A stretch of DNA of 64,000 bases from assembly GCF_009914755.1 (NCBI RefSeq), contig NC_060925.1. The stretch is one strand, 5' to 3'. The position numbers and the translations under genes were made by a program. This document shows, piece by piece, positions 1-64,000 of this stretch. Under the pieces are notes generated by a model. That model had not been told where the DNA came from. It saw only the letters and a list, made by a program, of their open reading frames with translations, and did no database searches. The DNA is from the human T2T-CHM13v2.0 reference genome, Homo sapiens. Position 1 is the first letter of the stretch; every line of letters begins with the position of its first letter.

Positions 1-1130
1 ATTGTAATGAATAATGCCTAGTGCTTACGAAGCCCTGACAAGTCTCAAGAGATTAAAAATAACTCAAGGGTGCTCATATGGGAGGTACAACAGGAAACTC
101 CTCTTCCTAAAATGAAGACATAGATCCCTACTCACAAAGCAAAGTATAATTTAGCTAAAGCCAATATTGGTGTATTCTTAGATGAAAAAGAAAAGAAAGC
201 TGAGTTTTCTAAACAAATCCATATTTTTTTCTACAGGAGAACACCACTGCTCATAACTCAGTTTTATGAAAATAAGTAAGTTTACCCTTATTATCATCTT
301 GGAATCATTATAATCAGTGTTTGGTTCCACTATTTCCTCCTGCTGCTCTTGAATTTCAAAAACTGGGTTCTATTACACAGAAAAGAAATCAACATTTCAT
401 CAATAAGATCAAGATATATTGATCATATCTACCAGGAGGTCAATATTTTTACAGGAAGAATGTTAAATTACATTCCTTGTAAAGATGGCATTTAGCAGCT
501 CCCTTAGCACACGTCAAAGGTAAGAAGAAAGGGCTTATTAAGTAGTTCAGACACTATGTAATTTTCTCTTCACTTTGACCCAACTTGAATATACAACTAC
601 TACTGGGAATAAGGAAGTTTTTCAATTAATTAAGAAACTATTAGAGAGATGTCTAACATCAGGTCTTCTAAAACCTGTATATACAACTTGAATCACACAC
701 TACTTAATGGTAGTCCTTTAATATATATTCCCATGATACACTAGGCCTGCTGGTGGCAGCCTTTGGGGTGGGCCCTGCACATGCTATTGTAGGCTTACAA
801 GGTATCTCATAAGCAACAATAGAAATTGAGGCACAGAGAGTTAAAATCCCATTAAAGTTTTGGCAGAAAGACATTGAAATACACTTAAAATTTGGAAGCA
901 AAAATGAGACGTGAAGTTTTCCTTCCCTTCCTTATCGTCCCCTGGGGTGTCAGTATGCTCTACACACTAAGAAAAGAGGCAGAAGGGACATGGACACAGA
1001 AGTGTTGGCATGCCTGGAGGCCAAGAAATGGAGTGGTGAGGTTGTGGAGGGTTTCTGCCTGCCTGGTAGTAGAAGAATTAGAGCAGTGGGAGGGGTAGGG
1101 GGACCAGCATGGACACATTAGTGTGCCCTA

Positions 1131-1601
<471 letters not shown>

Positions 1602-1639
1602 CTAAGTGAAAATGTACACACAGTGAGGCTAATGGAATC

Positions 1640-2923
1640 TATAATCAGAGGATAATGGAATCACTGTCAGATAAGTGATTTTATAAAAGTGAATGATTAG
1701 AAAGAACATTGGGTTGTTAGATTGCAATTGGAGATAAATAGAAACTCACAGTTTTTAATTTACATAAAAATAGAGATGTATGTGTGTATACGTATACAGA
1801 TACATACATTTATTTTCTAGCTCTGTCCACTGAAAAGGGCCTAGAAGCAATGAGACCCAGTAGAAAGGTGCTCACTGAAGGCCTAGATCTTGGTTTCCAA
1901 ACACCTTGTGAAACACCAAACATCTTGTGAAAGGAATCAAGGCTCCTGGGGCAGGAAAAGTATAAGATGAGTCTGAAACATCTTTTGTGCCAGAAACCAA
2001 GGAAGTGCTCAAATAATGATGAGGACATGTCAAAGGACACAGTATCTATCTTGAAGGGGCTCCTACTAGCCAAATCTGGGAGGATTTGAGTATGAAAATA
2101 GTGATGTCAGTGGATACAACCCATTGGATGAAAAGAAATCAATGAATTCATACTTACATGAATGAATGAGTGAGTGAGTGAGTTATTGAATGAATAGGGA
2201 GAAAGGAAAATGCTTCTTACAGTAGAATGCCAACTAATAAATGAAGAAGGACTGATAGAAATAGAAAATCTCAATAGGCCATCACCACAGTGGAAGCTGA
2301 TTCAGGCAGAGTGCTCTACAGATGCTAAGGCTAACGAGTGAGGGTCTGTGAGGAACAATATGTTGGTGTCATTTCAGAATATCTCCCCACAGAATGCTGT
2401 TCAATTACAAAGGCAAAAATAATGTTTTGGGGTTTTTGTTTTATTTTGTTTTGACACAGGGTCGCTTTGTCAACCCAGACTGGAGTGCAAAGGTGCAATC
2501 TCACTGCAGCCTCAATCTCCCAGGCTCAAACCATCCTCCCACTTCAGTCTCCCAGGTAGCTGGGACTACGGGCACGTGCCACCATGCCCAGCTAATTTTT
2601 ATGTTTTTTTGTAGAGAAGAGGTCTCACTATGTTGCCCACTATTGAACTCCTGAGCTCAAGCAATCCACCTGCCTTGGCCTCCCAAAGTGTTGGGATTAC
2701 AGGCGTGAGCCACTATGCCTGGCCAAGAAGCCTGACAAACACCAACTTTTCCAGGTAATTAAGGTTAACATTACTAGCAGTGGGACACAGTGACATTGTT
2801 TGTCCCACGGCGATGTAATGAGAAGAGCACAGCGCCATTTCTAAAGAATTCCTGCCGAGAACGCATGGCCTCTAATACTAATCAAAAGGAAAAATCAGAC
2901 AAATCCAATTTGAGGTTCACCCT
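1640..2923 (+). mobile_element. Old L1M (L1MC/L1MD-like) 3' UTR fragment, left part
   Basis: Resembles the L1MC 3' end (aaatcagacaaatccaatttgagg); continues after the LTR. Confidence 0.65.
2425..2724 (-). mobile_element. AluJ inserted in L1M
   Basis: Antisense dimer with J-type features. Confidence 0.9.
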
Positions 2924-3282
2924 TGTGATGTGATACAATAAGAAATATACACTTGGTCTTCTGTTCCCCCTCCTGGCACAGAGCTCCTGAAGCCCTTGTA
3001 ATTTCCTGAGTAATAGGTGTGATAGAAGCATCTTTTATTATAGTATTTTTGTCTTTTTTTTTCCTTTTTTAAATTATTATTATACTTTAAGTTCTAGGGT
3101 ACATGTGCACAATGTGCAGGTTAGTTACATATGTATACATGTGCCATGCTGGTGTGCTACACCCATTAACTTGTCATTTAGCATTAGGTATATCTCCTAA
3201 TGCTATCCCTCCCCCCCCCCCCACCCCACAACAGTCACCAGAGTGTGATGTTCCCCTTCCTGTGTCCATGTGTTCTCATTGT

Positions 3283-7111
<3,829 letters not shown>

Positions 7112-7174
7112 TATGATGCTAGCTGGTTATTTTGCTCGTTAGTTGATGCAGTTTCTTCCTAGTCTCGATGGTCT

Positions 7175-8192
7175 TTACATTTTGGCATGATTTTGCAGTG
7201 GCTGGTACTGGTTGTGCCTTTCCATGTTTAGTGCTTCCTTCAGGAGCTCTTTTAGGGCAGGCCTGGTGGTGACAAAATCTCTCAGCATTTGCTTGTCGGT
7301 AAAGTATTTTATTTCTCCTTCACTTATGAAACTTAGTTTGGCTGGATATGAAATTCTGGGTTGAAAATTCTTTTCTTTAAGAATGTTGAATATTGGCCCC
7401 CACTCTCTTCTGGCTTGTAAGAGTTTCTGCTGAGAGATCCGCTGTTAGTCTGATGGGCTTCCCTTTGTGGGTAACCCGACTTTTCTCTCTGGCTGCCCTT
7501 AACATTTTTTCCTTCATTTCAACTTTGGCGAATCTGACAATTATGTGTCTTGGAGTTGCTCTTCTCGAGGAGTATCTTTGTGGCGTTCTCTGTATTTCCT
7601 GAATCTGAATGTTGGCCTGCCTTGCTAGATTGGGGAAGTTCTCCTGGATAATATCCTGCAGAGTATTTTCCAACTTGGTTCCATTCTCCCCGTCACTTTC
7701 AGGTACACCAATCAGACACAGATTTGGTCTTTTCACATAGTCCCATATTTCTTGGAGGCTTTGTTCGTTTCTTTTTATTCTTTTTTCTCTAAACTTCCCT
7801 TCTCGCTTCATTTCATTCATTCATCTTCCATCACTGATACACTTTCTTCCAGTTGATCGCATCGGCTCCTGAGGCTTCTGCATTCTTCAAGTAGTTCTTG
7901 AGCCTTGGCTTTCAGCTCCATCAGCTCCTTTAAGCACTTCTCTGTATTGGTTATTCTAGTTATACATTCATCTAAATTTTTTTCAAAGTTTTCAACTTCT
8001 TTGCCTTTGGTTTGAATTTCCTCCTGTAGCTCGGAGTAGTTTGATCGTCTGAAGCCTTCTTCTCTCAACTTGTCAAAGTCATTCTCCATCCAGCTTTGTT
8101 CCGTTGTTGGTGAGGAACTGCGTTCCTTTGGAGGAGGAGAGGCGCTCTGCTTTTTAGAGTTTCCAGTTTTTCTGCTCTGTTTTTTTCCCCAT
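7175..8192 (-). pseudogene. L1 ORF1 remnant (frameshifted)
   Basis: ATG at 8192 followed by an extra A; fragments 7817-8089 and 7377-7820; TAA at 7175-7177. Confidence 0.92.
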
Positions 8193-8775
8193 CTTTGTGG
8201 TTTTATCTACTTTTGGTCTTTGATGATGGTGATGTACAGATGGGTTTTTGGTGTGGCTGTCCTTTCTGTTTGTTAGTTTTCCTTCTAACAGACAGGAACC
8301 TCAGCTGCAGGTCTGTTGGAGTTTGCTAGAGGTCCACTCCAGACCCCGTTTGCCTGGGTATCAGCAGCGGTGTCTGCAGAACCGCGGATTTTCGTGATCC
8401 ACGAATGCTGCTGTCTGATCGTTCCTCTGGAAGTTTTGTCTCAGAGGAGTACCCGGCTGTGTGAGGTGTCAGTCTGCCCCTACTGGGGGGTGCCTCCCAG
8501 TTAGGCTGCTCGGGGGTCAGGGGTCAGGGACCCACTTGAGGAGGCAGTCTGCCCATTCTCAGATCTCCAGCTGCGTACTGGGAGAACCACTGCTCTCCTC
8601 AAAGCTGTCAGACAGGGACATTTAAGTCTGCAAAGGTTACTGCTGTCTTTTTGTTTGTCTGTGCCCTGCCCCCAGAGGTGGAGCCTACAGAGGCAGGCAG
8701 GCCTCCTTGAGCTGTGGTGGGCTCCACCCAGTTCGAGCTTCCTGGCTGCTTTGTTTACCTAAGCGAGCCTGGGCA

Positions 8776-9189
8776 ATGGCGGGCGCCCCTCCCCCAGCCT
8801 GGCTGCCGCCTTGCAGTTTGATCTCAGACTGCTGTGCTAGCAATCAGCGAGACTCTGTGGGCGTAGGACCCTCACATCCAGGTGTGGGATATAATCTCCT
8901 GGTGCACCGTTTCCTAAGCCTGTCGGAAAAGCGCAGTATTCGAGTGGGAGTGGCCCGATTTTCCAGGTGCCATCTGTCACCCCTTTCCTTGACCAGGAAA
9001 GGGAACTCCCTGACCCCTTGTGCTTCCAGAGTGAGGCAATGCCTCACCCTGCTTTGGCTCGCACATGGTGCGCTGCACCCACTGTCCTGCGCCCACTGTC
9101 TGACACTCCCCAGTGAGATGAACCTGGTACCTCAGATGGAAATGCCGAAATCACAGCGTCTTCTGTGTCGCTCACGCTGGGAGCTGTAG
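8776..9189 (+). other. L1 antisense ORF0, open for 137 codons
   Basis: MAGAPPPAWLPPCSLISDCCASNQRDSVGVGPS... within ORF 8707..9189; ATG in GCAATGG context. Confidence 0.7.
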
Positions 9190-9418
9190 ACAGGAGCTGT
9201 TCCTATTTGGCCATCTTGGCTCCTCCCCCCAATATTTTTGTCTTATTCCTAGGTTCCTGACACAAGAACTTCTAAGGACCCTTGGAATCTCTGGAGCTAC
9301 AAGAGTTATCTTTTTGTATGCTAATGAGTTGGCTGGTGCCCAAAGACCCTTAGACAGCTTCAAAATGGGGTCTGGTCGTCAGAAAGGCCAACCATGTGAT
9401 AAGAAGATTTGAACTTGG

Positions 9419-9806
<388 letters not shown>

Positions 9807-10337
9807 TCAATCATGCGTAAGTAACAGAACCTCCATAAAACTCCTAAAAGACAGAGTTTAGAGAGTTTCTGAGTTGGTGAACGCATTAAGGTACTTAGAG
9901 GGCAGCGCGCCCAGAGAAAGCATGGAAACTCTGCGTCTCTTGCCCTAGACCTTGCCCCCTGCATCTCTCCCATTGGCTGTTTCTGAGCTGTATCCTTTAA
10001 AATACACTGGTAAGGAAAGAGCACTCCTGAGTTCTGCAAGCTGTTCTAGCAAGTTAGCAAATCCAAGGTGTTGTGGGAACCCTTGATTTTTAGTGAGTCA
10101 GTTAGAAGTATGGGAGACCCAGGACTTGAGATTGGCATTTTAAGTCGGGGGCTGGACTGAGCCCCTTAACCTGTGGGATCTGACGCTAACTCCAGGTCTA
10201 TAGTGTCAGAATTCTACTGAATTGTTGGATACCTGGCTGGTGTCTGGAGAGTTGGAGAACTGGTTGGCATGAGGAAAAAAACCCACACATTTGGCATCAC
10301 AAGTGTTTTGTGGGTAGAGATAGTTCCTAGTAACCCT

Positions 10338-10830
10338 ACAGAATGAATGGCCTGTACTCTTGAAAACTGTCAAGGGCAGGAATGACAGGGAAAGACTGAG
10401 GCACCGTGGCTCCAGATCGAAGGAGAAGGAAGAGATGACAACTAAAGAGAGCGTGTGTTCCTGGAGTGGTTGTGGATGAGAAAGCAAAAAGACATCGTTG
10501 GGACAGTTGGTGAAACTTGCATGGGGTCTGAGTACTGGTTGGAAGCAATGAATCAGCGTGGATTTCCTTATCTGGAGGATCATATGGTGGTTATGTAGGA
10601 GAGTGTCCTTTGGTAGGCAGAATACTTACTGGGGAGCCCAGGGGCTTCATGTCTGCAATTTGCTCTCAAATCATTCAGAAAGAGACAATGGTAGGGTACA
10701 CACACACACACACACACACTCCTCAAATGTGGTACCAGGTACCAACTGAGGAACTGGAGTGGAAGGAATGTGGGAGGTGTTTGTACTATCCTTGCAAGTT
10801 TCTGTAAGTTTGAAAATATTTCGAGAGGTG
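10338..10830 (+). mobile_element. Old L1M 3' UTR fragment, right part, with (CA)n near 10698-10719
   Basis: tggcctgtactcttgaaaactgtcaagg ... tactatccttgcaagtttctgtaagtttgaaa. Confidence 0.65.
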
Positions 10831-10848
10831 TGGAAAAAGATTTAATAA

Positions 10849-11507
<659 letters not shown>

Positions 11508-11789
11508 GGCATATTATTGTTTTTTAAAGTTCAGTCTGCCTCATTCAACACGCAGGGCTTACAGAAAGTAATCTTTAATTGTATCTGTATATTTACTTCT
11601 ATAAATATATCTGTAGGCTCTCGATAAATCACATTCTGCAGCACTTAAAAGTTCAATACTAAACATTCATTTTCCATTATGTTATTTTTCACTAAGTATG
11701 TTGTGTTGTACTACAGGTAATTAAATATCATGCTTTTCATGTAACAATAATGTTAATGATAATAATAGCTCTTATTTGTACTTGCCTCT

Positions 11790-12589
<800 letters not shown>

Positions 12590-13085
12590 AGAATCCATAT
12601 TTTTGATACCCATATTCTTTGTTTCCAGAGCTCATTTTCAAGTTTCTTCATGATAGGATCTATGCCTTTTTCTGCACTTATATTCTTCCTCAAGAAAATC
12701 TAGCACAATGTCCTGTATTCAATAAATAGTTATTGACTCACAGGCTGAGATCCAGGGGTGGAAACTCTGTTGCAACCATTCCCTGAATGGTCATCCATTC
12801 ACAATGATCTAAGCATCATCTCTCAAGAGACTACATCAAGGTACATCTAAGAGACAACGTATATGGTACAGAATAGGAAGTCAGAAAGAGAAAGATCATC
12901 AACATCAGTAGAGGAAAGCTCCTTTCAGTTCAGCCAACAGGGACTGAGTAAGTCCCTGCCCCACCCCCAAATGCCTGGCATGGAATTCAATGCAGAGGAG
13001 TCAAATTATGGGTTTTCACCTTCAACATTTTACAGCCTGCGGCAAAAACTCCTGGGCAGGGGTGGGGTGGAGACTGAATGAAAAA

Positions 13086-13230
13086 GTAGCGAGGCATGGT
13101 GCCCCGTGCCTGTAGTCCCAGCTACTTGGGAGGCTGAGGCCAGAGGTTAACTTGAGCTCAAGGAGGTCAAGGCTGCAGTGAATTATGATGACGCCACTGC
13201 ACTCCAGCCTGGGCAACAGAATGAGTCTCC
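13086..13230 (+). mobile_element. Alu right-arm fragment
   Basis: gcctgtagtcccagctac ... gagtctcc. Confidence 0.85.
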
Positions 13231-13647
13231 GTGAGAAAGGAAAGAAAGAAAAGAAAAGAAAGCAAAGGAAGGAAGGAAGGAAGGACAGGAAAGAAAAGAG
13301 AAAGAAAGGAAAGGAAAGGAAGAAATAGAGAAAGAAAGAAGGAAAGAAAGGAAGGAAGGAAAGAAAAGAAAAGGAGGGAGGGAGAGAGGAAGGAAGGAAG
13401 GGAAAGAAGGAAGGAAGGCAGGAAGGGAGAGAGGGAAAGAAAGAAATGAAGGAAAAAGAAAAAAGAAAGAAAGGAAGGAGGGAGGGAGGGAAAGAAAGGA
13501 AGGAAGGAAAAAGAAAGAAGAAAGAGAGAGAGAAAGAAGGAAAGAAGGAAAGGAAGGAAGGAAGGAAGAAAGAAAGAAAGGAAGGAAGGAGGGAGGGAGG
13601 GAAAGGAAGGAAGGAAGGAAGGAAAAAGAAAGAAGAAAGAAAGAGAG
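13231..13647 (+). repeat. GA-rich polypurine tract (GAAA/GGAA mosaic)
   Basis: ~415 bp that is almost entirely A/G. Confidence 0.95.
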
Positions 13648-13931
13648 GGCCAGGCGCAGTGGCTCACGCCTGTAATCCCAGCACTTTGGGAGGCCGAGGC
13701 GGGCGGAACACGAGGTCAGGAGATCAAGACCACGATGAAACCCCTTCTCTACTAAAAATACAAAAATTTAGCCGGGCGTGGTGGCGGGCGCATGTAGTCC
13801 CAGCTACCCGGAGAGGCAGAGGCAGGAGAATGGCGTGAACCCGGGAGGCGGAGCTTGCAGTGAGCCAAGATTGTGCCACTGCACTCCAGCCTAGGCCACA
13901 GAGTGAGACTCCGTCTCAAAAAAAAAAAAAA
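13648..13931 (+). mobile_element. AluY with a 12-bp left-arm deletion (Yd lineage)
   Basis: gagatcaagacca^cgatgaaacc; Y diagnostics gaatggcgtgaacccgggaggcggagcttgcag. Confidence 0.85.
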
Positions 13932-14108
13932 GAAAGAAGGAGAGAGGAAAGGAAGGAAGGAAGGTAGGAAGGAAAGAAGGAAAGAAGGAAGGAAGGAAGG
14001 AAAAGAGAAAGAAAGGAAAGAAAGAAAGAAAGAAAGAAAAGAAAGAAAGAAAGAAAGAAAGAAAAAGGAAGAAAGAAAGAAAGAGAAAGAAAGAAAAGAA
14101 AAGAAAGA
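13932..14108 (+). repeat. GA-rich polypurine tract
   Basis: (GAAA)n/(GGAA)n. Confidence 0.95.
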
Positions 14109-15636
14109 CTGATTCTTGGGCCCAGACCCACAGAATGTGCAGGATGGGTGGGAAGATGAGAAGAGAGCATGCAGGCTGGGAGAACAGAGTAAACTGAGAT
14201 TCTGGCAGGGACGAGCATGTTGTGCTTGGGAGAGGGTAAAGAAACACCCAGGTGGCCCAGGAGGGCTCAGAAGTACACACCTCCCAGGGCCAGCTGCCCT
14301 CTGGTTGTTGGATGCAGCAGCCCTCTGAAGATGGGACACAGATATAAACACTTCCAACCTTGGAAACGCTCCCAAACCCAGGACCATTTGCCCCTATTTG
14401 CCCAAGATAGTCCCAGTTTACTCCTATTGTTCCAGCATCCCTTCAGGTTAGTGTCCTTTTTCAAAAGCATACTGGTCAGGATGATAAATTATACGGCCAC
14501 CTTACTCAAAGCCCACTTTATGTAGCTTGACATTGTAGATTACTCTGCCTCCCTACCAATCAACCCCAAATCCCATTTTCCCGTTTGGTAGAAGGGCACT
14601 TAGAGACTGAGTTACACATACTGACTTAATGTCCCACTCCGTTATTGGTAACATAAGCTGTGCCTAGTGTCTTTCTGATGGAAAAAATCCCCAATTAAAA
14701 AAAAAAATTTGACCTGGCTTAATGAGTGTTTTTAACGACCAAATCCAATGGGCTGCATATGTGATTTGATAAAGCAGACACATACAGTGTTAAAAAGAGT
14801 CCAGAAACTGCATATTCCATATCTCTAAGTGGCTTGCATTCCACTAGAAAACAACTAAAAATGAGAGGAAAATGTGGTATTTCAAAGAAATGCAAATACT
14901 ACCTATCTAGGCACTCAGAAGACTGTTAGGTACAAACAAATGCTCTTAAGTAATTAAAGTCTACAGTGTTAGACAAGTGTCTCAATAAATACACCTTCTA
15001 CCACCTTTTACATGGAAATGTGAATGCTTATTTACATTTCCTTTCAGATTTAAGGATGAACAGATGTCTTGAGGCCCTTCTGAGAATGAAAATGGCTTAT
15101 ATAAATCCTTCAAATCAAAACATTTTATGCCATCGCAAACTTCCTATTTAATTCTATTGCCAATTCAAAATATCGATATGGTTTTATTTCAGGTTTATGT
15201 AAAGTGGAGACCGAAGGCCACTGGTCCTAGCTGATGCATTTGCCATACTCAGGTTGCTTTTTCTGCTGCAGCATCTTTGCAGGAACTATATTAAAGGGTT
15301 TTCTGCAGAACTGAGGTTTACCGAATGGAAAGGATTCCTTTAATGAGCTATTTGGAAGTTAAAATATACTTTTAGAAATTTTGGTATGATATCAGAATTA
15401 CTTCATCAAATTTGAACTATGTTTAAACGGGAAGCTGAAGCTATAGCATACATGGCAATGTTTACTTGAAGATTTCTTTTCATTTGTTTAAACTTAGCAA
15501 CTAGTTTAAATACCAGACCATATTTGCAAACTAACCTTTTTGCCATTGGAGCTGTTTGGTAGATTTGGTGAGGTGAGCTTTGAACTCCTACTATGTGCAA
15601 GACCCTGTGATAGCTACTAAATGAGGATAAAATATC

Positions 15637-16267
15637 ATTTTATTTTTTATTTTAATTTTTATTATTTTTTTGAGACAGGGTCTCGCTCTGTCACCCAGGC
15701 TAGAGTGCAGTGGTGTCATCATGGCTTACTGCAGCCTCGACATCCCAAGCCTCAAGAGATTCTCCTACCTCAGCCTCCTGAGTAGCTGGGACCACAGGTG
15801 CGCATCACCATGTACAGTTAATTTTTACAATTTTTGTAGAGATGAGGTGTCACCATCTTTCCCAGGCTGGTCTCAAACTCCTGGGCTCAAGCCAGCCTCC
15901 TACCTCAGCCTCCTGAATAGCTGGGATGACATGTGCGTGTCACCATGCCCAACTTTTTTTTTTTTTTTTTTTTTTTTTTGGAGATATGAGGTGTTGCTAT
16001 GTTGCCCAGGATAAAATGCCATTTTTTTTTTTTTTGAGAGTCTCCTCTCACTCTGTCACCCAAGCTGGAGTGTAGCTGCACAATCTCGGCTCATTGCAAC
16101 CTCTGCCTCCCGAGTTCAAGTGATTCTTGTGCCTTAGCCTCCTGAGTAGCTGGGACAACAGACACATGCCACCATGCCCAGATAATTTTTTGTATTTTTA
16201 GTAGAGACAGGGTTTCGCCATGTTAGCCAGACTGGTCTCGAACTCCTGGCCTCAAGTGATCCACCCA
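15637..16267 (-). mobile_element. Two adjacent antisense Alus (15637-16010 with an internal duplication; 16022-16267, 5'-truncated)
   Basis: Alu homology; direct repeat aatgccatttt flanks the second element. Confidence 0.85.
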
Positions 16268-16647
16268 TCTTAATGCCATTTTAAAAGGACTCACAGAAGT
16301 GGCCATTGAGATATTCCTTAAAAGATCACAGGGTTTTAACAGGAAGAAAAATGTGGTAGGGGGTGAGAAGAGTGAAAAGAATTTCAGGCATAAAGAACAG
16401 TTGAAGTAATGGTTCATGGGAAGACAGTGTGAGAGGTGCAGAAACAAGGTAAGAATTTGTTGGGTTGGATGATGAGGGAGATGAGGTTACAGGAGATACT
16501 GGAGTTGACTCATGGTGTATAGCAAGTTTGCATCTTGTTTTGAAAGTCTCTGGACAAGTCAGTAACATGATTAAATCTCTGCTTGTAGATCTGAACTGGA
16601 ATTGGGAAAAGTTAGAGGCAAACACAGGCGGATTTTGCAATTGTTCA

Positions 16648-17270
<623 letters not shown>

Positions 17271-18584
17271 GTAATGTGGGTGCAAGCTAGGATAGCAGCA
17301 GGGGGAAGAGACAGAAGGGATGGATTTTTTAACATCATTCAGATCCCTAAGACTTGGCAGCTCTTTGTATGTGAAGAGCTGCAGGGAGGGGGCAGTCCAG
17401 TAACTCCAAGGCTTTGAGCCTGGACAGTGGGGAGGTTGTGGAAACATCAGGATAAACCCAGGCCGCAGATGCAGGTTTAGGGTGGGCTGAAATGTGCATG
17501 GTCATTCCTGGACACCTGAGCCTGAGGTACAGGGGGATAACCATGAACACGTCTGTGTAACCCACAAAATGTTCATGAAGTTAGGTAACCATTTGTCAAA
17601 TGAATGCAGGAAGAAGCGAGGAAGGAAGGGAAAGAGAAGGAAAAGGGAGGCACTTCCCAGTAGGCAGTTGGATATGCAGACCTGTGCCTCAGGAGAGAAG
17701 CGTGTGTGGGGACGCCGCAAAGAGGGGGTGAGGGAATCACACTGAGCAGAGGCTGAAGGAGGAGGTCTCAGGCACAGGCACATCAGGGGCCAAGAGGAAG
17801 ACAAAAAGTCAGAATAGAAACAGATACAGAACCAAGAACCAAAGAGTGGCAGAATTCTGAAATCTAAGAAGGCAGGCATCTCCAAATAAAAATGGTCAGA
17901 GGTCAAAAGACAGAAAAAGTCACTAGAGTTGGCACCTTGGAGTTCATTATTAAGCACTAGTTATGGGCTGTGTTTGATGCTCAGAGATTTTCCTGCCTTT
18001 AACTTCGCATCCACCCTGTGAGGTAGGCACTGCTGTTAAACTGTGCTAGGAGGCTTAGATCTGTTCACTGACTTCCCCAAAATCACGCTTCCAGGAAGCT
18101 GAGGGCAGAAATCCTAAGCCAGTTAGGCCTCACCCCAAAACCTGTAACCCTCACACATTTGGCCGTGTGCTTCAATACGGTGCTGGGGGTAGAAGCCAGA
18201 TGTTAGGGGCTAGAAAAGCGAACGGGATGGAAACTCACATTTATTCTATGTTCACTGTGGGCCCAGAACCAAGCTAAGTGCTATATGTGAATGTAGACAA
18301 CAGATAGTGAAAATGGGGAGGGGGCGTGACAGCTGGGGAAAGCAGAGTGGTGGCTTTTTTAAGAAGGGGCAGGAGGGACCCTGTCATTCTGGGTCCTCTG
18401 CTAGATCATGGAAATTTTTTCATCATACAGAAATCTGCATTAAAATGATCCTCTTTAAACTAGGATTTTACCACTATAACAGAATGTAGTGACTTGCTAT
18501 CCCCTTTCTTAATACAGATGAACAGAGCTACTCCCTGTTTTTAATATATGGGTATAAGTATTCAGGCATTAGAATGGTACATAC

Positions 18585-18649
18585 TTTTTTGAGTTTCTTG
18601 CTTTTTTCTGTTGAGAGTATGATATTTCCTTGCAAAATGATATTAAGCT
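18585..18649 (-). CDS. LEMD1: LEMD1 coding exon, 65 nt, (E)LNIILQGNIILSTEKSKKLKK; the next exon lies left of the window
   Basis: Acceptor tttcccatgatccag|AG, donor AAA|gtatgt. 82+123+65 = 270 nt = 90 codons with no stop. Confidence 0.93.
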
Positions 18650-20844
18650 CTGGATCATGGGAAACAAAAGGAAAATAGGCCATGAGAACATTTGAGCTAG
18701 CAAAGGGAATAAACATCAATCATCAGGGTGAATTCTCTCAATTAGAGGACATTTTTGCAAGGGGATGAAAATTCACGTGGCTCTTCTGACGGAAGAGAAC
18801 ATTTCTCCTGAGCTGGAGCAGCCTTTGTGAAACAGACTTAGGCCTTCCTCTGGGAATAAGGCCTGTCATATTTGCATGCCTCCAAGAGAAATACACAAGC
18901 TGGCTGCCCATCTGGGCAGCTGTTTGCAGTCTAGTCATTGTCCCTTTGAACCAGCTGTAAGCCCCATGCATCCCTGAATGCCAAGATAGGAAGGGAGGAT
19001 TTTCTCCTTCTGGATCCAAAAAGGCACCCAGGGAAGGCAAGGCCAGACCTGTGCTAAAAGCCTTTAAAATTGGGGGAACTGCTAGGGACGGAAAAGGATG
19101 TTGTTAATTAGCCTGCAAAGAAGCATTTTGATAAACCTAGAGGAATGGTGGAGTTGCACATCCATTTTAAATGAGCTCTCCAAGTCAAAAATATTTGGAA
19201 AGTTTGAAAGCAGTTAGATAATTAAAGCTGTGTCTCCCCACTGACAAGACAGTCAGTTAGTGAAAATGAGAAAAATCAAACCCACTGATTGTTTGGATGA
19301 CCTCATACTCAGCCTCAGGTCTAGGACTCCCTGCACCTCCACCGCCACTACAAGCCCATTCCAGGACTAGGTGTTTCCATGAAAGGAGAAGGCTAAGTCC
19401 ACAGGATACCCCCGTCCAGTTCATTACAACTCCTCCACTCTAATGGTACCAGTGGCTATGAGACTTTTCCAATGAGCAAATTCAAATGTATGGTTCAAAC
19501 CTAACTTGGAGAACCAGGTTTGCTACTTGTGGCAACCACAGAATTGCATTACAAGGGTAGGACTGAATCAACGCTTCCACCTCGACCTGATGGCCCGTAG
19601 TTGGCTTAGATCAGGTAGGCACTATCTAAAGCAGTGGCAAACCTTATAAACAGAAGGACCAATTTTCTCCTAGCCCTAGCATCAACGCACTTCTGTAGAG
19701 GGCTACATGCTGGGACCCAGGACGGCGGGGACTGAGACCACAACAGCTTGGTTTTGTAGCTTTAACCCGAAGTCCTGGGAAGTCGTGAACAGTTCTGAAA
19801 TCTTCAACCTGGCATTGCTTTTCACCAGAGTGTTGGTTTGGTCTCTTGAGCCCCTCCCCAGGGCAGGAAACAGAAGCAGGCTTGGATCTGGGACAGGACT
19901 CTGAACACAATCTACAACCAGGAGAGGCCTGGGGTAGCCACTTTCCCTGAGGCACCCCCGTGCTAACTGCCTGCTCAAGGGCCAGTGAAGTTTATCCCTA
20001 AACCTTGCCATCCTTTTCAAGTGAGGCCAGCGGTGCAAAACCCCTGGGGAAAGCTTTCAGTATCTGTGCCGCCTCCAATGTCGGGATTACAGGATTTTTC
20101 AGAGGGCCCCAGGCACTTGCATGGTTTATCCAGTTTTTAATTTGAACTATATGATATTGTCCTTTTTTTGTAGATCAGACATGGTAAAAAAAAAAAAAAT
20201 GTAATGTGGTCACACGCTCACAATAGAAATTACGAGAAAAATGTAGGGTATGGAGTGGAAAGAGCAAAGTTTGGAGAGCCAGACTGGGTCCAAATCTCAG
20301 TTCTCTCACTTTCTTTCATCCAACAAACATACACCAAGTTCTGCTATGTGCCTGGAACTGTTCCAGGAGCTGGACACAGAGTGGTGACAAAGACAGATGG
20401 GTCCCGCTCTGCATGGCCCGTGCTAACGTATGCTTATCTTCTGGGGCTGCTTCCGAGCTCAGTGATGCTGGGCCAGTCACTTGGCCTCTCTGAGCTTCTA
20501 CTAAGTGCTGTGAGAGTTAAATGGGATGATGAGCATTCGGCCCAGGTTGCACTGGTGGCCTTCAATAAATGGTAGTTCCTGTCATTCTACTGTGGCTCAT
20601 AGAGAACTCATGATAAATATTTGTTGAATGGAAATGCCTTGGAATGTATTGTGGGAATCCCCAAGCCCTTCCCCTAAGATCCCTGAAGCTAGAAACCACT
20701 GCAGGAGAATGGTGTACCCAGAGCAGGGGCCACTGTCAGCAAAGCCCAGAGATCCTGGAGACCCCTGTTCCCTACCCATTCTGTGACCTGAAAGAGACCA
20801 GCTGCTGTCAGTTGTCATATAAATCAGGAGGGCAGTCAGCATAG

Positions 20845-21198
<354 letters not shown>

Positions 21199-21581
21199 TA
21201 ATCCCCCCAAAATAATGGTCAGATTTATCAACTGAGGCAAAGCAGAGGTTGAGTCCTCAAAGGAGGCCCAGAATTTACCTGTAGGAATTTCTGATTGTAA
21301 GGCATCACCACACATTTGGCTCTAGTTAGTAAAAGGACATGCACGTTGAGCAGTCATTCCCCCAACTTTCCACCCAGTTAAGTCACTGGCGTGAATACAG
21401 ATGTGAAGTTAACAGATTCTTTTTACAGCCCAGGGGCCTATTTTCCAGGCTTTCTGTGCAAAGAGGCCCTATGGCTATTTCACAGGTCAGGCTGCACACC
21501 ATTTAAAGCTGCATAAATCATGCTGGACAAGGTATTAATAAGTGCAAAGTTGCCATCTAGCAGTACAGCTTATGGCGGTAC

Positions 21582-21704
21582 CTTCGCTGTCATCACTGTC
21601 CTGCGCTCCATCCAGCTCTCTGGGTCCATTCATCACAGGTGGTGCACAGGGAGGTGAGACCAACAACTGTACTAACTTTTTTTCATACAACTTTCTGGTG
21701 GAAG
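21582..21704 (-). CDS. LEMD1: LEMD1 coding exon, 123 nt, (P)STRKLYEKKLVQLLVSPPCAPPVMNGPRELDGAQDSDDSE
   Basis: Acceptor ttcttcctcag|CT, donor GAAG|gtaccg, phase 1-1. Completes the LEM motif GPIxxSTRKLYEKKL. Confidence 0.96.
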
Positions 21705-21828
21705 CTGAGGAAGAATTTGGAGAACAAATTAAATTGTTCTGTTTTTTGTATATGAGCCTACTAGGTTCAAGGTATTTCATAACTCAGAATTTTATTCTTA
21801 ACCCTTACATTATTGGTTAATTATGGCT

Positions 21829-22118
21829 TTTATTTGAGACAGGGTCTCACTGTGTCTCCCAAGCTTGGTGCAGTAGCTTGATCTCAGCTCACTGAAGCCT
21901 CTGCCTCCCAGATTCAAGCGATTCTCCGGCCTCAGCCCCTCCAGCAGCTGGGACCACAGGTTCGCCACCACACTCGGCTAATTTTTGTGTTTACTTTAGT
22001 AGAGACGAGGTTTCGCCATGTTGGCCAGGCTGATCTTGAATTCCTGACCTCAAGTGATCCACCCGCCTCGGCCTCCCAAATTGCTGGGATTACAGACATG
22101 AGCCACTGCGCCCTGCCC
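21829..22118 (-). mobile_element. AluS
   Basis: Antisense dimer. Confidence 0.92.
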
Positions 22119-22388
22119 AATTACGGCTTTTTAAATGAGGTAGACTCATAGCTATTCAACTCTCTCCTTCCTTTCCACACACTTAGGTGATACCTGTATG
22201 GATTAACCACAGAGTCAGGCATTGGACACATCTGAGAACACAGACAAGGCTGTGCATCCTATCTATGGGGAATACAGATAATAAATAAATAGTTAACAGG
22301 GTCCACATACTAAAAACAAAACAAAAAAATTGAACAACATAATAAAGAGTAACTGGTTTTTCACTGATGAAAAACACCCAATCCATGC

Positions 22389-22616
22389 GCTGGGTGTGGT
22401 GACTCACGCCTGTAATTCCAGCACTTTGGGAGGCCAAGGCAGGTGGAGTACCTGAGGTCAGAAGTTCGAGACAAGCCTGGCCAACATGGTGAAACCCTGT
22501 CTCTACAAAATACAAAATCATTAGTGGGGCATGGTGGTGTGCACCTGTAATCCCAGCTGCTTGGGAGGCTCAGGCAGGAGAATCGCTTGAATCTGGGAGG
22601 CAGAGGTTGCAGTAAG
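22389..22616 (+). mobile_element. AluS, 3'-truncated
   Basis: Ends at gaggttgcagtaag. Confidence 0.9.
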
Positions 22617-22806
22617 ACAAACACCCAATCCTAATCTGTAAATAGGATTTGGGTATATTTACCGCCTCTTCCCTCTTTGTGGTTTTCTGTTTTCTCTATG
22701 TTCCTATTTCTATTTTAATGGCTTTACTGCATATGTTCCTTCTATTGTAAGTTGTTTATAAACCATAAATGACAAGTCTGTAATATTTGCTGCATACTGT
22801 ACATAC

Positions 22807-22888
22807 GTAGTATTGGGCCAGGTGAAAATCCAAGCTTCTCAAGTTGGTTCTGCAATTTACAGTCACTCAGACACTTCACATCCACCAT
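22807..22888 (-). CDS. LEMD1: LEMD1 first coding exon (whole exon 22807-22926), MVDVKCLSDCKLQNQLEKLGFSPGPIL(P); N-terminal half of the LEM domain
   Basis: Peptide visible in ORF 22742..22939(-). Acceptor tttcaag|GATTC at 22926, ATG at 22888, donor C|gtatgt at 22806; 82 coding nt, phase 1. Matches the LEMD1 protein as I recall it. Confidence 0.96.
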
Positions 22889-24341
22889 GATGATAGAAGT
22901 TTGGCCTCTTTTCTGATGGTAGAATCCTTGAAATAACAAAACATTAAATTCATTAAGACAGCCTTACCAATAAGTACTAAAATGTTACCAATCCACATAA
23001 GTGTTTATAATCCTATCTCCCCAACCTCCTAGGTGCACAGGCAATAAAGCAAAAATCAACACTTTCTAGTTCTGCCATAAATCCCTGCTGGGATTAGTTG
23101 CCTCCAATGTAAAACTTTGGATGGGTGTCATTTTCCCCAGTGTCTTTAGGGCTCAATTAGTTACAACTGTTCTGTTCAATGAATATGAGAAAAATCTTCT
23201 GGACAAAATAAACAGATATTTCCATTACTGCTCAGGAACTCTGAGCAAAACTCAAGCTCTGAGAAGATAAGAAGTTAATTAAATATGAAAGAGCTGAGAG
23301 GTATTTTTTTTTTTTTTAGTGAGTTAAATAAAAGTTATTTATCCCTGCCCTCCTTTTGATGACAGGACAGAGAGTACAGAGCATTCAGTTATTGCAAACA
23401 GTAGCAGCTTTCACACTTGTAATTTAACTCTGAACGTTAACAAGATGGTAGTTTTTAATTAACCACCAACAGACTTAGTAATTGCTGAATTGGCATTTGA
23501 AAAAAAGTCAGCTATTCATTCTCTGGCACACAAATTGATTCATATAGATTTATGTAAATCTTGATATGGCTTTCCAAATCTGCACAACCTCAAATTCAAT
23601 CAGTTTTATCCACTTGATCCCTTGATCTCCCAAAGTTGACCCTTCTACCTACATAACAAAATCCGCAAAAAGACAGACCCATTTGTCAAACCTTTTAAAG
23701 GAGATTTTTAAATTTTGGAGTTTATTGTACCACATTTCTATCATGTTTCAAGGCTTTTTAATACTGCAGTGGAAACAACAGCCAGATAATTATTCAGCAT
23801 AGGAGGATCTAGACCAATTTTAAATAATGACTTTGCTTTTGTTGGTGATCAATCAATGTCCAATTAGGAAGAACACTGTATACAAGCTAGAAAAAGTCAT
23901 GAATTGTTATATATAATAGGGTTGTTCTGGAATACCTAGTTTGACAGTTCTCTACTTTAAAGCCATGCTTTAAAGAGAGTTACATTCTAGTACACATAGT
24001 AGGTACCTAGTAAATGTTAGTTTCCTCCTTTTCTATGTGTTTGGGAAACTGACTTAACACTTTGAGGCCAGTGGGAAAAAAACTAATGCTAGGAAGAAAA
24101 AGGACAATGCATCTCAGCACCTCAGATTTTTTTTCTTTCTTTTTTACTGGAAGCTTGCTTCGGCAGATCCTATGACATTTGTTCCTGAGAACAGCTGTCT
24201 GTTGTTTCACCAGCTTCCCAAAAATAACCTCCAATAGAGCCCTCAACAATTTCAAGTGGCACTAGACAATTGCCTAGAGGGAACACACATATGGAAGAAA
24301 AATATTCAAATGGAATCCAACTGGATGATTAATTCACTTAC

Positions 24342-24435
24342 CCCTTCACATGGTTATCTAAAGTCTATGCAATCGAGTTGGTTACTAAAGCTGGGTGAGT
24401 TTCACTCTGAGGTTTCCACTAGCAACCAGTCCCTT
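24342..24435 (-). other. LEMD1: LEMD1 proximal non-coding first exon (5' end approximate)
   Basis: Strong donor GGG|gtaagt (24341-24336) 1.4 kb upstream of the ATG exon, with promoter motifs immediately upstream. Confidence 0.75.
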
Positions 24436-24501
24436 TTTGCCTGTTAGATATTATGGTAATCATAATACTGACAGTGTGACATCAGTAACCCCCATAGCAA
24501 C
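24412..24501. promoter_or_regulatory. Candidate germ-cell-type LEMD1 promoter: two RFX X-box-like sites and a CRE-like site
   Basis: GTTTCCACTAGCAAC 24412-24426, TGACATCA 24477-24484, GTAACCCCCATAGCAAC 24485-24501; CpG-poor context. Confidence 0.55.
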
Positions 24502-25149
24502 AGATTGATGTGCAAATCAGATGATTAATTTAACCAAAGTTCAAACAAAAGGAGGTACTGGTTGACTTCATAGGCACACTGCCATGATACAATGTCAAGA
24601 GATGCGGAGAAGTTATCATTATGCACAGCAAGTAAGGAGCTGCTACCAAACCAAATGGTGTCAAGAAACAAGGAAGAGAAAGGAGAAATCAGACAAACCC
24701 AACTGTCTAGACCACCCATCAAAAGGCCCATACTAGTAGTTGGGCAATTTGACCATCTACTCCAGGGAAAATAGGAAAGCGGAAGAAACCTGTATTAATT
24801 TGTTAAGGATTATTCAATTAAGAAAATAAGAAATCAGGATGGAGGGCAGATAAATAATAATACATTGCAGAAGTTTGATGGATTTGGCCTTTTCAAAGCA
24901 TGTTCGTATCATCTCACTTCATCCTCTGGATACTCTTATAAGCCAGCTGAGACAGATATTATCATCTACATCGCAAAAGCCTACTTCTTGTTGTCTTATT
25001 TTGTTTAAGGAAAGATCGGTGAGACTATTAGCCTGCATCTTTCAAGAAAGACTGCTTAGATTTTAAAGACGTGTGCAAGACAAAATGTAACTGTGAGAAA
25101 ACGCAATGCCTTCATTAAATTGCAGGATAGAGGGAATGATCTGAAAGGG

Positions 25150-25385
25150 GTGAAGAGGACAGTGGAGACAGCCTGCTTAGAGTCAAATCCCAGTTCTGCC
25201 ATTTACCAGCTGGGTGACATCACATCAGGTAAGTTACTAACTTCACTGTGTCTCCTCCTCTTTGTCCATAATGGGGGATAATAAAAATGGTACCTGTATC
25301 AAAGGGCTATGTTATTCAATGAGTTATAATACACATAAAGTGCTTGGCACATAGAAAGCATTATATAAATGTTTTCTATTATTCT
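25150..25385 (+). mobile_element. MIR
   Basis: tcaaatcccagttctgccatttaccagctgggtgac ... aaagtgcttggcacatag. Confidence 0.75.
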
Positions 25386-28300
25386 ACTCATGAGCCCTAG
25401 CCCCAGAGAGTTTCCACATCCGGTATTTTCCTCAGGAGGCTTCATCTCATTTACACTTGCCCGTGGGAGTCTGTAGTTTCAGTCCTTTCCAGATTCTGGG
25501 AAAGAGCTGAACGTCTTTGGGTGGGTGGTTATGAAGGCTCATTGAGTCTCCCAGGCTGTGGCTCCAAGGGCTATGGCTCCACAGTTTCTGAATAGAGCAT
25601 CAGTTTTCAAACAAACATGTAATGCAAACATTTACCAACATCCAAACATTGCATTCACCAAACAAAGACTTTGAAAATTGACACATTTGTTTCCATCAAA
25701 GCAAATAAATGATAGGCTTGGGTTATTAGGAGGCACAAGCATTTTGTTTACATTTCCCAGAATTGCTTTCAACAAAAAAGCAGCCAGCAGGTGGAACTGC
25801 TTCCATTTAAACAGTTAGACTATTGGGATGAAACAGACATTTCTAAAATATTTTCTTGGTTAAATCTCTGGGGTTTAAAACAAGCTAGGTAGAGAAGGAT
25901 TAAATCAGATGATTTCAATCAACATCTATGGGTTGCGCCCTATATTATGTGCAAACTATTCTGCTTGAAATTATTCTCTTGAAAATCCACCAGCATAGTT
26001 ATGATTCTATTGTCAGCATTATTCCATTTATGAATTCCTGTACTCTGTGCTATCCTGAAATATTTGGTTTCATTGCTTGCAGCACACCATCTCCCTCAGT
26101 TTTATCTGTGCAGTCCTGAGCATTAGCTTGTTTTTTATTTTTCATTCTCCCCATGGCTGCAAAGATATTTTATTCCATTTCTTGAGGGAAGCAAGTTTTA
26201 ATTGAGTAGGTATTCAACATGATAAGGTACCTAAACCCTGAGAGCTTCCTCCTTTCATTAAAATGTAGATCCAATTTCTCTTCCCTTAATGCCACATGCT
26301 GGTATTAAACTGAAATAACGGAAATAGTAAAAGCCAGATGTCACTTCAGTCTCAGGTTTGACGTGGGGCACAATTTCCTCTCCTCAAATTTAATCTTTGA
26401 GTTATTTACTAACCCCATTCTTTGGAAGAATGCACAATTTAAATGTAAATGCAATTTACATAGGGGAGAAGATAGTAGATTTGCAGTTGCAATTGCCAAT
26501 AACCATTTGCAAAAGGAGAAATCAACTAAAGCAAAGATCAGCAGTTGTCAGTCTAAAGCCCGCATCACTCATCATTCTCAGATAACTTCTGAAGCCACCT
26601 GCCTCTGAGTCTCCACTATGCAGGCAAAAGGAAGTGGAAAGCGGAGGCATTTCCCCAGATATTTCAGGCCGAATTTACTGCTGACCGGAGGGAAAAGGGA
26701 GAAGTTTGGGTTTCAGTGAGCTGATCTGGTTGGCATCATTGTTGAAATCATTAGCTGATCAATTTCTTTCAAAAATTATTTGTTGATCATCTCCTGTGGG
26801 ATAGGGGTTATGCTTGGCCTAAATCAAGGAGAGGTAGAGGAGACTACAAAGATGCAAAAGCTATAGCCCCTCTTTCAAGGAGCTGACTGTCTCCTTAAAG
26901 AGAAAAGGAAACAAATAGCTACAAAAAATAAGATAAAGAGTGAAAAGAATGCTGCAGGAGCCCAGAATCTGAACCATAAGCATCCAAAGGTACATTGAAG
27001 CTGAGACTTCGAGGATGAGCAACAGTTTGCCCTATAAACAACGGGCTGGGGACAGACATTCTAGGGTGTAGTGAGCAAGACAAGAAGTAAGTCGGGTTGA
27101 ATAGGTGGATCCCTCCAATTTGTGAAGGATCTGGTGTGTCACACTAAGGGCTCTGCCTTCACCTCTGGGCACACGTAGAGGTTTATAAATAGCTCATGGT
27201 ATAATTACACCTAGTTTGATATCGAGTGGAGGATGAATTGGTAAGGAACAGTCTGGAGGCTACAAGACTCCTTGGAGGTTATTACAACACTCTAGAAAAG
27301 AGATGATTCCATTTGGGGGAGGACTAGAGAGGAAGACACACGATTCATGAATGATTTAGAAGGCAGAATAGCCACAACAGGATGGCTGATTATGTGTTTC
27401 CTCCTCACTTCACTTGCACAGGCACCATCTCAGTACAAATCTTTTGTCTCAGCCATGAGCCTGCTTACATAAGGAACCATATGGAGTTTGGTCTACACAG
27501 CACTGACACTTTAAAAATTATTCTGCACTTGTCTAGTCAACCCTTGATTATCTACACTACTTGAAGCCAGCAGCAATGCAGATAATCCATAACCCTCTTC
27601 TATTTGGCTTCGGAATTAATTACACCTTTTAGAGCAAATTTGCTTTCCTAATTAATCTTTCCTAGGCTAATATTAAAATTAACTAATATTCTCTGAGCCC
27701 ATGCCAGCTGGGCAGGGGAAGTGGGGAGGTGCGGAGGGGGAGGACAGGGAAGCAGCTCAGGCTTAAGCTGAGCAGCAGGAGGATGCCAACACCACATTAA
27801 AATTCACCACGGATCATCCGCAGAGCTCGTGAGCCAGGTCTAGCTCGTTGAGAGGTGGCTGTATAATTAAAGACTCAAACCCCTTGGGAGTTCAGTTACT
27901 GAGCACCTACTACGTACCAGGCACCCTGCTAAGGCTGCAGATGAGGAAACGAGTGAGCCCAGTAGACTCCACTCTCAAGGAGCAGCCGGTGTAGTGGGGG
28001 AAATGGAAGAGTAAACAGAGCCTTTACTCAAATGCAGTGAAGGTTCTGGCAGAAGCATCTTCCCTTCAAAAGCATGAGGCATGAACAAGGTTGACAGAGG
28101 GAAAAAAACAACAAATGTGTATAACAAAGGGGAAAATGCTGCCTAATTGCCATTCTATAAACATAATAGCAAATATGCTTTTAATAAAATGAGTGCATAT
28201 AATTTCTCCTTTCAATAATCCAAATTAGTAAATTCTTTTTATATGGAGTAAGATGTGATTTAAACTATGATACTCCAGTTCCAAGGTTTCCTCTGCAGTG

Positions 28301-29369
28301 CCTGGAGCTACCATGGAGGGGTGGGGGACACAGAGCAGCTCCACTCCAGGGGAGCCAGAACAACTCCACCCTCACCTGCTTTACACACTGGACTCATATG
28401 AAGAGTACACTTAAAGGAACACTTTCCCTGCTATACAAAGTTAGGAAGATATCCATCTACCCTATTTTCTGAGCTGCTGCTTAAAACCTAAACGGTCCTA
28501 ACCTCCCGTCCTGTCATGAAGGCAAATCTGACCTTTGATGCTGGTAAACATGAGCTGGGGGCTCCTTTCCTGGTATCCTATGAGTCCTGCATACAGAGAT
28601 TTATGATACAAAAACCGCATGCAATAAATTGTGGACAACCCACAGGGATAGATAAACATGTAAGATGTAGTTCTTCAAACGGATTACATTCTAAATGGAG
28701 AAACCAACCAGAAACACTCATGAGCAAAGGTAAGAAGTGAAAGTTCATAATCAAATACCAATAGAGTGGTAGCCATAAATGCCAAAGAAGGTCAGAAACA
28801 GAGAAAAATCTCCCCTGGTTGGGGGTGGTGTTGTTCAGGGAAAGCTTCCTGGAGGAGGTGGAACTCAGAGTGGGAAGAACAGGTAAGGTCTGGATTGGCA
28901 GGAAGCAGAAGGATGGGCATCGTAGGCAAAGGCATATCATGAACAAGGCTTGGGGGTAGAAGTGGGGATGAGACCAGGCTGGCTTCAGCGAAGGATGTGC
29001 TTTAGCTAAATGGATGGATACGGTTGAACTAGCTTGCAGAGAGCTCCAGGATTTCCCTGAGGGTGTTTAGGCCCCCAGGTCCCTTCAGGTTCCAGGATCC
29101 TTCCGGTCTGGGGCCCTCTGAAGCTGATGATGGGTTGCCATCCTGGAGGCCTCTAAAGAAGGGTGTTCAGGGCTGTCAGGAAGAGTAATCTAGCAAGGCA
29201 GGGCAGGATGGGAGAAAGAAGGCAGGGAGAGAGACCAAGTGTGTCCCTCACCCCAGTCACTCTGTGAAATGATAATGAACAGTAGTGGAGGAGATGCCGG
29301 GAGGCTTTTGATTACCAGAGTCACCAACCAGGAGCTCAGGAAGCCCCAGGGAACCTTAAGAGGCAATTT

Positions 29370-29610
29370 CAGAGTGGTTAGGAGAACAGGCTCCGGGGTC
29401 ATACTGCCTCTGGTTGTATCCTGGATTTTTGTATCACTGCCTCCATTTGTGTCACTTACTAGCTGGGCCCTGGCTTTCACATCTGTGAAATGGAAATGTA
29501 GTCATAACAGTACATTCCTTCCAGAATTTTTAAGGACTGAGTTAACACATCTCAGGAGCTAAAAACACTGTTTTCTTTAAGTGCTCACAGTAAGCGCTCA
29601 CAAGTGTGAA
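29370..29610 (+). mobile_element. MIR
   Basis: tttcacatctgtgaaatggaa ... cacagtaagcgctca. Confidence 0.6.
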
Positions 29611-29817
29611 CTGTGAGTAAGGCCTCAGTATGACAACATGGCTCTGGGGTCCTGCACTGGGATTCTTGCTGATGAGGGGACATCACTCATGACTGGGGCA
29701 TCTCCCCATCTCATTTGATATCATAGCTCACCCCTTTACCTGGAAACTCAGGGAAACTGAAAGTAGCTTCTCATAATAAAGGCCAGTTGGAATCTGCTTT
29801 TTCTCAAAAGAACATTT

Positions 29818-29851
<34 letters not shown>

Positions 29852-29862
29852 GAGACAGACAG
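29818..29862 (+). repeat. (GA)n microsatellite
   Basis: Direct reading. Confidence 0.95.
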
Positions 29863-30249
29863 AGCGCACACTCAAGGGAATGGGTTTTCACCGCAGTACA
29901 CGTGGTAAGGAGCAATGTCATGAAATAGGAGACCACACAAACCAAGATGGCGAGAACATTGTGGGACATCCATTTCTGTCCTTAGAATCCAGGAGTGTTG
30001 AATTCCCATGGCTTAAAGGAGACTCTGTACCAGCAGGGATCTGAAGACAGTCACAGAAAGATAATAAAAGTGGAAGAAAAAGAAGACAGAAAAAGTAGTA
30101 GCATGAAATGGAGAAGGAATGAGGCTGAGATGGAAACTCTCATGGCTGATACACAGTCTGTACATGCAGGAGGATCTCCAAATTGACCTGGCCTTCTAGC
30201 AGCCATACAGAAAAACTCTAGTCAATTCCATACTCGTGAAATGGAAACA

Positions 30250-31290
30250 AACAACTGTTCCAGAGCATTATAACGGTTCCTGGTACTAAGGAGAAGTGTG
30301 GATGTTTCCTGAGGATCCCGAGTATGGAAGGCAATTGGGTGACTGGCAACGGGTGAGGCTGGAAGACTGGCAGAGGGCCAGACAGCCAAGGGCCTAGGAA
30401 GCAGGATAAGGAGCTCTTAGGCTTTATCCTAAGACAGTGGGAGCCACTGAAGATTTTATGGTGGTTTTTTGTTTCCATAATTTTAAAACATTTAAAATAA
30501 ACAGAAGTCAATTATAAGCAAGTAAAGTCAAAGCATAATGAAACCCACATATACCCCTCACCCTGCTTCAACAGTTGTCAACATTTTGCCAATCCTGTTA
30601 CCAAAAAGCTTGGAGCAGGGGAGTGATGCCATGACAGTTATCTTTGAGAAAGAGCCCTTGAGGTGCTACGGAGGGGATGAGAGGAAGGGTGCAGGACTGG
30701 GTACAGGGATATCGTTAGGTTGCAGCAAACCATTCCTTCATTCATTCAACAACTATTTCCTGAACCCTACCACATGCTTTGCACTAATTTTGGTGCTATG
30801 AATACAAGGTTAAATAAAGCAAACGAGGTTCCTGCCCTCCTGAAGCGTATTGTCCTAGGAGGGAAAAGCAGACACACAAGCAAATGGAGTGAACGAGAAC
30901 CTTTCAGAATGTGATAATGAGACAGACTGATGTGACAGGGAAAGGCTTGGGAGGAAAGCGCTCTGATTTAGACTGGATAGTCAGGGAGGACCATGTGTGT
31001 GTTCGTGGAATGGCAAGAAAAGTCAGGGAGGCTGGCAAAGCATGAGAGAGAGGGTGGTAGACTGGAGAGCAAAGTGACAAAAGATGCTGGCTTGGACTAA
31101 GTAACTAGGTGGGGATGAAAAGAAATAGATTTGAGGGAGATTTAGAAGGGAGAGTCAATAGGATTTGAGAATTTGGTGACCTATCAAAGGTGGGGTGGAG
31201 AGTGGAGAGTGGAGAGTGTCAGGAATGAGTCAGATTTCTGGCTTGAATATCTCAGTAACCAGAGGTGCCCTTCTCTGAGACAGGGAAGAG
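30250..31290 (-). mobile_element. Degraded L2 fragments (similar remnants at ~16.3-17.9, 26.8-27.4, 27.9-29.0 and 60.4-60.9 kb)
   Basis: ttcattcattcaacaactatttcctgaaccctac, gggagccactgaagatttt, ggtgcccttctctgagacagggaa. Confidence 0.6.
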
Positions 31291-32899
31291 AGGTCATGGG
31301 AAAAGTCCAGATCTCCACATGGCTCCCTCACAGCCTTTCAAAGTGAGGGCCTGGCAATGGGAAGCCACTTCCACCGCCAGCCCCAGTCAAGTAACCAGCT
31401 ATCCATGCAGCTTCTGGATCAGACAGTTGCCTCAGGCAATTCCAAGTGATCATCACCACCATCCCTTACCCTCCACAGGTGGCCCCAACCCACCTCCATC
31501 TCCAATGACCTAGAGAGTATGGAAGGACACTTCTGGTCCAGTTTAATTTGCTTGGGCAGCGGAGGAGATGAAGGAGATGCTGCAACTATTTTAACACAGC
31601 CTTGTGGGGAGGGTGGGTATGTTGAACTGAACCAGAGGAATATGATATCCACGCTGGTGGTGTGTTTCAAAGGCTGATCTTATCATGATGGTAGGGGTCC
31701 TCTGAAGCCTTGTCAATGTCTCAGGACATTTTGTGGCTTGGCTCATTTCAATGCCGCATTGTGTCAGGCAGATATGAGGGCTGAGATTTGAAAGGATCAG
31801 GATTTTGCTGGGAGGCCATATGCAGCTCTGGGCTAGAGAGAAATCTGGAATTAGAACATCCATTATGCCCTCACACTGTGACTTTTGCATGGGGGACAGA
31901 TTTATTAGAAGAGGCATAAAAGATGGCCTGTGGAGATAGCCGGGGTTGGGGGAGGAAGAGACCCCCAAATGCAATCTAAACCGGAGATCACAGTGGCTAG
32001 CACAGGTCTGTTTCTGGAAATGACTCCTCTACTCTCCTTAGCATGCTTTTTAGCTATTATCTGTCCTTGCCGCACCTTACCCGAGAAGGGCATTTTTCTC
32101 GGCTATTTTGATGTTGGGGGGTGGGGGGAGCAGGGACAGGCATTTGGGGTCATTGTCTGGGAATGAATCCTGGACAGCAGGAGGCTGCTGCTCTCACTCC
32201 TCATCCCCATCATCTGTCACCCAGCGAGGGCAGCCGGCAGCCAGGCCGCGGACTGCCTAATGAAGACAGAGAGGTGGTTCCGGCTGTGCACAGGTGTCGC
32301 TTCCCCATTAACAGAGGTGACATTCCGAAACACTACTCATTACAGAGCAGACATTGGACAGGGCTGGGACACATATTAATGGCAGCAGGGCCAGGCAGCG
32401 TCTGTCTCAAATCCCACTGCCCCTGAGAGAGCAATCGAGAGAGCAAGAAAGAAGCATCCTGAGTGTCAAACCAGCAGGCTCCTCACTTTGCAGAGAAAAA
32501 TGAATTCTTGCCACATAGAAGGCCAAGTCATTCTCTCTGCTGCTTGCACACCCAAGGGTCCTCGGCTTCAGGCCCGCCCAAGCGCTGACCAGCTCCCGTA
32601 GAAGCCCCCAGCTCCTTCCCTCTTAGGAAGGGCTGTGTTGAAGACGGCTGGGCGGAGGGGCATCCTCAAATCAGACCTGGATCTGAATGGAGCCCATGAA
32701 GTCTTGTTTTAGAGATGGGCATGGATCCCAGTTGTAACTAGGAAGTATAGAGGGAGGCTATGGAGAATTTCCAGACGTTGTCAGGGACGGGGTGGGAGAG
32801 TAGGGTAGGGGTGGACAACCAAAGTCATCCAGAGGAGGTAAGAACAAGACAGATCTTCCTCCTGGAATGGGATGCGTGGTTCCCATGAGACAGGAGAAA

Positions 32900-33250
32900 G
32901 CCGCCCATCACCGTGGAGAACCAGGAATGGCAGACCACGCGGACGCCAACAGTTTACGCAGCTCCCCAGCTAGGTGCAAAGTGGCCAAAGGAAGAGCCGG
33001 TCTTCCACACGCACACCTCCGCGCCCACACTGCCCCAGGAGATTCCCACTCAGCCGGGGGACCCCCAAGCAGCCGGCGAGGCGCACTGCGCACGCGCACT
33101 CAGGCCGCGGCTCCAGCCGCCCTCCCTCCGCAGTGGGGCGCCCCGCCCCCGCGCCGCTCAGTTTTAAACTCGCAGCAGACGGAACTCGACTTAAAAATAA
33201 CTATTTTGACAGTTCAGATGTAAATATGTGAGTGACGCGTGGGGCTGTTT
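32900..33250. promoter_or_regulatory. Small CpG-rich promoter-like element with NRF1 motif and GC boxes
   Basis: TGCGCACGCGCA 33087-33098, GCCCCGCCCC near 33140-33150, local CpG cluster. Confidence 0.65.
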
Positions 33251-33948
33251 TTCCTTCACACTTCCCCTCACCCCTCGCTCCCTACCCCAGCTCAATTCGG
33301 CTGAGGCTGAGATGATGGGAGAGCGCCGTCTGCAGGATGCTCCCTAAAATGCAGCAGGAGGAAGAGACTTGTCCTAGAGAGCCCAGCGAGCTTGGGGGTG
33401 GGGCGGAGGACCCCCAGCTCACTTTCACTGCACAGGTCACACGCCTTTTGGGGATAAGCAGATTTACACACTATTTCTTGTCTATTACCTGAAAAAGGAG
33501 ACGTTAGCCAACACACAAGTGAACTAATTTAATCATTCCTGACCTCTCCGTACCCAGTTTTCAGTTCAATTTGACCTGTGCATATTGACTGAATGTCTAC
33601 TTCGTACCCAACACCGTGCTAGATGCAGTGCAACATGTGACACGTGCAACATGCACACTTGCGATTCCTAATTTTTTCAACGAACCTTCCAGTTAACTCA
33701 TATTGAACACCTGCTTTGTGCCAGGCCGGGAGCTAGGTAAGCACTTGAGCACAGGCTATCTGACTTGACCCCTGCAAAAACTTGTGGATATTATTATCTG
33801 CATTTTCCATATGAAAAACAGAAGTCTAGGGAGATTGAGTGACTTCTCTAGGCCGCCACAGATAGTAAAGACAACAAGTCTTGTGCTCTTCCCTCCATAG
33901 CCAATTGAGTGGAAGGTTGGTGGAGGCAGAGTTCCACCCACTTTATAA

Positions 33949-34559
<611 letters not shown>

Positions 34560-35061
34560 TAAGTGTGTGTAGACATGCATGGCCTGGCCAGGTAGTGCAA
34601 TGAGATAGGGAAGTTCAGAGAGCCCCCAGCCACTCCTCCTTTGTGTGCTCCCGGTCTCCCACCGGCTTGGGCCTCTCCCTCCTTGGCCCAGTGTGCACTG
34701 CTCCCAGGCTCTTTCCCCTCATCCTAACAAAACCTGCTCCAAGAGGGAATCTGAGGTAATCACTGATGCTGTGGGACAAGTGCCTGAAAACTGCCCAGTG
34801 GTTGCTTCCTTTCTGGATTACAAACCCCAAGAGATCAAAACCTGAAGTCAAAGAGAGGAAGCACTCATGAAATTTCAGATGTCAGACTTTGGAGAGGAGA
34901 GGAATTTGGGAACAATAAGGCTTACCTGTGACAGAAGAGGCTTCCTATCATACCTGCCAGCAGGGTCATTGCTAGCTCTGTCCGTGCGTACATACAGCCA
35001 TGGGCAGAAGTCTGTAGACGCTGGCAAAGAAGAGAGGAGGGTCCCCGGGAAATCCCACCTC

Positions 35062-35366
35062 AGCCAGGCACAGTGGCTCTTGCCTGTTATCCCAGCACTT
35101 TGGAAGGCCAAGGCAGGAGGATAGCTTCAGCTCAGGAGTTCAAGACCAGCCTGGGCAACATAGTAAGACCCTGCCTCTACAAAAAACTACAAATAACTAG
35201 CTGGGCATGGTGGTACGTGCTTGTAGTCCCAGCTACTCAGGAAGCTGAGGTGAGAAGACCACTTGAGCCTGGGAGGTTGAGGCTGCAGTGAGCCATGATT
35301 GTGCCACTGCACTCCAGCCTGGGCAACAGAGCAAGACCCTGCCTCTAAAAATAAAAAATATAAAAA
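35062..35366 (+). mobile_element. AluJ
   Basis: Sense dimer. Confidence 0.9.
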
Positions 35367-35500
35367 TTCCACTTCTTATGTGATGCCTTCCCTGATTCTT
35401 CCCTACTCTACAGTTGTGTTCTCTCAGGACTCTGAAGCCCTGGAGCACTTTGCTTGTACTTTAGCTGAGGCATTTTTGAGCCTTGCCACATTGTTTTCTA

Positions 35501-35904
<404 letters not shown>

Positions 35905-36519
35905 TCAATATTGATAGAACAGATTCAGTCAACAGCAGTGCACAGCATACATTTCCCCATGCAAGAGGGTGAAGGCTGGGCTGCAGACAGCAGAGGGACT
36001 GGGGCAGGCATCTTGGCGGACTCCTGAAGATGGAAAGGCTTGGGGTCATATCTGCCCCAGACCACTTAACAAACACTTAGTGAGCGCTTTGTGCTAGGCA
36101 TCATGGTGGCTGAGCCTGCAGAAGAGGCAGCCAGCCCTCTCAGGAGCAGTCAATCCACCGCTCTAAACAACAGCTGCCTGTGTGATACTTGAGTCTCGTC
36201 TTGGCCCAAATCACTTCTTGCCTTACAGGAGACTGGCTTTGGGGTTAGACTTGATGGCCTGATCTCTCCGCCCTCTCTCAGGGCGTCCTGCTTCAGAGAT
36301 CATTGGAATCTCTGTTCCCCCATCCAAGTGGAGTTATGACATAATAATTCTTTTTCAAACAGCTTTATGGATATATAATCACATACATGATATAATAATT
36401 CTTGTTCTTAATGTTATGCCATCTTATAGCATCTTTCTCTCTTTTATAAGTCTGAAAATTCCCGTGTGTTCTGTGAATACAGTCTTAGGTTCTGAGAAGC
36501 CCAACTAAGGATTCTTATC

Positions 36520-36818
36520 TTTCTTTTTTTTCTCTCTCTCTTTTGAGACAGGGTCTTGCTCTGTTGCCCAGGCTGGAATGCAGTGGCATGATCTCTTCCC
36601 AGGCTCAAGGGATCCTCCCACCTCAGCCTCCCAAGTAGCTGGGACTACAGGTGAATGCTACCATGCCTGGCTAAGTAAAAAAAATATATATATATATATT
36701 ATATATATATATATTTAGTAGAGACGAAGTCTGGCTATGTTGCCCAGGCTGGTCTTAACTCCTGAGCTCAAGTGATCCTCCTACCTTGGCCTCACAGGCA
36801 TGAACCACTGCGCCTGGC
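36520..36818 (-). mobile_element. AluJ with (TA)n expanded in the linker
   Basis: Antisense Alu; (TA)n near 36684-36714. Confidence 0.85.
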
Positions 36819-37189
36819 TCTTTCTCTTTCTTAAAAGCACCTTTAAGACTATGTGATCACATTGTAGTCCTAAACCACCTTCCCTGTTCCCCACACCCAC
36901 CCACTCCAGCTGGCTTTATCCCACCATTATTTCTGAGATGGTAAGAGGCATGAGGCCTGGCTTCCTTCAGTTTAGAGATAGCACAACGGAGGCTCACGGA
37001 GTTCCAGGAGACCTGGGGTGTCTCCCAAAGCCTCCTTCTTGGCCCCAACACCTCACTTTATGTCCATACTCCTGACTCTTCCCCCCAGTCTCCATTCTCC
37101 CTCCTCTCAGCAGATTTGATGGAAACAAATGTTTAGCTTCTGCTGCTGCAGTGTATCACAGTGCAAAATAAACACGGATGCCCCTTCTA

Positions 37190-37246
37190 CCCTGACAACA
37201 TAATCCATTTACTGCAAAGGGATATAATAAAGTCTGTTTATTACAG
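37190..37246 (-). terminator. Poly(A) site of the BLACAT1 terminal exon
   Basis: Minus strand reads TGTAATAAA (UGUA overlapping AATAAA at 37242-37237), followed by U/GU-rich actttattatatcccttt...ttatgttgtc. Confidence 0.7.
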
Positions 37247-38382
37247 CAATTAACAGAGCAGCGTTTGCCGGCATGCTTTTCAGTGGCAACCAGAAAAGTG
37301 CTTACTCCAGGTGCATAGATTCGGGAAACCATGCAACTTGAGCCAAAATGAAACCAATTAGAGGCTTAGTAAATGGGTTCCAGCCACCCCAGGAAACTTA
37401 ACCATCCACGAGTCAGTTCAGCCGAGGTAGAACCTCAGTGCAGGAATTTAGCATGATATAGATTGCTACTTTACAGAATTAATCCAGACCTGTCGCCAGG
37501 GTTGTGGTCTTGAGGACGTGAAATGTATCCGCCCAACACAGCCACCCAGGTGCTGGGTTCAAATCTCGATAAACTACATAGGGGTATATAGGTGGGGAAC
37601 GTTAGCACCATTGACTCTCAGGGGTCTCTTGCCACTGCCATGGAGGTGGGGACATAAGGAGAGGACTAGAAGCTGGGCCAGAGGGAACAGACAGAGAAAG
37701 AACAGAAATCCTTTCATTAGACCCTGTCTTCAAGAGCCTGGATTGAAATGTGGCCGTCTTGAGTAGGGGTGAGGAGGAATCTACTTTTCAGCCTGGAGAA
37801 TATATGCTATTTTGCTTTAGGCAGAAAGACTGGACAAAGACATGAAGCCATTTGTTCCGGTTCTTTGGTGGAGGGACAGAAGAAAGGGAAGTACGGGTTT
37901 CAATTCCCCAGTGAATCTGATTGCTAATTAACCAAATTTAATTATCTATCCCCTTTTAGGAGGGCAGGGGTTGGCTTATACCACCAACAGGACATTCTTC
38001 AGAATGAAGTTTAATTTTCCCAAGAAGGGAAGTGGCTGCAGTGTCATACCTGTGTAGGAAAAAATCCATCCTGATTGGCAGCTCTTCTCCAGTCTCTCAG
38101 GGAGACCATGCAGAGTTTTGATCTAGAAAACATAAACCTGGGTGCCTGAGCCAGGTAGAAAACCAAAGGCTCAAAAGGGCAGAGACAAACCCCTGTTAAA
38201 CAGTTCCCCCTGGCTGAGGGGTGACCTTAGGGGTTCCCCTTTTCTCCATCACTTTTTCCCATCCTCAGGCCTCTGGGAGAAGATGCTGTGTTAAAGGATG
38301 AGGGCAGAAACCAGCCTGGCCTCTCTGGAACAGAGAAAGTTAGAGCTTTGAGCATCATGAACAACGGGATAAAAATAGCAGT

Positions 38383-38396
38383 GTTGCCATGGCAAC
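38383..38396. promoter_or_regulatory. Perfect palindromic RFX X-box
   Basis: GTTGCCATGGCAAC; the palindrome extends to 16 bp (38382-38397). Confidence 0.65.
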
Positions 38397-40084
38397 AGAG
38401 GCTGGGAGAGTCCTGAGGATCTGTCTGGGTCCTGCCATCTCCCCCTCCTGCCTTCCTCCCGCCCCTCAGATGGAACACGGGAATGAGCTGAAGGAGGAGA
38501 GACGGCTGCCCCAGAAGGGAAAGAGACAGACCAGCAGCCCACGAGGAAAACCCTTGAACTCCAGACTTGGGGGGTGGTTTCTGTCAGCTCCTGAGCTGCC
38601 CAGGTCTGGGAGCTCTTGGCTTTGGCAATTTCTTCCTCAGTATGACGACTTCCTCCAGGGATGCCCTGGGCAGCTACCGCTCACCCTCCTGGTGGATGGT
38701 TCTGACCTCCTGGGCTCCTCCGTGAAGAGTCAAGGTTCCTGTTTCTTCTTCATGATCTATAGTTCCTATCCCATGGAAATTTAGAGAAGCGAACCCAGGC
38801 GGACTGGCCACAATAACCCCGGCACAGTGGGCACTGACCACTCCAGGGATGGCCTGGGGGTCCAGAGGATTCACCCTGACAAGGCAGATACCCTTGTCAG
38901 CAATATGGACTTGGGGGGCTGTGTTTGTGTTGGGAGCAGGGTGATGATGGTGACAGCTCTCTCTTGCTCTTGCTTTTGGGTCAGAGAGATAGAACATTCA
39001 TTCCTTGGGAACAGATTCTGTTTCTTGGTTCTTGTGGTACTGTCAGCTTGATCACCTGCTGGACATAGCAGCCACCTTCAGGAGGAACACCAGACTTCCT
39101 GGACCAGCCTGCAAGGAGCCCACTGAACTCAGCAGCCCAGAGATTTTCTTCTCTGGTGAAAGCCCACCTTTGCGGTTGTGAACCAAGTATCTGTCTCCAA
39201 AAGTTCCAGCCACATCTGGGCACATCTGATAAGTGTGCCCTTTATAATGCGTGCCTTCCTGTGAGGTAGGGAGGAAATGGGACTCATCGCCACCTGTTAT
39301 GGAGGAGGCTGGGAGAGAGGAGGCAATTTGCCAAGGTCAGGAGTCAGTCATGGCAGAACACTGGGGGGCTGTGGCTCTCCATCCAGAAACAATCACCAGC
39401 ACATTCCACCACCAGCACATCTCCAGCCACTGGGCAAAATGCATATTCAGTCTGTAGACAGGACAAACTCCAGCCTGAGGCACTTCCCCTTGCAGAAGGC
39501 AAGGAATGAGGTGGGGTGGTTTGATCAGCATGGAGATGAGCACATGAGGAGCTGTGCAAAGGGAAGCCCATGGGTTACATAACTGGAGCAGAGCGCCAGT
39601 CCTTGAGATCTCTTCTAGAATCACTTGAGCATCTATCTGCAGGTGGTTGTGGTGGTGGTGGTGGTGATGCTGTGTGTATGTGACAGAGAGAAAGTGAGAA
39701 CGTACATAAGAGTGGCGCCTGTGATGGCCTAGACAGGACCTGGAGTCAGAGTCTAGGCCAACTGACTTACTCCCCTTGGGCCTGGCTGTAGGAGGGAAGA
39801 GAGGCAGAACTGCAAGGAGTCCTGGGCCCTGGCTAGGGGAAGATTCTAGCAGAAGCTCTGGGTGACTTGCCTTTCCCTCTCACTCCCCCTCTCACTTCTC
39901 AGAGCCACCATACCACTTCCATCCACCCTCCAGATATGTCTGTTGTCTGCACGGAGTGCATCTGTGAGGGCAGAGGAAACCTGCGACCCTCTGGTTCCAC
40001 AACCCTATGCCCCACTGAGGCTCAACTTCCCAGACTCACAGAGCCCTGGACTCCAAAGGAGACTTAAGAGGAAATTTATGTAAT

Positions 40085-40215
40085 CCCCTATTTATAGTTG
40101 AGGAACCTGAGTCTCAGAAATAAGACATGACTAGTCTAAGGTCACATAGGTCATTAGTTTCCAAGCAGGGCTAGAAGCCAGGAGACCTGGCTCCCAGCTC
40201 AGTGCTCCTTGCATC
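40085..40215 (-). mobile_element. MIR
   Basis: gaggaacctgagtctcagaaa ... aaggtcacatag. Confidence 0.7.
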
Positions 40216-43200
40216 CCACTCTAACACTTCATGTGTATTTCAGTTAGTTAATTATTGCTCTTTTTTTTTCCTAAAAATAACAATCTCCCTATATATTTCT
40301 ATGAACCCATATGCTACATGCAAAAAGCCCTTCCCTGGGAGCAGAGAAGGAAATGACATTCTGATAAAAAGGTTTCAACCTGAGACAAGAAGCCCCTTGG
40401 GTCCTGTGGGCCAGGGTCCTAGGCAACACTCAAGTCACAAGGACCCCAAGCACCCTTCACACTTCTTGATCTTCCATTCAGCAGCCTGAAGCCCAAGAGG
40501 GAAAATGGCCATGGGAAGTCCTCGCTTTACAGATGGGGAAAACTGGCCCCCTCACCCATCTGCAAGGAGGAATCAGTGCCACGCAGCAAGAACAAGAGGC
40601 CTGATCTCCTCCACAGAATCATCTACCCATGTGCCCCTCCCTCACCCCAAGAGCTCAGGGCCCCCACCTCAAGGTGGAGTCTCTGGGAGAGAACCATGGA
40701 GAGAGGATGGGAAGGCAGGGCAGCCAGGCCCACCCTAGAAGGAGCAGAAGCCTGGCCCGAAGTCAGAGGCCCAGGGCGCAGGGTCTGCGAATGCTGGGGC
40801 TGCTTTGGCCTTTCCCTATTCCCTGGGCTCATCCAAGGGCCTAGAGGAGGGCACAGGTGTCCAGACTGCTTCCTGAGATGCTAAAAGGAGCAAAGTCCCC
40901 ATTTTCCTGAGAAGGAAACTGAGGGACAATAGAATGTGGGGTTGGGGTGTGCCTGGCTAGAAGCTGCTACCTCCTGCTCAGACAATTCCAGCTGCAGTGC
41001 TGGCCCCAACCTCAGCCCTGGGTGAAGAAGGGGCTGCCGGCTTGGAGGCAGAGGACAACTGGACCTCCACTCAGAACACTTTGACCTTGGGACCCCACCC
41101 ATGTTCCCAAAGCCAGGGCTCAAGATATCTAGTATCCCTCTGGAGCCAAGGGAGTTCTCCCGGGGGAGGAAGCTCTCTGGATGGGCTCACTGCCAAACCC
41201 CTGCAGCTGCAATCCCTGCCAAGGCCTGAGAGGCGCACAAGGGGAAAGCTCTCCTCGGCCACCCGCTCCCCAGGACGTACTTTCTCCACTTTCCTAACCT
41301 TTCCTCCTGGTGAGCCTGTGTGGTCAGGACATAACACCCAATATCTCTGAGTCTCCGGGGATACAATTTCATCCTCTGCCACAGAAGTGACTTTTCTAGG
41401 ATTGCAGCCTCGCAGGTGACCGCTAGGGAAACACATGCCCTCCAGGAGGCTCTCTGGCCTCTGTATCAAGGTAACTTTTTCTGCCCATCTCTTTGCCTCA
41501 CCCAAGGCCTCTACTATCCAAGAGGACAAAGAACCAGGGAGTTTTTCTTCTGTCCTTTGTGACCCCACTGGCCTTTATTGCTGAATCTTGCTGTTCCCTT
41601 GAGGGAAGGACTTCCGTTTATAATTCTTTGGATATAAAAGGAAATAACAGATTGTAGAAGGTGGGGGCTAGGAGGTAGGGGCAAAGGAAGGGGTTGGAGG
41701 ATGGGAGGAGGAACTCAAGCTGTGCTCAAGCCTCATAAAGACAACCTGAATCCCACCCAATCTGCCCAAAGCCCAGGAAAGGCCCCTGAGTGTGGGCATG
41801 AGCTGGGCAGGCAGAGGCTGCCAGCATAGAATGTGCCCTTGCTTCTCCCAGGTTTTGGGCGAACCAGCCGAGGAAGACTTTTGCCCTCCCTAGTTGCCCA
41901 GAGAGGCCCACATTCCAAGGAAAGGGGAGCCCTGACTCTCCTATCTTGGGGCCTTGCCCTCTCTACCCAGGTCACCTGTTTACCTGTCAGAAGGGCTATT
42001 CTGTCCCTGGGGAGCTAGAGGGGGTCTGACTTTGCTCCTTGGCTGAGCTGCTCCCTGATGAGGGAGAACAGGCTTACAGAATCTGCCTGAAGCACCTCTG
42101 CTGCTGGCATTCGTCTCTGCCTGTCTTCTAGCCCCGGAGAACTCCAGGATCAAAGACAAAAGGCTAAGTTATACCAAAATGAAGGGAGAGAGGAAGGAAG
42201 GAAGAAGGAAAGAGGGAAGGAAATGCTTTTTTCTTTTGCTTCCTACCTCCTGGAAATGGGCTGGGGGTAAGGGCAGAGGCTGAAGCTGGAAGGTTGGCGG
42301 GGGTGGGGGATGAGGGAAAAAGTCGAGGAAGGTCCTAGAGGTCCCCCTACCCTAAGAGTTTCCACCGAAGGCACCACATACGAACGCAGTCCCCTCTATG
42401 GCTTCTGAGGAGAGAAGAAAAAGGCAGGGGAGACAGGAGAATCGAGGGAGGGCACGGCTCAGTCCAGGAAAGGGGTCCCTCAGTCTGGCCACGGCAAGAC
42501 AGTCCCTGAGGAGGGGAGTCAGGGCCTGGGGAACAGGCCTCCCCACATCTGTGATGCTGGCAAGGAGGCACAGGCATCATGAACACGGGTGGGTCAGGGC
42601 CGGGGCTGGAGGAAACACTGCTTTCTGGAGAGCAAGAACAGAGGGAGCCACGGAGCCACTGGCCACCTCTGCCTTCCTCCTCACTGGGCTGGCCACCTCA
42701 GGCCTGGCCCCACCTGGCCCAGGAGGATGCTGGCAGGGGGCTGGAAAAGGATTCTTGCCCCAGGTCCTGGAATCCCAGGAGAGTCTCACACTTCCGCCCT
42801 GGAGGCCTTCTCCAGGGTCAGGGCTGCTGGAAGTTCTCTGCTAGAGCAGCCAGTTTCCCATTTAGCAACAGCTCTCCTAGCCCAAGGCGGCACATGCCTC
42901 ATGCGGTTACCCTGAGAAGAGTCCCCCGAAGCTCTCAGGGCAGGAAAGAAGTTTCACTCCTTGGCCTCCCTGGGGCTTCTCAGTCTCTGGAAGGCATGCG
43001 GCAGGTCCTGGGGTTCCCCCTTGTGTGGCTGGGGCCTCTCTCCAAGGAGGTCTGAGAATTGGAAGCTAATGGGTGTGGGCATGAGGAGGATGAGAGGCAC
43101 ACAGGAGGCTGATGCCCTCGGGTGAGAGTCAGGCTGAGAAGAGCACTGGCTAAATCAAGACTTAAGATACACACACGGCTTCCTGCTCCAAGCCCCAGCC

Positions 43201-43262
43201 AGAAGCAGGCACCATCAGGCCTGGGACCTGCTGGGGGCTTGATGGAGGGGCCCTGGTTCTGA

Positions 43263-43364
43263 TCACACCGCCGTCTCCCGCTCTCTGTGAACTTCCTCCT
43301 TCTTCCTCTTCATTTTGCAGAAGCCGTGGAGACCACAGAAGCAGGCGAAAGTGAACTGGGGCAT
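43263..43364 (-). CDS. BLACAT1: 33-aa microprotein MPQFTFACFCGLHGFCKMKRKKEEVHRERETAV
   Basis: Hand-translated: ATG 43364-43362 (G at -3, in-frame TAG two codons upstream), TGA 43265-43263. It is the first ATG after a strong acceptor (long pyrimidine tract + ccctgcag|, exon start 43400). Matches the BLACAT1 peptide as I recall it. Confidence 0.85.
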   Translation of the reverse strand: MPQFTFACFCGLHGFCKMKRKKEEVHRERETAV

Positions 43365-46300
43365 GCCCTACGCCAGGCTGGGGGAACACTCACCAGAGAT
43401 CTGCAGGGAAAGGCAGGGGAGGGAGAGGGGGCAGGAGAAAGGCAGGAAGAGAGAAGCAAGCTGGGGTTAATGCTCCCAGAACCCTCTGGGTCTGGCCCAG
43501 TCATTGCCACTCCCTGAGGCGGCCCGCTAGGTCTCTCACACCGGCTGGGGGAGGAGTCAAGCCTCTAAACAACAGCTCTTTGAAACCTCAGTGTTTCCTG
43601 ATCTGTGTGGAGCTGATGTCATTCCTCACATTGGAGACAGGGTGAGTCCAAGGGAGGAAAGAGAATGCCCAGCTGCTGCCTCCTTTTTTCCCCTCCCACC
43701 CGCTCTGCCCCACCTCATCACCATATACCTGTGGTTGGGGAACAGGAAGCAAGCTGGCTTAAAATAGCCTCCGGCTTGTGCCACCTTACACCAGGTTCTA
43801 GCTGGGGGCTTCCACTCGCTTCTGCAGGTTGCACACACGACAGGCCCTCCTCCATCCAAATGCGGACCCCTTCATCCAGTGTAGCTTTACTTTGACACCT
43901 GGGACCGAGTCAGATTCCTCCCTTCCTTAACAACCCCAAGTTGTCTGACACCCTAGGAAAGCCTATAGGGAGCAATTATACCCTTCCTTTGACTGCTCAG
44001 GGCAATGCAAATCCCATCCTCACCATGCAGAGAAGAGACAGCAAAGAGGGTTCTTTTAGCCAACAGGCTCTTTTATTTAGCACCTATGCTGGGCAAAGGG
44101 TTGAGAGGTAGATACAAAAGGGTAAAGACATGGTTTCTTCCCTGGCACATAAGTCTGAGGTAGAGGCTGAGGCTGGATCTGCCCCAGCTGGACACGCTGT
44201 CCCCCACCTCTGGCTGACCCGGCCCTCAGCAGGAGCCAGGGGCCGCTCTGGTATCTGTTGCAGTCTGGCTGGGGAAGAGAGGGAGCTTCAGGAGCTCAGC
44301 TTCAGTCTGCAAGAGTATCCCTTTCTCCAAAGGCTCATTTAGGTTTCCCTAGCCTTAACCACCTGCAGATTTTTCCAGTTCACCTCTCTGCCCTTCCTCT
44401 GCCCCTGGGCCTATGGAAAGGGAGCAGAAGTGCACTCAAGCCACTCAAGCGGAGAAGCTGAGAACAAAGGAAGGAAAGCGCCCTGCGTGGAGGTCAGGCC
44501 GGGGCCTGGTCTGAATCACTCCTCTCTCCAGGAAGAACATGGGGGCAAGCAGGTGAGTGAAGCCCAAGTGCTGCGGGGAAGGAGGGAGGCACAGGGCTAT
44601 GCTGAAGGGGTTTGGAATAGGGAAGCATGAGGCGCCTCCCTTCTCCAGCCCCTCAAGCAATAGAGATTGCATAGGATGTCCTGGGTTACCCCAGCAAGGC
44701 ACATGTGCAAAGTGGTTTCACTGCCTTTGAGGAATGTGGCATGGCCCAGATGGTGGCTCTCTGGACAGTTCCACTGGTCTGGACAACCTTGCCCTTTTGG
44801 AAAAACTTCCTTCGTGTTTCTCCAGACAGAGCCAAGGCCCACACCAAGCACAGTGCCCGGTGGATCCAAGTCCTGTCAAGATTCTCCCCTCCCTCAGCCT
44901 CTCAGCGTCCCGGTAATACAGCTAATAGCTGTAATTAATAGGTGCAATGCATTTCCACTGGCCAGCTGGATGGGCAGGAGGCCCAGCTTGAGTCAGCATG
45001 GGTAGGTAGGCTGGTTATTTAATAACCCGATTTCCAGCATCATTTACACACCCACTCTGGTGGAGTATATATAGTTAGCAGAGAGCAACCTCCAGGATAT
45101 ATATAGAGCCAAGACACAACTACTATATTTCTAGATCTATCCCCTGCAGCTATCTCTGGATCCCTCCTGTGACAAACCTAGAGAGAGACGGGGATCCAAT
45201 CTGGGACTTAGGTGGCCTGGGTTCTATTCCTGGCTCTGATGCTAACATGCTGTGTCATCCTAAGCAAGTGGCTACATCTCTCTGGGCCTTCATTACCTCA
45301 TTTCAGTGTACCAGGAGATTAGGCAAGATTTAACACTAAGACCCCAAACCTAAGGGGCTGGAATCCTAACTTGATCCGGAAGGAGGGAGGGAGGGCAGGT
45401 GGATTCCCGTGTAATCAGTTATTGTCACACGTGCACTTCTCTTGCTGGGGATATAAGTCAAGGGTATGATCAACAAAGCAGTCCCATGATTATTGAAAAA
45501 TACATGGGGAGAAATTGACAGGCACAACAAGGCTAATCTGGGAAGGAACTCCCAACTAAAACAAGCCAGGCAGGTAGCAGCCCCACAAACAGGTCAAGGT
45601 GCAGCTCAGGGTCTCTGGCCCCAGAGTGCATCGATCCCCTTTCCTTTTCACCCCACTTCCTTTTCAATGACTGTTCTTTCTTAAAAACAGCAGAATATAC
45701 CCCCTTAAATGACCCGTTCCTCCCCAGGGTCCTTTGGGGGAATTTAAGAAAATCCTGGCTTTTTTTGCTCAGCTTGTCACTGTAGGGAAGGATGGGGAGT
45801 GAGGTCACAGGAACCAGAACCTACACATCAGAGGAAAGGAGAGCTAATGAAGCTGGCCAGGAGCTGGGCTAGGGGCTGTAGCCTGGCTCCCGAGAGGTGT
45901 TCGAGGGCTGGCTGCCTCAGTGGGATTCCTGGGTCCTTGTATCTAAGAGTAGAAAGTATCATAAACAGGGCCTGGTTATTCTGCTCAGATCTTTGCTCTA
46001 AAGTGCTCTGGTTATCCTTCCTCTTCTCTAACAGGGTCTCTAAAAGGGTCCTCACTGTAAGGTGCACAACTCCATGCCCCGGAGGCTGCCTGGGCTCTGT
46101 CTGCAGCATGCAGATTGCCGGGCCAGCCCCTGAAGTGGGGGGACATGGGGCAGAGAATTCCAACCCATTTCAGTATCCCTGCCCGCTGTGAACCCCACTC
46201 CTCCCTCAGAGTCCCCAGCAGCAGGTACCTGGGGAGTCCCTCTGCCAGGCTGTGGTCTCTGCTCCTCTCTGCTTTGCTCGAGCAGGAGTCCTGTCGACTC

Positions 46301-47602
46301 TCTTCCCTGACTTTACCCCTTCACCCTTGGCAGAGGGCTCCAGTACCAGCTGGAGGCTCCCTGAAGTCAGGTCCCCTTGCTGCGTCTATTTGAGGGGGAG
46401 GAGTCTGGACTAGCACCTGGGTCCACTCCCCACTCATCAGAGCTCATCATGGGAACTCCCCTCCCATCCTCCCCCTCCTTTTCCATGCCCATAGTCCAGG
46501 AGGGACTAAGGAATGGAAAAACAGCCCCCAGAAAAACAGAAGCCCAGAATAGGATGGAGAGGCAGGGTGGACACTGGACAAACCTCCTGCTACCACACAG
46601 TTGGCTGCATCTGACTGCAAGCTGTTGGCCCTGGCTTCTTCCCCATCCTCCTCTCTGGCTTTTTCCCAGCTCAGGTCCAAGATGGTTTACGGTCTGGGGG
46701 CACAGACGATGCCCTGCCCAGCCAGCTTTGTGGGAGCCAAGCAGAAGAGATGCCAATCCATAGAGCATCCGTCCTCCCCCACCACTAGGAGGTTCCTCGG
46801 CCTCCCTGCTGATCCTTTCCCTTGGCCTGACCCCCACATCTCTCTGTGCCAGATACTCTCCTGGGGTCCTCCAACCCTTGCACCTCTGGCAAAAATGGGG
46901 CAGTGAGTCAGAGACAGCATGAACATGTGGAAGAACCAAGAGAAAGAGGAGACTCAGAGCAGGCCAGAAAGTAAGATAAAGAGAAATCCAGGGCCCCAGG
47001 CTTGCAGACCACAAACTCCTAGGTGTCTCGAATTTTGGCAATGTCCTTCATCAGAGTGGGCGGCAGCGGGGGTGGAAGGCTAGGAAGCTATTTAAAAGTG
47101 CTGGGGCATGCCAGCAATTCTCTGATAAACAAGAAGAGGGATATTGCGCCCCCCACGACCCATCCCTTCATCTCCCAAGGCAGAGAGCAGAGGCACTCTC
47201 AGCAAGGCAACCCCCACCTTAACTCCCCGCCACCCCCCACCCCAGGTAAAGGGCAAAAGAGAAGTGACCCAGTAAGGAGGGTGTGCCCTCGACGCCTCTA
47301 GAACAAAGCTGAGCCCTCCGCCCCCTCCCCGGCTCCCTTAGCACCGCGTCTCAGTAATTAAAATATGAATTCACCTTCCCTCCCTGAGCCATTCATCACT
47401 GCGAAGGGAAGCAGCTGCGGCTTAGGAGACCGGATTTGGGGGATTAGCTCGGGCGGTGGAGCAGACACACCAGGAGAAAGAATTAAAAACGAAGGGGGTG
47501 AATTGGGTTTTCTCTCCCCACCTCCTCCCTCTCCCTCTCCCTCTGGCCGCCACGGAGCCTCCTTCCCCACCCCTTCCCCCAAAGCCTAGCCTCTGCAGGT
47601 TT

Positions 47603-47681
47603 CTGGGAACTGTAGTCTACAAGACCGTGTTGATAAACAGGCAGGCCAGGGGTGGGTGGTGGCACAAACTACAGATCCCAG
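47603..47681. promoter_or_regulatory. Divergent pair of ACTACAnnTCCCAG (ZNF143/THAP11-associated) motifs
   Basis: ACTACAGTTCCCAG on - (47603-47616) and ACTACAGATCCCAG on + (47668-47681). Confidence 0.55.
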
Positions 47682-49479
47682 GACTTCTTCCCGGAGTTGG
47701 CACCAGCAAAACTGGGCACAGACCTCCAGTCTGGGAGAAGCCCGCATTCTCCTTGGAGGTTAACTCCTTCTTGGCCTGCTTGAGCCTGAGCTCTAGCCTC
47801 TGGCTCACCGAGCTCTCTGGAATCACAGGCCAAGGCCTCTGCCTCCAATGGCCTTCAGAGACCACAGACCCTAGCTTGCCAGACCAGCCACCCTTGTATC
47901 TTGCTTGCCCACCTATGGAGAAAGCTCCCTCCACTTTTTCCAGACTGCAAGGGCAGCCAAGCATTCTCAGTGGTTCTCAGATTCTTGGGAGCTGGAGAGG
48001 TCAGAGCAGCAATAGTCCTGAAATGTCTTTGTGGCCTGCACTCAGTGTTTTCCAGCCTGGCTCGGCAGAGGCTGGCCCACCGTAAGAGTGGGCAACGTGA
48101 CAGGCAGCAGCAGCTGGGAACCTGGTGGACCAGACTGTCAGCGCCAGAATGAACCCCAAAGGTCAAACTTTAGTGTCAAACTTTCGAAAGATGGGGAGAG
48201 AGACTTTTTTTCCCCAATAGTCTTTATATTTAGGAAGGAGTAGGGCTTAGTAGTCAAACTCTATTTCCACTAAAAATGGAACAAATACAATAAGAGAGAG
48301 TCATCTGAATTCAGTGTTGTTAAACATGGGCCCACTCTCGCAAGGGAGGCCTTATGCTGGGTATATCTGAGGACTGTAAAAAAGACTTAGATTGCTGGGA
48401 ATAAAGTTTCAGCCGTCTGCAGGCAGGGGACAGGACACACACAGCCCTCTGATCTGTGAATCCTCCAGGGAGAAGGGACATGAGGGCAACTTGCTTATTC
48501 AATGCAATTGAACAATCATGTGAAATATACAATCACATATCTTCTCCAGGCCTGTCCCACTGGCAGTAGCCAAGAGACAAAGAATAGAATGGAGATCCAC
48601 CTTTGTAACCCCCAGAAGCAATCCAGGCCCAGCCCCAGCAAAGCGAGGACTGTCTCGGGTGAGTTGCTGAGCTGTGGGCTTGCTCTATGTCCCTGCTGGT
48701 GGCAACTTACCTCTTTTACCCCATCCATCTTTTCTCCCAGTTCGTACTTCATTCAACAAACATTTACTCAGCCATCCCTACAAAGTCCCTTGCCTTGCTA
48801 GAGCTTTACAGAGGTATAATCTCTGGAATGGCTCATCTGTACCCTTCCTCCTAGGCTGAGCCCAGTGCTGGGGACTACCCGGGCAAACTGAACAACAGGA
48901 TTCCCGGGAGGGGCCCAGTTGCAGGGGGCAGGAAGGTGGCATGGCTCTAACCTGGCTTTCCAGTTAGGAGATCAGGAGTTAAGGGAAGGAAATCAGGTGC
49001 CTGGACAGCCTCAGAGCAGGGTAGGGAATAGGATAGGCTCACTGTGGGCCCAGGGCAGCTGGACAATGAGGGAGGTGGAGGAAGGTGCCAGCCATCTCTG
49101 AACTCTGGGTGAGAGAACCCAGAGGGCAAGTAAGAAACCCTGGCCAATTCTCATGCCTTGTTCCTTTCACCATCTAAGCTGGGGCAGGAGGGGAAGTAGC
49201 CTGGATCAGCCCCAGCAAAAACCCAGCTGGCTTGGGATTTCTCTTTGCTTCTCCTATTGTTCTGATCCCCCGGCTCCCCCCGACCTCCTGTGGGAAAAGG
49301 AAAACCAGTGATGGACAAAGGGTGATTGGAGTTGGGCCACGGGGCCAATTTGTGGACGTGCATCCAATAGAGATCTCGTGAGAACAACCTCCCGTCTGGG
49401 TACAGCACTCCCTGGTTTTCAGAGTACTTTCCCATGCACTGGTGTTGGCTCTCCCAATATGCAGCATGATGTGCTAAGA

Positions 49480-49700
49480 GCATGGGTTTTGGCACCAGAC
49501 CACGTGGGTTCACGTCCCAGTTGTGCTCCTTCCTATCCATATGAACGTGGGCCAATTTCTTAGCTCCCTGTGCCTCAGAATTCCCATAAGTTAAATAGGC
49601 TAACAGTAGACAGGACTGTCTTGAGGATGAAATGGGTTAGTGCAGGTGAGGCGGTTAGAATCATGGGGTACATAGTAGGTACCCAGTAAGTGTTGGTTGG
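49480..49700 (+). mobile_element. MIR
   Basis: gggttcacgtcccagttgtgc ... ctgtgcctcag ... catagtaggtaccca. Confidence 0.7.
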
Positions 49701-50642
49701 TGAAATTAAGGGCTCTGAGATATTATAAGAAACTTGCCTTCTGATTGTCAATACCAAATCTAGTGCTTTCTGTGATTCTTCAGTGGTCTGTCTTAGACAG
49801 ACTGGGGACTGGAACAGGGAGTAGGAGGCGGGGTACGAGGATGCTTCCTCTTCCACCACAGCCACCTGTTGGAATCTTCCAGGATGGGAGGGCTAAAATC
49901 AGGCCGATTTAAAAGGGGGCAGGGGAAGGAATGTGGGAGTGGCGACAGGCATAGGGAGGAGCCAGGCAAGCTGAGTGACAAGCAGGACGGGGGCAGGGAG
50001 GGCTGGTGCCCTTCACACACCGCAGGAGGGGGCAGCTCCTGGAGATGGTAGCACACCAGGAGCCAGGGACCCTGGAGTCCAGCCTGTCGCCCGGGGGAGC
50101 GCCCTGCCTTCCTAGTTTCACTCTGCAGACACCTCCTCTTCCCTCGTGGCCGGCATGGAGTGTTCCCATTTCAGCCTCAGAAAGAGCCCAGAGGTCTCCT
50201 TACACAGAAAAAAGGCTGCAGATTCCAAGCTGACCTCAGAGAAAGGAGTGAAGGAGTGAGGTTTTCCTGGAGGCACTGAGCAAAGGCCCAAGTCTTCATG
50301 GCCTGAGGCCCTTGACTTCAGCCCCCAAATCTCTGGCCATAAGCCAGGCCTCAGTAATTTGGCAAGGGGGAAGGAACCGACTCAGAAAGCTCAGCACACC
50401 CTGAAGGTCTCCTTCCTTCCTCAGAGGGAATCTCCCTCTGGAACCACCGGCCCAGTCTCTTCATTCCAGAGTGAGGAAACAGGGCCAGAAGGGAAGTGAC
50501 TGGGCCAAGGTCACACGGCTTAGCCCCGATCCCAGGTTACCAGATCCCGTGATGCCCCACCCCCAAGCAAAGCCTCCTTCTGGTGCCCCTTGGTGGCTGG
50601 CTCCGAACCTGGTCCCATGGGAGGTGCAGCTGCGCAGGAGAA

Positions 50643-50739
50643 GGAGCTCGCCCCTCACTGTAGCCCATGGCTTTTAGCCCTACATGAGTTTGGGACAGCA
50701 ATCACATAGGAATGAAAAGCCATAGGCCACAGCAGAGTG
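50643..50739 (-). ncRNA. MIR135B: pre-miR-135b hairpin; 5p UAUGGCUUUUCAUUCCUAUGUGA at 50702-50724, 3p AUGUAGGGCUAAAAGCCAUGGG at 50664-50685
   Basis: Exact match to the mature miR-135b sequence; complementary arms; CNNC motif (CUCC) 18 nt downstream of the 3p end. Confidence 0.98.
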
Positions 50740-51911
50740 GAGGGGTCCAGCGGCAGGAATCTCATAGGGAAGCGAGAAGCTGGGGCACCCGAGAAGCCCT
50801 CACTCCCCTTCTCAGCACCCCCGACCCCAGACCCACCCACACTGCCTCCCTCCAGGACTGGGCCCCCCAGGTTAAATTCTCTCACCATCTTCCACCACCT
50901 GCACTAAAGCCATCCCAGTAATGAGTTTCCAGTTCTTGCCCTACAAAGGCCTCACACAATGGTCCTCACTCCAGGGTATGAGGAGGGGTGGCTTCCTGGC
51001 CATAAAGGACCTCCTCAAATTCCCTTAATTAGCTTCCAGCCCCCTGCCCAGGGTCCTTAACTACCCCTTCCCTAGAGAATAAGGCCGGATCTTTTCAAGG
51101 CTGCTGCTGCCAGTACCCAGGATGGGGGGCCCCAGGTTAGGCTCCCTCTTTACAAAGCTTAACTCTTTCTAGTCCAGCCACTGGAAGCACAGAGGGCAAA
51201 GGAGGGTCTGGGTAAAGGAGGGCAGCGATGAGGACCTACCCTTTGTTTAGAGGGGTTAAATAGGTTTCTTGAGTGCCCCCAGGGGTGGGGGCTGGGCCAA
51301 CCTACCCAGACCAGTCTGGGTGGTTACCGACAACACCCATTCTTGCGTAGTTTAGAGGAGAGTGAGATCTCTGTCTCCAGACCTGGTTGGAGTCAGAAAG
51401 AGGGCTTCAGCTGAAACCTCCCCAAGCTGAGGGCAGCTCACTCTGGAGCCATCCCTGACAAGGCTGTGGGAGGGGTGCGCAGTGCCCTGCCGCTCTCATT
51501 GGCAGGACATGGGGGTTAGCACAGACATCTCTAGGACTGGATTGAAGAGCTGAGTTAAGGCGAACCAAGGTCTCAGGGCCCTGGAAAAGGTGTGTTCTAA
51601 TCACAAGTGCTATTTCCCCACCCGCTCCCATGACGGGTCAGCTGCAGGCATCAGCTTCAGAGAAGTGGGCTTCTAGGGCTCCTGCTAGCCCAGGCTCAGG
51701 AAAGCCCCAGGGGCCTCAGACCTCTCCCAGGGGCCCCCAAGAAGATGGTAAGAGGCCCCAGGCCCAGATCAGGCCCTGCCTCTGCCAGGGAGTAGCTGCC
51801 TCTCCCACCCCAACTGTACCCTCAGCCCCAGGGCAACACTTGCCGGCTCCCTGCACAACCCTGGTAGAAGCAACCTGTTTTCACTGGACAGGAATCCTGC
51901 ATTCCCCAACA

Positions 51912-51957
51912 ACAGCACAGCACAGCACAGCACACAGCACACAGCACAGCACAGCAC
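51912..51957 (+). repeat. (CAGCA)n pentanucleotide repeat
   Basis: acagcacagcacagcacagcac... Confidence 0.9.
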
Positions 51958-52208
51958 GCCCCTCCACACACTCCAGACATGCCCAACCTTCAGGGCCAAA
52001 CAACCAGGCATCCTGCGGCCTCCCACCTGAACTTTGGGCCATCTGCCCCAGCCCCAACCCCCTCTGGTTCTCCTTTCCTTCCTCTCTCATGGGCCCCCAG
52101 AACCCCAGACCCAGGCCCTGCATAAAGCCATGGACTCTAGGCAGAATGCCCTCAGCTCCCTCCCAAGGGATGCTGGGCCAGGGGCTGGGGGTCCCAGGGG
52201 CTGCTCAC

Positions 52209-52290
52209 CTGGCGGACTCAACAAGGCCCCCTTTCCCTCGCAGTCCGCCTCACAATTCCCCGCAGAGCCACTTCCTGCCTTCCAGGCAGC
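52209..52290 (-). other. Candidate distal first exon for LEMD1/BLACAT1/pri-miR-135b (5' end approximate)
   Basis: Donor CAG|gtgagc at 52208, 1.5 kb upstream of the miRNA. ETS core near 52270, AP-1 TGACTCA 52402-52408 and GC boxes upstream. Confidence 0.55.
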
Positions 52291-52624
52291 CACTCACTCC
52301 TCCACTCACCCCGAGAAGCTCCACGCCCCAGCGAGGGCAGGCCTCCTCCCTCCCCCTGCCCGCCCACCACCGGCCAGGGCTGAGCTGTACCCAACTCAAC
52401 TTGACTCACTTGTGACCGGCCCCTCCCCCAGCCCTGAGGACGGTGGGGGTGGGGGTGGGGGCGGGCTGGGCAGGCGGGGCAGCCAGGTATTCCTTCAACC
52501 CTGACTTGGGCCTGAGTAACAAAGGTCTCATTGAGCCTCTGGCTGTCTGGTCGGTGAAGCACAAACCTCTTGTATCTACTGGCTTTTGATCTCACTCCCT
52601 CTGAACCAGCCATGTATTACTCAC

Positions 52625-52732
52625 GTCCCCCTGCCGGGCTATTGGTGCAGAGGGGCTGTTTGGTCCCTCCCTCCCTCCCCATCTCCTTTCTCTCCTTCCT
52701 TCCCCTGCCGCTCCCCTCCAGCTTTTTTATAG
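52625..52732 (-). promoter_or_regulatory. TATA box plus candidate ~75-nt first exon
   Basis: CTATAAAAAAG with TATA starting at 52731, predicting a TSS near 52700; donor GAC|gtgagt at 52624-52619. Confidence 0.5.
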
Positions 52733-55700
52733 TTTAATTTTTGGCAGGAGACCTGAGACGGCTCCCTGCAGGCCCCCCTCTCCTGCCTGGCCCCCCTCCC
52801 CTTCTCCGCAGCCCTGGTTCCTCTCCTCACCCATACCCCTATTCTGCTCCCACCACTCCCCTGCCCTGGGAGGACAAGGTCAGCACTTATCTGTCCTTCC
52901 ATTTCCTTTCTCAGACCTGCTCGAGCCTGGCCCCCTCCACCCACCCTCACCCAGTCCTGCGCTCGGATTCCCAGCCATAGCCTGCCAATCCCAGCTGCCT
53001 ATCCCTGGGCACATGAAGGGCTCAGCCCCTGGCCTGCCTACCAATCCCAGCCCACCTGACAAGCCCCAAGTAAGCTGTGGAAGTAGGGCATCTCTCTCTA
53101 AGGTGTGTCTGGGCCAGAGGGACTGGGCTGGGGATGGAGGTGGGGACAGCCATCATGTCTCAGGCTGGAGTGAACCTCACTTGAAATATGGAGAAAGAGG
53201 AAGCAGGTCAAGCCTCACCTCCTTTCCCGAGGAAAACCCTGCTTCCTCCAATCCCGAGAACCTGGGCAGTGAAAGGCCACTGCTGGGCGAGAACCTCGAG
53301 GACTCCCTCTCCTCAAGATGGGGCCATGCCCACGATTCCTGTCTCCTCTGTGGCCACCACAACCTTTCTGCAGCTTGCTGGTGGTGAGAACTGGGGCCCA
53401 GCAGCCCAAGGGGCCCAAGGGATATCCACTGTGTATAAGGGCCACCTCACAGGGCCACTGGAACATTTTCTCTTTAGCTTCCCCTGGCTCTGTCCCCCAG
53501 GATCCCTTTCCTCCCTTTCCTCCTTGGCCACTCCAGGGAGAGAGGCAGTCACCTTTGAGGTCTGAGCTCTCCCCAGAAATGCCAACAGATGCTAAGAATT
53601 CCCATGGTGGCCAATTCTAGAGCCTTGCCCATCCCCCACACCTACCACCAGTGGCCTCCTCTCCACTTCAGGAGTTTCCACCCCTCCCTAGCCCTCAGGT
53701 ACTCCCATTCAGCCGGATTTGGGAAACTTCTGCCCCAACAGAGGCCCCATTCTTCCTGCCGCAGGCTCCCATTGTCCCTCATGACTCCACACATTCTTGG
53801 GCCTCTGATGAGAAGTGGAGACAGCCACCCGCCCTGCTTGCCTGCCCTTGCTGTCAGCACAGCCTGGGCCCTGCCGCCTGTGGCAGGAGTTGGGGGGAGT
53901 GGTCGGGGGGGTAACCAAGAGGGAATAAAAGGAGGTGGGAGACAAAACAGGAGTGAGGGGGAGATGGAACTGAGAGACACAGAATGGAGACACTGAGAGA
54001 AATTGTGAAGAAGAGGACAGAGGTGATAGCAGATGGAAATGCAGAAGAAACTCAATGGGAGAAAAAAGGCGAGAAGGGGAAAAGCAACTTTTTTTTTTTA
54101 GTGAAAACTGTGTCATGCATCTAGGTCCCCCTTAATGATCATCTTTCAGTAACACAAATATTTATTATTATTATTCCCATTGGGTAGATGAGAAAACTGA
54201 GGTTGATGGAGGCTACAACTTGCCTGGATGGGCATTTTTTGCTCTTAGAGGAGAGGGTAGGAGAAGCCTGAGAGAGAGAAAGCAGAGAGCCAGAAAAGAA
54301 GAATGCTGACAAAGAGAAACTGGAGGCAGAGGTGGAGCACAGGCAGAACCGGAGGCAGCAGGGAGAGATGAGGGGGCCTGGGGCAAGAGGCGGAGGGAGG
54401 GCTGGGGAGAAGAGACCTCAGGTGTCCCTGGCCTGATTGGCTGGTGGGTGTGCCCTCCCCTCCTCTGTAGTAACAAGTCCCTTAATCTTAGTGCAAGCTG
54501 CAGAAGCCAGGTCCAGCATGAAAACTAAAGCCTGTTTCACTGGGGAGCAGGCTGCAGCAACTCCCTTTTTAGGGAGCCCCCAGTCCCACCATTTCCTTCA
54601 AGGGCACACAGTCACCACCCTGGACCTCAGCCCACATCAGGGCACTGGTTGGAGATGGCTCTGGTTGAGGCTAAGCCAGGAGGAGAACTCCTTTGCCAGA
54701 AAAGTGAACCATTACCCCTCCGCAGCAGAGAAAGTCACAGAGGGAAGGGCCAGGGGGGCAAACTGGGCTCAGTCCAAGAAAGGAAAGAAGTAGGACTGTT
54801 CCAACAGGAGCCAGTGGGCTCCCTGTCACCAGAGATCATCAAACATAGGGTGCACAGCCACTTCTCAGACCCACTGCCTGGCACACAGTAGCTGCTCAAT
54901 AAATGGTAAGCTAATGTAGAAGGGATCCTTGCATCTGGAATTAAGTTAGACAGATAAAACCTAAGGTCCCAACAACTCCAAAATTTCATGAGTCTACGTT
55001 GGAGCTTACTCATCCTCTCAGAGCCTTTCATAGACTTATGTACCCTTTGCAGGGACTTAGAGCTCAGCAGACCTGCCTTTGCCTATGGTGGAAGGGAACC
55101 AGGACATTAGGAAGATACTAAATAAAAGCCACTTGCTTTTACCACCCCACATATACTCCAATCCAAAAAGACTAAATCAGAAGCATTTCACATTATTCTA
55201 TGGATGTTGGCTGAATGGTATAGGTATACATTCAATGAATGAATGAATGGCTGATAAAGCTTGGAAACAAGAGCAAGAGATCTAAGCTCTCCTGTATTTC
55301 AGGCTTGGTGTGTGCTTGGAGCTCCCTTATGCCTGTCCCCTCAGGGAAGAGAGTCCCTGGGCTGGAACAGGTTATGGGGTGTGAGTGGGCAGCAAAGCCT
55401 GGAAATCTAATTCCACTCACATGGGGGTGGGAAGGCACTGCTGAAACTTCAGAGAGCCTCAGGGGATCTGATTCTGCTATCTGCCCCAAACAAGCCTGCA
55501 GATTCGGAGTTGTGGTTGAGACGGATCTGTGGGTGCAGTCCCTGGCCCAGAACCAACGCACGAGAAGGCTAGTTTCATGAAGATGGACCCAGCAGGCTCC
55601 CACATACATTGTCCTCCAGACCTGCACTAGACCAGCAGTGTGCTTGCTACGGAGAAAGGCCACTAGGTAGCCTTTCCCCATGACTCCGGTCCCCTCTGCT

Positions 55701-56862
55701 CCGAGGTCCCATCTCTACTCCAAAGGATGGACAGCTCAGGTTCCCTCTCATTTAACAGCTTGGGAGCCCCCAGCCCCCTGAGGTAAAGTGGGGTGGGCAC
55801 TGCTCCACTGAGCAGGAAAGCACAATTTTTCCCCCAAGGGCTTTCTCTAGTTGTTCCAGGAGCCTCAGTTCTGAGACTTCCCAGGCAAACAGAGGGAGGT
55901 CCTAGCCTGGCAGCCCTGGGTTCTTAGGGAAGGGAGAGACGGGAGACCTGGCAATAGTCCCAGGCAATGAAGATAGCAAGAGACCCAGGGGCAGGAGAGC
56001 AAACACGGGCAGAAGCTGGGGGAGTCTCCGCAGCCTGGGTACCCCCAGCCTCTGCATCTGATCTCCAATAAGCTCCAAGGTTGGGCTGTGGGAGGGAGGA
56101 CACAGGGAGGTTCTTGTGTTACAAGAATCTAGCCTCCCCAAGTCCAGGACCCAGGCCACAGTTTTGCCTCTCAGCCAATAAAGCTGTTAAAGAAAAATAT
56201 AAGAATGGGTCATTGGCAAACTCACATGCATTTCAACCTGAGCAATTTATGAATATCGAAATGTCTCAGTGTCTGCCCAAGCACTATTCCTGCCCCCACC
56301 CCTTTTCTTCCATGCCCCTCCTCAACCCCCATGGGGTGATGGTGCCCCAGCCCAAAGAACTATGGAACTGGGCTCTCCCAAGCCCCTGTGGAGTACCTCT
56401 TGGAGGAGGAGGCAGACAGAGATGAAGGGTGGGGAGAATGGCTTCAGGGACACCACTCATTTATCAAATATGCACCGAGCACAGACAGTGGGATGGGCAC
56501 CGTGCTAGGCACCAGGAGACAGCACTCAGGGAGGCCCAGCAGGCAGTCCAGTGGGAAGACAGGCCCATATGCATATGACTGCAATTCAGAGCAGTCACGT
56601 CAGCAGGACTGTGGTCTCCCCTGCCACCCAGTCTTCATGTCACCTCTTCCAGGGTTACACTGAATTTGATCCTCCCTAGTTGAGGGTCTCTCCTTCCTCT
56701 TCATGCCTTTAGGATGGTAGTCCCCAGCTCTGAGACTCCTGGATGTTCTCTTTGTGTGTGTGGGGTGCGTGGGATGGGGGTGGGGGGTGGTGGTGTATGG
56801 GCAATGGGAGGGGCCCTGAGTCTCAGAGAGTGCCCAATACTACTTGGAGGAAGTGTTATCTG

Positions 56863-56908
<46 letters not shown>
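56863..56908 (+). repeat. (TG)n(GA)n compound microsatellite
   Basis: Direct reading. Confidence 0.9.
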
Positions 56909-57999
56909 TCCTCTTTTCCTGCCTCTGTGGCAGCCCCAGTGGAGCAATGGAAAGCCGGCATTGAATGACTGAGAGATAGAAGTTGTTTGCAGCCCCAGGC
57001 CTCCGTTGTGTCCTCCTGGAGGGCATAAGCCACCAAAATTACCCCTAAAGGGGGTTTCTTAGAGGACAATCCCTTTCCCCTCAATTCAGAGCTCTTTCAC
57101 CAGGGGTTCCCATCCCAGCCTCAAAAGAGCTGACTTTTCCTCCAAAGTTAGCCCTTCTTAAGGCTCAAGTTGAGAAAAGTTGTTCACTGGCAGATTAAGG
57201 TATGTAAAAAAAAAAAAATCGTCAGGAAAGATTAAATCAGACCAAAAGAAGAATTTGTTAATGAGGGTTGAGGAAAGGAAGGCAGTATACAAGCACTTCC
57301 AAACGGAGGCTGTGGAATGTTGGTCGGAAGGGAGGGCTCTCCCTTGGGCCCCCAGACGCCCTCTCCTGACCAGCTCAGCACTGGCAGGGCTGGCCAGCTC
57401 TTGTTCCCCGGGGGCACCCTGTTATGGACCCTTTCTCAGGAAAGGGAGCACCTATCCTTGTCTAGCTGCCTTCCTGGGCCCCTACCCGGCCAGAGCTCCT
57501 CCTCCAGGTGGGCTCCTAGCTCCGGCCTTTCTTAGGCATGCAAGGGCCCCAGGGATGGGGAGGCAGTGGGAGGCAGGCTTATGGCCAAGAGGTCTGGCCA
57601 GACCTAGACCCCACAGACACAATGGCTAGGAAGGACTCTGATGTGTGTGGGGAGTAGCTGGTGTCTCCTCTAAGCCTGGGACCATGTTTGCCTCCACATA
57701 TACTGGAGTTGGTGGTTTGGCCCACGGACATGGCTTCTCCCAGGCCCCAAACTGGGGTCTCCTGGGGCCCTCTGTTCCAAGGGTACCAGACAAACATATG
57801 CACAGGTGTCACAAACCCCTGATCCCTAACCCCTTTACAGCCCCTTCCTCATACCACTCCATACCATGGGGTATAAAGGAAACGGAGGAGGCACTCCAAG
57901 CGGGTTTCACTCAGCGGGGACAGGAGGATCGGCTACCTCCGGAGCCAAGGCTCCCTCTCACACTCCCCCCAATCCCACCAGCGGCAAAATCCTTTAAAA

Positions 58000-59900
58000 G
58001 GAACAAAGGCAATGGGGGCGGGGAGGGGGCTTCCTCTTTGGTCGACCTAGGGCGGCGGCTGACGCAGCCCGCCGCCGGTCAGCTTTCAGGTGAGTGCCTG
58101 AACCCGCATCCCGCCCATGCCTTAGGGACCCCTCTTCGCCCAGCCAAGCCCGGGGCGGGGAGGAAAGTCCCCCTCAGCCGCACTCGGGCCCCCAACCCGG
58201 CCAAGGGGTCGCCAACTCGCGGCACTTTCTGCCTGTTTGTTTTCGCTCAGTACTCACAGTTTAGATGCTAAGCCGGCTCCTCTTGCACTCACTTCCTTTG
58301 TGTCTCTCTCTCTCTTTCTCTCTCTCTCCCCCTCACCAATCTCTTTCTTCCCTCCTTGTCCGATTCTCTGCTGTAGCTTCCAGTGGAGAAAAATAATTAT
58401 TCTTCAATGGGTTAGCACGGGGCGCACGCACACACGCGCGCGCACACACACCCCGCCGAGGTACCCAATCAATGCACAAATCTTCGGGGTCCCTTTAACC
58501 TCTGCGGATGACTCCGGGAGTTAATTATGAAGCCTATTTCGGCGCGGCATAAATATGCATTAAGGTAGGAAATAATCGATACGCTGAACTTCTGGGAACT
58601 GGCATTTAGACGGACTCCGTCTCGCCGCCCCCCACTCCCTCCATGGCCCCACGAGCCACCTCCACAGCCTCGCGCCTTCCCGGGGTCGCAACGCCTATCA
58701 CAAGCTTCTACCCGGGTTTCAGGGGGCCCCTGTAGTGGCGTGGGCGCCGCGCCGGTGCCGGGAGACCCCCTCGTGCGCCCTCTGCGGTCGGGGCAGACCC
58801 TCAGCCGGAGCTTCTTCCTCCCCCACCCCTGCAGGCCGGGCCCAAGCTGCGACACCCCCAGCACGGGCTCAGCCTGTGAACAAACTCCGAGCTCAGTACT
58901 CGGAGGAACTGGCGAGAGCGGGACGGCTACCTGCCCGCACGCCCGATTTCCGGGCACAGCTAGAAAGACCGGGACGCGATTCAACTCCCAATCCGGTGAA
59001 TCCGCCTAGCGCCTTCGGGTCCTGCCGCCCCCGGCCAGTCCCGACCCGCACACATATGCAGGCATTTGCACACACGCGCGCACACACATGCACGCACATG
59101 CACACACACATATGCACACCCTCGCGCACACAGACACTCCCGCGCGCGCTCACGCCCGCACACACTCAGGGTTATAACAAAGGAAGAGGGGCCAGCGCTG
59201 CCTTACTTTTGTCTCTCTTCTCTCTTTTGCAGCCCCCCAGCCCCGGGGCCGGCGTGCCCGGCCCACCCCGCCCTCCGCGCCCCCCGACGGCCGCGGTCAG
59301 CCGGCATTCCGGAGCAGCGCGTCGGAGCTGCAACTTCGCGCCTAAGCGCCCGCACCTCGCAGCCCGGCGGGCGGGAGACAAAAGCTGCGGCGCCGCCGCC
59401 GGAGGCCGCGCGGCCAAGGTGTGTTCGCTAATTGTCAGGAAATGTGTGTGTGTGCGGCCGGGAGCCCGCAGGGGCGGGGGAGGGGACGGAGGAAGAGGAG
59501 ACCCACCCCTCCTACCCCCGCCACTCGCCAGCGCCGGGTACCCGAACCGGGATTAGAGAATAAATTATCTGCTCTCTTCTCATTGGGCTGTGGCTGAGGA
59601 CGCCGTCGGCGGCGCCGGGCTGGGAGCTCTCCCGGCTCTTTGCATTCACCGCACAGCTCCGGCTCGCCTCGCTTCGTGGAGGCCGAGAGCCCGGGGCCTC
59701 GGCTCCAGACATCAGGGGACACCAGCCGGCTGGCCGCGCCGCCCCGCCCCTCCCCTCCCCCGCCACCCGGCTTGGCCTCAGCCCCCTCCCCTCCCAATTC
59801 TGGCTTGGGTCTTGGGGACGAAGATACTAGGGGAAAAGGCCTAGAGGCCGAAGATCCCAGTATCTTTCCTCCTCTCCCGCCACGCCCCCTTCCCAAGGAG
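58000..59900. promoter_or_regulatory. CpG island, probably a bidirectional promoter (BLACAT1 on -, divergent lncRNA on +)
   Basis: Dense CpG, GC boxes, splice donors on both strands. Confidence 0.85.
58258..58430 (-). other. Candidate most-distal BLACAT1 first exon (two tandem donors)
   Basis: Donors GAA|gtgagt (58292-58287) and ACT|gtgagt (58257-58252) at the CpG island edge; the exon contains no ATG. Confidence 0.55.
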
Positions 59901-61589
59901 GCGGAAGTGGGGGGGGGGGGGGCAGCAGGGGTTGGTCACCTGAGCCCAACCCGCTTCAGTCAGAGAGGGCTTTTAGAGCCCTCGAGAGGATCCCTTCAGT
60001 GACCACGGCCCATGTCCTGCCCCACACACAATGACAAAGAAGAGATGGCACTAAGGATCTTTGCTTTTCTCCTCTCTCCAGCCCCCTCAACTGCAGTCCA
60101 ATATTGTTACTAATTTCTTTCCTTTGGCCCACCTTGGCAGACAGCTCATTAACTGCCTGGAAGGAAATGCCCTCTGGTTCAAAGCAGCTTCCTGCCAAGA
60201 ATTCATTCATTTAGCAAGAAATATGCAGGATCCTCCCCCCACCGCCCCCCACCACCCGTGCCATGACACGGGCTGGGTGCCAGGAATGCAAAAGAAGAAG
60301 ATCCAGATGAGACAATCATGTTTTTAAAAAGCAACAAATACTGGAGTCAGAGGTGTTATCCCAGTGTGAGAGGTGCTAAACCAAGGTACAGGCAAAGTTT
60401 GAACCCAAAAGGCAGGATTGAGTAACTTCAGCCATTCATTCAATAATAATGTAGCATGTCTTCCATGCCAGGCTCTGTGCTAGGCATTGGGGATATACAC
60501 AGGTGAACCAGTGCGTGTGGTGCCCAGTCCTCTGGAGTGCACAGTCTGCTGGACAAGATGAACACTGACTAGTGCCATATGAGCTAATCAGGAGACATCT
60601 GGGGAGTGTGAATAATGGGGACTCTTACTCTTCACTGGGGAGCCCAGAAAGGCTTCTCTGAGGAATGAGATCTAAAGGATGAAAGATAGCTGGGTGAAGA
60701 TGGGATGGTGAGGGGCAAGGGAAGAGTTCTGGTCAGAAGAAACCTGTAGAGAGGCCCTTGAGCTGCTAGTAACTGGCTCATGAGAAAGCAGTGAATCGTC
60801 CAGCTTGCAGAGAGGGAGCACACAACAGAGCGAGGTGGGCCTAGGAAGGACCTGCAGAAGCTAGAGAGCTGCCCAGAGTAGTATTTGCAGGTGTAATCCA
60901 GGCAGATTTCTCCAGGTTCCAAAGACTAATGTTTTGAAAGAGGCTTACCTGTGTGTTGCTCTTTCTGAGCCCAACCCCACACTGTAGCCCCCTTTAACTT
61001 CTAGTGTCTGATGGTTGCAATTGGCCCAACTTTGTCCCTGCTGAAGACATCCCCAAAATAAAGAACATAGATGATGACATCCCTGTTTCAATCTGTCACT
61101 CCCCAGTGGCCTGCACCACTCTGTTTACCTCCTCATTTAGTGACCACTGGCCTTCACCTGGGGGGAGCTATCAATAGCACTGGCTAGACTCCTTTCCATG
61201 ATCTGGGATTGTATGCTTTCCTATACATTTACTATCCCTAGATTCTCACAAGAGCCCTGAGAGTTAAGTTTATCTCCACCGGACAGATAGGGAAACAGAG
61301 TCAGAAAGAGGCAGTGGCTTGCTTAGTACCATGTACAAATTCATTGGCCAGAAGAATTGTTTGGCTCCCTGCCTTTTCTCTATTATACTTCAGGTATTTG
61401 CTAGCCTCCCAGCTTATCCACGAGCCCAAGATGGTAGAGGCTAAGTAATCCCCTGCCTCTACCAGAGCCTTCAGCACCTAGGACAGGGCCCTGCACACCC
61501 AGGCTCTGGAGCCAAACCTGCTGATGTGAGAGGCTGTGGTAGAAGGGAAGGAAATGATTAAATGGTAGATCTGGGAACATGTTATAGCA

Positions 61590-61790
61590 GAAACTGTTTG
61601 GGCTTTGGACTTAACATGCACTTCGATGGGAATTGCCACTGTTACCAACACGCTCTGAGCCATGGTTCCCTCATCTGCCAAATGGGATTTAAGATATCCA
61701 TCTGAGAAGGCTGTCGTGAAGATTAAATGAAATTGTATATGTGTCGAATGTCTATGGAAAAATACACAAGACATTGCTAATGATAGGTAC
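61590..61790 (+). mobile_element. MIR
   Basis: ctctgagccatggttccctcatctgccaaatggga ... gtgaagattaaatga. Confidence 0.7.
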
Positions 61791-62770
61791 TTCTGGAAGG
61801 GGACCTGAGTGGATGGGGCACCTGCTTTCATTGTTCCCCCTCTAGCAGTTGTGATGTTGTACCATGTGCATGTATTACCTGTCCAAAATAAATAGTGAAA
61901 TACTTTAATAATATGTAAAACAACATAAAAACAATACTAAAATAGGCACTCTGTGCACTTTTGTTGAACTGAATGGAGTTTTGTGGTTTGAAGCACTGAG
62001 ATGTATTATCGAGGAAAATCACAGAGTCTCCTTCAGAAAGTGATGTTGGCCTGAAGGTTTGCACAGTGCCGTGTCTTCAGGCAGGGGTGAAGATGGCTAA
62101 CCAGGTGAGATGTTTTCCAGCCCAGAAATTCTACAGTTCAAACCCTCGTTCACAGAGGTAAATAGCATCCCAGCAGGCTCACTTTCTATTGAGAGATCCA
62201 AATCCCTGCAGGTAATAGGAGATGTGTGGGGACAAAGCAGGAGTCATGGGGAGGAAAGGCTGTGGGTCTGGGCAGCCCCTCAGCGGCCCCATTCTGTCCA
62301 GAGAGGATAAGACAGAGAGAGACTCCTGATCTGCTGACCTGGTGCTGCTCTTTTCTGGCTTAGTGAGCTAGCTCCCTGCCCAACCACCCTGTAGCCCCAA
62401 AGAAAGCTGAGAGCAGCAGGTGCAGAGCCTAAGGAGGGGAGTGGGCTTTCTCCTGTTACCCTCCAGGGATTGAGGTCCTGGGACAGTGCAGGGCAGCCAT
62501 TCATCAGCCAGCACAAAGAGACAGTCTCTCAGCCACACAGAGACCAGGTCGGGTCACCTCAGACACTGGGGCATAACATCAGTGGGAACTTTAGAGGTGT
62601 CTTAAAAAAAACCCTTTGGACTTTCACATCTAGTGGTATTGGCGGAAGGGTTGGGACAGGAAGGAAGCATTCTGTGGGAGATCCTGGGGAGGAAAAGGCA
62701 AAGATAGGCCCCAGCTTCAGTGAAATGGAGGAGGGCAGGTGGAATCAAAAAGGCTAGAAAAATAGGAGTT

Positions 62771-63259
<489 letters not shown>

Positions 63260-64000
63260 CTAAGAAGGAAAAGGAAGGGAAGGCAAAGGCCCAGGACTGG
63301 GTGGCCATATTTTCATCTAAAGAAAAAATGTGGCTGTGCCTTTTTCTGCTCTGAGCTTCCAGAGGAGGGAGGCTCTCTGTTTCCCTTCTGAGGCAGAGGG
63401 TGCAGTGTTTTAGTCTGGGGCAGGGATATCCTGCAGCTCCAATTTGGACAGGTCACCTTACTGACCCCTACCTTTGCCTCCTGTCCCCCTTCTCCTAATT
63501 AACACGAAACACACTGTAGCCCAGTCCCTGGTCAGTCTTGAAAACAGAGATAACTTTCATCAGAAAGGACAAAATGCAGATGCTTTCCTTGCTAAGCAAT
63601 CAGAAGTACTTAGAAATTGCCGTCACTCACAGCATCCTGAGTCTGTTGTGTGTAGCACAGTGGGCTAGAGCCTATTCCTGTTACAGTCACCAGAGCATCA
63701 GCTCTGTGATCCAGATAGAAAGCCACAGTTTTCATCAATGAATATGTCATGTGCCTAGCACAACACCGGACACTTCATGGATACAAGGATTCATTTCAGT
63801 CATCCTTTTCTTCAGGAGAGTCCTCATTGCCACCTAAGAGTCTGGACTGTGTGTAGCTTTAACTGACCGTCCACTTTCCTGGATGACAGTATCAGGCATG
63901 GCAATACCATCCCTCAACCCATACTTCACTGATATAATAAATACAAATGGATGCAAACAGGTGAGAATTACTTCATGGTCCCATCACAATCCACCAACCC

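What the first reader, a model, noticed from the sequence alone, without database searches (positions are those of the whole stretch)
43263..43364. Hidden 33-aa microprotein with a Cys/Phe-rich N-terminus, polybasic run and C-terminal class I PDZ ligand (ETAV)
Seen: the ORF is absent from the supplied track, bounded by an upstream in-frame TAG, and is the first AUG after a strong acceptor. It reads MPQFTFACFCGLHGFC-KMKRKK-EEVHRER-ETAV. Known: BLACAT1 is widely studied as a cancer lncRNA. I recall this peptide being annotated recently, but I know of no function for it. Cys next to hydrophobic and polybasic residues is a typical S-palmitoylation/membrane-targeting layout, and a C-terminal E-T-x-V is the class I PDZ-binding consensus (DLG/MAGI-type ligands). 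Inference: a minimal lipid-anchored tether or competitor for PDZ scaffolds, which could account for some phenotypes attributed to the lncRNA.
Basis: partly seen in the sequence, partly recalled or inferred. Interest (0 to 1): 0.9.

Follow-up and report, generated by a model that had tools for sequence, protein, structure and literature searches.

The report
Ancient conserved 33-residue BLACAT1 microprotein
The small open reading frame in the "non-coding" cancer RNA BLACAT1 is a real, already annotated gene for a 33-residue protein that has barely changed from sharks to humans, and its conserved tail looks like a docking tag for scaffold proteins, though its function has not been tested.

Summary
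The ORF is real: 43263-43364 on the minus strand, 33 aa, starting at the first AUG of NM_001397426.2.

It is not hidden. RefSeq annotates it as the BLACAT1 CDS. GENCODE found it by whole-genome PhyloCSF in 2019, with status "now made coding".

I collected 77 homologues, named from mammals, birds, reptiles, amphibians, teleosts and a catshark.
- In 29 short forms, residues 1-11, H13, G14, C16, K19, K21, K22 and the C-terminal E, T and V are invariant.
- The linker and the -1 position vary freely.
- 71 of 77 models stop directly after E-T-x-V.
- Identity falls from 98% (residues 1-24) to 18% just upstream of Met1.

Published work shows that ETAV C-termini bind PDZ domains: PSD-95 PDZ1/2, SNX27 and C. 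elegans DLG-1 PDZ2.

So the gene is a conserved microprotein whose tail is probably a class I PDZ ligand. S-acylation of the Cys-rich head is plausible but untested. The head is more invariant than a lipid anchor alone would need.

I found no evidence that the peptide explains the lncRNA phenotypes, and the transcript originally studied may lack the ORF.

The complex prediction could not be run. I saw no translation data.

The parts
43263..43364 (-). Complete CDS of the BLACAT1 microprotein: 33 codons plus the TGA stop at 43263-43265.
   Evidence: Matches the RefSeq coding part in the hub table. Single copy in the human genome at DNA and protein level.
43317..43364 (-). Codons 1-16: aromatic, Cys/His-rich head (C8, C10, H13, C16). 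Candidate S-acylated membrane-binding or metal/partner-binding module.
   Evidence: 14 of 16 positions are invariant in 29 short orthologues; the other two vary only L/F; the identical 16-mer occurs in 65 of 77 homologues. Kyte-Doolittle mean is 1.51 for residues 4-16, and the best 19-aa window is only 0.55, so this is not a classical transmembrane helix.
43299..43316 (-). Codons 17-22: polybasic run (KMKRKK in human), net charge +5.
   Evidence: K19, K21 and K22 are invariant. One search gives the charge. A role in binding acidic lipids, or as a nuclear import signal, is inference.
43278..43298 (-). Codons 23-29: acidic pair, then a variable linker.
   Evidence: this stretch holds the highest column entropies. 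All length changes (33 to 38 aa) fall here and are in-frame. The AlphaFold2 model has a low-confidence helix at residues 20-26.
43266..43277 (-). Codons 30-33: E-T-A-V, followed directly by the stop. Candidate class I PDZ-binding motif.
   Evidence: E30, T31 and V33 are invariant in 29 of 29 short forms, and position -1 is A/S/V/E/Q; 71 of 77 homologue models end exactly after ETxV.
43365..43400 (-). 5' leader part of exon 2, with an in-frame TAG at 43368-43370.
   Evidence: the same codon reads Q in the fur seal model. Identity in the 12 residues upstream of Met1 is 45 of 252 (18%), against 492 of 504 (98%) for residues 1-24.
43401..43435 (-). Splice acceptor (AG at 43401-43402) and pyrimidine tract of the intron before exon 2.
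   Evidence: CCCCTCTCCCTCCCCTGCCTTTCCCTGCAG|ATCTC.
58258..58386 (-). Exon 1 of NM_001397426.2: 5' UTR with no ATG, followed by a GTGAGT donor. It lies in a GC-rich promoter shared head-to-head with LEMD1-DT.
   Evidence: GC 0.53-0.75 across 57.3-60 kb.
37223..43262 (-). 3' UTR of 6040 nt, with an A[AT]TAAA signal at 37237-37242. The distal part probably corresponds to the RNA studied as the lncRNA.
   Evidence: One search gives the length and the signal 20 nt from the end. The link to the 2616-nt transcript described is inference.

Best explanation
Shown:
- 43263-43364 (minus strand) is the coding sequence of an ancient jawed-vertebrate microprotein gene.
- Start, stop, reading frame and near-constant length (33-38 aa) are kept from catshark and teleosts to human.
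- The protein is under strong purifying selection.

Inferred architecture, four modules:
1. An invariant aromatic/Cys/His head (residues 1-16). It associates with the cytosolic face of a membrane, most likely after S-acylation of one or more of C8, C10 and C16.
2. A juxtamembrane K-x-K-x-K-K patch that binds acidic lipids.
3. A short, freely evolving, disordered linker.
4. A free C-terminal E-T-x-V that docks into class I PDZ domains of the DLG/PSD-95, syntrophin or SNX27 type.

Inferred function: the peptide acts as a minimal membrane-tethered PDZ ligand. It would either recruit a PDZ scaffold to a membrane domain or compete with other ligands. GENCODE annotators noted possible brain/neuronal specificity.
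For: Gene status:
- First AUG of the RefSeq model.
- A PhyloCSF candidate coding region covers exactly this ORF. The annotator note reads [quoted passage not shown], with status "now made coding" (PMC6886504 supplement files 3 and 8).
- Listed as an annotated small CDS classed "conserved" (PMC10032668 supplement file 1).

Conservation:
- 24 of the 26 hits from 1.84 billion representative proteins are homologues.
- Named orthologues come from mammals (including platypus and a marsupial), birds, alligator, turtle, lizards, frogs, axolotl, five teleosts and a catshark.
- Invariant columns in 29 short forms are M1-G11, H13, G14, C16, K19, K21, K22, E30, T31 and V33.
- All length changes fall in the linker and are in-frame.
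- 71 of 77 models end right after ETxV.
- Identity is 98% for residues 1-24 against 18% just upstream of Met1, and that upstream frame holds a stop in human.

PDZ reading:
- T at -2, V at 0 and E at -3 are invariant, while -1 is A/S/V/E/Q and -4 is R/Q/Y.
- N-cyclohexylethyl-ETAV binds the canonical pockets of PSD-95 PDZ1 (Ki about 3.9 uM) and PDZ2 (2.0 uM) (PMC4503980).
- A CRHR1 tail changed to ETAV still co-precipitates PSD-95 (PMC4564177).
- DGK-zeta needs its ETAV for PDZ-dependent engagement with SNX27 (PMC8790036).
- C. elegans ATAD-3 needs its ETAV to bind DLG-1 PDZ2 (PMC4977824).

Membrane-anchor reading:
- There is no stretch of transmembrane length (best 19-aa hydropathy 0.55). The head is hydrophobic (1.51 over residues 4-16) and is followed by a +5 patch.
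- Cys next to hydrophobic and basic residues resembles known N-terminal S-acylation sites (GAP-43, PSD-95). This resemblance is recalled, not tested here.

RNA-level explanations are unsupported: no Rfam family reaches its gathering score, and the RNA fold z-score is +1.19.
Against: - No binding, acylation, localisation or translation data were seen for this peptide.
- The only in-silico binding test (beta-syntrophin PDZ plus the peptide) never ran. The queue was full and the tool then became unavailable.
- AlphaFold2 gives no confident structure: mean pLDDT 56.1, pTM 0.15.
- A [ST]x[VIL] end occurs in 17 of 555 random ORFs of this window, so the motif by itself is weak. The case rests on conservation.
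- Invariance of Q3, F4, T5, F6, A7, G11, H13 and G14 is more than a lipid anchor needs. It points to an additional or different role for the head.
- Exceptions exist. The ostrich model carries H13R, F15S and K17E. Six of 77 models run on past ETxV, though these are probably mis-modelled.
- Teleosts have Y at -4 and E/Q at -1, which may change PDZ preference.
- The BLACAT1 RNA is reported as mainly nuclear in bladder cancer cells (review PMC7445530). That argues against much translation in those cells.
Confidence: 0.45

Rival explanations
1. It is a conserved microprotein, but the head is a metal-binding or partner-binding module rather than a lipid anchor. C8-x-C10-x2-H13-x2-C16 would chelate Zn or Cu, alone or shared with a partner in the manner of a zinc clasp. 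The ETxV tail may still bind PDZ domains.
For: C8, C10, H13 and C16 are all invariant in 29 of 29 short forms, together with G11 and G14. The non-Cys residues of the head are invariant too, which fits a precise fold or interface better than a greasy anchor. The CD4/Lck zinc clasp built on a CxC motif is recalled from memory as a precedent.
Against: There is no Pfam match and no PDB sequence match at E up to 10. The spacing differs from the CCHC zinc knuckle (C-x2-C-x4-H-x4-C, recalled). The AlphaFold2 model has no compact fold, though it was made without metal. The ostrich model has R at position 13.
Confidence: 0.2
2. It is a conserved microprotein that acts in the nucleus or nucleolus. The K-x-K-R-K-K run would be a classical monopartite nuclear import signal, and the peptide would bind nucleic acid or chromatin proteins.
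For: K19, K21 and K22 are invariant. KRKK matches the K-[KR]-x-[KR] import consensus (recalled). Net charge is +3 and pI 9.06.
Against: A 3.9-kDa peptide needs no import signal. This reading does not explain the hydrophobic Cys-rich head or the invariant free ETxV end. Several orthologues break the R at position 20 (T, G, P, H, Q).
Confidence: 0.1
3. The head is a cleaved signal peptide, and the charged 17-residue remainder is a secreted peptide.
For: The hydrophobic N-terminal 16 residues have small residues at -3 and -1 of a possible cleavage site, G14 and C16 (sequence).
Against: The conservation pattern is the reverse of a secreted peptide precursor. The supposed signal is invariant while the supposed mature peptide holds the variable linker. 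There is no basic n-region before the hydrophobic stretch, and the h-region contains Q, T, H and two G.
Confidence: 0.03
4. The peptide has no function. The conservation would reflect an overlapping DNA or RNA element (RefSeq lists an enhancer at 42737-43318), or the act of translation as for a regulatory upstream ORF.
For: RefSeq functional-element track in the hub table. The exon was once modelled as a LEMD1 5' exon (PMC6886504 supplement). The region is part of a widely cited RNA.
Against: Conservation starts at Met1 and stops at the stop codon. The frame and length are kept over the whole of jawed vertebrates, with only in-frame indels. The linker changes amino acids freely while the flanking codons do not. 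A PhyloCSF coding signal is in print. No RNA family or unusual fold was found. No downstream main ORF exists in the selected transcript.
Confidence: 0.03

Closest known systems
C-terminal ETAV PDZ-binding motifs of diacylglycerol kinase zeta and C. elegans ATAD-3
   Same: The last four residues are identical and at a free C-terminus. Deleting them abolishes PDZ-dependent engagement with SNX27 (DGK-zeta; PMC8790036 passages) or binding to DLG-1 PDZ2 (ATAD-3; PMC4977824 passages).
   Different: Those motifs are tails of large enzymes. Here the tail makes up an eighth of the whole protein. No partner is known for the BLACAT1 peptide.
Synthetic ETAV-based PSD-95 inhibitors (N-cyclohexylethyl-ETAV, derived from the GluN2B tail)
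   Same: The tetrapeptide ETAV occupies the canonical pockets of PSD-95 PDZ1 and PDZ2 with low-micromolar Ki (PMC4503980; described in PMC3738590).
   Different: The inhibitor is a designed, N-alkylated compound. In the ranking reproduced, the unmodified tetrapeptide ranks low among the 38 ligands (29th for PDZ2). The natural peptide has different upstream residues.
CRIPT, a small Cys-rich protein whose C-terminal QTSV binds PSD-95 PDZ3 (recalled from memory, not checked here)
   Same: A small, Cys-rich, basic protein whose function runs through a class I C-terminal PDZ ligand.
   Different: CRIPT is about three times longer and uses CxxC zinc motifs. No sequence similarity was found: there is no Pfam or PDB hit, and only BLACAT1 homologues appear apart from two repeat-protein false hits.
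N-terminal S-acylation plus basic-patch anchors of GAP-43, PSD-95 and calcium-channel beta2a (recalled from memory)
   Same: Cys residues in a short hydrophobic N-terminal stretch are followed by Lys/Arg. There is no transmembrane helix.
   Different: Those motifs tolerate variation and sit at residues 3-5. Here the Cys residues are at 8, 10 and 16 within a 16-residue block that is invariant across jawed vertebrates. Acylation is untested.
Conserved microproteins found inside annotated lncRNAs, such as myoregulin, DWORF and mitoregulin (recalled from memory)
   Same: A short conserved ORF in a transcript long treated as non-coding. It was found by conservation and re-annotated as coding.
   Different: Those are single-pass transmembrane peptides. 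This one lacks a transmembrane-length hydrophobic stretch and carries a C-terminal linear motif instead.

Membership tests
Protein-coding gene (conserved microprotein) | Start codon, stop codon and reading frame conserved in orthologues, with indels only in multiples of three | tested here: met
   Core lengths are 33 (35 distinct cores), 34, 35, 37 and 38 aa. 71 of 77 models stop after ETxV. Met1 is present in 76 of 77; one sparrow model (P0022) reads DA in place of MP.
Protein-coding gene (conserved microprotein) | Constraint confined to the ORF and acting on the amino-acid sequence | tested here: met
   98% identity for residues 1-24 against 18% in the 12 residues upstream. The human upstream frame holds a stop. 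A PhyloCSF region is reported in print. I did not compute codon-level dN/dS because no orthologous DNA was available.
Protein-coding gene (conserved microprotein) | Evidence of translation (ribosome footprints or peptides) | not tested
   No such data were seen. bioRxiv supplements are closed.
Class I PDZ-binding motif (X-[S/T]-X-hydrophobic at the free C-terminus; consensus recalled) | Motif sits at the extreme C-terminus, directly before the stop | tested here: met
   (GAG ACG GCG GTG TGA). 71 of 77 homologue models agree.
Class I PDZ-binding motif (X-[S/T]-X-hydrophobic at the free C-terminus; consensus recalled) | S/T at -2 and a hydrophobic residue at 0, conserved while -1 is free | tested here: met
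   T and V are invariant in 29 of 29, E at -3 is invariant, and -1 is A (18), S (5), E (3), V (2) or Q (1).
Class I PDZ-binding motif (X-[S/T]-X-hydrophobic at the free C-terminus; consensus recalled) | Tail accessible (not buried in a fold) | tested here: inconclusive
   The AlphaFold2 model has pLDDT of about 44-51 over the last 13 residues and no structure there. This fits disorder, but the whole model is of low confidence.
Class I PDZ-binding motif (X-[S/T]-X-hydrophobic at the free C-terminus; consensus recalled) | Physical binding to a PDZ domain | not testable with these tools
   The complex-prediction job was never accepted and the tool then became unavailable. Binding is shown in print only for other proteins ending in ETAV.
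S-acylated N-terminal membrane anchor | Cys residues in a hydrophobic context next to basic residues, with no transmembrane helix | tested here: met
   C8, C10 and C16 are invariant, hydropathy is 1.51 over residues 4-16, residues 17-22 carry +5, and the best 19-aa window is 0.55.
S-acylated N-terminal membrane anchor | Thioester-linked fatty acid on Cys, and membrane localisation that depends on it | not testable with these tools
   This needs acyl-biotin exchange or metabolic labelling, plus imaging of Cys mutants.
CCHC zinc knuckle | C-x2-C-x4-H-x4-C spacing (recalled) and a Pfam match | tested here: not met
   The spacing here is C-x-C-x2-H-x2-C. There are no Pfam families at E up to 10.
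Single-pass transmembrane micropeptides (sarcolipin/phospholamban type) | A hydrophobic helix of about 19 or more residues | tested here: not met
   the best 19-residue window has a mean of 0.55, against a usual threshold near 1.6 (recalled).

The most novel reading that the evidence does not exclude
BLACAT1 encodes an ancient, neuron-enriched, lipid-anchored 33-residue PDZ ligand. It would be a natural counterpart of the synthetic ETAV peptides designed to block PSD-95. It would tune DLG/PSD-95, syntrophin or SNX27 scaffolds at a membrane, using an invariant Cys/His head as a specific targeting or metal-dependent switch. Part of the knock-down biology published for the "lncRNA" would then be loss of this peptide.
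Probability: 0.25. Interest if true: 0.8.

Novelty: new member of a known kind. Interest (0 to 1): 0.55.

Why it matters
BLACAT1 is treated as a non-coding RNA in a large cancer literature. A 2020 review still calls it non-coding on the basis of sequence analysis, and my search on BLACAT1 plus "peptide" returned 132 papers, none about an encoded peptide among the 15 listed.

The locus nevertheless carries one of the most constrained small ORFs one can find. A 16-residue block is identical from catshark to human, and the tail motif matches experimentally proven PDZ ligands.

The existence of the gene is not new. What is open, and now directly testable, is its function. The alignment tells experimenters which residues to mutate: C8, C10, H13, C16, the K patch, T31 and V33. 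It also shows where a tag can be placed without harm, namely the variable linker at residues 25-29, because both termini are probably functional.

It also warns that siRNA or CRISPR experiments on BLACAT1 cannot separate RNA effects from peptide effects unless ATG-only mutants are used.

Tried and rejected
Searches that found no relatives or structure:
- Pfam found nothing at E up to 10.
- The ESM Atlas holds the sequence letter for letter but gave no usable neighbour.
- A PDB profile search with the 29-sequence alignment gave 0 hits at E up to 10.
- The human genome has no paralogue at DNA or protein level.
- Two of the 26 representative-library hits (P0002, P0027) are repeat proteins matched in many short stretches. 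I dropped them as false hits.
- The AlphaFold2 model was too poor (pLDDT 56) for a fold search, so I ran none.

RNA explanations:
- Rfam gave only sub-threshold matches.
- The RNA fold was no better than shuffles.

I did not pad it. I used the representative search instead, and later natural longer homologues as queries.
- Two look-ups of the 2022 Ribo-seq ORF catalogue paper failed because it is not held.
The queue was full each time, and the tool was then declared unavailable. No verdict exists.
- Paper reading closed, so the supplements of PMC13275300 were not seen.

Literature searches for a described function of the peptide. I saw listings only and none was relevant. Subscription journals are not covered.
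- BLACAT1 + microprotein: 1 paper
- + Ribo-seq: 3 papers
- + open reading frame: 44 papers, 25 listed
- + micropeptide: 12 papers
- + PhyloCSF: 0 papers
- + peptide: 132 papers, 15 listed
- + PDZ: 21 papers, 10 listed, none with both terms in title or abstract
- first 14 letters of the peptide: 0 papers

Readings rejected: signal peptide, classical transmembrane peptide and CCHC knuckle (see the rival explanations and membership tests).

Full report
**Observation**

An in-frame TAG lies two codons upstream. The exon starts at 43400, behind a long pyrimidine tract and a CAG acceptor.

I joined exon 1 (58258-58386) to exon 2. Exon 1 has no ATG, so the ORF's start is the first AUG of the 6307-nt model, at nt 166, in the context GGC-ATG-C. 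The stop lies in the last exon and is followed by a 6040-nt 3' UTR with a poly(A) signal 20 nt from the end.

Length alone carries no weight, because the same mRNA has 21 ATG-ORFs of 33 aa or more.

One search examined 555 ATG-ORFs of 20-100 aa in the window:
- 17 end in [ST]x[VIL].
- One (this one) ends in E[ST]xV.
- One (this one) combines that ending with at least 3 Cys in the first 16 residues and a K/R run.

The RefSeq table supplied by the hub lists exactly this interval as the BLACAT1 coding part.

**What is already in print**

Supplementary data of Mudge et al. 2019 (PMC6886504; I saw passages of files 3 and 8) list a PhyloCSF candidate coding region at this place, ranked 602. [quoted passage not shown] The status is "under investigation; now made coding". 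The rest of that note (683 characters) was cut in the stored file. The main text does not name the gene.

Sandmann et al. 2023 (PMC10032668, supplement file 1) list the peptide as an annotated small CDS classed "conserved". Their main text does not mention it.

The GENCODE 2025 paper (passages) describes the general PhyloCSF route to such genes but does not name this one.

Eight searches for a described function of the peptide returned nothing relevant in the listings I saw. A 2020 review still describes BLACAT1 as non-coding on the basis of sequence analysis, as a 2616-nt single-exon transcript, and as mainly nuclear (PMC7445530, passages).

**Conservation**

A search of 1.84 billion representative proteins gave 26 hits at E of 0.001 or better. 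Of these, 24 contain the peptide at 66-97% identity over its whole length. The other two are repeat proteins matched in many short stretches, which I set aside.

The named library added more. In total, 77 homologues besides the human protein hold the core motif.

The sources' own names are mostly "bladder cancer associated transcript 1". The organisms include:
- Placental mammals, a marsupial and platypus
- Many birds
- Alligator, a turtle and six lizards
- Three frogs and axolotl
- Five teleosts, including zebrafish
- The catshark Scyliorhinus torazame

The class placements are my own knowledge, except for the catshark and the mormyrid, which I checked. No hit lies outside jawed vertebrates. 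The human genome holds no second copy.

The pattern inside the alignment of 29 short forms (33-38 aa) is the main result:
- Invariant positions are M1 to G11, H13, G14, C16, K19, K21, K22, E30, T31 and V33.
- Position 12 is L or F, and position 15 is F or L.
- Residues 25-29 have the highest column entropies, and every length change falls there, always in-frame.
- The residue between T and V is A, S, V, E or Q.
- The residue before E is R, Q or Y.
- Of the 77 homologue models, 71 end directly after ETxV.

The six models that run on are gene models from reindeer and a finch (named) and from unnamed sources. In two of them the residue after V is W. That would fit a TGA stop read as Trp by a predictor, but this is my guess.

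Many models are extended upstream, and those extensions are unrelated to each other. In seven models from seal, elephant, two birds, lizard, alligator and frog, identity is 45 of 252 (18%) in the 12 residues before Met1. It is 492 of 504 (98%) in residues 1-24. In human that upstream frame contains the TAG.

Constraint therefore begins at the start codon, ends at the stop codon and acts on the protein. I could not compute dN/dS because no orthologous DNA was within reach. For codon-level evidence I rely on the published PhyloCSF signal.

One exception should be recorded. The ostrich model has H13R, F15S and K17E.

**What the parts suggest**

The tail meets the class I PDZ-ligand consensus (recalled): a free C-terminus, T at -2 and V at 0. 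It evolves as such motifs do, with fixed anchor positions, a free -1 and a free linker.

Papers retrieved by a search for ETAV with PDZ show that this exact ending is a working ligand:
- N-cyclohexylethyl-ETAV displaces a probe from the canonical pockets of PSD-95 PDZ1 (Ki about 3.9 uM) and PDZ2 (2.0 uM) (PMC4503980). It was derived from the GluN2B tail, as described in PMC3738590.
- A CRHR1 tail mutated to end in ETAV still co-precipitates PSD-95 (PMC4564177).
- DGK-zeta lacking its ETAV loses PDZ-dependent engagement with SNX27 (PMC8790036).
- C. elegans ATAD-3 lacking its ETAV no longer binds DLG-1 PDZ2, in yeast or in vivo (PMC4977824).

I saw passages of these papers, not the whole texts.

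From memory, syntrophin PDZ domains prefer [R/K/Q]-E-[S/T]-x-V. That would fit the tetrapod tails (R/Q-E-T-x-V). This is a lead, not a test.

The head has no transmembrane-length hydrophobic stretch: the best 19-residue window scores 0.55. It is hydrophobic over residues 4-16 (mean 1.51) and is followed by a +5 patch. That layout resembles known N-terminal S-acylation sites (recalled).

Invariance of the non-Cys residues, and the C-x-C-x2-H-x2-C arrangement, leave room for a metal site or a specific protein interface instead of, or as well as, a lipid anchor.

AlphaFold2 with the alignment gave no confident structure: mean pLDDT 56.1, pTM 0.15, and one short helix at residues 20-26. Pfam, the PDB and the ESM Atlas gave nothing.

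**The attempted binding test**

I located PDZ domains in the human genome. I picked the single-exon PDZ of beta-1 and beta-2 syntrophin (identified through PDB entries 7p70 and 2vrf) and aligned the two. I then handed the pair to complex prediction together with the peptide alignment. The queue was full at every try, and the tool was finally declared unavailable. No result exists, and nothing can be concluded from this.

**Alternative explanations**

An overlapping RNA or DNA element is unlikely to be the cause of the conservation. No Rfam family reaches its threshold, and the RNA folds no better than shuffled sequence (z = +1.19). The sharp boundaries and the variable linker argue for protein-level selection.

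A cleaved signal peptide is unlikely, because the supposed signal is the invariant part.

A nuclear role for the K patch and a metal-binding role for the head remain open.

**The link to the lncRNA literature**

Nothing I found connects the peptide to the reported cancer phenotypes.

Suppose the 2616-nt single-exon RNA of the original description shares the 3' end of the present model at 37223. It would then reach only to about 39838, which is 3.4 kb short of the ORF. Over-expression constructs would lack the ORF, while knock-down reagents could still hit the mRNA's 3' UTR. This is inference. I did not see the old transcript's coordinates.

**Verdict**

The feature is real and is a bona fide, already annotated, extremely conserved microprotein gene. 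Palmitoylation, membrane tethering and any partner are untested. The function is open and well suited to direct experiments.

Noticed in passing
window 37223-39838 (inferred) versus 43263-43364: A review gives the originally studied BLACAT1/linc-UBC1 as a 2616-nt single-exon, mainly nuclear RNA. If it shares the 3' end of the RefSeq model, it ends about 3.4 kb short of the ORF. Over-expression studies of the "lncRNA" would then not express the peptide.
   Followed up: partly
window about 59219-59611, minus strand (converted from hg38 with a constant offset): The same PhyloCSF cluster in the PMC6886504 supplement lists further candidate regions upstream of the BLACAT1 start site, inside the GC-rich promoter/LEMD1-DT exon region (GC 0.63-0.75). 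Long stop-free frames exist there on both strands, as expected from the GC content. GENCODE annotated only the 33-aa CDS.
   Followed up: partly
window about 50627-50668, minus strand: Another PhyloCSF candidate region of that cluster overlaps MIR135B (50643-50739). It is probably conservation of the miRNA hairpin scored as coding.
   Followed up: no
window 47375-48556, minus strand: This alternative 5' exon of other BLACAT1 transcripts holds nine ATGs. In that isoform the microprotein ORF is far from the first AUG and is probably poorly translated. The alternative exons 52209-52295 and 43729-43804 hold none.
   Followed up: partly
P0023 (ostrich model): This is the only homologue with several changes in the otherwise invariant head and basic patch (H13R, F15S, K17E). 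It sits at the end of a 207-aa GC-rich model. It could be real divergence, a decaying copy or an assembly error.
   Followed up: no
P0025, P0026 (unnamed sources): Two teleost-like models continue past ETxV with W as the next residue. This would fit a TGA stop translated as Trp by a gene caller using another genetic code on contaminant vertebrate DNA.
   Followed up: no
window 43310-43504, minus strand: A 64-aa ATG-ORF in another frame overlaps the start of the CDS, but it begins in the intron upstream of the acceptor. It is not part of the spliced model.
   Followed up: no

What the first reader, a model, noticed from the sequence alone, without database searches (positions are those of the whole stretch)
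43388..43410. Perfect 5' splice site 7 nt inside the BLACAT1 terminal exon: candidate microexon / recursive-splice switch
Seen on -: ...ccctgcag|ATCTCTG|gtgagt (acceptor 43400, donor 43393-43388), 29 nt before the micropeptide ATG. Inference: using this donor would remove the micropeptide ORF, the 6-kb UTR and the poly(A) site, and let the RNA splice on to LEMD1 (acceptor 22926). Ignoring it gives the BLACAT1 mRNA. One site could therefore toggle between the two proteins.
Basis: partly seen in the sequence, partly recalled or inferred. Interest (0 to 1): 0.8.

Follow-up and report, generated by a model that had tools for sequence, protein, structure and literature searches.

The report
Unused splice-donor motif inside BLACAT1's last exon
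A strong splice-donor-like sequence really does sit 7 bases inside the last exon of the human BLACAT1 RNA, but nothing available here shows that it is ever used, so it is best read as a retained pseudo-donor and not as a proven switch to the neighbouring LEMD1 gene.

Summary
The sequence is as described. On the minus strand it reads ...ccctgcag|ATCTCTG|gtgagt, with the exon starting at 43400, the donor G at 43393 and the micropeptide ATG 29 nt further on. "Perfect" is overstated: CTG|GTGAGT matches 8 of 9 consensus positions, with U at -2.

Sixteen of 3017 minus-strand GT sites score as well, and only 2 of those 16 are annotated donors. The motif itself is at chance frequency. Its position next to a real acceptor has a post-hoc chance of about 0.6-3%.

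It is not a recursive splice site, because AG and GT are not adjacent.

It does resemble the core layout of neural microexons. The pyrimidine tract is 58 nt and A-free, the longest of 4669 YAG sites in the window. UGC lies at -5 and -15, and GCAUG at +28.

Use of the donor could not be tested: no junction data and no other vertebrate genome were available. The gene table supplied with the finding lists no exon ending at 43394. Thirteen nearer acceptor-like sites and a poly(A) signal 6.15 kb downstream would compete with LEMD1.

The annotated exons already imply a BLACAT1/LEMD1 choice at acceptor 43400 from a shared first exon. My best reading is a retained, U1-complementary motif that favours nuclear retention.

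The parts
43388..43396 (-). 5' splice-site-like 9-mer CTG|GTGAGT (donor G at 43393).
   Evidence: One search gives the sequence. One search gives 8/9 consensus matches, one of 16 such sites among 3017 minus-strand GT sites. Its computed U1 duplex energy is -11.1 kcal/mol, tied second among those 16. One search finds it as the only copy of this 9-mer in the window. It is the only 8/9 site in the terminal exon.
43394..43400 (-). The 7 nt ATCTCTG between the annotated acceptor and the donor-like motif: the candidate microexon, or the first 7 nt of the BLACAT1 terminal exon.
   Evidence: The supplied gene table puts the exon start at 43400.
43401..43467 (-). 3' splice-site region of the BLACAT1 terminal exon. 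It holds the CAG (43403-43401), a 58-nt A-free tract (43404-43461, 52/58 pyrimidines), UGC at -5, -15, -33, -44 and -58, the nearest upstream A at -62, and the only YUNAY branch-point-like motif, with its A at -67 (43467).
   Evidence: The A-free run is the longest of 4669 YAG sites on both strands of the window (99.9th percentile 34 nt). The other 4 annotated acceptors have runs of 0-8 nt.
43263..43364 (-). Annotated BLACAT1 micropeptide ORF (33 aa plus stop), starting 29 nt after the donor G.
   Evidence: supplied gene table.
43362..43366 (-). GCAUG pentamer (an RBFOX-type motif; the name is recalled) 28 nt downstream of the donor, overlapping the ORF's ATG.
   Evidence: The background is 65 copies on the minus strand, about 1 per kb, so this is weak evidence.
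37223..43400 (-). BLACAT1 terminal exon (6178 nt), with AATAAA at 37242-37237, 6151 nt after the donor, and an internal AATAAA at 41579.
   Evidence: supplied gene table.
52209..52295 (-). First exon shared by BLACAT1 (to 52295) and long LEMD1 transcripts (to 52283), with the common donor CAG|gtgagc at 52208. This implies an annotated choice between acceptors 43400 and 22926.
   Evidence: there is no AG upstream, so it is a first exon, and the donor is 8/9. Exon list from the supplied table. The exon chains themselves are inferred.
22807..22926 (-). LEMD1 exon carrying the start codon (ATG at 22888), with acceptor tttcaag|GATTCT.

Best explanation
The GTGAGT at 43393-43388 is a strong U1-complementary 5' splice-site motif. 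In every BLACAT1 transcript in the supplied annotation it is not spliced and stays in the RNA, 8 nt after the last exon junction. It is most likely a pseudo (cryptic) donor.

[quoted passage not shown] Once the upstream intron is removed it has no nearby committed partner, so cleavage at the poly(A) site 6.15 kb downstream usually ends the RNA first.

Where it has an effect, the likeliest one is that U1 snRNP binds the motif on the mature or nascent RNA and favours nuclear retention and decay through the U1-70K/ZFC3H1 route. That would keep BLACAT1 mostly nuclear and limit translation of the small ORF.

Shown: the motif, its strength, its position, and its retention in the annotated exons. Inferred: U1 binding, retention, and that productive splicing is rare.
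For: - The motif is present and strong: 8/9 consensus, one of 16 such sites among 3017 minus-strand GT sites, with no stable local structure to hide it (z = +1.14).
- The supplied gene table lists the terminal exon only as 37223-43400. No exon ends at 43394 in 4 BLACAT1 or 9 LEMD1 transcripts.
- Strong donor-like motifs are usually unused here: 14 of the 16 minus-strand 8/9 sites are not annotated donors.
- The 9-mer and the 7-mer occur at chance frequency.
- Such motifs are depleted from the first 500 nt of mRNA 3' exons, but less so in lncRNAs (PMC4380460).
- BLACAT1 is reported to be preferentially nuclear in bladder cancer cells (review PMC7445530, passage).
- The poly(A) signal at 37242 is transcribed about 14 kb before the LEMD1 acceptor.
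Against: - No data on U1 binding or on localisation of transcripts that carry this 5' end were available.
- The motif fails the -2 A of the consensus as printed in PMC4380460.
[quoted passage not shown] Here it is 6.15 kb from the 3' end.
- Many lncRNAs are nuclear for other reasons. The originally described linc-UBC1 was a 2616-nt (the review prints 'kb'), single-exon RNA that may not include this 5' end.
- The 3' splice-site layout matches what is described for SRRM3/4-dependent microexons: UGC at -5 and -15, no A for 58 nt, a strong donor, and GCAUG at +28. That fits real use of the donor in some cell type.
- A 7-nt exon is easily lost by aligners (my knowledge), so its absence from the annotation is weak evidence.
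Confidence: 0.4

Rival explanations
1. Chance motif with no consequence. The GTGAGT is one of many donor-like sequences that arise at random. It is neither spliced nor functionally bound.
For: - The motif is at chance frequency: 1 against 0.73 expected, and 7 against 9.3 expected.
- Fourteen of the 16 equally good minus-strand sites are unannotated.
- Microexon-spaced acceptor/donor pairs occur 2 times against about 1.3 expected in the window.
- Donor-like sites are not enriched in the terminal exon: 14 against 11.9 expected.
Against: - Placement within 7 nt of one of only 5 real acceptors has a post-hoc chance of about 0.6-3% (arithmetic).
- An accessible 8/9 site would be expected to bind U1.
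Confidence: 0.25
2. The 7 nt ATCTCTG form a true microexon. The donor at 43393 is used after, or together with, acceptor 43400 and splices to LEMD1 exon 22926. The BLACAT1 terminal exon is then a composite terminal exon, and the choice between splicing and polyadenylation selects either the LEMD1 mRNA or the BLACAT1 micropeptide mRNA. This might depend on SRRM3/4 in neural-type cells.
For: - The donor is strong.
- The layout matches that described for SRRM3/4 microexons: UGC between branch point and AG in 74-79% of them, a long branch point-AG distance, and a strong 5'ss (bioRxiv 10.1101/2024.09.17.613571, passages). Here UGC lies at -5 and -15, no A occurs for 58 nt, and the best branch-point-like A is at -67.
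- GCAUG lies at +28.
- 22926 is the next annotated acceptor.
- The insert leaves the LEMD1 ORF intact and adds no uATG with 3 of the 4 first exons tested.
- LEMD1 and BLACAT1 are both high in Group 3/4 medulloblastoma, a neural-lineage tumour (PMC7654754, passage).
Against: - No annotated transcript has the exon (supplied table).
- Thirty-eight acceptor-like sites precede 22926, 13 of them inside the terminal exon.
- AATAAA at 37242 comes 14 kb before the LEMD1 acceptor.
- No retrocopy preserves such a junction.
- UGC and GCAUG are short motifs expected often in a CU-rich tract.
- No paper in the library holds both LEMD1 and microexon (0 papers).
Confidence: 0.12
3. The donor is used but pairs with a nearer acceptor inside the annotated terminal exon, for example the sites at 42624 or 42404. 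This would remove the micropeptide ORF as a short intron while keeping the BLACAT1 3' body and poly(A) site.
For: Thirteen acceptor-like sites lie in the terminal exon. The two nearest, 42624 (Py 0.90) and 42404 (Py 0.95), lie 770-990 nt downstream. They are far closer than LEMD1 and come before any poly(A) hexamer; the first AATAAA is at 41579.
Against: No such exon boundary appears in the supplied table. The acceptor scoring was a crude rule of my own, not a trained model.
Confidence: 0.1
4. U1 decoy. U1 bound 7 nt from the AG sterically hinders U2AF at acceptor 43400. This favours skipping of the BLACAT1 terminal exon and therefore the long LEMD1 isoform.
For: The two sites are only 7 nt apart. 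The shared first exon 52209-52283/52295 implies that 43400 is an optional acceptor (and the supplied table). The long pyrimidine tract with a distal branch point is typical of regulated acceptors (PMC1431707, passages). PTBP1/2 repress intronic poly(A) terminal exons flanked by CU repeats (PMC8559711, passage).
Against: There is no direct evidence. The acceptor is used efficiently enough to define all 4 annotated BLACAT1 transcripts.
Confidence: 0.05

Closest known systems
Intact 5' splice-site motifs in terminal exons of mature RNAs (U1-70K/ZFC3H1 nuclear retention and decay; Lee et al. 2015 PMC4380460 and Lee et al. 2022 PMC9074902, passages read)
   Same: A U1-complementary donor motif is retained in the last exon of a polyadenylated RNA. 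The RNA is reported to be nuclear (review passage).
   Different: The motif has U at -2. It lies 8 nt after the junction and 6.15 kb from the 3' end, whereas in the reporters it lay near the 3' end. Dependence on U1-70K/ZFC3H1 is untested.
SRRM3/4-dependent neural and endocrine microexons (bioRxiv 10.1101/2024.09.17.613571, passages read)
   Same: A very short exon length; UGC close to the AG; a long branch point-AG distance; a strong 5' splice site.
   Different: No evidence of inclusion. It lies in a 5'UTR or lncRNA context and is 7 nt long, so it does not preserve frame. Its acceptor is used on its own as the start of a 6.2-kb terminal exon. Conservation is unknown.
Composite terminal exon type of intronic polyadenylation (Tian et al. 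2007, as cited in PMC8559711, passages read)
   Same: If the donor were used, the same 3' splice site would give either an internal exon or a terminal exon that ends at a downstream poly(A) site inside the long first intron of LEMD1.
   Different: Only the terminal-exon form is annotated. As annotated, the event is of the skipped-terminal-exon type. The internal exon would be only 7 nt.
Recursive splice sites and RS-exons (Sibley et al. 2015 and Duff et al. 2015; recalled, not read here)
   Same: A 3' splice site is followed closely by a strong 5' splice site inside a long intron. LEMD1 intron 52208-22927 is about 29 kb.
   Different: AG and GT are not adjacent. No 5' splice site is regenerated at the junction, and 7 nt would remain in the product.

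Membership tests
Recursive splice site (zero-length exon) | The 3' splice-site AG is directly followed by GU, so that ligation regenerates a 5' splice site. | tested here: not met
   AG|AUCUCUG|GUGAGU. Seven nt separate AG and GU, and the first exon bases are AU.
Recursive splice site (zero-length exon) | Intermediate lariats or a saw-tooth read pattern in nascent RNA. | not testable with these tools
   No RNA-seq data are available.
Microexon (cassette exon of 27 nt or less) | A 3' and a 5' splice-site sequence flank a very short exon. | tested here: met
   YAG with a 58-nt pyrimidine-rich tract, 7 nt, and an 8/9 donor.
Microexon (cassette exon of 27 nt or less) | Observed inclusion between two other exons in transcripts. 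| not testable with these tools
   No junction or cDNA data. The supplied RefSeq table has no exon 43394-43400. No retrocopies of the flanking exons exist in the genome.
SRRM3/4-dependent microexon | A UGC motif between branch point and AG, a long branch point-AG distance, and a strong 5'ss (features as given in bioRxiv 10.1101/2024.09.17.613571). | tested here: met
   UGC at -5, -15, -33, -44 and -58; nearest A at -62; YUNAY A at -67; donor 8/9. These are sequence features only and do not prove regulation.
SRRM3/4-dependent microexon | Inclusion responds to SRRM3/4; evolutionary conservation. | not testable with these tools
   No expression data and no other vertebrate genomes are held. states that the genome has no relatives here.
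Composite terminal exon (intronic polyadenylation) | A poly(A) signal lies downstream of an unused 5' splice site within the intron. | tested here: met
   AATAAA at 37242, 19 nt before the annotated 3' end and 6151 nt after the donor.
Composite terminal exon (intronic polyadenylation) | An alternative isoform exists in which that 5' splice site is spliced. | not testable with these tools
   Not in the supplied annotation, and no read data.
5'SS-motif nuclear retention element | A consensus 5'SS motif is present in the terminal exon of the mature RNA. | tested here: inconclusive
   The motif lies in the annotated terminal exon (and the supplied table). It matches 8/9 positions but fails the -2 A of the motif as printed in PMC4380460.
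5'SS-motif nuclear retention element | Nuclear retention depends on U1-70K/ZFC3H1. | not testable with these tools
   The only support is a review statement that BLACAT1 is preferentially nuclear (PMC7445530).

The most novel reading that the evidence does not exclude
ATCTCTG is a genuine 7-nt microexon of the SRRM3/4 type, which standard aligners and annotation have missed. In neural-lineage cells that express the locus, such as Group 3/4 medulloblastoma, and perhaps in testis, the donor at 43393 is spliced on to LEMD1 exon 22926. The BLACAT1 terminal exon then acts as a composite terminal exon. One splice-versus-polyadenylation decision chooses between a micropeptide-coding, nuclear-prone BLACAT1 RNA and the mRNA for the LEMD1 cancer-testis protein.
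Probability: 0.12. Interest if true: 0.55.

Novelty: new member of a known kind. Interest (0 to 1): 0.27.

Why it matters
BLACAT1, LEMD1 and miR-135b are co-located, cancer-associated products of one transcription unit. How a cell chooses among them is not described in the papers I could search.

If the donor is merely retained, it gives a simple, testable reason why an RNA now annotated as protein-coding behaves like a nuclear lncRNA, and why its micropeptide may be poorly translated.

If the donor is used, the locus would be a compact example of a microexon that doubles as the head of a composite terminal exon, linking two oncology-relevant gene products. It would also be a concrete case of a 7-nt exon hidden from annotation.

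Either outcome can be settled cheaply from existing RNA-seq and long-read data.

Tried and rejected
- **Retrocopies.** I looked in the T2T genome for processed copies that might preserve a spliced junction. LEMD1 exon 22807-22926 and the shared first exon 52209-52295 each match only their own locus. The 301 nt around the site are also single-copy.
- **RNA structure.** Nothing hides or presents the donor: 151 nt fold no better than shuffles, z = +1.14.
- **U1/poly(A) asymmetry (telescripting signature) in the terminal exon.** Donor-like sites number 14 against 11.9 expected. Poly(A) hexamers number 4 against 6.3 on the sense strand and 1 against 6.4 on the antisense strand. I attribute this to the exon's higher G+C (0.535 against 0.486), not to a signal.
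- **Coding effect of the 7 nt on LEMD1.** There is none with first exons 58386, 52295 and 43804. With the 1182-nt first exon 48556, several uATGs exist with or without the insert.
- **Local repeats.** Only 10-17-nt two-copy matches were found.
- **Rfam.** Only mir-135 was found, at 50652-50738.
- **Literature.** No paper holds LEMD1 plus microexon. The 12 papers with BLACAT1 plus micropeptide and the 3 with BLACAT1 plus Ribo-seq are, by their listings, reviews or unrelated studies. Of the 18 papers with BLACAT1 plus LEMD1 I read passages of three, and none discusses splicing between the two genes. Supplements were not searched.
- **Not done.** MaxEntScan or another trained splice-site score was not available. 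Strength rests on consensus matching, a computed U1 duplex energy, and a crude pyrimidine-tract rule of my own.
Full report
**1. The observation**

Read on the minus strand, the window shows ...tttccctgcag|ATCTCTG|gtgagtgttccc.
- The intron AG is at 43402-43401 and the first exon base at 43400, which is the annotated start of the BLACAT1 terminal exon.
- The 7 nt occupy 43400-43394, and GTGAGT occupies 43393-43388.
- The ATG of the annotated small ORF is at 43364, 29 nt after the donor G. Positions 43364-43263 translate to 33 residues and a stop.

One correction applies: the 9-mer CTG|GTGAGT matches 8 of 9 consensus positions, with U instead of A at -2, so it is strong but not "perfect".

**2. 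Is it more than chance?**

The motif itself is not enriched.
- CTGGTGAGT occurs once in the window against 0.73 expected.
- GGTGAGT occurs 7 times against 9.3 expected.
- Of 3017 GT sites on the minus strand, 16 reach 8/9 and none reaches 9/9.
- Only 2 of those 16 (52208 and 47374) are annotated donors. Of the 9 annotated minus-strand donors, only those 2 reach 8/9.

By this crude measure the site is as good as the best real donors of the locus. Its computed U1 duplex energy of -11.1 kcal/mol ties for second among the 16. But most equally good sites are unused.

Microexon-spaced pairs also arise at about chance rate.
- Pairs of an acceptor-like and a donor-like (at least 8/9) site 3-27 nt apart occur twice in the window, at 43400 and 52433.
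- About 1.3 are expected by my arithmetic from 164 acceptor-like and 40 donor-like sites.

What is unusual is that this pair involves one of only five true acceptors on the strand (43400, 22926, 21704, 18649 and 369). The other listed exons have no AG upstream and are first exons. That gives a post-hoc chance of about 3% for a 3-27 nt spacing and about 0.6% for 7 nt or less. This is suggestive and no more.

**3. Surroundings**

- The 301 nt around the site are single-copy in the T2T genome.
- There is no stable local RNA structure: z = +1.14.
- There is no Rfam family nearby other than mir-135 at 50652-50738.

The 3' splice site is remarkable.
- The 58 nt before its CAG contain no A and are 52/58 pyrimidines.
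- This is the longest A-free run before any of the 4669 YAG sites on both strands of the window. The 99.9th percentile is 34 nt, and the other four annotated acceptors have runs of 0-8 nt.
- The nearest A is at -62. The only YUNAY motif in the upstream 120 nt has its A at -67. The branch point must therefore lie beyond the conventional 40 nt (PMC1431707, passages).
- UGC occurs at -5, -15, -33, -44 and -58.
- A GCAUG lies 28 nt downstream of the donor, overlapping the ORF's ATG. The background is about 1 per kb.

The terminal exon carries AATAAA at 37242, 19 nt before the annotated end and 6151 nt after the donor. It has an internal AATAAA at 41579. The 43393 site is the only 8/9 donor-like site in the exon. 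Donor-like and poly(A) motifs show no meaningful enrichment or depletion there.

**4. What the annotation already implies**

BLACAT1 has four first exons, with starts at 58386, 52295, 48556 and 43804, and none has an AG upstream. Its only acceptor-bearing exon is 37223-43400.

Long LEMD1 transcripts start in the same exon (52209-52283) and use the same donor, CAG|gtgagc at 52208. A BLACAT1-versus-LEMD1 decision is therefore already implied at the level of using or skipping acceptor 43400. In that view the BLACAT1 terminal exon is a skipped-terminal-exon type of intronic polyadenylation event in the first intron of long LEMD1. The classification follows PMC8559711. The exon chains are inferred from the exon list.

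The long CU-rich tract with a distal branch point fits a regulated acceptor. PMC8559711 reports that PTBP1/2 repress such events where they are flanked by CU repeats. The donor at +8 is therefore not required for a toggle. At most it would give a second chance to continue to LEMD1.

**5.

The stated consequences are geometrically right. Splicing from 43393 would remove the ORF, the exon body and the poly(A) signal. The 7 nt would sit in the LEMD1 5'UTR. They create no upstream ATG and leave the LEMD1 ORF untouched with first exons 58386, 52295 and 43804.

Several points weigh against it:
- It is not a recursive site, because AG and GU are 7 nt apart and the junction does not regenerate a donor.
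- Thirty-eight acceptor-like sites lie between the donor and 22926. Thirteen are inside the terminal exon, and the two nearest, at 42624 and 42404, are only 0.8-1.0 kb away.
- The poly(A) signal is transcribed about 14 kb before the LEMD1 acceptor.
- The supplied table lists no exon 43394-43400 in any of 13 transcripts.
- No retrocopy preserves a junction.

Some points favour it:
- The layout matches the core architecture reported for SRRM3/4-dependent microexons: UGC between branch point and AG in 74-79% of them, a long branch point-AG distance, and a strong 5'ss (bioRxiv 10.1101/2024.09.17.613571, passages).
- LEMD1 and BLACAT1 are both highly expressed in Group 3/4 medulloblastoma (PMC7654754, passage).
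- A 7-nt exon is easily missed by aligners (my knowledge).

Whether the donor is used could not be tested.

**6. Best explanation**

I read the site as a retained pseudo-donor. The motif stays in every BLACAT1 RNA in the supplied annotation, 8 nt after the last junction.

Work from one laboratory shows that an intact 5'SS motif in the terminal exon of a mature RNA causes nuclear-speckle targeting, nuclear retention and decay through U1-70K and ZFC3H1. It also shows that such motifs are depleted from the first 500 nt of mRNA 3' exons, but less so in lncRNAs (PMC4380460 and PMC9074902, passages). A review states that BLACAT1 is preferentially nuclear in bladder cancer cells (PMC7445530, passage).

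The inference is that U1 binds the motif and helps to keep BLACAT1 nuclear and its small ORF poorly translated.

Caveats:
- The -2 position does not fit the motif as printed in PMC4380460.
- The motif is 6.15 kb from the 3' end.
- The originally described single-exon linc-UBC1 may lack this 5' end.
- No binding or fractionation data for this site were seen.

I give this reading 0.4. The rivals are:
- an inert chance motif, 0.25;
- use of the donor with an acceptor inside the terminal exon, 0.10;
- a U1 decoy that suppresses acceptor 43400, 0.05.

**7. Comparison with what is known, and novelty**

The closest known kinds are:
- retained 5'SS motifs in terminal exons;
- SRRM3/4 microexons;
- composite terminal exons;
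- recursive splice sites, whose defining AG|GU juxtaposition was tested and not met.

I found nothing in print on this site.
- No paper in the library holds both LEMD1 and microexon.
- The listings for BLACAT1 with micropeptide (12 papers), LEMD1 (18) or Ribo-seq (3) show reviews and expression studies.
- Supplements were not searched.

Under any reading it would be a new member of a known kind.

**8. Verdict**

The decisive test is a microexon-aware look at existing junction and long-read data, together with conservation of the GT. It is simple but lies outside these tools. Interest is modest, at 0.27. If the microexon switch were shown, I would rate it about 0.55.

Noticed in passing
window 52410-52433 (-) and 52304-52310 (-): A second microexon-like pair: ccgtcctcag|24 nt|gtgagtca, with its first exon base at 52433 and an 8/9 donor at 52409. 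It lies about 140 nt upstream of the annotated start at 52295. A GGTGAGT also lies at 52304-52310, just upstream of that start. Neither is annotated, which shows that such pairs arise without known use.
   Followed up: no
window 43729-43804, 47375-48556, 52209-52295, 24342-24408 (-): None of these annotated exons has an AG before its first base, so all are first exons. BLACAT1 therefore has four alternative starts feeding one acceptor (43400). The one at 43804 lies only 328 nt of intron upstream of that acceptor.
   Followed up: partly
window 41574-41579 (-): An AATAAA lies inside the BLACAT1 terminal exon, 1814 nt after the exon start region. It could give a much shorter 3' end than the annotated 6.2-kb exon. 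The literature describes linc-UBC1 as a 2616-nt (printed 'kb' in the review) single-exon RNA, so the mature forms may be heterogeneous.
   Followed up: no
window 43362-43366 (-): The micropeptide start codon is embedded in GGCAUGC, which contains the GCAUG pentamer. A splicing-factor site and the start codon would overlap if both are real.
   Followed up: no
window 58090, 44553, 25229 (+): The only three 9/9 consensus donor motifs in the window are on the plus strand, opposite to BLACAT1/LEMD1. None coincides with a donor of the only plus-strand gene in the supplied table, LEMD1-DT. The donor after its exon 59233-59418 is AAG|GTGTGT at 59419, which scores 8/9.
   Followed up: no
window 50652-50738 (-): Rfam mir-135 hit (84.1 bits), matching the annotated MIR135B. 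It lies in the intron between the shared first exon (donor 52208) and both candidate acceptors, so it is released whichever acceptor is used.
   Followed up: partly
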